Shown piece after piece: positions 1 through 64,000 of a stretch of DNA of 64,000 bases. The stretch covers positions 8,990,001 to 9,054,000 of the forward strand of contig OX597834.1 in NCBI GenBank assembly GCA_951406725.2, in the 5' to 3' direction. The position numbers and the translations under genes are program-made. Numbering within the stretch: the first letter of the stretch is position 1; every line of letters begins with the position of its first letter. The DNA is from Octopus vulgaris. Lineage: Eukaryota. Below the pieces are notes generated by a model, which made no database searches, was not told the DNA's origin, and saw nothing but the letters and a program-made list of their open reading frames with translations.

Positions 1-243
1 TTTGTCGAAGTGAAACAATTTGGGATTTTGTGATGTCGATTGTAGTGATTAAGAAGAGAATGAGTATTTTCATAAAGACTTAATAGGTCTCATGTGGTTG
101 GTTTGGGTGGAAGGTTTTTTTTAATTTTCAAATGCGGGACGTACGTACACACGCATGCACGCACATACACCCGCACAAAAAAAGAACAGACACAAATATA
201 GAGAGACAGATGGATTTAAGATTTCACAATCATACTAGCATAT

Positions 244-280
244 AGGCGTAGGAGTGGCTGTGTGGTAAATATATTGCTTA
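244..280 (+). mobile_element. 5' fragment of CORE-type tRNA-derived SINE
   Basis: aggcgtaggagtggctgtgtggtaa matches the 5' end of the full copies at 29010 and 58543; truncated after ttgcttac. Confidence 0.6.
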
Positions 281-1060
281 CTTCCGGTTACCCAGAATGC
301 AATACTACTTGGTCTGGACTGTTTCGGTGACAAGATGTGAGTTTTTTTTTTTTGGCTCCGTGAGTAGAAAAAAGAACAAAAAGAAAAATTGTCAATTATG
401 GCTCGCTATAGCGAGCAAAATAGTGGGTTCTCATCACCTTAACGGTGAATTGAGAATTTCTGCTTAAAAATTCTTTTTGTAAATTCTAGTGCGCGTATGT
501 CGCCAGTAAAAGTACACTTTTTCCGAACTGGAGTACTTCAAGAATAAGCCATTTGGATTACCTCTTTGGAGTATAATACAAAGGATTCCCTGTCTTTGCT
601 ATTTGTGAGGTTTTTCTTTTACTTTTCCCTTCTATTTTTTCTTTCTTTCTAAATTTTGTTTCATTCTTTTCATTACTTTAATTTCAGTTTCCTCCTCTTT
701 TATTTTGTTTTATTTTTATTCGGTTTGTGTTTTTGGCGGACTGTCTTTTGTACTACTTTTGAACTGTTTTTTGACATGACAGAGAAGGAACTTAAAAAGA
801 AAACCTCTGTCTTAGAGTGGGAAATTAACCCGCCTAAACAGTGGTTAAAAGATATGTAGGAGAAGACGGTGGTGCTTAGAACTTATTCTGAACTTCTTAA
901 TTCCACCACCGTCTTCCCAAAACAAGTTATAAAAAATGAACTTAAAGACTATTGTCCTCTTTAAAATATATATCCCGTGGTGTCAAAGTCCATAGTGCGT
1001 AGTACATACGAGGTTAAAAATGAAAAATATTTTCTAAGCAATGTCAGAGTCTCTATTTGC
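281..1060 (+). mobile_element. Possible 5' UTR plus decayed ORF1 start of an L1/Tx1-like LINE
   Basis: Interrupts the SINE head; the frame from 777 reads MTEKELKKK...DM*EKTVVLRTYSELLNSTTVFPKQVIKNEL with in-frame stops; family resemblance by eye only. Confidence 0.25.
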
Positions 1061-1784
1061 TGTCCGGCAATCTTTATTCGGATGTATTTTGCGCGAAAAT
1101 ACCTTAAGCTAAGCCTGAAAGCAATGAAGTTATAAAAGAATCATCTATAACTTGCAATTAGCAAAATTTATTAAACGTTATTACTGTTATTTCTTTATTG
1201 TCTGCAAACAAAATGCACAAAAAGCTACACGTTTGCATTACGTTATATATGCAATAATAATAAAGGACGTTGCCGTATACAGTTTTTGGTACTTGTCAAT
1301 TGTCGTGGTCCCGGTTTTGCACACGCGAATTCGCGCGCGCGCGCGCGCCAGACGTAGGTACTCGATACTCGAGATCCTACGAGGTGACTTGCGCACGCGC
1401 AGTGCAGAATTCGCGCGTGCGCGTTAAACCCCCCCCCTCCTAAAAAAAAAAGGTGTTGGATTTCACTAAAAATATATATGTGTGTGTGTGTATATATAAC
1501 ATTTTCAATTTTACACAAAAAAATTACATAGTCGCTTTCCTCGCGGATTTACAGAGAAATGAATTAATTACTATTTTACAGAATAAAATTAATGAATTAA
1601 TTATATAAATTAAATAATTCTTGAAAATTAATTAATATTAATAATATTTTTTGAACAAAGTAAATAATTTATAAAACTTGGTTAATAACTTTTTTTACAC
1701 AAACGCGAACGTATATAATTTGTGAAACTTTTTTTTTTTTTACAGACGTATATAATTTGGTAAACTTAATGAATTAATTTCTTC

Positions 1785-2208
1785 TCATCATCATCATCGT
1801 TTAACGTCCGTTCTCCATGCCAGCATGGGTTGGACGGTTCGACCGGGGATCTGGGAAGCCAGAAGGCTGCACCAGACTCCAGTCTTATCTGGCAATGTTT
1901 CTACAGCTGGATGCCCTTCCTAACGCCAACCACTCCGAGAGTGTAGTGGGTGCTTTTTACATGCCACCCGCACAGGTGCCAGGCGAGGCTGGCAACGGCC
2001 ACGGTCGGATTGGTGCCAGTCGAGGCGGCTCTGGCATCGGCCACGATTCGGATAGTGCTTTTTACGTACCACCAGTCCAGGGGTCCTGGCATTTGCCGGG
2101 TGCCACACTTGCCCCAACATGTCTTCGCAAGCAAAGGGGGTTGGCATGGGTGCCTGTCGTGGGATGAGGTTCGATATCAACTTCGCTTGCCTCAACAGGT
2201 CTTTGTGT
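1785..2208 (-). mobile_element. RTE-related non-autonomous retroposon, 5'-truncated, in the left arm
   Basis: On the minus strand it ends ...ccaacccatgctggcatggagaacggacgttaaac(gat)n and contains ggttggcgttaggaagggcatccagc; a GC-rich island in an AT-rich arm. Confidence 0.7.
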
Positions 2209-2378
2209 ATAAATGTATAAATTTTTCGCACTAAATTCTTTCCGTAGAATTTATAAAAAAACGCGCAAAATTATTCCGTAGACTTTATCAAATTAAAAAA
2301 CGCAAAATTAATATATTTTTTGAAATTGCAAATTATTTAGAATATAAAACAAATTAAGTTAAATTTTAAAAATAAATG

Positions 2379-2507
2379 TCATATACTTATACTCTGTAAG
2401 GTGCTGTGTTCACACTTCAATTTACTATTTTCTAGAAATGTTGCTTTTCTAATTGAAACAATTTTTCTCAATCTCCATTTAAAAGTCCATAATGCCTCTT
2501 GAGCCAT
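2379..2507 (-). pseudogene. Merlin (IS1595/ISXO2-like) transposase fragment, left-arm copy
   Basis: Mirror image of 2987-3115. Confidence 0.6.
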
Positions 2508-2784
2508 ATCAAAATGAACAACTTTGAATTACGTGGTGGTGGTGGTGTGAGGTTCTAATTTTTTTTTCTGATCTCTCTTTGCCCCCTCTTTATCTCAGTT
2601 GTTCATTCAGCTAATATTTAGAAAAATTTTCGCGCCCAATTTTTGTTGTCGCGGGAAAAGATGAACGATTTAAAATAAATATATCTTAATTGTAGTGTGA
2701 GAAAGTATATATATTCTGATGACAAAATATATTATCTTTCAAAAACATCCCAAATTTATAGACTATATCGTGTAGGTTTAAGAA

Positions 2785-2833
<49 letters not shown>

Positions 2834-2986
2834 TATAGATATATATATACATATATAGTAGAGAATGAAACATCTTTCATCTGTCTCCCCACCACACCTC
2901 CATCTAGGGGGGGCAAAGAGAGATCATAAAAAAAATTAGAACCTCACACCACCACCACCACGTAATTCAAAGTTGTTCATTTTGAT

Positions 2987-3115
2987 ATGGCTCAAGAGGC
3001 ATTATGGACTTTTAAATGGAGATTGAGAAAAATTGTTTCAATTAGAAAAGCAACATTTCTAGAAAATAGTAAATTGAAGTGTGAACACAGCACCTTACAG
3101 AGTATAAGTATATGA
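2987..3115 (+). pseudogene. Merlin (IS1595/ISXO2-like) transposase fragment, right-arm copy
   Basis: 42-aa ORF MAQEALWTFKWRLRKIVSIRKATFLENSKLKCEHSTLQSISI; WR..K.VSIRK.TF.ENSKL resembles the SIR-x-GT-F-FE-x-SKL motif that follows the N-terminal Zn ribbon of Merlin transposases; DDE domain absent. Confidence 0.6.
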
Positions 3116-3285
3116 CATTTATTTTTAAAATTTAACTTAATTTGTTTTATATTCTAAATAATTTGCAATTTCAAAAAATATATTAATTTTGCGTTTTTTA
3201 ATTTGATAAAGTCTACGGAATAATTTTGCGCGTTTTTTTATAAATTCTACGGAAAGAATTTAGTGCGAAAAATTTATACATTTAT

Positions 3286-3709
3286 ACACAAAGACCTGTT
3301 GAGGCAAGCGAAGTTGATATCGAACCTCATCCCACGACAGGCACCCATGCCAACCCCCTTTGCTTGCGAAGACATGTTGGGGCAAGTGTGGCACCCGGCA
3401 AATGCCAGGACCCCTGGACTGGTGGTACGTAAAAAGCACTATCCGAATCGTGGCCGATGCCAGAGCCGCCTCGACTGGCACCAATCCGACCGTGGCCGTT
3501 GCCAGCCTCGCCTGGCACCTGTGCGGGTGGCATGTAAAAAGCACCCACTACACTCTCGGAGTGGTTGGCGTTAGGAAGGGCATCCAGCTGTAGAAACATT
3601 GCCAGATAAGACTGGAGTCTGGTGCAGCCTTCTGGCTTCCCAGATCCCCGGTCGAACCGTCCAACCCATGCTGGCATGGAGAACGGACGTTAAACGATGA
3701 TGATGATGA
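3286..3709 (+). mobile_element. RTE-related retroposon, mirror copy in the right arm
   Basis: Reverse complement of 1785-2208, with a (GAT)n tail. Confidence 0.7.
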
Positions 3710-4517
3710 GAAGAAATTAATTCATTAAGTTTACCAAATTATATACGTCTGTAAAAAAAAAAAAAGTTTCACAAATTATATACGTTCGCGTTTGTGTAAA
3801 AAAAGTTATTAACCAAGTTTTATAAATTATTTACTTTGTTCAAAAAATATTATTAATATTAATTAATTTTCGAGAATTATTTAATTTATATAATTAATTC
3901 ATTAATTTTATTCTGTAAAATAGTAATTAATTCATTTCTCTGTAAATCCGCGAGGAAAGCGACTATGTAATTTTTTTGTGTAAAATTGAAAATGTTATAT
4001 ATACACACACACACATATATATTTTTAGTGAAATCCAACACCTTTTTTTTTAGGAGGGGGGGGGGGTTTAACGCGCACGCGCGAATTCTGCACTGCGCGT
4101 GCGCAAGTCACCTCGTAGGATCTCGAGTATCGAGTACCTACGTCTGGCGCGCGCGCGCGCGCGAATTCGCGTGTGCAAAACCGGGACCACGACAATTGAC
4201 AAGTACCCAGTTTTTCAAAGCAAGGACCTTATATACACCTCCTTGACTCAAGTTAGAGAAGGGGTGCGTATTATACAGAAGGTTTATGTTTTTCAGAGGT
4301 ACAGCCTCCTAAAAATCCCCTGCGTATTATACTCAAGGGTGGACTATACTCGAATATTTACGGAAGTTAGAAATACCTGTCTTTTTATTCTGCAAACACA
4401 CGGATTTTTAAAAACTTAAAGCACAAGATGGACAATATATATTTTGATACACTATTTGCAAAATTCCAAGTGAGGTCGTCGAGGTATCGAATTCATTCAT
4501 TATGAAATGATCACTCA

Positions 4518-4735
4518 AGGCGGCGAGGTGTTAGAATCGTTAGCTCACTGCACGAAATGCTTAGCGGTATTTCGCCCGTCGCTACAGTCCGAGTTCAAAT
4601 CCTGCCGAGGTCGACCTTGCCATTCATCATTTTGGGGTCGATAAATTAAGTAGTTGTGAAATTCTGGTGTCGATGGAATCGATTTAACCCCCACAATAGA
4701 TTTCATGTCTTGTGCCTTGTAGAAAAGGATTATTA
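4518..4735 (+). mobile_element. tRNA-derived SINE with a Meta-domain-like centre (family B)
   Basis: ggcggcgagg..gaatcgttagc A-box, gagttcaaatcc B-box, ggggtcgataaattaagta central block. Confidence 0.75.
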
Positions 4736-4779
4736 AATAACTACTTACTTCACTTGAATCACATCTAACTTGTGCTAAA

Positions 4780-5389
4780 GAATTTCAACAACGGCTGCGG
4801 CCCTAAGTTTTTACAAACTTAGTCTAACATGTAAACCGAATAGGAAATACGTTACTGAGTAGTAAGATGTAGTCAAACAGAATTCTGAGCTTATCATGGA
4901 GTTGATGTTTTATTATAAAGTTTAAAGAATGAGTAAATACTTTTCGCTCAACTGAATAAGAGTAGTAACCAAGATATCATCGAATCACAGACAACCACGT
5001 AACACTTTAATATACTAAATATAGAAGTAAGAATTAACCTAAGTTCATTGATACACATTGCCTGGAACAAAGTGTTGATGGTTATGGCTTAAATGTTTTT
5101 ATCACCGTTTCGCTTAATTTGGCTATTTTTGCTAGATCTTATGTTACATAATTTACAGTAATTCTCTGAAGAAATATCAATATCTCAGTACTTTTGTATT
5201 TCTTATTAGTAAAACGAGATTGCAAGATCTAAGTAGGTACGTTACAACAGACATGCAACACTTTTCATTCGTTAGGAATGATTGTGATTTATTAGAGAAT
5301 ATTGTGTTTCTGAAATGGATTTTTGATTGGTTCCATTTTTGCTTCCAAATAATATCTCTGAAAGACTGAAAGATCAAATTTCTCATCAG

Positions 5390-5390
<1 letters not shown>
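4780..5390 (-). pseudogene. Highly decayed Gypsy-type reverse transcriptase remnant
   Basis: Minus-strand fragments in RT order across stops and frameshifts: CKL..*DLAK..QIK..AITINT, then KVLRGCL*FDDILVTT, then YSVTYF. Confidence 0.45.
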
Positions 5391-5443
<53 letters not shown>

Positions 5444-7039
5444 CAGGGTTTTTCTTAACTTTTCTTTTGCTTGTGAAAATATTTATCGACGATTTACGGA
5501 GAGGAATCGTACATTAGATGTAACTGATATATATATGAACAAAGTTGATGCGTGGTTCGTGAGGAGGTTTTAACTTGTGGAATTACATGCAATGAGTTCT
5601 GGCATAATCCAATTCATTCATATCACTGCCTTTAGAGTAATTACTGCACATACGACTCTCTAGCTGCCCTCCCTCTCTTTCATTCTTTCTCTTTCTCTCT
5701 CTCCTTTTAGATGGTCCCTTTAGAAATATTCTTAATGTAGCAAAAGCCAGTGAGTTCTCTTTTGTAGTGGTCGCAATACATAAGAGCAAGCAAATATATT
5801 TGAATTCTCTACAGACTGCCCTAAGGACTCTTTGAAGTATTTATTCCTTCACAAGAAATGTTCATTGTTAGAAGACTTTAAAAATAGATCTTCTGGATCA
5901 AAGTTGACCGACAACAAAATGAAAAGAAGCAGCAATACAGAACACGCATTTATGGCTAAATAAAAGTTGAAGATAAACTAAAATAATCATATTTAACGGG
6001 AACTGTAGGATGTAAATGATAGTATAAAGATGAACTCGTTTTTCTATCCGTACATGTTGCTTTTTTACTTGTTTGTGTCATATTTCGAAATAGGTTGTTT
6101 TGCCTGTCGTCTATAATGTATAATGTAGTATAATGTTTAAAAGACTATATAATGTACGCCATTTGGCTCATTTGGCAAAATTGTATCTTGTCCCTTATTT
6201 GTAGACCAAGTTTCAGGTGTGTCAACTTCCAAAAGCTAAACCCTTATAAAATAATTAGTGACTGTTCTATCCCCATTCCTTTTATTCAGGAGAATACAAG
6301 GCATGATTGGCTCCTGATAACCATTCATTTTTCACCACATAGTGTCACATAAGACAAACATTTGAAACTACCTCAATTTTGGTAAAAATGGACAACTATC
6401 ATACTACTTTTTGCAATCCTCCCCATCACTTTGAAAATACCTGCAACACACATTGAGGAATATTATACTGATGGCTTTAGCACTTCGAAATCGATTGATT
6501 CCTCCCAAACTCTGTAATTGCGGTGAAAAGTCTTTCTGTCACTCTCTCTTCCACTCACGCGCTATCCCATATGCATAAGAGATAAAAATACAGGTATGGC
6601 ATATATTCATTGAGGACACACCAATCTTTCCTACCACCATCAGGTAGGATGTTGGTAAAAGTATTAGTGGAGTTAGAGAGGAAGAACCGGGACTGTGACA
6701 TATGATATGTTATTCTCTAACAGGAAAAACTAGAATTAACAGTTGTTTTTTTTTCTATTCCTTAACTTCCCTTACACTTTTTATTTTTAAAGTTTTGTTT
6801 TCTGCTGACATGAGGTATTTTTTTTTTTCATTTCCATGACAATCGATAGAGCAGAGAAGAAAACTCTCCTGTTGTATTTAGTTACGTCTCTTTAAATTCT
6901 GACATGATAGATACTGGGGTCGATATTGCTTTTCATCTCTTGGCGTGGAAAATTACAGACCGAGACAATGAGAGGTTATTTTCAATCAGTTGTTATCTCG
7001 CAAATGATATGTGTAGAGATATATCTGTGTTATTCATCC

Positions 7040-7740
7040 TTTTTCTGTTTGACCGTTGTCATTGTAGATTCTGGTGAATGACAAAATACCATTTTTGTTT
7101 TTGTCAGAACAAAGGATGATGCTTGACAGAACAGCAATTTTCATGCCGTTGTTGTATGCTGATAGAAAGATAATATTACTTTCTTGTCCAAAAATAGTCT
7201 ATATTTTGGATGATTTCAAATCATCCGCAGCTTGCTTCACTAGGTTGCTCGATATAGCCACAAAACAAGACACAAGACTGATACTATTTCTATGTATAAG
7301 TGCTGTCTTTCAGAAGAAACTGGGTGAGATTGGAGATTCAAAAGCAGTCCGTAAGACACAATACACCCATTGCATAAGTACCTGCTTTAAGCACCCTGTC
7401 TGTTAAAATCCTTACCCAATATTACATTTTCATTGTATTCATTGCTGTTTAAAAGCAGAAAGCGCAGTTCTGCCTGCTGTAAGCAAAATTCTTGGAATTT
7501 CAGATTAGGACACTGTGAAAGGAAACCCATTTGAGTGCAGAAAATATTCTCAAAGTTTGCTCTTAAATATTTCCCCTCTTACAACAGAAATATCAAGAAA
7601 AGATATTCTTTCTGTATGAGATGCCACAACGTTTTAATCGTTTTATCAACATTTCTTTATATCTAGTACTAGTCATTTATTGGGATAGGCATACTATTCC
7701 AAATTGTAATATCTGTTCTGATCATAGAATTATTCGACTG
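7040..7740 (-). pseudogene. Decayed UPF1-family (ZNFX1-like) SF1 helicase C-terminal domain remnant
   Basis: IDYF/GQESNIIFLSAYNNGMKIAVL.../FVLTKTKMVFC resembles VDNFQGEENDIILLSLVRSN..GKIGFL..VALSRAK.GFYC; upstream FYDQNRYYNLE; many stops and frameshifts. Confidence 0.35.
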
Positions 7741-8089
7741 AAAGTTACAGTTGCGGTATCGAGTGACGCTGCGTGTCATATATTCAGGTTCCTTGGCTGT
7801 GTGTGTGTGTTTGTTTGAGAGAGAGAGAGAGAGAAAGAATATCTTAATAAGAATGCAAAAAAAAGACAAAGATTGCTTTGCCACGCTCGAACATTTCAAC
7901 ATATCCTTGTTAATCTATTTACAAATATTTTAACAAGAGGGTAAATTGGATCTGGGAATTTATTTTTCCCGTTAACCATTATAATGGTGTACATTTGTAT
8001 CTTCCTGCCAAATTCAGAAAAAAATTCTTTGGGAAATGGCAAGTCTCTTTAAGGCAAAGAAAACTGAAAAGAATCGACGAATATATATA

Positions 8090-8266
8090 CTCTTTACACT
8101 TTTCAGTCATTTGACTGCGGCCGTGCTGGAGCACCGCCTTTAGTCGAGCACTCGACCCCGGGACTTATTCTTTGTAAGCCCAGTACTTATTCTATCGGTC
8201 TCTTTTGCCGAACCGCTAAGTGACGTGGACATAAACACACCAGCATCGGTTGTCAAGCAATGCTAG

Positions 8267-8305
<39 letters not shown>

Positions 8306-8469
8306 CGACGGGCTTCTTTCAGTTTCTGTCTACCAAATCCACTCACAAGGCTTTGGTCGGCCCGAGGCTATAGTAGAAGACGCTTGCCCAAGGAACCGCG
8401 CAGTGGGACTGGACCCGGAACCATGTGGTTGGTAAGCAAACTACCTACCACACAGCCACTCCTGCGCCT
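8090..8469 (-). mobile_element. CORE-type tRNA SINE with internal (TA)/(TG) tract (family A)
   Basis: Reverse complement of aggcgcaggagtggctgtgtggta...ccttgggcaag...gctccagcacggccgcagtcaaatgactgaaa. Confidence 0.85.
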
Positions 8470-8489
8470 ATATATACCTGGATAATTAT

Positions 8490-9130
8490 CGGTGCCAAAT
8501 GTTAATTCAAGTCCAGTAATTATGGGTTGGAGAGTAAGTTAATTAAGTCGACGTCAGTACTCAACTGGTATTTATTTTACCGAACCGAAATCGATGAAAG
8601 GCAAAGTCGACCAGGGCGGAACTTGAACTCAGAAGATAAAGACTGACAAAATAGTGCTAAGCAGTTTGCCCAGCGTGGTAAAGATTCAGCCAGCTCACCA
8701 ACTTGTATAATGAGATAATTATTGACTACAGATTTGATCACACGGCCAATCAATTTCGGTGAAGTGGGTAAGTTGACAACATCGACCCCAGTGCTCTACC
8801 GGTGTTTATTTAATCGCCTCCTATAGGGTAAAAGATAATGTTGACCTCGGCGGAATTTGAACTCAAAATGTAAAAACGGACAAACGATCCTGCCATCTCG
8901 ACGCATTATAGTGATTTAAAATGTTGGCACAAAGCCAGCAATTTCGGGTGAAGGGTTGAAGTCGATCACATCAATTCCATTGTTCAACAGGTACTTATTT
9001 TATTAAACCCCTACCTAGCATGAAGGGTATAGTGGACTTCGGTGGAATTTTAAAATCGGAATGTAAAGACAGACGAAATGAGGTTAGTCATTCTGCCCGT
9101 CGCGGTAACGATTCTCCTAACTCGCCGCTT
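8490..9130 (-). mobile_element. Three head-to-tail degenerate family-B SINE copies
   Basis: (g/t)cggcggaa(c/t)ttgaactca-like blocks recur at ~8615, ~8848 and ~9040, spaced ~200-230 bp. Confidence 0.65.
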
Positions 9131-9169
9131 TATATAAGATTATCATCAAAAATCAAATATTAATCTCAC

Positions 9170-9391
9170 TCTTTTACACTTTTACTTGTTTCAGTCATAT
9201 GACTGCGGCTATGCTGGAGCACCACCTTTGGTCCAGCAAGGCGACCCTGTGACTTATTCTTCGTAAGCCTGGTACTTCTGTTATCGGTCTCTTTTTCCAA
9301 ACCGATGCTAGTGTTTTTACGGGGGCGTAAACACACCAGCATCGGCTGTCAAGAGATGTTGGGGGAAAAACACAGTCACACAAACACACAA

Positions 9392-9468
<77 letters not shown>

Positions 9469-9636
9469 TACATGCATATATAGGGCGGATTTCTTTCAGT
9501 TTCCATCTACCAAATCCACTCACAAGGCTTTGGTTGGCCCGAGGTTATAGAAGACACTTCTCCAAGGGGCAACGCAGTGGGACTGAATCATGTGGCTTGT
9601 AAGCAAGGAACTTACCACACAGGCATTCCTGCGCCT
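9170..9636 (-). mobile_element. Family-A CORE-type SINE
   Basis: Same structure as 8090-8469; short duplication of the 5' end at 9639-9655. Confidence 0.8.
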
Positions 9637-10074
9637 ATACACAGCCACTCCTGCGATTATGTATATTGTATGAATAAATTTTGAAATTTATTCGTAACAC
9701 TATTTACAACATTACATAAATTCCATGCCCAAAGATAGAGATTATTATAATATTTATTAAATTAAAAACGAACGTTTAAAGTATCGTAGAAGATATACCA
9801 GCCAATTTTTAAAAACTTTATCAGTAAAATTTGAATTAGTTTGCGATTAGTAGTTAAAGCTGCTAACTGATTATTTTATCTATTTTTATACAGATTGGTA
9901 TATATATATATATATATATATACAGAGAGAGAGAGAGATTAATCTCTTATTTAGAAATAATGCGTTTAGTTTACTGTGATCTATAATGAGATGAGAATCA
10001 ATGTTGATTTTAAATTCAATTAATAATTAATAAACTTCAGATATTTCTTGGTCTATATAATTTGTATATTACTT

Positions 10075-10120
10075 AAACACATATATATATACATACATAC
10101 ATACATACATATATATATAC

Positions 10121-10183
<63 letters not shown>

Positions 10184-10400
10184 CATACATACATATATAT
10201 ATACATACATATATATATACATATATACATACATATGTACATACATATATATATACATACATACATATATATATACATACATACATATATATATACATAT
10301 ATATATACATGTATATATACATACATACATATATATATACATATATATACATGTAATAGATTTGTTTATATGTACATATATAATTATATACATACACACA
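10075..10400. repeat. Compound (TA)n/(TACA)n microsatellite
   Basis: Direct inspection. Confidence 0.95.
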
Positions 10401-11769
10401 CGCCAACACATGCACGCACACATACACATGCGTGTACGAACGTATGTATATACGTATGTATGTATGCATGTATACCTGAGTGTTTGAATCTTTCAGAGCA
10501 CATGCAGTGGGCACGTTTCTTTCTACAACCTCACTATTTAAGTTGCAGTCTGGATTATAAAATCTGTATAATTAAAATTAAACGAAATGAAGCAGAAAGC
10601 TTGATGATAGACGGATTTGTATTAGAGAATTAAATGAATTAAGGATATGGCAATTATATAAAGGAAAGTACACAGCAGACTTTATAATTGTGCATGCATT
10701 CATACACACGATTGTATACACGTACATACAAACGCATAAGTACGTTTATATATATAATATGAATTAGAGATAAAACCACTATTATGCAAATCAAACATTG
10801 ATAGACATAAACCAATACATAAATAACAAATAATATATATAATTAATATAATATATAATTTTTTATTATAGGTCTGCGTTGGCGCGCGCGTGTGTGTACA
10901 TAGATGCACCTTTTCTTTTATTCTTTCCATGCTTCACTCATTTGATTGCGGCCAGGCTGGAGCACCGCTTGGTCGTATTTTACTCGAACAAATCGAGGCG
11001 TGTATATTTTTTCCATGGGACGGGAAGCCACTCCCTCACAAAATAAATTATGTTTGCCAGTGTATGGAGTGGAACAACGTGAAATGAAGTATTTTACAGA
11101 CGAACGAAGCACGCATCATCAGGTCCGGCGGTCGAAATCATAATCCTACGATCGTAAGCTGTAAGATCCTAATGATTAAGCCATATTATATATTATATTA
11201 ATATAATCACATATATTAATATATACATATCTATATGTGTGTGTATGTATGTTCATGTGTGATTAATTGAGTGAGAAACAAAGAGAGAAAGAGGGGGTAT
11301 TTCACTGATTTCTATAAACTGAATACAGAAGTACATCTTTATATACTTTAAACAAACAATATTCATTTTGCTTAGGTGTAACGTAATAAGTCTTTAATAA
11401 CCTCACAATCCATGCTTGCGAATCAGCAAATCTGTTTAGCAATCAATCAGTTAGTCTTACAGTAGGTTTTACATCATTTTATACTTGACAGTAATGCATG
11501 CAGTGTGTCATGTACAACAATGCATCGACCCCATCCGATAGTCTCTGGGACAAATATCGGTTTCATGACGAAGGTAAACAAGTGCGTATGGATTTCGTCA
11601 AGTAGCCTTCTCAATATGTTCCCCAGGGTTGCATATAATTGTGCTAATACATGATCTGTTTGACCAATGGAAGTCGACTGGTTCTAAAATTTACAAACTT
11701 AGGCACATTTGTGTTCTGCTCTTGTTTATTTTATCGTCAAAGACATGTACTCAAAAGTTTGTGGAACAT

Positions 11770-11968
11770 ATATCTACCAAGAAGAAGGAAGACATTATAA
11801 TATTTATCTACCAAGAAGAAGGAAGACAGCATTAGAATATTTATTTACCAAGAAGAAGGACGACAACATTACAATATTTATCTACCAAGTCTGTAGAATA
11901 TTTATCTACCAAGAAGAAGGAAGAAAGTTGTAGAATATATCTACCAAGAAGAAGGAAGAAAACATTAG
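11770..11968. repeat. Minisatellite, ~6 imperfect units of ~33-37 bp (atatttatctaccaagaagaaggaaga...)
   Basis: taccaag recurs at ~11775, 11809, 11846, 11883, 11907 and 11942. Confidence 0.85.
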
Positions 11969-11989
11969 AAAATCCAGAAAACCCAGAAG

Positions 11990-12530
11990 ATTTGCACAAT
12001 ATAGTGAGTCAATCGACTCGTTAGATTTTGGCTGCGACCTAAGGCTTTCCTATCAGAGAAGAAGTAATATTGTATGTGAGTGAAGTTGTATAACCTTTTA
12101 AGCAACTGTTTGTCAGAAAAAATAAACTGTTTGAGAACATCTGTGCAGGTGTGGATCGACCTCTCTTCAGTACAGGTATACGACTTGTATCGAGTATCCG
12201 CGTGCTCCACAGTTCTGATAGTCCATACCGACACAGAAACAGCATCGCTATGATACTCGCTGACTCTTCGGTATCATTATCGATAATGTATACAACCTGT
12301 TGGGTAAATTGCGGTTTGTTAATAGTGTCCATATGTTTACATAGAAAGTCTTTTATTTCTCTTTGATGCACTTGCAAGTTTTCCTTGAAAGGTTTCCAAT
12401 TCTATCCGAACATTGTGAACAAACGTATTTGCAACACGAAGAAAGCTGGCAATTTCCAAATCGATGTAGAGCGGATATACGGCAACACTGTCTGTTTTAG
12501 TTTTGTGTTACAATTTCGTCTACCAGAATT
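11990..12530 (-). pseudogene. Decayed remnant of an invertebrate TE-associated protein with a FEN1/XPG-like (PIN-type) nuclease domain
   Basis: LQVHQREIKDFLCKHM..QQVVYIIDNDTE..GLSELWS..RIPV..LTYNITSSLIGK parallels the motif order EEAD-R-I-H...VV-S-DTDV...ELW...R-IP-H...LTGCD-TS...GK; catalytic residues degenerate. Confidence 0.45.
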
Positions 12531-12649
12531 GAAATAAAATAGAGAAATCACAACAAAAAAATACATATAATTGGTATGAAGATTGTAAAATTCTCATCAT
12601 TAGATGTCCTCAAGTACCTTTACGCACCACTGTATATCTGAAGGTAAAT

Positions 12650-12855
12650 ATGTAAATATAAATGTGTGTGTGTGTATGTATATATGTGTGTGTATGTATA
12701 TATATATATGTGTGTGTGTAATATATAAATATGTGTGTATGTAAATACATGTGTGTGTGTGTGTAATATATAAATATGTGTGTATGTATATATATGTGTG
12801 TGTGTGTGTAATATATAAATATGTGTGTATGTATATATATATGTGTGTGTGTATG

Positions 12856-12886
<31 letters not shown>

Positions 12887-12987
12887 GTGTGTGTGTATGT
12901 ATATATATCTATATATATATATGTGTGTATGTATATATATCTATATATGTGTGTGTATGTATATATATGTGTGTTTGTGTGTGTATG

Positions 12988-13030
<43 letters not shown>

Positions 13031-13145
13031 ATGTATATATATGTGTGTGTGTTGTGTGTGTGTGTGTGTGTATGTATATATATGTGTGTGTTTGTGTGTG
13101 TATGTGTGTGTATGTATATATATGTGTGTGTTTGTGTGTGTATGT

Positions 13146-13183
<38 letters not shown>

Positions 13184-13317
13184 TTGTGTATGTATATACA
13201 TATATATATATATATATATACATACATACAGGAGAGAGAGGGAGAAAGACAGAGAAAGTGTATGTGTGTGTGTACATTGATGTGTGCGTCCTTGTTAGTA
13301 TAAGTCTATTGGAGTAG

Positions 13318-13360
<43 letters not shown>
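12650..13360. repeat. Compound (TA)n/(TG)n microsatellite
   Basis: Direct inspection. Confidence 0.95.
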
Positions 13361-13362
<2 letters not shown>

Positions 13363-13569
13363 ATTCTATTTGGATATATATTTCCAGAGATAGAAAGATG
13401 GAGAGAGTGCAGCAATAGAAAAAGTATGCAATGCTCTATGCTGAAGAAGAGGTATTCAGTGGAGTATATCAAACAGTCAGACATCGTAACATATTCGCAC
13501 GAATGTTTCTTAAGTTATATAATTGTAAATTAAATTTCCAATCAATAATTGCAGCCCAAAATCAGAGAC

Positions 13570-13604
<35 letters not shown>

Positions 13605-16519
13605 CTTTGTATGTATGCAAATGTGTATGTATGTATGTATGTATGTATGTATGAATATATGTATATGTACGTATGGATATATATTTACACACATATTTAT
13701 TTACTACTACTTTTACTACTGTAAAATAATAATAATGATAATAATAATAATAATAGAAAGAGCTGAGACTCGTTAACCTATGCAGATCACCGAAGATATA
13801 CATCAGTTTATATATTAAGACAGAATATTTGTATTGAATACTACATAGCTTTCTATATATATATATATATGTATACGCATATACATACATATATATAAAT
13901 ACATATTAGTTTCTGTATTTGATAGGTTTAGTATGGATGTATGTGCCTGTATATCTGTGTGCATATGTAACGATTTTTATATAATGATATAACGTCACAC
14001 ACTCACAAATGCATGCACACACAAATGCACATACACAAAATTTGATGTATGTTTGTATGTATAAACGAAAGTGAAACCTCTGCATTTGTGATTTTCACCG
14101 TGTTAAGTGCGTTGTTTGCAACGTGACAACAAACTGCTCAAGACGCTCGTTATGCGTTTGACTTAGATTTAGTTTTTTTGTATGATATCTTGTAAATGTT
14201 GAATTTCCCTGCCACGCAGCTTTCTCTGGCCATTCACCAGTTTCACTGTGTTGCTTTAATTTCGTTCGGTTGTACATGAAGGATTGTCTTTTCTGCTTTT
14301 CCAGATGATTTTTTTTTTATATATAAATATCGATTGAATACCGAAAAGTTACTGGGTTTAGGGTTGTCGCGAAAGTCCTGCTTGGATGCCCAATGATCCG
14401 AGTTCTTTTATATGGTTTAAAAAGAAAATTGAATGACCGCTGCAATAAGTGTGAATCTGAGAGAGGTATATGTTGGATAAAATCATATCTTATCCTCCTT
14501 CATTTTCTTTTACACAAACCCATGAACTTTTCACTAACGCCTCGTATATTATAAAATTATTCAACTTACTGCAGTAGAGACTTGGCGGTTGGAATTTATG
14601 TTTACTGTTATCCTTAATTGATAGATTGAAATGCTTTTGAAGTATTCTGTGTTCAAGTGTACAATACCTCTTTGGCGGCACTGGCATCGTATGGCGCAGA
14701 AGGTGCCATATGCATTGTTCCTTACTTTCGGTAATCTTATAAAACACCTGCTTTGTGGACCATGTGATGCTGAACTTTTTATTTCATATTGCTGGATTTC
14801 ATCTTTACGTGGCCTCTTTCAAACGGGTGGGAAAAGCTATTTGTGGGTTGAATACGTACTGTCTCTATGCAGCTTCTCGTTCTAGCAAAAATGTTATCGA
14901 AATACCTTACTGCAGTACATATACAACCGTTAGCAACTGAAATGAATTATACTATTCTATTGAAGTAATAAATTATTAATTGTAAAGATACCTTATCTGC
15001 CTTCAAACAAGTTTCATACAGATAGAACATTTCCTTAGAAATGGCATACGCGTCTAATGCGTGATCAGACAGTGTAGTTAGCTAGATAACATTCTCTTAG
15101 GCAAGTTTATGATCACTCGTCAAGTGAAGCTCTGCTATCTGAAATGTTTCGTATATTTATTTGCACGGGGGGCATCAGTGTGTTTATGATGCATTAGTGT
15201 ATCATAAACACGCGTTCGAAGTCGAATATTCGTTCGCAATTAAATCACGGTTCCTCAAGCTATGTATACTTTTCCCAATTCATAGAAATAAGAGCGTGAT
15301 AATGTGTATGTGTGCGTATAGTAATATGACTGTGCAAGTGCGTGAAGAAAATTTCCACTTCGCATCGTGTGTTACAGCGTAGGTGTGTTCGTGTGTTTGC
15401 CTGTTGAAGAATGCTGGATTTCCTTAAAGAGAAATGTCAATATATTTTATATGAGCAACTGCATTAATAATAATAAAAAGCAATATGGTGGAAAGGAAAT
15501 TCTTGATGTGTTTCTCAAACCATAAATAATAATGTACATAACAATAATAATAATAAGACGAAGAAGAAGGGCAACGACAAGAGTATCAAGAACGATAACA
15601 ATACTAATAATAAAAAATAGTGATAATAATAATAAAAATAATAATAAGCATAAGACGAAGAAGAACAACAACAACAACAGCATCAAGAACAATAATAATA
15701 CTAATAATAAATAATAATAATGATAATAATAATAATGAAAATGGTAATATTAATTTTTCTTTATAATAATAATAACAACAACAACAAATACAAACATCTC
15801 ACAACTATGAAACAAAATTATGAAGGATTTGCATCTGCTTGCAAAATTTTCATCATTTATTGAGAAAATATCTCAGTATCTAAAATGTAACTTTAGATGT
15901 AACATACAGCTTCCGGTTCTCGTGTTTTGTTTCTTTATTTATTTTGCAAACACTTTTTTATGACTCGGATTCCGTAAGAGTGTTGTCAACAGATTTTCCG
16001 AATATAAAATGTATTCCGTATATTTTTTTTCTCTTATTCTTTCTTTATTTTTTCTTTATATTTTCCTATTGACGATACCTTTTTTTTATCTCGGTATTCA
16101 ATTTCTGGAGTTAAATACAACAACACCACCGCCACAACGGCGGTGACGTCAAAGACGATGACGGAATTAAAGTCGAAGATAACGACGACAGAGGAGGAGT
16201 TGAACGTCATGTTGATGATGATGATGATGATGATTTATACTTTGATAACGGTAGTTGATGATAATACTATAAATAGTCGTATTCACATTTTATTGTTATT
16301 AGCGTCGATTATCTTCCCCTGAATTTTCTATTATTTTATTATGCATGTTATATATATTTTAATTTCCTTGTTTCCTTGAAATCAAAGGACGCAAAATAGC
16401 ATAAAACTAGAAAAACAAAATGTCCATTTGTTTCTGCATTTCATGACGCGAAAATTTTCAAAAGATTTCGTGGATTGGAAACATAATTCATTATTGTTTT
16501 AGTTAATTTTTGTCATTTC

Positions 16520-19110
16520 GTCATATATATATACGCTTATATATATATATATATATGTATATATATGTATATGTATATATATGTATATGTATGTATATGT
16601 ATATATATGTATATGTATATGTATATATATGTATATGTATATGTATATATATGTATATGTATATATATGTATATGTATGTATATGTATATGTATGTATAT
16701 GTACGTATATGTATATGTATGTAGATGTATGTATATGTATGTATATATGTATGTATATATGTATGTATATATATATATGTATGTATATATATGTGTATAT
16801 GTATGTATATATATATATGTATGTATATATATGTGTATATGTATGTATATATATATATGTATGTATATATATGTGTATATGTATGTATATGTATATGTAT
16901 GTATATGTATATATGTATGTATATATGTATGTATATGTATGTATATGTATGTATGTATATGTATGTATGTATATGTATATATGTATATATGTATATATAT
17001 GTATGTATGTATATATGTATATATATGTATATATATATGTATATATATATGTATATATATATATATGTATGTATGTATGTATGCATATATATATGTATAT
17101 GTATGTATGTATGTATGCATATATATATGTATATGTATGTATGTATGTATGCATATATATATGTATATGTATGTATGTATGTATGCATATATATATGTAT
17201 ATGTATGTATGTATGTATGCATATATATATGTATATGTATGTATGTATGTATGCATATATATATGTATATGTATGTATGTATGTATGCATATATATATGT
17301 ATATGTATGTATGTATGTATGCATATATATATGTATATGTATGTATGTATGTATGCATATATATATGTATATGTATGTATGTATGTATGTATATATATAT
17401 GTATATGTATGTATGTATGTATGCATATATATATGTATATATATGTATGTATGCATATATATATGTATATATATGTATGTATGTATGCATATATATATGT
17501 ATATATATGTATGTATGTATGCATATATATATGTATATATATGTATGTATGTATGCATATATATATGTATATATATGTATGTATGTATGCATATATATAT
17601 GTATATATATGTATGTATGTATGCATATATATATGTATATATATGTATGTATGTATGCATATATATATGTATATATATGTATGTATGTATGCATATATAT
17701 ATGTATATATATGTATGTATGTATGCATATATATATGTATATATATGTATGTATGTATGCATATATATATGTATATATATGTATGTATGTATGCATATAT
17801 ATATGTATATATATGTATGTATGTATGCATATATATATGTATATATATGTATGTATGTATGCATATATATATGTATATATATGTATGTATGTATGCATAT
17901 ATATATGTATATATATGTATGTATGTATGCATATATATATGTATATATATGTATGTATGTATGCATATATATATGTATATATATGTATGTATGTATGCAT
18001 ATATATATGTATATATATGTATGTATGTATGCATATATATATGTATATATATGTATGTATGTATGCATATATATATGTATATATATGTATGTATGTATGC
18101 ATATATATATGTATATATATGTATGTATGTATGCATATATATATGTATATATATGTATGTATGTATGCATATATATATGTATATATATGTATGTATGTAT
18201 GCATATATATATGTATATATATGTATGTATGTATGCATATATATATGTATATATATGTATGTATGTATGCATATATATATGTATATATATGTATGTATGT
18301 ATGCATATATATATGTATATATATGTATGTATGTATGCATATATATATGTATATATATGTATGTATGTATGCATATATATATGTATATATATGTATGTAT
18401 GTATGCATATATATATGTATATATATGTATGTATGTATGCATATATATATGTATATATATGTATGTATGTATGCATATATATATGTATATATATGTATGT
18501 ATGTATGCATATATATATGTATATATATGTATGTATGTATGCATATATATATGTATATATATGTATGTATGTATGCATATATATATGTATATATATGTAT
18601 GTATGTATGCATATATATATGTATATATATGTATGTATGTATGCATATATATATGTATATATATGTATGTATGTATGCATATATATATGTATATATATGT
18701 ATGTATGTATGCATATATATATGTATATATATGTATGTATGTATGCATATATATATGTATATATATGTATGTATGTATGCATATATATATGTATATATAT
18801 GTATGTATGTATGCATATATATATGTATATATATGTATGTATGTATGCATATATATATGTATATATATGTATGTATGTATGCATATATATATGTATATAT
18901 ATGTATGTATGTATGCATATATATATGTATATATATGTATGTATGTATGCATATATATATGTATATATATGTATGTATGTATGCATATATATATGTATAT
19001 ATATGTATGTATGTATGCATATATATATGTATATATATGTATGTATGTATGCATATATATATGTATATATATATATATGAATGTATGTATATGTATATAT
19101 ATGTATATAT
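16520..19110. repeat. 2.6-kb TA/TATG tract containing a 34-bp minisatellite (17083-19060)
   Basis: The GC dinucleotide recurs every 34 bp; unit gcatatatatatgtatatatatgtatgtatgtat. Confidence 0.95.
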
Positions 19111-19219
19111 TTCTTATTGTCATGTTTTGAAGACGTTCAACAATATCCAGAGATGCTTTCGGAACATCTCTACTGTTTGTCACACTGAATACGTCTTATT
19201 ATAAATCCTCCAAATCCCC

Positions 19220-22200
19220 CCCTCATCGTCATCGTGTCCATCTTCCTCCTGCATCTCACTTCATCTTCCTCATCATCATCAACAAACGCAACAACAACAT
19301 TTCCAAAGTTATCGACAATAATATCCTCAACGATCAACATCAAAATCATTATCAAACGCACGAATCTTCTCAATAAGGAACCGGTTTCACTATCTTCATC
19401 ATCGCAATCATCGCCACTCTTCGAAACATCACATGATTATTCAATAATCACTGTCAACACAATTACCACTGTCATCATAAATTTTAATATCACTACCACC
19501 ACCATCACCACCACCACCTCCATCCTCCTCATCATCATGATCATAACTACCACTATAACATCCATCAGCATTACCATTATTACCATCGACGTCGTCATCG
19601 TTATCGTCATCAACATCGTCATCATCAACAGCCTCAACACACCAACGTCGTCCTCATCGACATGATCTTCATCATTCCCTTCACCATCATCATAAGACTC
19701 CTCTTCATCATCATCATCATCATCATTATCGTATTCGTATATCATGATCATCATCATCAAAATTCTCATCATCGCCATCATCATCATTTTCTTCTTGCTA
19801 GTATCAGCAATAACAGTAACACCAACATTGTTATCACCATCATCATGATCATCAGCTTCTTCTTCTTCTGCTCCTCCTCCTCCTTCTTCTTCTTCTTCTT
19901 CTTCTTCTTCTTCTTCTTCTTCTTCTTCTTCTTCTTCTTCTGCTTCTGCTTCTTCTTCTCCTCTTCTTCTTCGTCTTCTTCTTTTTCTTCTTCTTCTTCT
20001 TCTTCTTCTTCTTCTTCCGCTTTTTCTTCTGCTTCTTCTTCTGCTTCTGCTTCTTCTTCTCCTCTTCTTCTTCGTCTTCTTCTTTTTCTTCTTCTTCATC
20101 TTCTTCTTCCGCTTCTTCTTCTTCTGTTCTTTTTTTCTTTTTCTTCTTCTTCTTCTTTTTCTTCTTCTTCTTCTTCTTCTTCTTCTTTCTTCTTCTTCTT
20201 CCGCTTTTTCTTCTGCTTCTTCTTCTGCTTCTTCTTCTGCTTCTGCTTCTTCTTCTCCTCTTCTTCTTCGTCTTCTTCCTTTTCTTCTTCTTCATCTTCT
20301 TCTTCTTCCGCTTCTTCTTCTTCTGTTCTCTTTTTCTTTTTCTTCTTCTTCTTCTTCTTTTTCTTCTTCTTCCTCTTCTTTGCTAGTATCAGTAGTAGCA
20401 CTAGCCCTAACATTGCTATCATCATCATCATCATCATCATAATGCAGTATCCTCTATATGGCTGATTATTCTGTTACGAAAAAAACCAAAAAAACCTTAT
20501 CTAATTCTTCCTCACACACCATACTGTTTTTTTTTTTCTTTCGAAAAGACAAAGAAAACAAAACAAACCAAAAACAAACAAACGGCGCTGTGGAAAGTTC
20601 CACATACTCCTTCGATGCGCGGGAAAAATCATCGCCGGAAAGACATTGATCATTGCACTTTTACAATGATGGATGACCTGCAGTTGAACATCAACATCAA
20701 CATCAGCATCAACATCATACTACTAACCATCAGCGTCAAGAATACCATCTTCATTACCAATTATGACCATCGTCGCCAACACCACGTCGGCTCCATAATT
20801 ATTATTAAAACAACCACCATCATCATCATCATCATCACCTATTGCTAATTTACATATCACCGCCATTAACGTAACTTCTGTCATCTTTATCGTTGTCTTC
20901 ATCATCGGAACATCTTCCAACACTTGTTATTTGCCTTATTATCATCATACAATCTCGTCGTCGTTAACAGCTTCTTCACGAGAATAATTGTCCTCGTTAT
21001 AATCTCCAAAAGTCGACTGCGTCACCATCGTAGCGATCCTTAAAGACACTGCCGCCACCTTCTCCTCCATCATCAACATTATCATCATCATCAACATAAT
21101 CATCATGGTTGTCGTCCTTATCATCATCATCATCGTCGTCGTCATCGTCATCATCATCATCATCACCACCACCATCACCAACACCACCATCAACACCATC
21201 ATCGTCATCATCGTCGTCATCATCATAAACATCATCATCATCATTGTCATCATCATCATTGTCATCATCATCATTGTCATCATCGTCATCATCATCGTCA
21301 TCATCGTCATCGTAGTCATCATCATCATAAACATCGTCATCGTCATCATCACCATCATCATTATCGTCGTCATCATCATCACCATCATCATCATAAACAT
21401 CATCATCATCATCATAAACATCACCATCATCATCGTCGTCATCATCATCATAAACATCATCATCATCGTCATCATCGTCATCATCATCACCATCATCATC
21501 ATTATCGTCGTCATCATCATCATCATAAACATCATCATTGTCGTCATCATCATCATAAACATAATCATCATCTTCATCATTATCGTCAACACCATCACAT
21601 CATTATTATCGTTATCATCATTATTGTAATTTTCGTCATCGTCGTCACCCGAATAATCGTCATCACCATCCATATCACCACGACCACCACAACCAACTAC
21701 TACTGCTGCTGCTGCTGCTGCTGCTACTATTGCAGCTGCTGCCACCACTACTACTACCACCGTTAATATCACCATCACCATCACCATCAACATCATCCTT
21801 ATCAAAACCACCACTTCCATAACCACCACCATCACCACCACCAACTTCGCCGCCGCGCTCAACATCATCATCATCATAATCATCATCATCATCGTCATTT
21901 CCACCACCAACAACGCCACCACCAGACCACCACCACCACCACCAAATATACTTAGTGGCATTGATTTATATTTTCTGGGTTATGATTTTCTTTTTATTTT
22001 GTCTTATTATTGCTTATGTTTTTTTTTTTGTTTTTTTGCATTTTCTTTTTTCTTTTACTTTTCCTTTCTGTGTATTTGTGTTAATTGAAATCAACTCCAT
22101 TGAAATGGAGATCAATAATTCAACAACCGTCACCGACTCAACCCCTCCTGACACCTACACCACCACTACCACCATAACGACCACTACCACCACCACCACC

Positions 22201-22420
22201 ACCACCACTACCACCACCACTACCACCACCAACTACAACACCACCAACACTACCACCACCACACTTAGCTTCCCAACTGCAGCTGCCGCCATCATGTCCG
22301 TTCCTACAACTACTACCACCACCAACAACATCGCAACCACTACTGCTAACACTTCTACCACAACTCCTACTGTCACCACTACCACTAACAATGGTATAAC
22401 TGCTGCTGCTGCTAACGTAT
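19220..22420. repeat. Compound trinucleotide region (ATC)n/(TTC)n/(ACC)n/(GCT)n
   Basis: Direct inspection; source of the poly-amino-acid ORFs in the track. Confidence 0.9.
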
Positions 22421-22443
22421 AATAAATTCCGTGTGTGTGTATG

Positions 22444-22498
<55 letters not shown>

Positions 22499-22522
22499 TA
22501 CCACTATATACTATACATATAC

Positions 22523-22594
<72 letters not shown>

Positions 22595-23119
22595 CATATA
22601 TATACACACACACACACACACATATATACATATACACATATATATATATATCATACACTACCATCATACGAGCTCCACGAAGCCCTGATAGCACAGTATC
22701 ACTTATATAATTGATGGGATTGTCATGGTTGGAATGCCTTTGTTTCCTAATTCTTCGGACTAAGCAGAAAGATGCTGCTGCTACAATTCCCACTATTACT
22801 GCTACCGCTTCTGCTACAACAGCAACAACAACCACTACTACTACTTTCCCGACACCACTTCTAATATTGCTACTAATACTACCTTCCTCATTATACTAAT
22901 GCTACTACTACTTCTAATACTAGCGAGGCTACTACTACGAGCACCGCTAGGAACATTGCTAGAGACGAGCTGCACCACATGGAACAAGCACATGTACTAC
23001 GTCTGCCATTAGTATCTGCATAACAAGAAACCTCATTAAAGCAATTAGTGCATGAGTATCTAACACCATAACCCATTTCAGTTATTCATGCTTACTTATT
23101 ATTTGCTGATAGCTGTCCG

Positions 23120-23547
23120 TCAAAGTTGACGACGGTGTTGTTCTGTAGGCCTCTTATCCTACATTCTGTGAGTTGATAGATGTGTAAAGAGTCCGATTTT
23201 GGAATGGCATGTCCTTGTACATAGATGACAAGCTGCCTAGTATCTTCTTGGTGAGTCGGAGACGATGTTGAAGTATTTTCTCCTTAAGTTACTCACGTAA
23301 GGTTACATAAATGTGTGCAACTCCTTCGTCGCTGAAGGAGTGCCTGGTTAGCCGCTTCGGAGCAAAATGTTCAAACTGGGGCGGCGGAATTTTGCAAGAG
23401 TTGCAGGCAAGCTTAAGATGATCCCTCTCTCTCTCTTCTTGGGTCCTCCATGCTGGCAAATATCGGTTGATAGCTCTCCGAAAAACATTTCCGTGGAAAA
23501 ATTACCAGACATCCTGATAATGTGGCCGACCCATCTTAAATATTGAA
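23120..23547 (-). pseudogene. RTE-clade (BovB-like) LINE 3' end remnant
   Basis: QYLRWVGHIIRMSGNFSTEMFFGELSTDICQHGGPKKRERDHLK matches the RTE C-terminal pattern LRWAGHV.RM...PK..FYGEL..G.R..GG.KKR.KD.LK. Confidence 0.8.
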
Positions 23548-24049
23548 TACACTTTTAATAACCATTTCTACTTGTTATATCGTGAGAATATATGATATGT
23601 GTGTAACTGTAATAATATATCCTTTTCTACTCTAGGCACAAGGGACGGAAGTTTTGTGGAGGGGTCCAATCGATTAGATCGACTCCAGTACGCAACTGGT
23701 ACTTATTTATTGACCCTAAATATAACCGTATAACAATAAGAAATGATACAAGAATTAGTCATCTTATTGCAACTGTTCGTACAATAATAATACTCCAACG
23801 CAGAATCATTAAGGAAACTAACGCTCCCACAGTTCGATCTCAACTGTCTACTGACTGATCAATTTATAAGACTCGCCCAATTGACTGACAGCCACGTGTG
23901 TGGGGTCAGATCAATATTCCAGGCAGCAGCCCTGAAGAGTTTTAGAAGAGGCGGCTAGTCGAATACCAAATCGATAGACTCTGACCTTTGACTGTAGCAG
24001 ACCGCAAATATAACTAAAAGACGATCAGAGAAGTCATTTCATTGAGCTT

Positions 24050-24405
24050 AAAAGGATGCAAGGAGAATTCAACCTCGGCGGAATTTGAACTCGGAATGTA
24101 GAGACAGATGAATGTCGCTAAGTGTTAAGCCTAACGTACTAACGGTACTGTTATATCACGGCTATGTGTAACACTTTCTAAAAAATGCTTTCTATTTTCG
24201 GCGCAAACCCATCAGTTTTGAAGCGGAGCGAGAATTCAATTATATGAACTCAGGTGTTCAGCCTGTAGTTATGTTATTGACTTCGAAAAAGAAAGAAATA
24301 TGAAGTCGGTCTCGGCTTAATTTGAACTCATAACCTTAAGACAGACTTAATTCCGTTAAGAATTTTGCCCAGTCTGCTAGTAATTCTGCCACCTTACCGC
24401 CTTCT
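24050..24405 (-). mobile_element. Two degenerate tandem family-B SINE copies
   Basis: ctcggcggaatttgaactc at ~24074 and ctcggcttaatttgaactc at ~24311. Confidence 0.55.
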
Positions 24406-24707
24406 ATAACATTCGAACAATTATTTCGAACTTTTGCATAAGGTCACCGAATTCGAGACGGAGTTAGAAATCGATCCCATCTGTTCTATTACTTCAATGA
24501 TATTAACTTAATAACACCGTAATTGAGAAGGGAAGTCAGCATCCAGGGTGTTGGAAATCAGAACGGGAAGAGGCGCAAGAAGGGGGTGTAATCAGCATTC
24601 CGAGGGCGGATGTACAAAACTTAATTAATCAGGGACGGTTATTTCTACTGCCTCGCAAGACAGATTATACCACAGGGAAACTGGAATATGCCGTAGGACG
24701 ATATAAA

Positions 24708-24741
<34 letters not shown>

Positions 24742-24744
<3 letters not shown>

Positions 24745-24907
24745 GGTGCGGCAGAAATTTTTGAAAAATAATTGATGAAAAATAATGCTGTTTAAACAAA
24801 GGGTTACAGTGTTTGGTCATTAGCTAAATGAAAACATCGTTGGTACTTGCTTAAGTTCATTTGCAAGAGAATGTTTAAAATGTGGGAGGTATTTCTACCG
24901 CACCCTG
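24742..24907. mobile_element. Tc1/mariner-type MITE (166 bp)
   Basis: TIRs caaggtgcggcagaaat / atttctaccgcaccctg; TA on the right flank, (TA)n tract on the left. Confidence 0.75.
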
Positions 24908-25542
24908 TATGTATATATAAGGAGTGTGTGTGAGAGAGCGAGGGAGAGAGAAGCTGGTGCAAGACCAAAAAGATTGACTAAGAGAATGAGTGTGAGAGAA
25001 GCAGTGGAGAACCTGATCAAACTATTAAATCTATTTTATTAGAACAGCTTACATTGATGGTTGCCTGTACACTTCAAATCAACGAATTTGCACTTATAAA
25101 TGTTGACCCTTACAGACTTTTTGATCACGTTACCTAGGCTAAAATTTGTTAATTGTAATGAAGATTAAACTATGTTTTGTGCATTAAGGAAAGGTACATT
25201 CATATAAATCCATGGAATCCGTCACTTCAATCATCATTAGTAATTATTTCTAATACCAAGAAGCCCCCCCACCACCACCACTATTTGAAAACCATGACAT
25301 AAAGTTGAAAAATGAAATACCCTGAGATACTTTTCCCTAGGTTCTGCCAGTTGATTACACATATATGTCCCCTTACATGTGTATCAGATTAGCACCATAT
25401 GGTAGTAGCAGTTGACAGGGAGGCAAGAATTTGCTATCCCTTGCATCTGTTGCATTTCCTCATGCCTGAATGTAGCTTTGATCATTTCGCGTTCTAAAAC
25501 ATACTAGAGAACTACGACAGTCTACTTAGGTTTACCTTAAAT

Positions 25543-25892
25543 CGGTGGTTCCCAACCTGTTTTTTTTTTTTTACCTATGAATCCCTTTCATTTTTATTTT
25601 ATTCTGGCGCCTCACCCACATAACCATTCGATGTACTAATTTTATAGAAACTTCTTTCAAAACTCCTTTTTTGGTTTTCCCACTTTCTGTTGTGTAAGTT
25701 TGCAATGGCATTCTCTGAGAGAATATCATTTAAGGGCCAGATGCCAATTGAACCGTGCAGTGTTAAGAAAGGAGGCGTTGTGGTTTATAGCAAACCTTTT
25801 TCATGAACGCCCGGAAATATTTACTATTTTGGACCGCAAATAATTTTATATGGACTCTTAGGGGTCGTATGGACTCTGATGGAGGACCACTG
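25543..25892. mobile_element. hAT (Charlie-like) MITE
   Basis: Ends cggtggttccc / ggaggaccactg; 8-bp TSD ccttaaat (25535-25542) and ccttgaat (25893-25900). Confidence 0.7.
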
Positions 25893-26360
25893 CCTTGAAT
25901 CATCAGTGACGTATGCTTATATCATAAATAGTTAGCATCGTCTATAATCATTTATGGTCAATAGAATCCAAACGATTTTGATTTTGTTTTTATTGCTAAC
26001 AATATCTTTTTAAAGCGGTTTCGAATCAAAAAAATTTCATTGAGAAGTGAGCTATGAAGTATAAATCGATGTCTGTACTCACTAAACTTAAAAGCACAAT
26101 ATAGATGTGAAGTCGAAGTTATCGACACATCGTTCAAGCAGATTTAACGTGTATCTGTTAAATTAGAAGGCAGAGACAAATAGTAATTTTGTACGGCAAA
26201 TTAGTTTGTTACAAGACGCAAATCTATACAGCATAATTAATGAGTCTTTAACTTCAATAAAATCAGGCATTAATTGGACAACCGAAAGAAGAGGTCAGCT
26301 CTGATAATTGTACTTTGTGAACGCGAATCTGTTTGAAAACAAATAGCAACGTATCAAAAC

Positions 26361-26657
26361 TGTTGTAGTGACAAAGTGGTATGATTCAGCCAGTATAAAG
26401 TCAGAAAGCCGGTCGTTGTAGGAGGTGCGTAGTAGTAGTCGTTGTACTAGTTCTCAGTCGGACTCAGTGTCAGTTACGTGTGACGTTCGAGTTCGAGGTA
26501 CCGTCGGAGAAGACGTTTCAAATTCATTGTCGTGCGGAGCCATCAGCGAAGCACGATAGACAAGTCAAAAATAATACCACCTGAACATAATAGGGGAGAC
26601 AAGAATATAACACTGGCGACAATATCATACAAATCAACGAGGATCGACATTACAACT
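26361..26657 (+). mobile_element. Probable Gypsy LTR (solo, or LTR plus PBS)
   Basis: Starts TGTTGTAGTG; TATAAA at ~26393; AATATAACA-CTGGCGAC at 26604-26620; imperfect inverted end cattacaact; flanks aaaac/aaaat. Confidence 0.5.
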
Positions 26658-27984
26658 AAAATTTCAATATATATTGGGTGATAGTACTTCTTCGTTTTCT
26701 GTCGACAAGGGTAAAATAGGCAGCAGTTCTAGAAATCAAAATTCCCGAAATATCTAAGTTGTCACCATCATTTTTTTCTTTTGTAAGAACGGAACAAAAA
26801 AACAATCTCAGAAAGTTTATAAAATATATTATGAACGAAATACGGAAAATCATATTTCTTCACATATTTCGGACGTATATTGTACAACAAACTATTAAGA
26901 GTATCTTAAATAAATTGTGTTGCTATGTGTGAAAGTATTTAAATTGTGTGTTGTTTACCATTTTATGTATGACACGTTGTCCGCATAACATATGACAAGT
27001 TGGATGAAGTTTGGCATATATGTCCCAATAACTTGCTCAACAGAAAATATCTGTGAAAACAAACATCACCATCTTTAATATTATTATTATTATTATCTTT
27101 ATTATTATTATTATTACTACTATTTTCTTAGCAGTTACCGATAAATAACAGCAAATCATTTTCTAATGTCTGTATTTGTTGAAATTCCGGAGAGATGGTT
27201 GAGGCAATCAATCACGTAAACGAAATAATAAAAATATATTTAAAATGAGAAAAAAATGAGAAATGAAACAAGAAAAACAGTTTTGCTGATTTTGCTGAAA
27301 TCTGTTATGTAAGTGGTGCAGAGAGAAATAAAGCGGTATAGAAAATATATTATATATTTGATGAAGAGTTTTGAAGCTGGTACCAAGCAACAGCTAGGAT
27401 AGGTTATATTCACACCCCTATTACTTATTCTGTACACAGGTTATCCAATCGAAGAGAGACATATAGCAGAGTTGAGCTCATCGTAACTTCAATTTGCGAT
27501 GAAATGGCTCATAATAAATGCCACAACACATCCTCTGCTACTCTGCAGTGATGCTACGAGTATTTCAAATTTATCGAACGTTTTATGGTGAAGAGCGTAT
27601 TATTACGCTGTGGGTCTTTCTCTGTGCTTTTTTATCCTTTTTTGTGTATTTTGAACGCGCACACGAGTACGTGAGTGTGTATTTGTGTGTGTGCGTGAGT
27701 GCTCAATAATCATTCATGTCTCCAGCATGGCTAAAACGCTGAATGTATAAAAGCTCTTTAGGAAAGTCCCTGCCAATGCTTTCTTCGGTTCCTATGGTGA
27801 ACAAAAGCAAAAACAAATGATATTTGTTTATATTTTTATATTGTAATTTTCAATATCCCGTACCTATGTATACGTATGAAGAAAATGGCATGCGAGGTTT
27901 TTCAATTGTTGACATATGGGAAGAAGGGCCATAATACTTGAAAATGTTTGTGAAAAAATTAACCAAGCGAATGAACTCAGATCA

Positions 27985-28356
27985 TGGTATCGTATGTATG
28001 TATGTATGTATGTATATATATATGTATGTATGTATTTATCTATATATCTATCTATCTATCTATCTATATATATATATATATATATATATATGTCAATGTA
28101 TCTATATATGTATATATCTATCTATATATCTATCTATATATCTATCTATATATATCTGTCTATATATCGATCTATCTATATATCTATCTATATATATATA
28201 TCTGTCAATGTATCTATATATGTATATATTTATCTATATATCTATCTATCTATCTATATATCTATATATATATCTGTCAATGTATCTATATATATCTGTC
28301 AACGTATCTATCTATCTATACATCTATCTATATATATATATCTGGCAATGTATATA

Positions 28357-28407
<51 letters not shown>

Positions 28408-28585
28408 GTCAATGCATCTATCTATCTATCATTCTATATATCTGTCAACGTATCTATCTATATATATATATATATATCTGTCAATGTATCTATCTTTATA
28501 TATATCTTTCTATATATATCTGTCCATGTATCTATCTATATATATATATATATATATCTGTCAATGTATCTATCTATCTATCTGT
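27985..28585. repeat. Compound (TA)/(TATC) microsatellite punctuated by a recurring tatctgtcaatgtatctat motif
   Basis: The tgtcaatg-like motif recurs about 10 times. Confidence 0.9.
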
Positions 28586-29009
28586 CATTATTGGTTTCTA
28601 TTTTAAGCTTTCTTGACGACAGAGAAAGAGTCGGTATCCAACCGAGATCTATGGCTACTTCATAGGGATTTCAACAACATCGACTGGGTATATTTCCATG
28701 TATGTGTGCGTACACGTGCCATATTCGGAGTTAGTGCTTGTGCAGATTTGTAGGTTTTCGTTTTATATGTATTTTCATGCATTTAGTTGCATGTCTACAC
28801 AATGTATTTAAGTATGCATATATACATGTATGCACTTATGTATGAATATATGTATGTGCGCATGTACGTTTGTATGTATGTATGTTCGTATGTATGTATG
28901 TATGAATGTATGCGTGCATGAACACAGACTCGTCTCTTTGTTGTTAGCCTGATTCCAATTGTGTTTCTGATTCCTGACTGAAAATATTTCAATTCTTCTC
29001 AGCAACAGT

Positions 29010-29404
29010 AGGTGCAGGAGTGGCTGTGTGGTAAGTAGCTTGTTTACCAACCACATGGTTCCGGGTTCAGTCCCACTGCGTGTCACCTTGGGCAAGTGTC
29101 TTCTGCTATAAGCTCGGGAAGACCAAACCCTGTGAGTGGATTTCGTAGAAGGAAATTGAAAGAAGCCCGTCGTATATATGTATGTACATGTGTGTATATG
29201 TTTTTGCGTCTGTGTTTGTCCCTCCCCCCCACATCGCTTGACAACCGATGCTGGTGTTTACATCCTCGTAACTTAGCTGTTCGGCAAAAGAGACTGATAG
29301 AATAAGCACTTGGCTTACAAAGATTAAGTCCTGGGATCGATTTGCTTGACTAAAGGCGGTGCTTCAGCATGGCTACAGTCAAATGACAGAAGCATGTAAA
29401 AGAG
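29010..29404 (+). mobile_element. Family-A CORE-type SINE, full length
   Basis: tRNA-like A box (tggctgtgtggta) and B box (ggttcagtccc), CORE-like ccttgggcaagt, shared 3' tail. Confidence 0.85.
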
Positions 29405-29727
29405 AAAAAATTGATAAAAAATACATGACTCTGCATTGATTGAGTCAGAAATATAGGTAGTCAGTCAAGCAAAACATTGAAAAGAAATACTGCTTTTTTA
29501 TTAGAATTCGTCTAATGAGATTTTCCAAGACTGTGTATTTGGATGCCCCAAATTGAATCTACCATTTGGATGTAATTCACCTTCTCCAGTGTCTCCTTCC
29601 GTTCCTTTTTTTTTGTTTTGTTTTTTTAAAATTTACCTTGTGGAAATTTGTCTGCATGCCCTTCATTTTAATCTCTCTTCTCAAACACTTTAATTGATTG
29701 TGTATGTAATGTCAATATTTATGAATA

Positions 29728-30100
29728 CTAGCAGCATCGCCCGGCGTTGCTCGGGTTTGTTTCGACGCTTTAGAATTGGAATTTTTAAAAAGTAAAAACT
29801 CTGCATTATGTAGCTTGTTATTTTCTTTAAGTGAACATTTTTCTGGTTGAAATATACCGAAAAATGGCGACACAGCTGTAAAGAAAATCGTAAAAAAAAA
29901 GGATTATCATAGAAAAAAGAAAAGCACCTTTTTTATCTAAATAATTTTTGGCGTTAACATGGTCCGATTTGAATTTTTACTCGTACGGAAGGAAGAGCAA
30001 GCCTTCTTTTATCATACTTTCAATTTTGGTCAACTTCCGCCTCGGGGTCTCGGAAGAGATAGTGTTAGTTGAAGGCAACCTTCAGTTTTATTTATAGAGA
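29728..30100 (-). mobile_element. Non-autonomous Helitron (373 bp)
   Basis: Minus strand: 5'-TC (tctctataaataaaactg), 3' hairpin cccgagcaacgccggg ~9 nt before the terminal CTAG, inserted between A and T, no TSD. Confidence 0.8.
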
Positions 30101-30199
30101 TTACAGCCAATTTTCATAAACTTACAACTCGTTCCTCGACGTAATTCTCAATACTTGTCTGTTTCACCACCGTTAGGGCAGTTTTCTTCAACTAAGACA

Positions 30200-32050
30200 A
30201 ATGAAAATTATGCATAAACCGCCGTGATTCTTCTAAATATACATTTTATGAAAAAAAACAGTCATTGCTGTCATGTATTCATCAGAAGGATTTGCTGTAT
30301 AAACGTCAAAGTAAACACTCACTGCAGTCATATATTAATGCCTTACCCTTGATGTACATTAATTGCATTGACCGATTTAGTTTATCCAGAGGTCATATTT
30401 GGATCTATTATTTTTAGAAGAGAAATCACGTGGATATTTTATTTTCTGCAGCCAATTTGCAACTGTGGTAATTGAAATTGTATTATCTTGACTGTCACTT
30501 AAATCACTTTCCGGAAAAATAAATACACTTTACGCGATGAGCTCATCAAAGAGTAAAAAGATTGAAGGGCGGAAGGGGAGGATCTGGAATAAACATGATG
30601 GCACATTAATGTTGCATGGCACACATTGGCCATTGATTATCTCGACACCTCAGCTTTTTCCCAAAGTTAATGCGAGAGCTTTGAACTTCCCTTTCATCGC
30701 GACAATATGATTAACTGGAAGCCAATCGTGTTTTTTTGCCGTTGTCTAAAGAGAAATATCATCAAAGGTTTGCTTGAAGTTGTGAGAGAAACCCATCCGT
30801 TCTTTAGCAAGTAATATGATTTATCAGTTTTGCACAGAAGCGTTGCAATCGTCATCTCACGAAACTCGGCTGTTTCCCGCAGGGAGCAACGACAGCGAAT
30901 TTATTTTCCTCTTCAAATAGAACGCAATCATTTTTTGTAGAATTTAGCCCAGCTACAGGCTCTGTGAGTTTTAGATCCATGAAGTCGCCACTAAATAACA
31001 AGTGCTTTATCATAGCAGTGAACAAGACATGGCCATCACTTGTAGCATCCATATATGTGTTACAATGTACATCGTGGAGGCGCAATGGCCCAGTGGTTAG
31101 GGCAGCAGACTCGCGGTCATAGGATCGCGGTTTCGATTCCCAGATCAGGCATTGTGAGTGTTTATTGAGCGAAAACACCTAAAGCTCCACGAGGCTCCGG
31201 CAGTGATGGTGGTGATCCCTGCTGTACTCTTTCACCACGACTTTCTCTCACTCTTACTTCCTGTTTCTGTTGTACCTGTATTTCAAGGGGCCGGCCTTGT
31301 CACTCTCTGTGTCACGCTGAATATCCCCGAGAACTACATTAAGGGTACACGTGTCTGTGGAGTGCTCAGCCACTTACACGTTAATTTCACGAGCAGGCTG
31401 TTCCGTTGATTCGGATCAACCGGAACCCTCATCGTCGTAACCGACGGAGTGCTTCCATCCACAATGTACATCACTAAACCTGTATGATTATCATCTTAAG
31501 TTGGGAGATCTACAAGTCATTTGCTTCGCAACAGATCCACGTTTTGATACTATATTCAGATATGACTATATATGTCGATAATTTTGAACGTTGCCCTTCA
31601 TCTTAAACTAAAACAATGATTTTTGGTCTTTTAGTAACACTCCATACCAAGCGTAATGACTTTCAGGTATATCTCTTCATAAGTCCATTTCAACAAATGT
31701 TATCTAGAAGGATTAATATTGTATATATACACGCCATTACTTATGCTGCACTCCCTAGGTATTCTGGAACATAAGTAAGATCTACCCTCAACATAGTCAA
31801 ACATAGTTTTCCATATACTGACATACATGCATCCAAATAATGGTAGCTACTACGATGGAACTGAAGTCAAATTCAGCCTGTGATCTCACACATCTTCGTA
31901 TAAATGGGTATACTCCATCTGCCAAAGTAGATATACAATGGCAAAAAATAATAGCATTTTTGGAATCAGTGCCCCAAATAAACCCAATAAAGGCTTTAAC
32001 TTTAAGAGTAAAAAACAAATTATCTTATCTCCTGAAATTTATGTTCCTGA
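30200..32050 (-). pseudogene. Very decayed hATm-like transposase remnant interrupted by a SINE
   Basis: Fragments LLKDQK, NQWPMCAMQH, FNLFTL..YFSGK, DKLNRS..RLY..NPS occur in the order expected for hATm motifs; many stops. Confidence 0.3.
31074..31460 (+). mobile_element. Young tRNA-derived SINE (family C) with 12-bp TSD
   Basis: A box tggcccagtggtt, B box ggtttcgattccc; TSD ACAATGTACATC at 31062-31073 and 31461-31472. Confidence 0.9.
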
Positions 32051-33219
32051 TCCATAGCATGTTTAATATTTGCCTTGGGTAATTTCTGCTCTGCGTTCAA
32101 ACTCCACTAGGTCTAATTTTGTATTTATTACTTCTGGATTCTGAAATGTAATTACGAGAATATTACTGAAGAGAGAAGTGATTCAATTCACGTTGTCCCT
32201 CTAGTCAAAAGAAATCAATATTTATGGCACTCGTTTGAAAATATAGGGCATAGAATCAATAAGCACTCTGCCAATTTGCAAACACAGTAAGTAATAATCT
32301 GAACGCTTATTCAAATTCTACAACCAATTCAGAATAATGTTTGTCCTGTTTTTATTTCTTTTTAAAGTTCAACAATTATGTTACATTTGCAAACCTTTAT
32401 TGTTTGAAGAACATGCTCATAAAATTACAAACTGGAGAAAAGCAAGAGAAGCAGAGAAAGAAAGAGAGTGGGGAAAGACGGAATGAGGAATCAAAACCCA
32501 GAAGCAGACACTAACCAAATGCTAAGATCGATCGAAGAGAAAACTTCATTGCTTCGAGAGAGAATAAATAGTAACAGCTAAAAAAAATTAGCATGTCTTA
32601 ATAAAATTACTTGTGATTTTTTTCCCCCTTAGTTCTCTCTCATTCTGTCCTTATCTCTCTATTACGTTTTTAGCAACCCCACCTCTCTCTCTCTCTCCTA
32701 TCCTCCTACTTACTCTCCTCTCTCTCTCTCTCTCTCTCTCCTCGCTCTCTTGCTTATTCTTCATGTGTCATCTTTTATTTAGTTTTTTCGTTTAGTTTCA
32801 CATTTCCAATAGAAAACATGACGACAGTAATTGAACCAAAATATTTTTTTTTAACTAATTTAAATGATTGAATAAATCAAAGCGAGGATTTCCATCAAAT
32901 GAAGGGGAAAACTTAATCTAGCTTTTAAAAAGCATTTAAGGTGATCCAAATCTACATTTTCTGTAAACTCGTGGGAGCACGAAGCTTTCCATATTAAATT
33001 ATGTCTAATTTGTATATGCAAAGATGTAAACGTACTTATATGTGCGTGAGTGTATGCATGGGCGTAGGAACATATAAATAAGTGTATGTATACACTTTTG
33101 AGTCGTGATTTATTTTTCTCAAAACGATTGTATGTTTATTTATAAATCTACCTAAAATGCATAAGTATATATCTTTCTTAGCATCTATCTGTCTCTGTAT
33201 AACAGTAAATAGAAGAAAC

Positions 33220-33261
<42 letters not shown>

Positions 33262-34740
33262 TTAAAGCGCTGTATTTGTTTAGGTATATAACCTAGTATC
33301 TGCGTAGTTAAAATATATTCGATATAAATCTATCTCAACAAAGGTGTCTATATTTCTATATTTATGGTTCGGTACCATCCATATGAATGACGATTTTCTT
33401 TCTAATTTCCTTCTTTTTTTTTACAATTCTTAGATTTGCCGGGAAAACAACAAAACATTAGAATCAAAAACAAACAAAACAGTTCAAGAGAATCAAGTAG
33501 ACTTAATTTTTAATGATGTTTCCAGAATATATTTGCATTATTTTGCTTACTGCTATTGGGTTTAAGAGTTGACGAGAGTAGAATAATAAATGACTTCAAG
33601 TAATAATGACATAGCAGGAAGTTTATCATAAATATACAAACTTCTAGTATCAATGAAACAGCAAACGAGTATAAAAAAAAAATGCAATTCGGTAAAAGAA
33701 ATTCGTAGGTTTCAGGGTTTATTGCTTACGAGCTTAGATATGCTTTATTGGATTAAAAACCCATAATTCTAATTTCGCAGGCACACTTTGATTAGTTTAG
33801 TTTATGTACGTTGGGGAAAATGTACGTGTGTGGGTGTGTGAATATGGATATCTATCTATCTATCTATCTATCTAAACATTTTTATAGATAGTAAGGTACA
33901 CATACACACCCAACCATACAAACACACACACACACATATACACATGCATAACGCGTTCTTTTTCCTTATTTTTCTATATGTTTCCCTTCTGAGAACTGCT
34001 CAGATATCCTACTTAATGCAACATTAGCCCATTTTTTCATGAACTTAAAAAGATGCACGTATATTTTCCCCTCTCTCGATGCAAAACATTTTTACAATCT
34101 CATTTATTTTTATTTTTTTATAACTTTTTCTTTCACAGAATATTTGATATCAGCATTTGAAGTTTAATGAATTTCTAGGCAATAAACAGTGTACCATTTC
34201 TGCTTTTAGGAGGGAACCGGTCTTCTGTGAAGGACATATAATTTTTAACAGTTATATTACGTAGTCCTTTTGAAAATTCGGATTTTAGCACATTTTATTA
34301 TTATTATTATCGTTATTATTATTATTATTATTTGAATAAATAACTCACGAAATGTAAAAAAAAAAAAAGGTGTTAGAACTTTAGATTAATTGACTAGAAC
34401 TATAATATTTCGGGTAAAAACCAATCAGAATTGATTTTTCTTATTATCGAGTAAAAGAAGTCTAGTATTCTATGCCAGGTGAACATCACATTCTATGCTC
34501 TTACCTGAATTTATTAATAATTATGTAAGAGAACTGGAATAGCTTCAGCTAAGAAGTAACAATAGTCATAGTCTATATTTGCCGGGAGCACATATCTTAC
34601 TATATTAAGCTGCAAACTCTACTATATATAGTAGACAACAGCAATCAATAATGTTGCAGCAGATGCCGAGCAGTAGATTCACAGAAACAGCAGGATGTCC
34701 GACAGAATAATATGCAATATTTCGTTGCATATTTTTACTT

Positions 34741-34965
34741 GAAGGCGGCGAGCTGACAGAACCGTTAGCAGACGGGGGTCAAATGCTCAGCGTAATATCG
34801 TCAGTTTTTTTTCATTCTAACTAAAAAAAATTTCACCAGTGTTGACTTTGCCTTTTTTTTTTCTCGGGGTCAGTAAAATAAGCACTAACTGAACACTGGG
34901 GTCGATTTAATTTGACTTATCACCTCCACGAATCTGCTGGTCCCCTGAAAAAATTTTAAACCAAT
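34741..34965 (+). mobile_element. Family-B SINE, degenerate
   Basis: gaaggcggcgagctgacagaaccgttagc...cactggggtcgat. Confidence 0.7.
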
Positions 34966-37900
34966 ATTTCGTTGCGCATTTTTACTATCTGTCTTTCTCA
35001 ATTACGTATTAAGTGCAAATGCTATAATTGACAGCTTTGTTTATTCCTGTCAAATGTTCTTCATAAAAACGTACCGAGGGTGATAATGTGATCGAAATCC
35101 TATCTCATTCTAGCAAAATATTTTGATGCTGCGCCCCTGTTGGAATGTTATCCTTTTAGCAATTGTGTATGAGGTCTCATCTCCTGAGTGTAAGGTGTTT
35201 TAAATTTTGTTTATCCCCAGCTTATTCAGTATCAAGCAGGTTTATTAAGAAACATTTTTACCGACAGTAATACCCTCGCTTGTTTGACACAGCATTGAGT
35301 CTTCCTTCTTGAATAATGGAGTGCGTCATTATTCTTGGTTCTGTAGAAATACGTCTCTATGTTCCAGCAACACGACAGGCCACAATGTCTATTCCAGTGA
35401 AATGTTAATCTTTGACAAAGTAGGTGACTTCAGGGAGTCATAAACAGCATTTTCATATTTCATATTATGTACATATTGTAAATATCGGAAGACACGTCCT
35501 GCTGTAATGCCAGAAGGCTGTAAGGCGTATCATTCGATATTGTTCTCTCTCCTGTAATTACGTCGTTAAGTGCTTACGTAAGATAATATTATTGATCTTG
35601 TTATTTTTTCGCAACATTTTTCTTCTCTTCCGCACATGAATATTTACACATTCTTCGGGGCTGAGCCAAAGAATGGAGTCACTACACAATTATTTTATCT
35701 GTGGAAGCAGAAGGCAAATTACCCCCAAATCACTCTGCCACCGTTCTGGAAAAGGATTCTTGAGAGAAACTGGTCATGTGCTCCCTGAACTTAGAAGAAG
35801 ACGACTGCTGGAATATTTTCATCATGTTTAAATATGTTGATCACGTATTAAATATTATCAGTGGAGACTAGAGAAAAATCTGTTTGAAAGAGAAGCCATA
35901 TAACATTTAAACTCTATAATTTTAAATGGACCACATGCTACCTGATACACTAAAACCATGATTGATCATGGTTGGAATGATCTTGCCCATATGTATATTC
36001 AAGGCTTAGGGCTTCGTAATAGAAACGCAAATCACTTTATGGAACTGTTTGGACAGTTTGAAGTAGAAAAGTCACTCAAGTGACATATATTATGTGAAAG
36101 AGTAGTAGTATAGGCATAGTCACAGATTCCATATAGGTGGGATGGGCATATTTGATATAAAGTCCCTGCTACTAGCGAATCGTTGTTAAATTATTGGAGC
36201 ATAATTCTGTTCAGGGTGTGTTTCGTTAGCTCGGAGGAATTTGCTTTAATTCTGAAGTATTTCTTCGTTTGCAAGTCATATTTGAAAACCCATAATCCAT
36301 GGAAAGGGTGAGACAATACAATTGAGGTCATTAGCATCCATGGTGATGCTTCAAATTTCGTCATTTCGCATTGCATGTGTGTGCCTTTGTGTGTGCATGT
36401 GTGTGTATCGGGCATTGACTTTATTGTAAATGGGCAGCGGTGTCGGGCGGTAATAACATCGTCGCCAACGTTGTTACAAAGATAATCGATCAGTATATGT
36501 AGAGCGTCACTGTAGTGGATCCAATTTCTGCGAGGTCAACGGTATATTACCGTTATGGTCTTGTTTTTTACATTAAAACAACTCGACAAACACTGTGCAA
36601 TCATAAACATATAGTGAGGCATTCATCGATCTTTAGCAAAATAACGTGAGACTATATTAACGATGAGATCAAGCATAAAGGCGATCTACTATGCTAACTT
36701 AAGAAAGGAATCTCCGATATCTATTGTTTATTGTTTTTAACACAGCACGTGAATAACTTATGTTATCATAATACTAACAGAAGTATGACCAAATCATCAA
36801 GGTTAACTTATATTTGGTATGATACGTAGATGTCAATTTTAATTAAACGGTGCTTGAATTGTGTTTAATAGTGATTTAACCATCTTGGCACAATTCGCAA
36901 CACAAATGAGTATTTTATTCAGTGTTTCTCGGTATTATAGGATATGAATACTTATTTGAGCATGTGGCTGGTCCATTTAAGCCGAAAGGTCTATGGCGGT
37001 GTCACTGGCCTCTGCCGGGACTATTTTCCTTTCCGACCAATGCTTATTGCGATATCACCACAACATTCAGAAGAGATGTTATCTAAGGACGGCTAACACA
37101 ATAAATAGTCAAACAACGGTATACATACTTTAAGTATATTACAACATAGCTATAAAATATAGTGTTTAACATTGCCAAATACATCTTATTCATTGGTTTC
37201 AGGGTCAATTGTCAGAACATTAACTAAATATCGAAAGGTATGTTGCAAATCTCTCCGAGATAAATTTTGCCTCTCATCTATGTGGGATCGATAAAATAAA
37301 GTACCAATCGTGTGATGAAATCGATTTTATTTTCCAACTCCAACCCACAAATTTGTCGATTTATGCATGTTTCGGATATATTTTTTTTCTCTTTCATGTA
37401 TATTTCTTTCAAATTATGTTTCTGGGTATAGGCTGTCTTTATTTATTCATAAATGTATTTATGTCCGAATAAATGGAAAACTAGCGGCAGCCGCCGAATT
37501 ATAGTGTTCTTAGCTATGGATAAAACGCAGCTATGATAGCGTAGAAGGCAACGTTGAAATAGGAAACAATATTTTGTCGGAAAGTGATAGTCTACAGATT
37601 CAGAAAGCTCCGAAACTGCTGCTGCGCTGATTTTGTTCGGTTCTTGCTACTAGTACTACTACTGCTTCTAATGGTGCTTCTGCAGAAATGTTGTCAAGTG
37701 TACATCCTATTCTCTCTCACAAAACCGATCGATGCTCACAAGTTAATGCAGTTTTCTAATGCTATGCAAAATTCTGTTTTGATTTGTTTAATCGGGGATA
37801 TTTTGAGGTTGTGTTACATCAATTTCACATTTGTACTGTTGGCCCATTCTTCCTTTGTAACGCGTTTACCGCTCTGTGCATTTGCAAATTATACAAAACC

Positions 37901-38119
37901 GTTCTCTACATTTTATATATCTATGTACGTAACTATATGTAGGTATACATGTATATATATATATTTCTATACATGAATGTATAATATGCGTTGTTCAAAT
38001 ATCACTTTGAAATGTGAGCGTGTGAAAGTAAATTTGAATAGGCAGAGACGTGTATATATGTGTATGGGCGTAAATGTATCTGAGCATGGATATATGCATC
38101 GATATTTTTATGTACATAT

Positions 38120-38194
38120 GCAACTATATATATGCATGTGTGTGTGTATATATGTGTGTATATATGTATGTATATATGTGTGTATATATATATA

Positions 38195-38227
<33 letters not shown>

Positions 38228-38250
38228 GTGTATATATATATATATATGTA

Positions 38251-38283
<33 letters not shown>

Positions 38284-38384
38284 GTGTGTGTATATATATA
38301 TATATATGTATGTATATATGTGTATATATATATATATATATATGTATGTATATATGTGTGTATATATGTGTGTATATATGTGTG

Positions 38385-38420
<36 letters not shown>

Positions 38421-38538
38421 TGTATGTGTGCACGTGTGTATATATGTGGGCATGCTTGTATATACTCATCTGTATGTGTTTGTGTATAATTGTGTAGTCC
38501 TGATCCTCACTCAGTCATATATATATTTATCTTTCTAT

Positions 38539-38571
<33 letters not shown>

Positions 38572-38670
38572 CATAAATATAAATACATATATGTATATAA
38601 ACATAAATATAAATTTATATATAAATATATATATAAATATATATCTGTATATCTATCTATGTGTGTGTAT
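38120..38670. repeat. Compound (TA)/(TG) microsatellite
   Basis: Direct inspection. Confidence 0.95.
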
Positions 38671-39566
38671 GAGCTCCAATCTCTATACTTGCGTGAACCT
38701 TGTTACATGTAATTTGCTTTTATGGAAATACACGTGTGTTTCTTGCTACTTCGTTGTTGAAAACTTATATATTTTCGTTATTATTCTTCTATAATCACAT
38801 TTGCATGTGCATGTTTTGTAGGGCTGAGTGGAAGTGAGGAGGGTGAACTATTTCACTGTGCCCCGACATTCGTTTAATTTGAGATAAAAATGAAGATTCT
38901 AAAGAAACTTCAGGTCTGTGTCAGAAACAATTAATCGATGTAGAAGAATTTTCCAAATTCATTTGTTGATATAAGTGTAGAATCAACATTTCCGTATTTA
39001 TCCGTCAAACGTGAATAAATAAAAATAAAAATACGTAAATAAACACCTATAAATGAAATGAAAAATCCCCATTTATCTAATGTAAAATCTTGTATATTTA
39101 ACGTAATACAAGTAGTACTTGGTCCTACTCGGGTTTATTAAGACACAAGAATAAATAGACTCGAATGATTCCATAATGTTTTTTTATATAAATTTCTTTT
39201 AAAAGGAATCTGAGGATCTCCTGTTGGTACAGGAGATTAAATCACTCAGAATTATTGTATTGAAACACTTCAAAAAATGGTTCCTGACGCTGAGCTGTAA
39301 AATAAGTCTGCAAATAAATCACGTGTGACCATCTCCTTGGAAAGCTGTCTCTACGCATAATCTCAGCTACCTTGATAGAAAAAAAGTTAGCAAGAATTTG
39401 AAATATATAGGTGCTCTATATAATTTCAGTTTTATATAAGATTAATATCGTATGTCGTGAGATATTGAGTGCTTTAGAAGCGTTCCATACATGATTCTAT
39501 GGAAGGCAGTACATCTAAAGCTGAAAACGTTTATATATATACATTGTTATTTCTATATATAAAATG

Positions 39567-39603
<37 letters not shown>

Positions 39604-39693
39604 ATGGCACAAAAAGAAAATGACTCTCCCCAGACACAACAGAATATGCTTAAACACACGAACTCGTAAAAAGAATCTTGCAAACCAAATCGC

Positions 39694-39738
<45 letters not shown>

Positions 39739-39949
39739 TACATACAAGGTTTGCTAAAAGACACCTGATAATAAATCAAGACCATTTAATTCCAACAATC
39801 ATTTATCTTTAACACCTGAATGTGTTTAATAGAAACATCCATTTATCAAGCATCATGATAATTATTGAAATCCAATCGAGTCAATACTGAATCACATATA
39901 TTATATATGGAATGTTGACTTACTCACGAGTTACGCTTAGCCGAAGCTG

Positions 39950-40560
<611 letters not shown>

Positions 40561-40639
40561 ATTAAACCAGAAAATGCATTGAAAAGGAACCCACATAGAT
40601 GTACATATCTATGTCTCTTCCATCTTTTAATTATTATAT

Positions 40640-40950
40640 ATTTTCCACTGAAGAGGGAGCCGGTTTCCTACAGAGATACAAGGCGCCATCTTTGGGAAGT
40701 AGATAACATAGATAAATTCACATTTGGAACTTGAGAAAAGCCTTGCAAATATTTTCACTGTTCCACTCACAGATTGCACTTGTAATGAACGAATTAGCCG
40801 GTCGACTTGTATTTCTGAAAATCTCATTTTATCCAGATACTCCTTAACGCATTTATAAAACCTAGTGCTCCAATTATGATTCGTTGTCTGGATATAGAAG
40901 CCAGAGTTTTCGAAGCAGTTGTCCATAGATATCCTACCTCACAGGAGTGG
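40640..40950 (-). pseudogene. 3' end of an RLE-type (R4/NeSL-like) non-LTR retrotransposon
   Basis: KCVKEYLDKMRFSEIQVDRLIRSLQVQSVSGTVKIFARLF resembles the C-terminal LQ..SI.GT.KI...F tail of RLE elements, followed by a short 3' UTR. Confidence 0.5.
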
Positions 40951-40996
40951 ACCCGAACAACCATGTAATGTTTAAAAGAAAAAAATGTATGTTTTA

Positions 40997-41368
40997 TCTT
41001 TTACTTGTTTCAGTCATGCTGGGACACAGCCATGAAAACATTTTAGTCGAATGTATCGACCCAAGTATTTATTTATAATGAACCTGGTACTTATTCTATC
41101 CGTCTTCTTTGCCGACCCCGATAAGTTGCAGGGACGTTAACAAACCACCACCGATCGTCAAGCACTGTTGGGGACAAACACACACAAACACATAGGCATG
41201 TATACACATATACGACGATCTTCTTTCACTTCCCGTCCTCCAAATCCATTCACAAGGATTTGGTCGGCCCGAGGCTATATTAGAAGCCAGTTGCCCAAGG
41301 TGCAACGCAGTGGGACTAAACACGGAAACATCGGTTTGGGAAGTAAGCTTCTTACCACACGATGAAGC
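40997..41368 (-). mobile_element. Family-A SINE, degenerate
   Basis: ttgcccaaggtgcaacgcagtgggact; tacttgtttcagtcat tail. Confidence 0.75.
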
Positions 41369-42594
41369 CTACACTTATACTCAAAAGATTTAAAAAGACT
41401 TCAATAAATATTTTGTGCACCGTAGATGTATACCCAGTATATTGCACATAAATTTTACCGAAATCTTGTATCGAACCTGACGGATTATATTGGACCCCAG
41501 TTCAGAATTTTCTTTTAGTTCAGAAAGGTTAACCAGGACCAAACTGTTATTTCGGTCATATTTTTTTTAAGAATATTTATCTGATATTCCCATTTGCCAA
41601 AACAAAGGAAGACGTGATTTAAAAGATACTCATGAATTATTTCTAGCACGTTAAACCACTAAAAAGAATCACGTGTTTATTTGTTTTTATGTGAACGCAT
41701 TTAATTTTATATTCATTATTTACTCTTAACCACTGGATTGAAATTACATTTCAAGACGCAAATGGCATGTTGATGATGGCGGGTTTTGTGTGGGGGGTTA
41801 GACCTTATTAATTCCAATTGCTATTATATTATAGGAGTCCTTTCTTCCTTTGGCCTATTTTTACTTATCTTATTTTTCAATCTTTATTTAATTATTTATT
41901 TGAAATTTTCAGTTTGATTTTCATTTTAATGTTAATTACTTTGGAGGAGTTTTTATTTTACTCATTGATTTTTCGAGAAATACACTTTTAAATCTGCTCG
42001 GCTAATTTTGTTTTTTTTTATATACAGATTCTCTCTTGTATTATAATTTATTTATTCACTTATGCGTTTGTGTTTTGTTTACTTTTAAAGAAAATACATG
42101 TTTGGCAAATAACATATCGGAAAGAACGAGTCGGTGGCGAATAAACATCTTGAGTCAATAAAGAAAAAATAATAAATCAAATCAAGATGAAAATAAAACA
42201 AAAGCTAAAAATACATAAACAAAAGCTACAAAAATATATAAACAAAAGCGAAAAATATAAACAGAATCAAATGGAACATAAAAAGAATATAAAGGAACAT
42301 AAACTGAGTTATTTAAGAACTGCTACGATTTGATAGTTGAAATAGAAAACTATGAAAGTAAACTTGGTCAATGTGCTTAGTTTGTATATTTATAGTAAAG
42401 ATTTCTATGTCACCGGTATATACACATTTACATATACATGCTTACACAGAATATTATATATATTCTTACACATTATATATATATACATATATATAAAATT
42501 TCGTTTCTATGCATATGCACATGTGAATGAGTAATGTATAGGCGTGTAAAAGTGTGCCCTTGTTTAAGTTAATACATATTTGTTTGCTTGTGAA

Positions 42595-43420
42595 TATATA
42601 TGTATATATATGTGTATATGTATATATATGTGTATATGTATATATATGTGTGTATATGTATATATATGTATGTATATGTATATATATATATGTATGTATG
42701 TATATGTATATATGTATGTATATATATATGTATGTATATGTATGTATATATATATGTGTATATATGTATGTGTATATATGTATGTATATATATATGTGTA
42801 TATATGTATGTATATATATATATGTATATATATGCATATATGTATGTATATACATATGTATATATATATGTATATATATGCATATATGTATGTATATACA
42901 TATGTATATATATATGTATGTATATATATATATGTGTGTATATACATATGTATATATATATGTATATATATGCATATATGTATGTATATACATATGTATA
43001 TATATATGTATGTATATATATATATGTGTGTATATATGTATGTATATATATATATGTGTGTATATATGTATGTATATATATATATGTGTGTATATATGTA
43101 TGTATACATATATGTATATATATATATGTATATATATAGCGTATATATATATGTATATATATATGTGTGTATATATATATATAGCATATATATATGTGTA
43201 TATATATATGTGTGTATATGTGTGTATATATGTATGTATATATGTATATATATATATATATATGTATGTATATGTGTATATATATATATATATGTATGTA
43301 TATGTGTATATATATATATATATATGTATGTATATGTGTATATATATTATATATATGTTTGTGTGTGTCTGTATGTGTATTCATTTACTATAAATATACA
43401 TACATATATGTATATATGAC
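42595..43420. repeat. Compound (TA)/(TATG) microsatellite with local higher-order repeats
   Basis: Direct inspection. Confidence 0.95.
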
Positions 43421-43794
43421 ATATATGCAGTTAAGCATGGATGTCGTACACATGCATACGCATAATATTTCTGTATGTATGAATGTATGTATGTGCGCAG
43501 TGCCTACTTAGAAATACGAGCTCACACACATGGTGATTTATTGCATTGTGATATACTGATACATTAACTCTAAAATACATTGTGGTAAATAATAGTTTAA
43601 ATATAACAATGAACTAAATTTATTATGCTATAAAATATATCTATATATTTAGGTAGCAATAAGTATTTATGTATTTATCCACATAAATATGTGAAAGTAA
43701 AATGAAAAAAAATTGATAGAAACTGAAATAAGATTGATAAATGTAGCGTTTTGCAAAATAAATTTGTATTTAAAATGAAAGTGTGGAATAAGAA

Positions 43795-44210
43795 ATTGGT
43801 TTCAAACTTCGGCAGAAGGTTAGAAATTCTCAGTAGGTAACTCCATTACATCGATCTCTGTTTCCAACTAGTACACGTTTTATGGAACCAGAAAGGATGA
43901 AAAGGAAAGTAGACGTTGGCGGAAATTGAACTCAGAACTAATAGATGAACGAAATGACGCTAATTTTTTTGCCCCGCGAGTAAACATTTCTGTTACCTGG
44001 TCACCTTAGTACACCTTAATACTATTGGTTTCAAATGCTGGAAGAAGACCAACAATTTCGAGAGAGGGGTAGGTCAGTGATATCGACCCCTGTGTTAAAC
44101 TGCTACTTATTTCTTCGACCCCGAAACAATGAAAGCCAAAGTTGATCACATCGGAATTTGAACGAAACACATGAGGACAAACAAGCTGTCGCTAAGAATT
44201 TTGGCCGGCA
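43795..44210 (-). mobile_element. Two head-to-tail degenerate family-B SINEs
   Basis: ttggtttcaaa starts at ~43796 and ~44025; ggaa(a/t)ttgaac boxes. Confidence 0.6.
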
Positions 44211-44540
44211 AATATGAAGAATATATCTATTGTCGTTAATCTTTTATAGGCCAATGCTTAATGTGATAAGGTAATGATATGTGCAGTGGATTTTTAGCAT
44301 TCAAAATTAGGTTCGATTCTTTGTGATAATTTAGCCATGAGTATGTGTTTCTAACCTGCTCGGTTTTAATTCCACTGTTTTTTGCGACTTAGTGAACTTT
44401 TCTTATAATTTTGGCATCCACACAAAAATTCCTTTCTTACAAAAGAATAAATATATTCACGTGTGAAATAATTGAACAGCTTTCGACCAGATTTGTGTGC
44501 AATCACTACTACTACTACTATTACTATTACTACTGCTGCA

Positions 44541-44582
<42 letters not shown>

Positions 44583-45847
44583 GCTGCTTTTTACATCTAT
44601 GATTAGCGAGTATGTTTCCCTTCCGAGGAATTGATATATTCTTATAATTTATCTTTCACTTGTTTTATTCATTATATTGCGGCACCGCTTTGAAGAATTT
44701 CAGATTTAGTATATTGTCGAGTGAATCTCTCCTTGTACTTTCCTTTTCTTTGTCACAAAGCCTTGTACTTATTTCATCACCTCCTTTGCCGATCCGCAGA
44801 TTCATCCAAAATGCAAAGAGAATGAATTTTGTCATTTAAACCGTTACTCTTAGTTCAGTGTTCAAATCTCGTCGAGGTCGACATCGTTTTCAAATTATTG
44901 TGATGTCGATAGGAACCATAACAATTAAATATTAGTTAAGATTATGGTCGTGTTCTTGGGTTTACATTTGTTTATTTGATCTGCAAGTTCCCTGGTGTGA
45001 AATTTTGTGCGGAAGCAGATATTGGTATATTTTACGATGGTAATTTGTTTTCTTTTTCTGCCGAATAAATACACGCACTATACATTCATTCTTCCCATTA
45101 GCTTTATTATTGTTCTTATTTCAGCATCTCTTGTCTGAAATTATTCGTCATACATTCTGTGATCATTTCAGAGACTCTCCATCCCATATGTGTCCTCTCC
45201 TAGAATAAAGCTAAAGCGAAGGACAAGAAAATAGTATGTGTGTATATTTGGCAAAGAAGAATGTCCATCCCGAAATATAAAAAATACTTCGATTTAAATG
45301 CCAAAGATAATATCTGTTTCAGAAAATCATTTTACTACCTGCAGATGCGGTAGTCTCGTAGAATTCTTTGAGTTGTCAGATAAAACTTCCCTAGACATCT
45401 GTTCTCGTTGCCTCAGATTTGAGCTCGGAATTCTCCTTAACTTGAATCAGCTGGCGTTGACAACATAAAACCTCAGTGAAAAGTTGGTGTCAATTACATC
45501 GACCAAAACTCCAAATATTGCAAAGAAATTTGGCCGGGTTTCTGCATTAGAGAGGGTAATTTTATTCGTCCGTGAGATTGAAGATTGACTATTAGTTAAG
45601 TACATTCGGAGAATTAGTGAATTCAGATCCCATCTTAAGCAGTAGATGCCATAATTCCCTGCCAATTTCTAGTACTCAGAGAGATTTGCAACGAATTAGC
45701 AAGAAGCATTTAACTAAGTGTTCAATTACCAATGAAGGTAACCTTACACTTTCCTCCTTAGAGTGTCTATAAAACAATTATTGATCCATTCCTAGCATAT
45801 ATACATACATGTATATGTGTGTGTGTGTGCTTGTCTACGTGTGTGTG

Positions 45848-45893
<46 letters not shown>

Positions 45894-46383
45894 ATTGTAC
45901 TTTGTTGGGTGGAATAATTTTATTTACGTGCACCCAGGTTCTGAAGTTCGTAGCCACAGGAGTTGGCTTTGTACTTACCATTTTGCAACTTCAATTAACT
46001 AAGTTCCAGTCAACTATACTATATGGAAAAATATGTGGCATAGATCCAAAGGAAGAACTCATTATTCTAAATTCACTCTAAAATCGTTGGATGGCAGAAA
46101 TGATGGCTTGGCAGGAGTTGTACCTAGACCGTTAACAGATATTACTCAATATTGATTTCTTACTTTGACACATGGACAACATGTTTAAGGAGAGAGAGTA
46201 ACCAATTAAATCGACCGTTATAGGAACTTCGAGCCAAAGAAGGAACCTTTATGTGGTCACTCGATTTGGTGGAAATAGTAGCTTAATCTTTTGCGCTTCA
46301 TATTGCACTGTATTAAATGTGTAGAGAGGCGTATCAGATTTTGCATTGAATGACATATACCTGATGACGGCACACACACTTAA

Positions 46384-46582
46384 CACTCCAGTATTTTAAC
46401 TGTCCACATTAGACCCAAATATTTTAAGCGTTTTATGTTCAAACTCGACACATCTTGCCTGTCACACCAACTCTACAATGTCATTCTTAAATATATATAA
46501 TCAAAGCATTAAAAGGGATAATTCCTGGTTGATTCAAAACAATGTGAACAAACATTTATAATTAATTGCAAATACTAAAGGA
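46384..46582. mobile_element. piggyBac-like MITE
   Basis: TTAA flanks at 46380-46383 and 46583-46586; imperfect TIRs cactccagtattt / aaatactaaagga. Confidence 0.45.
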
Positions 46583-46811
46583 TTAAAAACAATCAAACTG
46601 ATGCTAAACTTCAATGACACATAGTATTGCTTTTTTCTTTGTTACCATATCCGATGAAAAGATGGAACATGGGATTTCATCTTCGTAAGTAAACTAACAT
46701 GATGAAACATTGCAAATCATTTATTGTGCAACAGGTTTAGAAGTATTATGAACTGAATAAATTACGGGATTGAATAAATTCCGTATAACTCCGTATGTGT
46801 TTAAATAGGTA

Positions 46812-47020
46812 TTGGCGGTGAGCTGGGACAATCTTTAGCTCAAAATGTTTAGTGGCATTTCGTCAGTTTTTTCATTTTGAGCTGAAATTTTCACCGAGGT
46901 GAGCTGTGCTTTTCATCCTTTCGGGGTCGATCGATCAAATAATTACCTGTTGGGCACTGGGATCGATGAAATCAATTTAGTCACTCACCCAAAATTGCTG
47001 GCATTTTGCCAAAATTTGAC
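46812..47020 (+). mobile_element. Family-B SINE
   Basis: ggcggtgagctgg...ttttcatcctttcggggtcgat. Confidence 0.7.
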
Positions 47021-48163
47021 ATCACTATAGTAGGACGTATTCGTTTGAATTTACTCTCTTTCCAACATGTGATCTTGTATCAATGCTTAAATGGTAATAT
47101 AATTTACATTCTTTCTGCCCTTAAAACGTTACTATCACAACAAAGTTGTGAGATTTTCTACTTATCATTAAATTTTACATGTAAAGCTATTTACTGACAT
47201 AGTCATCACAAAATGGGAACGTTTAGGCAATACTTTAAAATTTCCTTCAAAGACCTGGAAAAGATTTATTACTGTTATATCCTGATTAACATAAAACGCC
47301 GTCTCAATGTTCTCGCTTGCATACATACATTTTATAAAATTTGATAGAATGCTGTTTGAATCAAAAAATGCTTGAAACGTAGCTGGTAAGATTTAAACAG
47401 TTTCTAAAGTTATAAATTCAGAGAACAAGAATACAAAAATTTCAAAACTTTGAAGAAGAAAAATAAATCGCACGTATAGACATCGATTCGTGATTCGATC
47501 CTCAGCATGTCCATGGAGGCATATTTTAAGTTTCAATACTTATGTTACGATAGACGCGAATCATCATCCATGCATGCATCGACTTTTGCGTTAAAGAAAA
47601 ATTGTCCTTACTTCAATATTGTCCATCCATAACACATTTCAGTTAAACTTAAAATAACAGCTACATCTTTAAATTTACTGTTTTGGTGTTGTTTTGTTTA
47701 GGGCCATTTTGAATACATTATTGAGAAAGAAACCATTCTAGAACAAAAAGTATGGTGTAACATTCTGACATTTGGCCACATATGACCGAAAGTTCATGAC
47801 AGCCGAATTTGGCAAAGTAACTTTACTGTTTTTCATTTTCTTTCGACAAAAACTCCGATTTGTTTGTACAAGAAAAACTGCATCAAAATAAAACGGATTA
47901 ATGCATTACACGTTCATGACTTAAGCCACACGCCATTTCTTCTTTATGTAACACACCCACCACTCTCTCAACCTTTTGATACATACATGTACACATATGT
48001 ATATGCATATAAATATATTGATAAACACACAACTACAAATATATATATATATATGTTGATAAACACACAACTACAAATATATATATATTTATATATAAAT
48101 AAACACACAACTACAAATATATATTTATATATATATATATATTGACAAACACACAACTACAAA

Positions 48164-48216
<53 letters not shown>

Positions 48217-48859
48217 ACAAAACACATGTGCTTCATAATGTATACACATACAAACAATATACTTAGACACACACATTCACATACACAGTTTTATATATAA
48301 ATGTATGTATGCGTGTACTTGCAGCTCTCTAAGTTTGTACGTACAGACATTATTATCCATTCCATTACCAAAATTTATTCCACAGATGTCTAATGCCTTT
48401 AGAAGCATCCATTTCTATTTCGGAGTTCTCTCACTTTTTTCTCTCAATTTCTTACGACGGTTTGAGTGAGTCGATAAACGCATTGTCTTCTGGTGGTTTC
48501 GAGAAAACGATCGATTTCAATTGATTGCTTAGTGCTGTATACAAAGCCAACGAAAATCGATGGCTATAATGATATTCGATCGTCAAAACTATAATCTTAA
48601 AAACTCCAAACTAAAAGATAATAATAATAATAATAGTAATAATACTGATGATGATGATAATAATAACGACGATAATGATGATGGTTGTAAGAAATAATAA
48701 AAACAATAATATTTTAGAAATAAGAACACCATATCTATTTTCAGTTTTTGATTTCGTTCTCTCTATTTGAATTTATATTTCTTCTCATTGGTCGACTGAT
48801 GCATCCAGACAGAATCATGTGCTTATGTGTGTGAGTACGTATGTTTAAATATGCATGTG

Positions 48860-49082
48860 TAGTTTCTATGTATATATACATACATACATATACATATATA
48901 TATAAATGTGTATATATATATGTATATATATATATATGTGTGTATACATATATGTGTGTATATACATATATGTGTGTACATATGTGTGTGTGTACATATA
49001 TATATATGTGTGTGTACATATATATATATGTGTGTGTATATATATATATGTGTATATATATATATATGTGTATATATATATA

Positions 49083-49113
<31 letters not shown>

Positions 49114-49357
49114 GTGTATATATATATATATGTATATATATATAATATATATATATATATGTATATATATATGTGTATATATATATATGTATATATATAT
49201 GTGTGTATATATATATATGTATATATACATACATACATATACATATATATATATAAATGTGTATATATATATGTATATATATAAATGTGTGTATACATAT
49301 GTGTGTATATACATATATGTGTGTACATATGTGTGTGTGTGTACATGTATATATGTG

Positions 49358-49388
<31 letters not shown>

Positions 49389-49519
49389 GTAGGTGAGATA
49401 AGATTGTATATAAATGTGTGTACATATGTGTGTGTGTGTACATGTATATATGTGTGTGTACATATATATATATGTGTGTGTATATATATATATATGTGTA
49501 TATATATGTGTGTATATAC

Positions 49520-49551
<32 letters not shown>

Positions 49552-49640
49552 GTTATAAATATGTTCGTAGTGCGTGTAAAATATGTATATATATATATAT
49601 ATATATATGTAGGTGAGATAAGATTGTATATAAATTGTAT
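48860..49640. repeat. Compound (TA)/(TG) microsatellite with duplicated unique spacer gtaggtgagataagattgtatataaat
   Basis: Spacer at ~49389 and ~49609. Confidence 0.9.
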
Positions 49641-49939
49641 GTGGTTTATATGAATTCATGTGTGTATTTGAGTAGAATGTTAATGTACAGGTGGGGTCAT
49701 TGTTTAAATAATATTTGTTTAAACATTGTATTGGCAACGAACCACAATTCTGTTCAGGAAACAGGATGTTGCGACGTTCACGTCTTTCTGTAGGTCATTA
49801 GCAACGTCAGTGAAACTTTGCCAATTGTGAATTGAAACCCGCCAGATATCTTTCTTTGAGGTTAATAATTCTGTATAAGGGATGGTAGAGCGGGAGTGAC
49901 GATGTCGTAAGATGTTCAGCAAGATATTTCGAGGTTTAG

Positions 49940-50420
49940 TAATAAAATAATAATAATAATAATAGTAATGATAATAATAGTAATAATAGTAGTAATAATG
50001 ATAATAATAATAATAGTAATAATAATAATAGTAATCATAATAATGATAATAATAGTAGTAGTAGTAATAATAATAATAATAATGATAATAATAGTAATAA
50101 TGATAATAATAATAATAGTAATAATAATAGTAATCATAATAATAGTAATCATAATAATAATAATAATAGTAATAATAATAATAATAATAGTAATAATAAT
50201 AGTAATAATAATATTAATAATGATAATAATATTAGTAATAATAATAATGATAATAATAATGATAATAATAAAAATGATAATAATAATGATAATAGTAATA
50301 ATAATAATGATAATAATAATAATAGTAATAATGATATTGATAATAATAATAATAGCAATGATAATGATAATAACAGTAATAATAATGATAGTATTACTAG
50401 TAGTAACTATTATTATTATT
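49940..50420. repeat. (AAT)n compound trinucleotide repeat
   Basis: Direct inspection. Confidence 0.95.
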
Positions 50421-50421
50421 A

Positions 50422-51110
50422 TCAGAGGTTTGCGGTTACCGTCAGGAGGAGCCATGGGTGAAGCCGTCGGTAGTGGGTATAGATATGATACTTAGGAAAG
50501 TTAAGTTGGGTTACCAATGTGGAAAGAAAGGGTCATCATTGAAGCATCTTCTGTTTATGGATGACCTGAAATTGTTGGAGAAATCTGAAAGAAAAGATAG
50601 ATTCCTTAGCCAAAACAGTCCAGACGTATGGTAGAGACACCGGTATGGAATTTGGGATTACCAAATGCTGAGTACTTAATATGAAAAGAGGGAAGAAAGC
50701 AGCCTTCAGAAGTTTGCGGTTACCATCAGGAGAGACCATGGGTGAACATGACGGTAGTGGGTATAGATGTTTAGGAGTTTCGGAGCTCGATGGCATTCTA
50801 CATAGAGAAATGAAAGTCAAGGTCAGCGAGGCATTATCAAAACAGGCTGAAGATGGTGTTGAAATGCAGCTTGAATATTAAAATTTGATTACCGCAAGGA
50901 ATATCTGGAGAATTGAGGTGGTCAGATATAGCGCGTCCAACCTCAAATGGACTAAGGAGGAAATATTACCACTGGATATATATATATATATATTTATAAT
51001 GTGTATATATACATATATACACACACACACATATATATATGTACATATACACACACACATATATATGCACACACACACACACACATATATATATATGTAC
51101 ACACACATAC

Positions 51111-51141
<31 letters not shown>

Positions 51142-51630
51142 TGATATATATATATATATATGCACCACAAGAAATTGAGGACACTGTGTATGTGGCTACA
51201 CCCTAAAGCAAACGTAAACAGACTGTATATGAAAAGAAAGAATGATAGTGTAGGACTAATTAGTATAGACCATTATATAAGGAGTGAAAGGGGAAAGCGT
51301 TCCGAGTAATTATAAATAGCGATGAAAACCTACTGCATTATGTCGCGAAAGATACGGAAAGAAATGCGGATGAATTTATGGCCAAGGAACAGTTTGGCGA
51401 AAGAGCTGAGGAAAAGAGGAAAGAAGACCTTGCGAAGAGTTTCATAGGAATATAAAAAACGTTAATTATAATACAGGATCGTGGGAATTGCTTGAACGAG
51501 GGTATTTGTAGCGTACCACAGAACGCCTGATCATTACTGCCCAAGACCAGACACTCGCTACCAATTCAATGAGGTATAACATCTACAGGACTTCAGACAC
51601 CCAGAAATGCAGACTCTGTGGAAAGATGCA
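50422..51630 (+). pseudogene. R4-clade non-LTR retrotransposon RT remnant
   Basis: HLLFMDDLKL, GMEFGITKC, YRCLGVSE, VVRYSASNLKWTKEEI, KANVNRLYMKRK..GL, LIITAQDQTLAT, KCRLCGK in the expected order; split by a microsatellite at 50977-51160. Confidence 0.85.
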
Positions 51631-51660
51631 CCACGCTTATCGTTATATTTCATTATTATA

Positions 51661-51865
51661 GAAGGCGGTTAGCTGACAGATCTGATAGCACACCGGGCAA
51701 AAATGCTTAGCAGTATTTTCGCCTGTCGCAACGTTCTGAGTTCAAACTCCGCCAAGGAGTTTCGATTTCATAAACTAAGTATCAGTGAAACACTGGGGTT
51801 CATATAATCGATTAGTCCCCTCTCCCACTTCTGAGACATTGTGCCTCCAGTAGAAAAGGTTATAT
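51661..51865 (+). mobile_element. Family-B SINE
   Basis: gaaggcggttagctgacaga...ctgagttcaaactccgcc. Confidence 0.7.
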
Positions 51866-52865
51866 TAGATTGTTATTATTAATATTATTATTATTATTAC
51901 TATTGTTATTGATATTATTATTTATATAGTTCTTGTTTTGGTACCAGTAATATATCCATTTCAATCGCATCCAACCTTCGATTGGTTTTAAAATCTGTTA
52001 ACTTGCAAATTTTCTCCTATTTTCTGCCTTGCTGCTAAAGTTACCAGTGCTGTTAGACACTGGATTTGTTAGCTATGCTTTAGTACTTTTGCCGTCTAAA
52101 TTGTTAGATTATCTTGAATTTAACAACCACCAACACCACCACCACCGCCTCCATAGCTACCATATCCATTGCAGTAATGAGGCCCATTACGGCTGAATAC
52201 AATAACAGGTACCACAGTACAGGCAGTAAAATGTATCGCCGGGTAATTTAAAGTAGCATAATTCTAATTGGAACTTAACCTGCCGGGAGAAATAATTTAC
52301 GAAAGAAAATCAATCATGATGAAGTGTAAAAGAAGTAATATTATCCGTAGCCAACTACCCTCATGACCTAAACTTATCAATGCATAGTCACTTAATTTCG
52401 CCTCGGCGTTAATAACCGACAGCTTGTAAGATCTTTGGAGCACGCGTGGAGAGAAAATTATTCGTTATGCAACGAAAGCAATTTGGCACAACTGATGTTA
52501 GAATTGAAACAGAAGGAAGCACTCCACAACTCTAAAAAAAAAAAGAAATTGAGATCGTCCGCATTACATCGTGCATGGACAAACAAATAGTAATGTATGA
52601 GTGGGAAGTTGGCAACTCGAAATATATATATCTGGTGGTTGGCTGCAGAGATTTCCGATGTTGTCCAACATGCAACAATCGCAAGACGTCTAAGCAAAAT
52701 GGCTCGGGTATATAAGTATGGAGCTTTTAAACCAACCGAGCGAGATGTCACTATCTAGAGACAAATCTTACTGCTAAATAAAACTAGTTAAGTATACGAT
52801 AGAATTCAAACTGTTACACTTACCAATACATCAACTAGTATACCGCACCCATACGGATAAATATA

Positions 52866-53955
52866 ATGTTACTCACATAAAATGTCGCATTGGAAAAAGG
52901 AAATATTTAAATGGTCTTTTTTAAGCTTTAGAATATTTGTGCATTTAATCAAAATATGACCCTTTTTCATTTTTGACCTTCATCCAACTTTCCTCTAAGG
53001 TATATTCTATCTTCAAAGCATTGTTATCTTTAACGCTGATAAACTGTTCAAATGCTTCCCTTATTTAAGAATGTTTTATTTCTTATAGCAAGCTCGAAGT
53101 GTTTAAATATGTGATAATCAGTAGGGGAGATATCAGGAAAATAAGGGAGATGTGCCAAAATTTCATAATTTAGGCTTTGTAACTTGTGGACTGTATCTTT
53201 AGAAGTGTGAGACCGTGCATTATCATGAAGCAAAATTGGGCCATCTTTATTCACAAATCATGCATGTAACCTATGCTGGTTTTGGGTAGTGTTTTGGTGA
53301 CTCTCCTGCATCTAGCCACTGCCCTGTCCTCCTGCTGTTATCGAAGAGTATCCATTTCTCATCACACGTAATGAATCGATACAAAAATGGTTCCCTTTCC
53401 ATGATATCATCATGGAACACACTGTACGGTTTCTGTTTCTTTGAATCTCATTTAGTTGCTGGGGGACAAACCTATACATCTTTTTGACTTTTCCACTTTT
53501 CTTCAGGTGTCGAGAAGCAGTTGCGGAAGAAGTCTGGAACTCTGATCCGATTTTTCGGACAGTCGATCGCGGGTTTTGTTAAACCAAAGCATTCAATTCA
53601 CCATGTCCACTACTGATTTTGGTCCTTCTCTTGTTTGATTTTTAAGGCTTTCATTTTCTGAACTAAATCGTTGGAACCATCTCTAAACGGTTTTAATGTC
53701 AACAGAAAACCGCTTGATGTTTTGTAGCGCTTCGATGGCAGTGTTACCCAACTTGTATTCGAATAAGAAAATCGGTATTGTTCACATGTCAACATTGTCA
53801 TAAGAGCTTTGGGTAGCAATTTTGAATAAGAGTATATTGTCTCGAAAGAAAGAGAGTTAAGAGTAAACATAAGCATATAGATAGAAACTCATTAAAATTC
53901 CATTTATTGATGACTCATAAGAAACCCATTAAAAATAGACATTTCATGTGAGATA

Positions 53956-53958
<3 letters not shown>
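52866..53958 (-). mobile_element. Decayed mariner (DD34D) transposon
   Basis: FITCDEKWILFDN, ILLHDNARSH, HLPYFPDISPTDYHIF; imperfect TIRs ttactcacataaaatgtc (52869) and gacatttcatgtgagataa (53938). Confidence 0.9.
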
Positions 53959-53999
<41 letters not shown>

Positions 54000-54027
54000 A
54001 TATATGTATATATATACACACACATAT

Positions 54028-54228
54028 GCAGCACGCAGTGTTGTCAGTGAACAGGTCGCGGTCTCAAAGCGACGAAAATATTTTGACAAATTAAATTTTA
54101 ATGTTGAAGTGAATCTAACGGTTTTGTGTACTTCTTAAATGCTTTATAAACACCTTCCACGCTGCAAATGTTTTCGTTCCAGCACATGATCTCAGATCAT
54201 GTTACTCGCTATGCAAGTACATCACTAT
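54028..54228 (+). mobile_element. Probable Penelope-like element terminal (pLTR) fragment
   Basis: ~200-bp unique block between (TA)n tracts that carries a minimal hammerhead motif, which is characteristic of PLE termini. Confidence 0.55.
54041..54089 (+). ncRNA. Minimal type-I hammerhead ribozyme, G3-C8 variant
   Basis: Stem I UUGUCA/UGACAA; core GUGAACA; stem II GUCGC/GCGAC; GAAA; palindromic AUAU; UU cleavage site. Confidence 0.7.
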
Positions 54229-54675
54229 CTCTCTCTCTCTCCATATATATATATATATATATATGTATATGTATATGCATGTTCTTGTTTAAATACTCTT
54301 ACTGTGACAATAGTCATTTCCGAATTGAAAGCTTTCAATAAAACTAATGTTTATTAAACGTTAATATATATATTTCGTACATTTATGCTCTGAGTTAAAT
54401 TGCCACCGACTTCGATTTTGTCTTTCATCTTGTCGATAAAATAAGTTGAGATCGATGTAATCGACTTGCTTCCACCCTTGAACATGAAACCAATATATAT
54501 CTTATACTTAACAGTAATATTCATCACCTCTTCCAGCCACGTGACCACTCAGACCGTCGGCGGTTTTTAGCTCTTTCTGTCCATCCTTGGTTGTGGATAC
54601 TCATCCGATAAACAGAGCAGAAGTTCGCTCCAGTACGCAATATGCAATAAAATATTTGACAAACAGTCAGTAATA

Positions 54676-55099
54676 AGATCTTTTCGGTTTGAAGGGCAGT
54701 TTTTTTCTACCGGTGTCATGTGAAATTGTCACCCATAATTATGACCCTAGTATTGGTCTATTGCATTTCAATATGTTTTAGTGTTAGTGTTGGTTAGGGG
54801 TGGGGGGAAGGGTATCTTTTACTCTTCACAAAATGTAAATAAACCCAATCAGTTTCTTAAACGAGGGACATACTCATACGGCACAGAATGTTTTTGAACT
54901 CAATAGACGTCACTGAATGGTTGAAATTGCAGAAGTTGATGAAAAAAAACAACAAATATCTTACAAACTATAGAATTTTCTCAATAAAGCCAAGAGAAAA
55001 AGATGTTTTATAAACGCATTCTACCAGTATACGAAGTTTAAAAGTGTTTAGTTACGTGGAAACTATTTTAAACAACTGCCGTTCAAACTGAAATGATCC
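54676..55099. mobile_element. MITE with ~26-bp TIRs and a near-perfect 8-bp TSD
   Basis: agatcttttcggtttgaagggcagtt / aactgccgttcaaactgaaatgatcc; flanks cagtaata / cagtaatc. Confidence 0.75.
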
Positions 55100-55802
55100 C
55101 AGTAATCTTCCAAGAAACAAATTGGAAAAGCTTTACTGTAGTAACTATACTGAGGAGTAATTTTTTTATGGTAGGAGTTCGCTCCCTTGTTTGTAATATA
55201 GCCGAATAAACAGATGGGGAACGAATCATCCTAGGGTTAAAACTGTACTGACGTCAGTTCCTACAGAAGAGCCATGTAGAAGTGTCGATAAACATTACTC
55301 CCCAGTATAGTTACTATTTTCATCTCTCGTTGACATTTTCTAATTTGCTAATTGCTCCTATTTTATACTTATTTTTTCATCTGATATTTCTGAAATTCTA
55401 AGATGTAATAACTTAAAGCAAGCCAACCGTAAAGTATGAAGTGTCTAACTCGCACACGAGCGCAAGCATAAACATGCACACGTGTACATACACACATAGA
55501 CACACATATAAACAGACGCATGCACTCATGCATTCTCTCTCTCCCTCTCACACACTCCTTTAACAAAAACACGGATGTGACGTTCTAAACCGTTGCCATC
55601 TAGTAAATTTATTCACAAGACCGCCATCGGCCAATGGGCTTGATGAATACCTCCGTCCAACAACTCCGCCCCACGGCGCTGCAGAATGGTACCCTTCCAT
55701 CTCAGTTACACAGTGAATACATTAACAAATCCCTATTTCCAGGGACATAGGTCTAATTCCTATAAAATATAAAGGGCACTTATGAGCATATATATTCCTG
55801 TA

Positions 55803-56039
55803 TTTTATCTGTTTCACTCATATGAATGCAACCATGCTGGAGCACTGCTTTGGAGCGTTTCAGTCGAACAGATCAAGCCCCTGAACTTATTTCCTAAGGT
55901 AGCACTTATTCTATCTGTTCTCTTTCGCCGAACGACTACGTTACAGTTATACAAACACACCGACACCGGTTGTCAGGCGGTTATTGTAAGACATCCACAT
56001 ACACAGACACATAATCATATATATATTTATATACATACA

Positions 56040-56099
<60 letters not shown>

Positions 56100-56268
56100 T
56101 GTATACACGCACTCGAATGGTTTCTTTCAGTTTCCGTCTACGAAATCCACTCGCAAGATTTTGGTCGGCCAGAAGCTATAGTAGAAGACAACTCTAAGGT
56201 ACCACGTTGTGGGACTGAACCTGGAACCATGTTGTTGAGAAGCAACTTCTTGCCACTCAGCCACGCCT
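55803..56268 (-). mobile_element. Family-A SINE
   Basis: gggactgaacctggaaccatg; tttcagtttccgtctac; internal (TA)n. Confidence 0.75.
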
Positions 56269-56277
56269 ACACCAATG

Positions 56278-56315
<38 letters not shown>

Positions 56316-58542
56316 TATAAGTATTTATGTAGTGAAGATAACTATTGAATTTGTGAAAAACAAAAAGAACAATTTAAGGCGTATATATATAATAATGAAC
56401 ATATATTACATCAGTGTGGAATATGTTATTTGCTTTAAACCTATTTTATGGCGCACTCTAGTGGTTTGCAGCTTTCCAATACAATCTATGTATTTTGATA
56501 GCCATATACTTATACATACACGCATACATACATATATGCATGAGTACATACATACGTCTTTACATAACTAACTACCTACATACATACATACATACATATA
56601 TATATACGTGTGTATTCGTACGTGTGTGTCTGCGTGTGTTTGTCTGTTTGTGTGCATAACCATTAGATACATAAACAGCAATTTTTCTGTTGAAGAAGAA
56701 AACATTTTCGACCTTGAGTTGACAACCGATATTTACAGTGGTTAAGGACGACTGAGGTTGGGGCGATGCTGCCAAACTCCCAACAACCATAAAAACTTAC
56801 AAATGGTGGTCCATTTCAAAGAGTGAGAATCGATAAAAGGTGTTTGTTATTCATTGAAGTAGAGTGTGTTATAGTGAACTGGTAATAAATGGAGCGGTAT
56901 TATTGGTTGGTATGGTGTTTTCATGTTATGATAGATTTAATGGCGGCGGCGGTGGTGATGTTGATGTTTGAGTCGGAAGTATCTGTATGTAAACTCTGTG
57001 TGTATGTTTGTGTGTGTGTGTTTTCCTGACTTGTTTCCATTGTACGGTTCTGTAAAGGACGATTTCTTAGTGAGGTGTAATATTCCAGAATAGAGATAGT
57101 GATACTGGTTGTAACGATTTATGGCGGTGCTTCTAATGGAGTTTGTGACTGTAATGTTGATGTTTATATATACGTATATAGATATGTGTGCGTGTGTGTA
57201 TGTTTTAAGTATGTATTTATATATGTTTACCTCAAGATATATATATATAGAGAGAGAGAGGAGAGAGAGATAAATAGATAGATATGCATATACATACACA
57301 CACGTATATATATATATATATATATATACACACAGATACATACATACATATATATAGAGAGATAGCTAGCTAGATAGATAGATATGCATATACATGCACA
57401 CGAATAAATATATATGTATATATATATATATAAGAGAGAGAGAGATAGAGATAGTGAGAGCAGATAGGACAGTGCATGAAAGATCCATATATACGTAAGG
57501 TAAATTTTATATACGAATGTGAAGGGGTACTCTAGTGTATGCAAATGCCTATTTTTATGTGCCGAGTGATGTAGTTCCTTTTTTTTTCTAGATGCTAATT
57601 AGATTCAAGTGCTGGACTGGCAATCCTGTTATCACCCTTTGCTGCGTCAAAAAGTTTAAGTGGATTCTGGAGGACCATTATTTAGTGTGTTGGAGTGTTT
57701 GCGTGCACAATGTTCTGTTAATGTGAATTACCATATAATATGAATACAGGTTTAATGTCCTATAAATTTTTACTCCCCTTTTTCATCCTGCTAAAATGTT
57801 ACATTAGCGGGTTTTGGCTTCAATATCGTTGTAGGGAGAGAAAATCAACTGCTGTGTTCCTTTCGCAGGGTATTTGAAACTGGTGGGAAAATAGAGAATT
57901 TTTCTTTAAATGGGATAATTTTTCCTCTGAATTTTTGCAACAACTTAGACTCCACTAATCAGATTAAAAATCGAGTTGAATATTTTAAAACTAAAGGTTA
58001 ATCTAACACTTCCAGTCATCTACATACTTCTTCATTACACAGTATAGTAGCTTATATGTTGTGAATTATTATTTTGCATTCCGTATATACATTGGCAGCT
58101 AAAAGGTTATCATTTTATGAAATATATTGATCTACATTATGCTAAGTACTGCTCAGACTGTCCATGATTATTGACAACGATCACTGCTATAATAATATAT
58201 ACGGAACCAGTAGGCAATTAAAACATCCATCAATGTCTCATAAAGTATATACATCGTTGAAAGGTAATTTTCTGAGACTTGGAAACAAACAGCACAATGT
58301 CTGATGTATACTTCGTTTTCAAAAAATTGTAACGTGATTTAAAGGATATTTCGCTTCGTTTTCAAGGAGGGCTAGCTTAAAATGTCGTTATGGATATTTT
58401 ATGATTGCTCATTAATTACTATTTAAAGAAGTATAAGCGTTATATTTCGTAAATGAATATTTCTGTAACGTTGTACAATTCTGTGAAGTAGTAGCGATGA
58501 GATAAGTTTAAAACTTTAGCAGTTTGGCGCCGGAGTGGCTAT

Positions 58543-58705
58543 AGGCGCAGGAGTGGCTGTGTGGTAAGTAGCTTGCTAACCAGCCACATGGCTCCGGGTT
58601 CAGTCCCACTGCGTGGCATCTTGGGCAAGTCTCTTCTGCTATAGCCCCGGCCCGACCAAACCTTCTGAGTGGATTTGGTAGACGGAAACTGAAAGAAGCA
58701 TGTCG

Positions 58706-58756
<51 letters not shown>

Positions 58757-58923
58757 CTGTGTCTGTGTTTGTTCCCCTAGCATTGCTTGACAACCGATGC
58801 TGCTGTGTTTAAGTTCCCGTCACCTAGCGGTTCGGCAAAAGAATAAGTCCCAGGGTCGATTTGCTCGACTAAAGGTGATGCTCCAGCATGGCCGCAGTGA
58901 AATGACTGAAACAAGTAAAAGAG
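58543..58923 (+). mobile_element. Family-A SINE
   Basis: aggcgcaggagtggctgtgtggtaagtagc...gactgaaacaagtaaaag; 15-bp copy of its 5' end just upstream (58526-58540). Confidence 0.85.
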
Positions 58924-60383
58924 TTATAAATTGAGCAACTCATTTTCAATGCAATTATCGTCTGACTATTGCTGCTGTTATTTACTCTTCAATTGGTAAG
59001 TATTGAACAGATATAGACTTAAGACATCCCAGACGTGGCCTTCCGTTTTACTTTATAAATAATCGTAGGTATTATATATGCCCCTCCCTAATTCTTATGA
59101 CGGCGGAGATATTTGTCTATCATTTATCATCTTAGGAAGTATCGTTAGCGATTATATGTAACGTGTGGTTTTCCCTCAGCTTGGTCCTATACAGTCAGAC
59201 CACTGATTTAAACCATTCCAGCAATGTCCGTCACTTGTTTTGGGTTTTGCTTTTTCCTGTGTATAGGGAACAAGGGACCTTATAACACAAAAGAAAATAA
59301 AGAAATTAGTAGTGCTTCATTTTCTGTAGATTTGGTTGTTATTTGTAGTTCCTCATCGACTTTTCTCAATCATAGCATTGAGCTGCCATCACTATCAAAA
59401 TTTTAACGATGTAAGATTAGTCTGTAAGATTGAATGCGAGGTAGCTCTTTGCGAGAAAACCGAATTCAAAAAACTTAAACTTGATGTACTAAAATCTTCA
59501 AAATACGAATAAATTCACCCCAAAATTTGAAATATTTTACAGGAAATATGAAAACCAACTCCAAGAATCCAGCAATTACTAGAAGTTTTCAATAGAATTT
59601 TATTTTAGAAACATACTGTAACATATTTACATACTTTTATTATCGTATGTCACAATAACTGGTTTAATATAAAAAATTGGTCTTAAAAATATTTACATTT
59701 TAAAAATGGGATTTATTTGAGAAATATAATGCAATAAATCTTTTGATTACGCGACGTCAGAATAACTATTTTCGGGGGAAATGATAAAAGAAAAACTTAA
59801 GAAGTATTTATTTTCAGTTTTCAACGGAGTTTATTTTAGATATATATAACATTAATTTTAATTTATTATACTACATTAAGATGACAAAGGATGCTGGGTG
59901 TAAAGAACATTTTGCATACTACATATGGAAATAAAAAATAACACTGAAAATGTGTTGTAGGTATAAAATCTCGAAGACTAAACGTGATCATAAATAGTTT
60001 ATATATCGAATACGTTTGTTCATTAAATGTTTTCGTTATTGAATATATTCCTTGTAACTCCTTCATTTTCTGTTTATACAAATGCAAAAATATCGAACAC
60101 AGGCTCGACCACTTGCTTATCTTTGAATTTGCTTTTAGTTTTCTTTTTTTTTTTTGCATTATATCAATATATAAAATGTGGTCATTTAATCGTTTGGTTT
60201 GTTTCCGTTTCAAATGAATGAATGAAAGAAAGAAGGAGTTAATCTATTCATGACAGAATTTGAATAATGAATTATTCAGTAAATGAACTATTTAAGCCTT
60301 CGATTATGCGTTTGATACTGTCTAAATGCAAGACGCTCTCTACTGCTGCTGCTGCTGCAACCACCACCACCACCACCACCACC

Positions 60384-60421
<38 letters not shown>

Positions 60422-60766
60422 ATGCTAGACATATCTCGTTTGCTTTTGAAATGCTAATGCGACATAATAAAAGAAAATACTTTCTAATAAAACTCCTTTC
60501 AGAGCAGTAAATATATATCTTTTAAGATTGTTCTCCTAAATCATTTTACACTAAGATATTTAAAATTTCGCAGAAGTTAGAATTCGATCTTCCAATATTT
60601 CGACTATAATTAAGCTCGGTGATAACAAACTATGAATACAAAATCCCAATCATTTGTGGTCATTCATTCCAAACATGTTATTACAGCAATGACGCCCGCT
60701 TTTTTTTTTTTTTTTTACGAGGTCTCGAGCACAGCTTGTGGAATGTCGTCAAGCTTTTTCATTGCT

Positions 60767-62096
60767 CCACAAGGGGCTAAACACAGAGGGGACAAACAAG
60801 GACAGACAAACGGATTAAGACGATTACATCTACCCCAGTGCGTAACTGGTACTTAATTTATCGACCCCCCGAAAGGATGAAAGGCAAGTCGACGTCGGCG
60901 GAATTTGAACTCAGAACGTAGCGGCAGGCAAAATTCCTATTTATTTACTACCCACAAGGGGCTAAACACAGAGGGGACAAACAAGGACAGACAAACGGAT
61001 TAAGACGATTACATCTACCCCAGTGCGTAACTGGTACTTAATTTATCGACCCCCCGAAAGGATGAAAGGCAAAGTCGACGGCGGCGGAATTTGAACTCAG
61101 AACGTAGCGGCAGGCAAAATTCCTATTTATTTACTACCCACAAGGGGCTAAACACGGAGAGGAAAACACGGACAGACAAACGGATTAAGTCGATTACATC
61201 GACCCCAGTGCGTAACTGGTACTTAATTTATCGACCCCCGAAAGGATGAAAGGCAAAGTCGTCGGCGGAATTTGAACTCAGAACGTAGCGGCAGGCAAAA
61301 TTCCTATTTATTTACTACCCACAAGGGGCTAAACACGGAGAGGACAAACACGGACAGACAAACGGATTAAGTCGATTACATCGACCCCAGTGCGTAACTG
61401 GTACTTAATTTATCGACCCCCCGAAAGGATGAAAGGCAAAGTCGACGTCGGCGGAATTTGAACTCAGAACGTAGCGGCAGGCAAAATTCCTATTTATTTA
61501 CTACCCACAAGGGGCTAAACACGGAGAGGACAAACACGGAGAGACAAACGGATTAAGACGATTACATCGACCCCAGTGCGTAACTGGTACTTAATTTATC
61601 GACCCCCGAAAGGATGAAAGGCAAAGTCGACGTCGGCGGAATTTGAACTCAGAACGTAGCGGCAGGCAATATTCCTATTTATTTACTACCCACAAGGGGC
61701 TAAACACGGAGAGGACAAACACGGACAGACAAACGGATTAAGACGATTACATCGACTACAGTGCGTAACTGGTACTTAATTGAATCGACCCCCGAAAGGA
61801 TGAAAGGCAAAGTCGACGTCGGCGGAATTTGTACTCAGAACGTAGCGGCAGGCAAAATTCCTATTTATTTACTACCCACAAGGGGCTAAACACGGAGAGG
61901 ACAAACACGGACAGACAAACGACGGATTAAGTCGATTACATCGACTACAGTGCGTAACTGGTACTTATTGAATCGACCCTGAAAGGATGAAAGGCAAAGT
62001 CGACCTCGGCGGAATTTGTACTCAGAACGTAACGACAGACGAAATACGGCTATGTATTTCGCCCGGTGTGCGAAGGTTTCTGCCAGCTCACCACCA
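60767..62096 (-). repeat. Tandem array of 7 SINE-derived units (181-186 bp), ending in one complete family-B SINE
   Basis: ccacaagggg at 60767, 60952, 61138, 61319, 61505, 61690 and 61876; only the last unit has the A-box head (to 62096). Confidence 0.95.
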
Positions 62097-62099
62097 ATC

Positions 62100-62470
62100 A
62101 TTCTGTTCAAGAATTAGGATCCACATCGTCCGTGCAACGGCACCAGACTGTTGGTGAACGCGATTCGACCCCATGACCTAGAGGCAACAATTATGACTGA
62201 GAATTATAAGGGTGAGGATGTCTTCATTCCAGGGAACCTATGAACCCCATATATCCTCCCATTTGAATTTAAACGGTTCCGGTTCCAAGTGAAACTAAGT
62301 TGAGCTATGTCAATAAACACGTCTCAAGGACAATCTCTCGAGTTTGTTGGACTTCACTTTGCTTCTCTCATGGTTGTTCGCGACCTGGAATTTCCCACAA
62401 TCTTTTCATGTATACACCAATTAAAGGACACACTCAAAATATTATACATTTAGAATCTCTACGAAAATTA
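62100..62470 (+). pseudogene. Helitron RepHel PIF1-helicase C-terminal fragment
   Basis: KN*DPHRPCNGTRLLV..EATIMT..KGEDVFIP..LPFEFKRFRFQVKLS*AMSINTSQGQSL..CFSHG..CSR..TQNII. Confidence 0.9.
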
Positions 62471-62566
62471 AACTCGGCGGAATTTGAACTCAGAACGTAA
62501 CGGCAGACGAAATACGGCTACGTATTTCGCCAAGCGTGCTAAAGTTTCTGCAAGCTCGCCGCCTTC
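62470..62566 (-). mobile_element. 5' half of a family-B SINE
   Basis: ctcggcggaatttgaactcagaacg...gctcgccgccttc. Confidence 0.75.
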
Positions 62567-64000
62567 AAAAGTAATATACCATCATGCTTGAGTCCCCTCG
62601 CACTTGGTAGTGTTTTTCCATTATTTTTACGCCATGATGAAAGGGTTCACCTTGTTTTTCCTAGCATCACGCAGGTTATCTGGAAATTCATCCAAGAGAC
62701 TGTGTAAGTATGCAATTTAATATTCATTCTACATCCAAGTGCTTGCAAACTCAAAGAGTAGAGATTACACGATCTCCTGATAGTTGGCAGCTTTCCTGTT
62801 CCTAAGGAAATTCGCACCTCATCAGAAAAGACGGTGCTAACTCTGGCCCCCTAGCACGCATTCTTGTAGCAAAATGTGGATCATTGAGGAGTGTTCTTAT
62901 TGGCGATCAATCAATTATACTTGCTTTCTTCTTCTTTTTCTTCTTCTCCTCCTTCTTGTTGTTCTTGTTGTTCTTCTCTTCCTCCTTCTTCTTCTCAATA
63001 TACTTGCCTTTTTCTCCTTCTTGTTCTTCTTTTTCTCCTTCTTCATCTTCCTTTTCTCCTTCTTCTTCAACTTCTTTTTCTCCTTCTTCTTCTTATCAGC
63101 GTGACTTCGAAAGATTGTACATGTCACCGCAGTGATCAAGAGGTTTCATGAAAAATCTTCCCCACACCAAGATTTACGTGTTGTGGGAGGGAGACGATCT
63201 TTTCCTATCAACAAGAGAATCATTAACGATATTCCTCTCACTCGGCGTGAAACCATTGTCTTTTTAAGCCAGCAATCATTTGTAGCTCTACTGTTCCAGT
63301 TGGACAGGAAACAAGGATACTTGATATAACATTCTTACTGGCCCGGTAGAAGGTTTACCATTTTCAAATCAACACAATTTATCCATCCATTAACATGATA
63401 TTGCAAACATTCCAGAACAGTCTTGATGTTGGTATACTCCTCTTTAATTTTTTATCGAGTGCCCTGTGGTGATTGAACCATACAAATTCCTGTTGTGAAG
63501 TAAAAACACATTTCAAGATGCTTTTAGAGCTGTCAATAAATGCCTCCTCTCACATGAATCACATGCCTTCATTCTAATATTGAGTAGAAGCACTTCAACA
63601 TCATTACAATAAACAAGCTGACTTTTTAATAGAAATCCTTTCACAGTTTTGCTTCTCTTTTGCGACAAATGGTTACATAAATCCCAGGTTTCAGTAGTCT
63701 ATCCTCTTGCAACCTGGAAGCTAACAATTCAACAGCGCTTGTTACCTAATATAAATCCGGGGTCAGAGCATTGAATTCAAGCTGACTAAAAAGAGACAAA
63801 TTATCACAGTCTGTACGAGATGACGTAAACATTTTATCTTCATGAGTCGTAGGTAAATTGAGAGCTTCATCATCAGTCTGTAGCTGCTCAATAAATACAG
63901 GCAGAAGTATGTCCTCGATGTGTGTGCAATAGGTCGACGGCTATATGTGATTATCTGGGTATTGCAAGTGTTATTTGGTGTTTGCATTCAAACCATTTAC
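62567..64000 (-). pseudogene. Chapaev3 (CMC superfamily) transposase remnant
   Basis: LVYCNDV, FIDSSKSILKCV, KEEYTNIKTVL, CVDLKMV, KYPCFL, NFLRNRKAANYQEIV, ALGCRMNIK, LDEFPDNL, QGEPFHH..MEKHYQ..SMM; (TTC)n insertion at 62925-63095. Confidence 0.85.

Follow-up and report, generated by a model that had tools for sequence, protein, structure and literature searches.

Near the start of the 64-kb stretch of octopus DNA analysed here (the window), a 2.9-kb palindrome interrupts an older repeat (Table 1). It consists of two long terminal inverted repeats (TIRs), hereafter the arms, on either side of a short spacer, and the arms make up 89% of its length. By blast the left and right arms are 99.46% identical over 1304 columns. 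They are separated by six events: three homopolymer lengths (the C-run at 1428, by 2 nt, the A-run at 1442 and the T-run at 2559) and three substitutions (T/C at 1622, C/A at 2568 and T/C at 2587). The initial annotation had likewise seen few differences, the one at 1622 among them, and its arms of 1299 bp and spacer of 322 bp are obtained by cutting at the last mismatch; the blast limits are used in Table 1.

The GGTAC and GTACC ends and the perfect 8-bp target site duplication (TSD) that it described are also in place, with CAGTTTTT on each side. Beyond the GG/CC ends mirror symmetry is lost (4 of 20 positions match). Local composition predicts that two given places share the same 8-mer by chance in ~3e-5 of cases; the empirical figure for this microsatellite-rich window is 7e-4. 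Of the 15 longest inverted repeats listed, only the one formed by the arms exceeds 82% identity; in the whole window the 17-bp end of the element occurs only twice, with up to three mismatches allowed.

Table 1. Features of the palindromic element and of the repeat that it interrupts (window coordinates)
Feature	Position	Strand	Remarks
Older high-copy host repeat, left part	980..1279	.	left limit approximate
Left TSD copy, CAGTTTTT	1280..1287	+	8 bp; single copy in paralogous empty sites
Whole element	1288-4207		2920 bp; ends GGTAC...GTACC
Left arm (long TIR)	1288..2589	+	1302 bp; starts GGTACTTGTCA
Terminal 11 bp	1288..1298	+	10/11 identical to the Euglena Merlin F2 terminus
Imperfect internal palindrome	1313..1432	.	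centre 1361-1373; GC-rich subterminal block; mirrored in right arm
Retroposon fragment with (GAT)n tail	1787..2205	-	limits approximate; from contig depth and GC
Two copies of a 34-bp unit	2240..2310	+	only minisatellite-type repeat of the arm
Spacer	2590..2905	.	316 bp; non-coding; between the two arms
Piece of another repeat in spacer	about 2657-2773		contigs match at about 90%
(TA)n in spacer	2785-2857
Right arm (long TIR)	2906..4207	-	1302 bp
Mirror copy of retroposon fragment	3289..3707	+	identical to the left one
Right TSD copy, CAGTTTTT	4208..4215	+	8 bp
Older host repeat, right part	4216..4362	.	ends TTTACGG; continuous with left part via contigs

As for the interior of the arms, the internal palindrome spans 120 bp (44 of 65 columns), and the GC-rich tip in which it lies (1288-1460) folds with a z-score of -3.4 (0 of 200 shuffles). 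AT-rich DNA separates this tip from the retroposon fragment. Tandem repetition is confined to the two 34-bp units and microsatellites, and there is no tandem-repeat domain. Contigs that match the spacer at 2657-2773 run on into other sequence. This part of the spacer is a fragment of another repeat, possibly from the interior of a parent element.

Public runs were brought in to examine the target site. Part of 700-2905 is contained in 19 of the 24 listed, the best holding 0.61 of its words, and matching to 700-2780 covers four of the 24: contig sets X1 and X2 and raw-read runs X20 and X21. Behind position 1286, 27 contigs of X1 and 32 of X2 leave the window, and in their loose ends 26 of 30 letters agree with the right flank and 10 of 30 with the start of the element. 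In paralogous copies of the host repeat, then, a single 8-mer leads directly on to the right-flank sequence, so that the two copies here are a true target duplication, as had been proposed. The last letter of the 8-mer is A in the loose-end consensus but T in both window copies; it was thus this locus's own variant that was duplicated.

The host repeat, whose TTTACGG end we take to be Tc2/pogo-like, shows 11 listed differences from its relatives between 1002 and 1251 and 4 in 30 letters of the right flank. Set against the three substitutions between the arms, this divergence makes the palindrome a young element in an older one, in agreement with the earlier reading.

Other repeats are layered around it. 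A SINE head at 240-281, with four more copies in the window, opens a nested succession over 240-980: the head is followed by a moderately repeated stretch and then by the host repeat. A broken frame that starts near 776 within that stretch is presumably the 5' part of a LINE. Farther along, more than 2 kb of a long TA/TG-rich array (about 16500-19110) seems to repeat every 34 bp. At 60767-62059, units of about 185 bp that are 92-96% alike follow one another head to tail and match a SINE-like piece at about 4520-4690 at 74-78%; this array is a SINE-derived young minisatellite.

The mirrored retroposon and copying between the arms

Each arm contains a piece that the initial annotation did not mention. 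Its GC content is 57%, against 20-27% around it, and its contig coverage is 126 and 554 times that of the inner arm in the two contig sets. It is a fragment of a very abundant octopus retroposon, presumably a SINE or the 3' end of an RTE-type element, and the contigs list several sites at which it departs from most of its family. Around it there is no TSD of at least 6 bp, and the window contains no copy beyond those in the arms. Between the arms the piece has no differences over 416 bp (435 of 435 positions identical in the alignment).

How did the same fragment come to lie in both arms? It is not credible that the retroposon inserted twice, independently, at mirror-image positions; hence one arm was copied onto the other recently, after the retroposon had inserted. 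Three of the six differences between the arms fall within their last 31 bp (p about 3e-4, for a stretch chosen post hoc), a clustering that would follow if the copying began at an older inner junction or grew weaker towards it. At 0.0036 per My, the rate quoted in PMC13282606, one to three substitutions place the time when the arms were last alike at roughly 0.1-0.3 My (95% range up to 0.9). This age dates the copying, and the date of insertion is not necessarily the same.

Superfamily and mobility of the element

Merlin transposons are described as having GG ends and TSDs of 8-9 bp (PMC8101967); here the TIRs start with 5'-GG and 8 bp are duplicated. The supplement of the same paper gives a closer reference, Euglena Merlin F2, with a DDE transposase, 8-bp TSDs and the start GGTACTTGTCT. 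Although this reference comes from a protist, the octopus element agrees with it at 10 of 11 positions and in TSD length, an agreement with a rough chance of about 6e-4 over 20 reference ends. A Repbase rule, worded for two non-autonomous elements, asks for equal TSD length and at most one mismatch in positions 1-11 (PMC4455052); applied to the F2 comparison, it places the element in Merlin. The earlier assignment to this superfamily, as a non-autonomous member, is thus supported by the GG ends, the terminal match and the TSD length. GGNRM is a label for Merlin termini; the literature search found no paper that pairs the two.

Coding capacity is lacking. The frames submitted to Pfam were 126 of the 197 non-simple frames of at least 60 aa and 10 shorter ones near the element; in these 136 window frames, those of the left arm and spacer included, no family scored above cut-off, and eight frames gave weak matches below it. 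The longest stop-free frame of the element, 120 aa, lies inside the retroposon piece. It had no usable match in the ESM Atlas and six protein matches among 14 candidates; five of the six are named as Octopus hypothetical proteins, which makes the repeat, and by extension the window, octopus DNA. The frame was dismissed as a gene: it is a spurious ORF in a repeat, and its matches are read likewise.

Several other classifications were set aside. An autonomous Merlin would need the DDE_Tnp_IS1595 transposase, which is absent, given the longest frame of 120 aa and the Pfam result. Galileo/P ends start with CA, and membership there is contradicted by the GG ends and by a TSD of 8 bp rather than the 7 bp of Galileo. 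MITEs are usually under 600 bp (PMC3573991), compared with 2920 bp here. On 1-6000 Rfam gave one chance match, which lies outside the element, and the exact terminal patterns had no match in either metagenome or viral contigs.

The reading that we prefer, with a probability of about 0.6, is that of a non-autonomous Merlin DNA transposon cut and pasted whole, at 2.9 kb, by a putative Merlin transposase acting in trans. The initial annotation had regarded the TSD as showing that the entire palindrome was inserted. It does establish that the outer ends were inserted here, but says nothing about the length that the arms had at that time: TIRs can also grow in place, as proposed for Galileo, where one TIR is extended by repair from the other (PMC3573991), so the TSD cannot settle whether the palindrome moved as a unit.

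Could the giant palindrome, then, have arisen in place? A shorter or asymmetric non-autonomous Merlin would have inserted, the arm with its retroposon would have been copied later at this locus only, and the 2.9-kb form would never have transposed. We consider this unlikely, although the TSD dates the outer ends only and in-place extension has its precedent in Galileo. Two of the joints listed for X2 also point in this direction. One runs from 1372 to 1690 with 19 other letters between (depth 1645); the other, in one contig, runs from 1716 to 2260 (depth 1948), skipping 543 bp with the retroposon. These joints, which are unphased, may come from a shorter, retroposon-free sibling. Since the first joint coincides with the middle of the small internal palindrome, the right half of the latter may derive from an earlier short foldback event.

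Against an origin in place, all non-retroposon parts of the arm and the first spacer bin are deeply covered in the contig sets, which bear two organism labels. Summed depth is at least 12,000 in both sets over the non-retroposon parts of the outer arm, 1400-1540 included, and 33,000 and 3,900 in the first spacer bin; the ratio of inner arm to that bin is 1.6 and 3.9. One 108-bp arm contig with a single difference reaches a depth of 4673, or 66-106 times the shallowest listed contigs of its run (44-70). Contig depth is no copy number, and the deep coverage of arm and spacer is taken only as a sign of a multi-copy family. Against the preferred reading, the matches and rows listed for X1 and X2 include no contig that spans 700-2780 and no second full copy with another TSD or insertion site, and none of the 19 loose ends listed lies at 1288.

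In the raw-read runs X20 and X21, 17 and 36 reads matched, none on the element outside the retroposon piece. The host repeat, too, is almost absent from both runs, which probably stem from another genome and were treated as uninformative. They bear the species label of the best-matching run, yet have almost no reads even on very abundant repeats, and the label or filter calls for caution.

The published inventories offer a further comparison. Among molluscs, Merlin is reported almost only from cephalopods (PMC10294476). In Octopus the superfamily is abundant: O. bimaculoides has 191 Merlin sequences, and the octopus Merlin proteins are listed without their ends (PMC8101967). For O. vulgaris, 18 Merlin families covering 2.19 Mb are given, of which two families are recently active, with 11 insertions and 28,998 bp (PMC13282606). 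These figures correspond to a mean of about 2.6 kb per recently active insertion; such a mean would fit a family of this size, a suggestive agreement that counts against an origin in place. The full palindrome is, on the whole, likely to move as a unit.

Less probable still is that the palindrome is a Mutator/foldback element mobilised by a MULE transposase. MULE ends are G-rich, and the long TIRs and 8-10-bp TSDs of such foldbacks are both matched here. Mutator stays a rival since most foldback elements resemble it and since its TSDs can be 8 bp long (8-10 bp in Tetris, PMC4079207; 4-10 bp in IS256/MuDR, PMC10045372); moreover, 21 recently active Mutator families are given for O. vulgaris (PMC13282606). 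What speaks for Merlin instead is the 10/11 terminal identity with a transposase-bearing member, in a comparison against Merlin reference ends only, and arms free of a tandem-repeat domain beyond the two 34-bp units.

Two independent truncated copies of a smaller element, facing each other across 316 bp of host DNA and moved once as a macro-transposon, would account for a spacer with a piece of another repeat and a microsatellite, but we give this very little credence, since the arms show neither inner termini nor inner TSDs and stop at the same base, and since coverage is deep in the first spacer bin as well. An assembly artefact, either a foldback chimera or a collapsed interior, is just as improbable: the arms are 99.5% alike, three of the six differences between them concern homopolymer length, and the structure is not spanned by any read or contig among those examined in the public runs, yet a chimera would have mirrored the flank, whereas symmetry stops at GG/CC, the right flank continues the host repeat collinearly, and the TSD, the unique spacer and the three substitutions would be left unaccounted for. 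The structure is thus real and not a simple assembly foldback.

Known relatives, proposed history and significance

How new is such an element? The initial annotation had placed described Merlin TIRs in the range of tens to a few hundred bp, and the main text of PMC8101967 does quote 24-462 bp. The Repbase Merlin table in its supplement, however, gives a TIR size of 1000 for Merlin-1_DR and for the non-autonomous Merlin-N5_DR. Long-armed non-autonomous Merlins are therefore already known, and the premise of novelty fails. For the octopus family itself the literature searched held no description, but Repbase, Dfam or the Zenodo library of PMC13282606 may already contain it.

A close counterpart is Merlin-N5_DR of zebrafish, known from its table row, which shares the non-autonomous state and the long TIRs. 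Its mirrored arrays at 531-1114 and 3193-3775 imply an element of about 4.3 kb with arms of at least 1.1 kb, so that the arms need cover about half of it. Judged by this description, it is set apart by 113-bp tandem arrays in its arms, while the octopus element has arms of 89% without such arrays and a mirrored retroposon piece. Merlin-1_DR, also of zebrafish, has 1000-bp TIRs but is about 10 kb long and has a transposase domain. The Euglena gracilis Merlins share 8-bp TSDs and the ends, GGTACTTGTC in F2 (10/11) and GGTACTTGTT in F1 (9/11) (PMC8101967); unlike the octopus element, they encode a DDE transposase, have short TIRs and reside in a protist.

Outside Merlin, the Drosophila elements Galileo 2T and 2RT are non-autonomous and consist almost only of TIRs of up to 1260 bp in a total of 1.7-2.2 kb, with TIR extension by copying from the other TIR (PMC3573991). 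They differ in belonging to the P superfamily, in their 7-bp TSDs and in that extension recruits internal sequence of the element, whereas here a foreign retroposon was mirrored. The Mutator-type foldbacks Tetris and FB have long TIRs, no autonomy and 8-10-bp TSDs, as here (PMC4079207), but their TIRs are modular with internal tandem repeats, while the termini of the octopus element match Merlin. The octopus element stands out by the share of its length that the arms take up (89%) and by the mirrored retroposon.

From these data we infer the following history. In an ancestor with shorter arms, one arm would have acquired the retroposon piece. That arm may then have served as template for the repair of a break or stalled fork in its partner, through intra-element conversion or a template switch; the sequence between the tip and about 2558 would thereby have been mirrored, and the last 31 bp homogenised to a lesser degree. 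The long-armed form would have remained mobilisable, as only the tips are needed, and a Merlin (IS1595-type DDE) transposase supplied in trans would have cut and pasted the 2.9-kb unit, one copy landing at this locus. The arms would last have been made alike within the interval estimated above. Directly supported in this sequence are the 8-bp staggered insertion into an older repeat, the Merlin-type ends, the lack of coding capacity and the identity of the retroposon in both arms.

A bolder picture can be drawn, which we hold to be quite doubtful: in an active octopus Merlin family, numbering tens to hundreds of copies, each arm would time and again be overwritten from the other, so that any insertion into one of them is mirrored. 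A piece of one of the most abundant retroposons of the genome would thereby have been captured in a mobile, near-perfect 1.3-kb hairpin that, when transcribed, would yield long dsRNA for A-to-I editing and for small-RNA silencing of the retroposon in trans.

For the cephalopods, the element adds one more family to the repeat libraries. For Merlin, it is a clean example of how a foldback form can evolve in this superfamily, as in P/Galileo and Mutator. As a natural marker, the mirrored retroposon puts two events in order, insertion and then arm-to-arm copying, and it makes TIR homogenisation directly testable across copies. Lastly, inversions and long dsRNA could plausibly arise from near-perfect inverted repeats of 1.3 kb, and this in a lineage noted for extensive RNA editing.

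Follow-up and report, generated by a model that had tools for sequence, protein, structure and literature searches.

The window, that is, the whole 64-kb stretch of Octopus vulgaris DNA analyzed here, contains a foldback element in which two inverted 1.3-kb arms carry the same fragment of a Merlin transposase and the same GC-rich insert. We propose, with a probability of about 0.6, that a Merlin transposon first underwent internal deletion, then gained the insert, and finally had its upstream end replaced through a templated repair event that started from pairing of the terminal repeats.

The element, its termini and its arms

Self-comparison of the window showed that the full unit extends from 1288 to 4207 (2920 bp); an earlier note on this DNA had covered only its middle. 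The overall structure is as follows.

1280..1287 (+): left copy of the 8-bp target duplication (TSD), CAGTTTTT; 8/8 match to 4208-4215
1288..4207 (.): whole element, a putative foldback non-autonomous Merlin derivative with GG...CC termini
1288..1444 (+): GC-rich block at the left terminus, containing short palindromes; mirror of 4051-4207, 62% GC
1288..2589 (-): left arm, the right arm in reverse complement; 99.46% identity over 1304 columns
1658..1767 (+): 22-nt repeat in three imperfect copies, within the AT-rich subterminal stretch of the left arm; mirror at 3727-3836
2240..2310 (+): two copies of a 34-bp unit in tandem; mirror at 3184-3254
2590..2905 (.): unique, AT-rich spacer with an (AT)n tract; 316 bp, 25% GC
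2906..4207 (+): right arm; 99.46% identity over 1304 columns
4051..4207 (-): right terminal GC-rich block; 157 nt, 62% GC
4208..4215 (+): right copy of the 8-bp TSD; 8/8 match to 1280-1287

Among the direct-repeat lengths tested at the borders of the element (4 to 13), a full match was found at 8 alone. The chance of such an 8-bp repeat was 4e-5 by base composition, and when 2,000,000 pairs of positions were drawn at random from the window, which is rich in microsatellites, 1480 also gave one. Merlin transposons have TIRs starting with 5'-GG and a TSD of 8 or 9 bp (PMC8101967, quoting Feschotte 2004), and a Merlin-type assignment of the element's ends and TSD is supported by these sequences. 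In the terminal GC-rich blocks, the regions 1319-1420 and 4075-4176 contain a palindromic 12-mer (at 1324 in the left block) and a (GC)n run; about 80 nt further inward, a second sequence nearly repeats the palindrome. These features are candidate transposase-binding sites, and the ancestral TIR, together with the predicted transposase-binding region, is likely to lie inside the terminal GC-rich block.

The two arms differed by three substitutions (1622, 2568 and 2587) and four gap columns, with all gaps in homopolymer runs. The outer 1280 bp of the arms contained a single substitution, the C/T change at a CG site at 1622. Near-perfect inverted duplications are known to arise as a long-read artefact, and the arms could in principle represent a read-through foldback chimera or a collapsed repeat. 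However, the duplication ends exactly at the GG...CC termini and is bounded by the direct 8-bp repeat, the flanks are unique and differ from each other, the spacer is unique, and the arms show seven differences. We consider an assembly artefact extremely improbable.

From the centre outward, each arm consists of 82 nt, a 98-nt transposase remnant, 200 nt at 21% GC, 424 nt at 57% GC, 341 nt at 20% GC, and 157 nt at 62% GC. The spacer showed no similarity to the arms except for the microsatellite. Dust-filtered blastn found no second inverted repeat of at least 60 bp and at least 90% identity in the window.

The sequences on both sides of the element (282-1279 and 4216-4370) may represent an older DNA transposon that was interrupted by the Merlin element. 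A 12-nt flank motif occurs twice, at about 4266 and 4321, and has a partial reverse complement near 570. The inverted alignment of one flank to the other was not above shuffles (a score of 25 vs a shuffle mean of 27), and the Pfam search of the two flanks found nothing. An imperfect local hairpin with stems of 14 to 18 bp, which gave a sub-threshold Rfam match, lies at 855-922. When 44 frames (from the flanks and the non-repetitive long frames) were searched for a host gene, only 1 weak, irrelevant Pfam match was obtained.

Further from the element, the window contains several other repeats. A dispersed SINE-like family is found at 4517-4740, 8532-8711, 46814-47029 and 51655-51870, and part of it is resembled by the 186-bp units of a tandem array at 60767-62045 (about 7 units, 96% matches); judged from this resemblance, the array would be a SINE fragment amplified into a small satellite. 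A second dispersed family of about 400 bp, which has an internal microsatellite and copies 69-82% identical (8080-8472, 9165-9655, 29009-29414, 40989-41360, 55812-56279 and 58528-58935, with a head fragment at 240-281), is probably a SINE. A 2.6-kb minisatellite occupies 16547-19110 (34-bp unit, about 76 copies, 94% matches), and dense long triplet repeats (CTT, CAT, CAC) with a strong strand skew at 19489-22262 give rise to long low-complexity open frames.

The transposase remnant and the orientation of the arms

The earlier note had reported a 42-aa ORF with a Merlin-like motif pointing outward in each arm. We found that the ATG-to-stop frames at 2987-3115 (+) and 2379-2507 (-) are indeed identical, and the likeness to Merlin was confirmed: 18 of 20 residues match residues 70-89 of XP_029648038.1, a 289-aa protein of Octopus sinensis, while residues 29-37 are found just upstream in another frame. 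As a coding unit, the ORF did not hold up. It is a frameshift hybrid of two reading frames, in which the first 13 codons mostly read piece 1 of the remnant out of frame, the middle is piece 2, and the tail matches nothing.

2409..2506 (-): left copy of the transposase remnant; motifs at 2506-2492, 2488-2477, 2459-2445 and 2441-2424
2988..3017 (+): remnant piece 1, with one codon added to residues 29-37 of XP_029648038.1; frame differs from that of the 42-aa ORF
3026..3085 (+): remnant piece 2, residues 70-89 of XP_029648038.1; 18/20 identical

Between pieces 1 and 2, 8 nt stand in place of residues 38-69, a stretch that has four cysteines. All coding beyond residue 89 is gone, including the DDE domain; the catalytic region starts near residue 150. 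The remnant is drawn from the N-terminal third of the protein, and with the codons for two stretches retained and the catalytic domain lost, the description of an internally deleted Merlin was borne out.

The match was found by an exact-word search of the S1 Appendix of PMC8101967, followed by alignment by eye. The proteins in this appendix had been gathered by blastp, and the presence of the Merlin DDE_Tnp_IS1595 domain had been verified. Taken over the arm and the 1.43-million-character file, the chance expectation for piece 2 was about 3e-10 if each residue is assumed to match with a probability of 0.065. The 10-residue core is present in at least 2 places in the S1 Appendix (2/2 from Octopus), and the 5-residue motif of residues 29-33 in at least 6 places (6/6 from Octopus), both counts being lower bounds owing to line breaks in the file. 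Outside the element, none of the 122,162 codon positions carries this 5-residue motif.

Profile and database searches gave no matches. Pfam returned 0 families for the 49-aa and 42-aa frames and 0 for 6 element frames, NCBIfam matched 0 of 2 peptide frames, and phmmer with the peptide found none among 1.84 billion representative proteins at E up to 0.001. The peptide was also blank in the word-index search of longer and similar-length proteins and in tblastn of plasmids, and the exact protein look-up found 0 of 4 frames. These blank searches are not evidence against homology, because matches as short as 20 residues are close to the shortest that searches of this kind can detect. The element contains no ORF of more than 120 aa. 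A candidate for the final transposase codons, placed directly after piece 2 at a microhomology, was rejected, as its score was reached in 1372 of 5117 windows.

In each arm, the two pieces of the remnant keep their order and point outward. If the remnant and the termini are colinear, the terminus is therefore the downstream end, which the element has twice. On this assumption of colinearity, the two arms are most simply read as the downstream (right) end of one ancestor. A duplicated upstream end is not favoured, because its remnant would point inward. The earlier note had proposed that the 3' half was copied. The orientation agrees with that proposal in so far as both arms appear to be the downstream end, but the remnant itself is N-terminal (residues 29-89) and lies upstream of the catalytic domain. 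The copied part would thus be almost all of the deleted element apart from its upstream end, and beyond the remnant it is orientation alone that would link the downstream sequence to the real 3' end.

Alternatively, the arms could be ancestral long TIRs, with the remnant being filler captured from another Merlin, in which case its orientation would be uninformative. TIRs of 1000 bp are listed in Repbase for Merlin-1_DR and Merlin-N5_DR (PMC8101967 S1 Table), and we found no recognisable transposase coding in the 82 nt upstream and the 200 nt downstream of the remnant. However, any TIR that holds codons of the transposase must by definition have taken in internal sequence, and capture from a second copy would be an extra step. 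We consider this origin of the arms very improbable.

The mirrored insert and the proposed order of events

The insert of about 420 bp described in the earlier note was found in each arm.

1785..2208 (-): left copy of the insert, (GAT)4 tail outward; 100% identical to 3286-3709
3286..3709 (+): insert, right-arm copy with its (GAT)4 tail at 3696-3709; identity to the left copy and a composition step

Each copy is 424 bp long and contains 57% GC, vs 20-21% on both sides, with sharp boundaries. The sharp composition boundaries and the (GAT)4 tail, together with the lack of a Pfam match for the two long frames, fit a retroposon, and a retroposon is the probable identity of the insert. It may resemble a common octopus RTE-related family; the RTE label of the earlier note is a candidate assignment. 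For bipartite non-autonomous RTE retroposons, a 3' microsatellite or poly(A) tail is among the criteria (PMC5786205), and the (GAT)4 tail is such a 3' tail. Of 9 insert motifs looked up word for word in the supplement of PMC5786205, 1 was present, among the passages listed in an unrelated SINE, and a literature search for one insert motif retrieved no paper. The insert had no tRNA match by ARAGORN and no Rfam match, although decayed heads would escape both; the Rfam search over 1-5000 gave four matches, all with E above 1 and none within the insert. The predicted RNA fold of the insert was not stable (z 0.47). A candidate TSD of the insert (8/9 at best) was rejected as chance, since it was equalled by 70 of 200 shuffles. 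No copies of the insert were found outside the element within the 64-kb window.

Since the two copies are identical and lie at the same position in both arms, they derive from a single insertion that was copied along with its surroundings. The identity of the two copies also upholds the earlier view that the last copying of the arms came after the insert.

In the order of events that we favor, a Merlin transposon lost nearly all of its transposase, leaving the codons for residues 29-37 and 70-89. The 424-bp retroposon would then have landed between the remnant and the downstream TIR. In the third step, repair of a break or of an excision gap would have overwritten the upstream end with the 1.3-kb downstream part, copied in inverted orientation; the short terminal repeats would have paired, and synthesis would have run inward using the other end as template. 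The copying post-dates the insert and is recent. The end product encodes nothing and has two identical Merlin ends; cut-and-paste of this element by a transposase from another copy is probably possible.

We estimated that the arms were last identical 0.1-0.3 Myr ago, with an upper bound of 0.9 Myr, using a borrowed rate (JC 0.09 = 25 Myr in PMC13282606, taken as a per-lineage rate). The date marks the last copying, not the insertion of the 424-bp block.

It is also conceivable that the foldback is older than the insert. In that case, the insert would have hit one arm, arm-to-arm gene conversion would have copied it and reset the divergence, and the arms would have been homogenised repeatedly. 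Two of the three substitutions fall in the innermost 22 nt of the arms (P of about 9e-4 if uniform), and such clustering is expected where a recent conversion tract does not reach an older boundary. For Galileo, conversion between long TIRs has been proposed (PMC3573991). However, the mismatch at 2587 has only 2 matching bases beyond it and may not belong to the arm, and the one at 2568 is adjacent to a T run, so that the clustering comes down to one site. An extra event would also be needed, and we consider it unlikely that the foldback came first.

Another route to the same structure would be a dimer, in which two deleted, insert-bearing copies came to lie head to head, the upstream ends were deleted, and the composite transposed as a unit. 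This route was proposed by Filee et al. for Rpmar49 and Rpmar17 (PMC4678618). It yields two downstream ends and a unique spacer, and the shared 8-bp TSD would then prove movement as a unit. On the other hand, it requires two near-identical copies and a deletion ending at the same position in both, whereas a single copying event gives matching ends for free. Related partial copies are absent from the window. We see only a small chance that the element arose from a dimer.

Returning to end replacement by repair, we put the odds that the foldback form has moved at about even. The perfect TSD is no proof of mobility of the foldback, because in-place overwriting from the TIR inward keeps the old TSD. 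The 64-kb window contains only one copy of the element and nothing related beyond its two arms. The terminal and insert patterns were not found in GTDB contigs (searched as host contamination), and no copies of the element were found in phages. A single plasmid match, on the AT tract, was discarded as chance. For O. vulgaris, PMC13282606 reports two Merlin families with recent activity, whose 11 insertions total 28,998 bp (2.6 kb on average). The 2.6-kb mean is compatible in size with the 2.9-kb element, which is a likeness in length and not a link. Element motifs tried in the supplement of PMC13282606 found no sequences.

We also considered a currently mobile octopus Merlin foldback family in which repeated repair of one arm from the other keeps the 1.3-kb arms identical; the existence of such a family seems doubtful. 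If it exists, any passenger, here the retroposon, would be mirrored and then spread two copies per jump, and each insertion would bring a ready-made long hairpin as a potential double-stranded RNA substrate. The octopus lineage is characterized by extensive A-to-I editing. The nested insert would, in such a family, be a built-in clock that orders deletion, insertion, and end replacement across copies.

Comparison with known systems

On the features testable here, the element appears to belong with the non-autonomous Merlin derivatives and with the end-replaced long-TIR elements. As in Merlin derivatives, it has TIRs starting with 5'-GG, an 8-bp TSD, and internal Merlin transposase homology. 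It is not an autonomous Merlin, as it has no DDE_Tnp_IS1595 ORF and the remnant stops about 60 residues before the first catalytic position. Nor is it a MITE by the definition in PMC4161770 (under 1 kb and multi-copy), as it is 2920 bp long. It shares the long inverted arms of the foldback class (FB, Galileo, Tetris), and the repeats within each arm are only the two-copy 34-bp repeat and the three imperfect 22-mers. As in elements of the Rpmar49 type, the same transposase homology is found in both arms and is oriented as the downstream end.

Palindromic Merlin-related elements exist in nematodes, and a literature search for such nematode elements retrieved no paper. A search for an end-duplicated Merlin, or for a retroposon mirrored in both arms, also found none in the literature covered, which was mostly open-access. 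The family may already be catalogued in Repbase, Dfam, or a deposited octopus repeat library.

The closest parallels are Rpmar49 and Rpmar17 of Rhodnius prolixus. In Rpmar49, the 5' part was replaced by 221 bp of the 3' part and 13 independent insertions are described; Rpmar17 underwent the same rearrangement (PMC4678618). Like these elements, the octopus element is non-autonomous and has long TIRs, with a 3' part that would stand in place of the 5' part and transposase homology in the rearranged arm. Unlike it, they belong to Tc1/mariner, and the arms of Rpmar49 are 221 bp, compared with 1.3 kb here. The mobility of Rpmar49 was shown by 13 independent copies, whereas the window has one copy, and the available text of PMC4678618 mentions no nested insert for Rpmar.

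In Drosophila, seven rearranged sublineages of mariner MITEs have the 3' part replaced by the 5' part, and the authors called the origin of the rearrangement elusive (PMC4161770). Dromar7, 11, 28 and 36 resemble the octopus element in that end replacement after internal deletion produced unusually long TIRs; they differ in being short and multi-copy and in that 5' replaces 3', the opposite of the replacement proposed here (PMC4161770).

Galileo 2RT of Drosophila mojavensis is likewise non-autonomous and has TIRs extended by internal sequence, up to 1260 bp, for which repair or conversion between TIRs was proposed (PMC3573991). In contrast to the octopus element, however, Galileo 2RT belongs to the P superfamily, its TIRs were already long ancestrally, and it recruits a non-coding flank (F1 or F2) in copies with no ORF; its arm identity is 95% in the longest copy (PMC3573991).

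Within the Merlin superfamily, the Repbase entries Merlin-N5_DR and Merlin-1_DR share the kilobase-scale TIRs (listed as 1000 bp), and Merlin-N5_DR also has no conserved domain and has mirrored tandem repeats (PMC8101967 S1 Table). These two elements are from zebrafish, and the comparison is one of table entries, not of sequences. The Octopus Merlins XP_029648038.1, KOF84207.1 and XP_029657075.1 and their relatives are the source family of the remnant; compared at the protein level, they keep the DDE region that the element has lost (PMC8101967).

The earlier note had suggested that the proposed route would explain how long-TIR elements arise. The idea is not new, since the origin of long TIRs by this route is already published for mariner (PMC4678618, PMC4161770) and Galileo (PMC3573991). 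A single locus adds an example, not a mechanism. The distinctive points are the Merlin superfamily, the length of the arms, and a mirrored passenger that lets the events be ordered. Across genome copies, arm divergence within elements, set against that between elements, would tell a single round of copying from repeated conversion. With its two internal markers, the coding remnant for direction and the nested insert for order, a Merlin case of this type is well suited to such a test.
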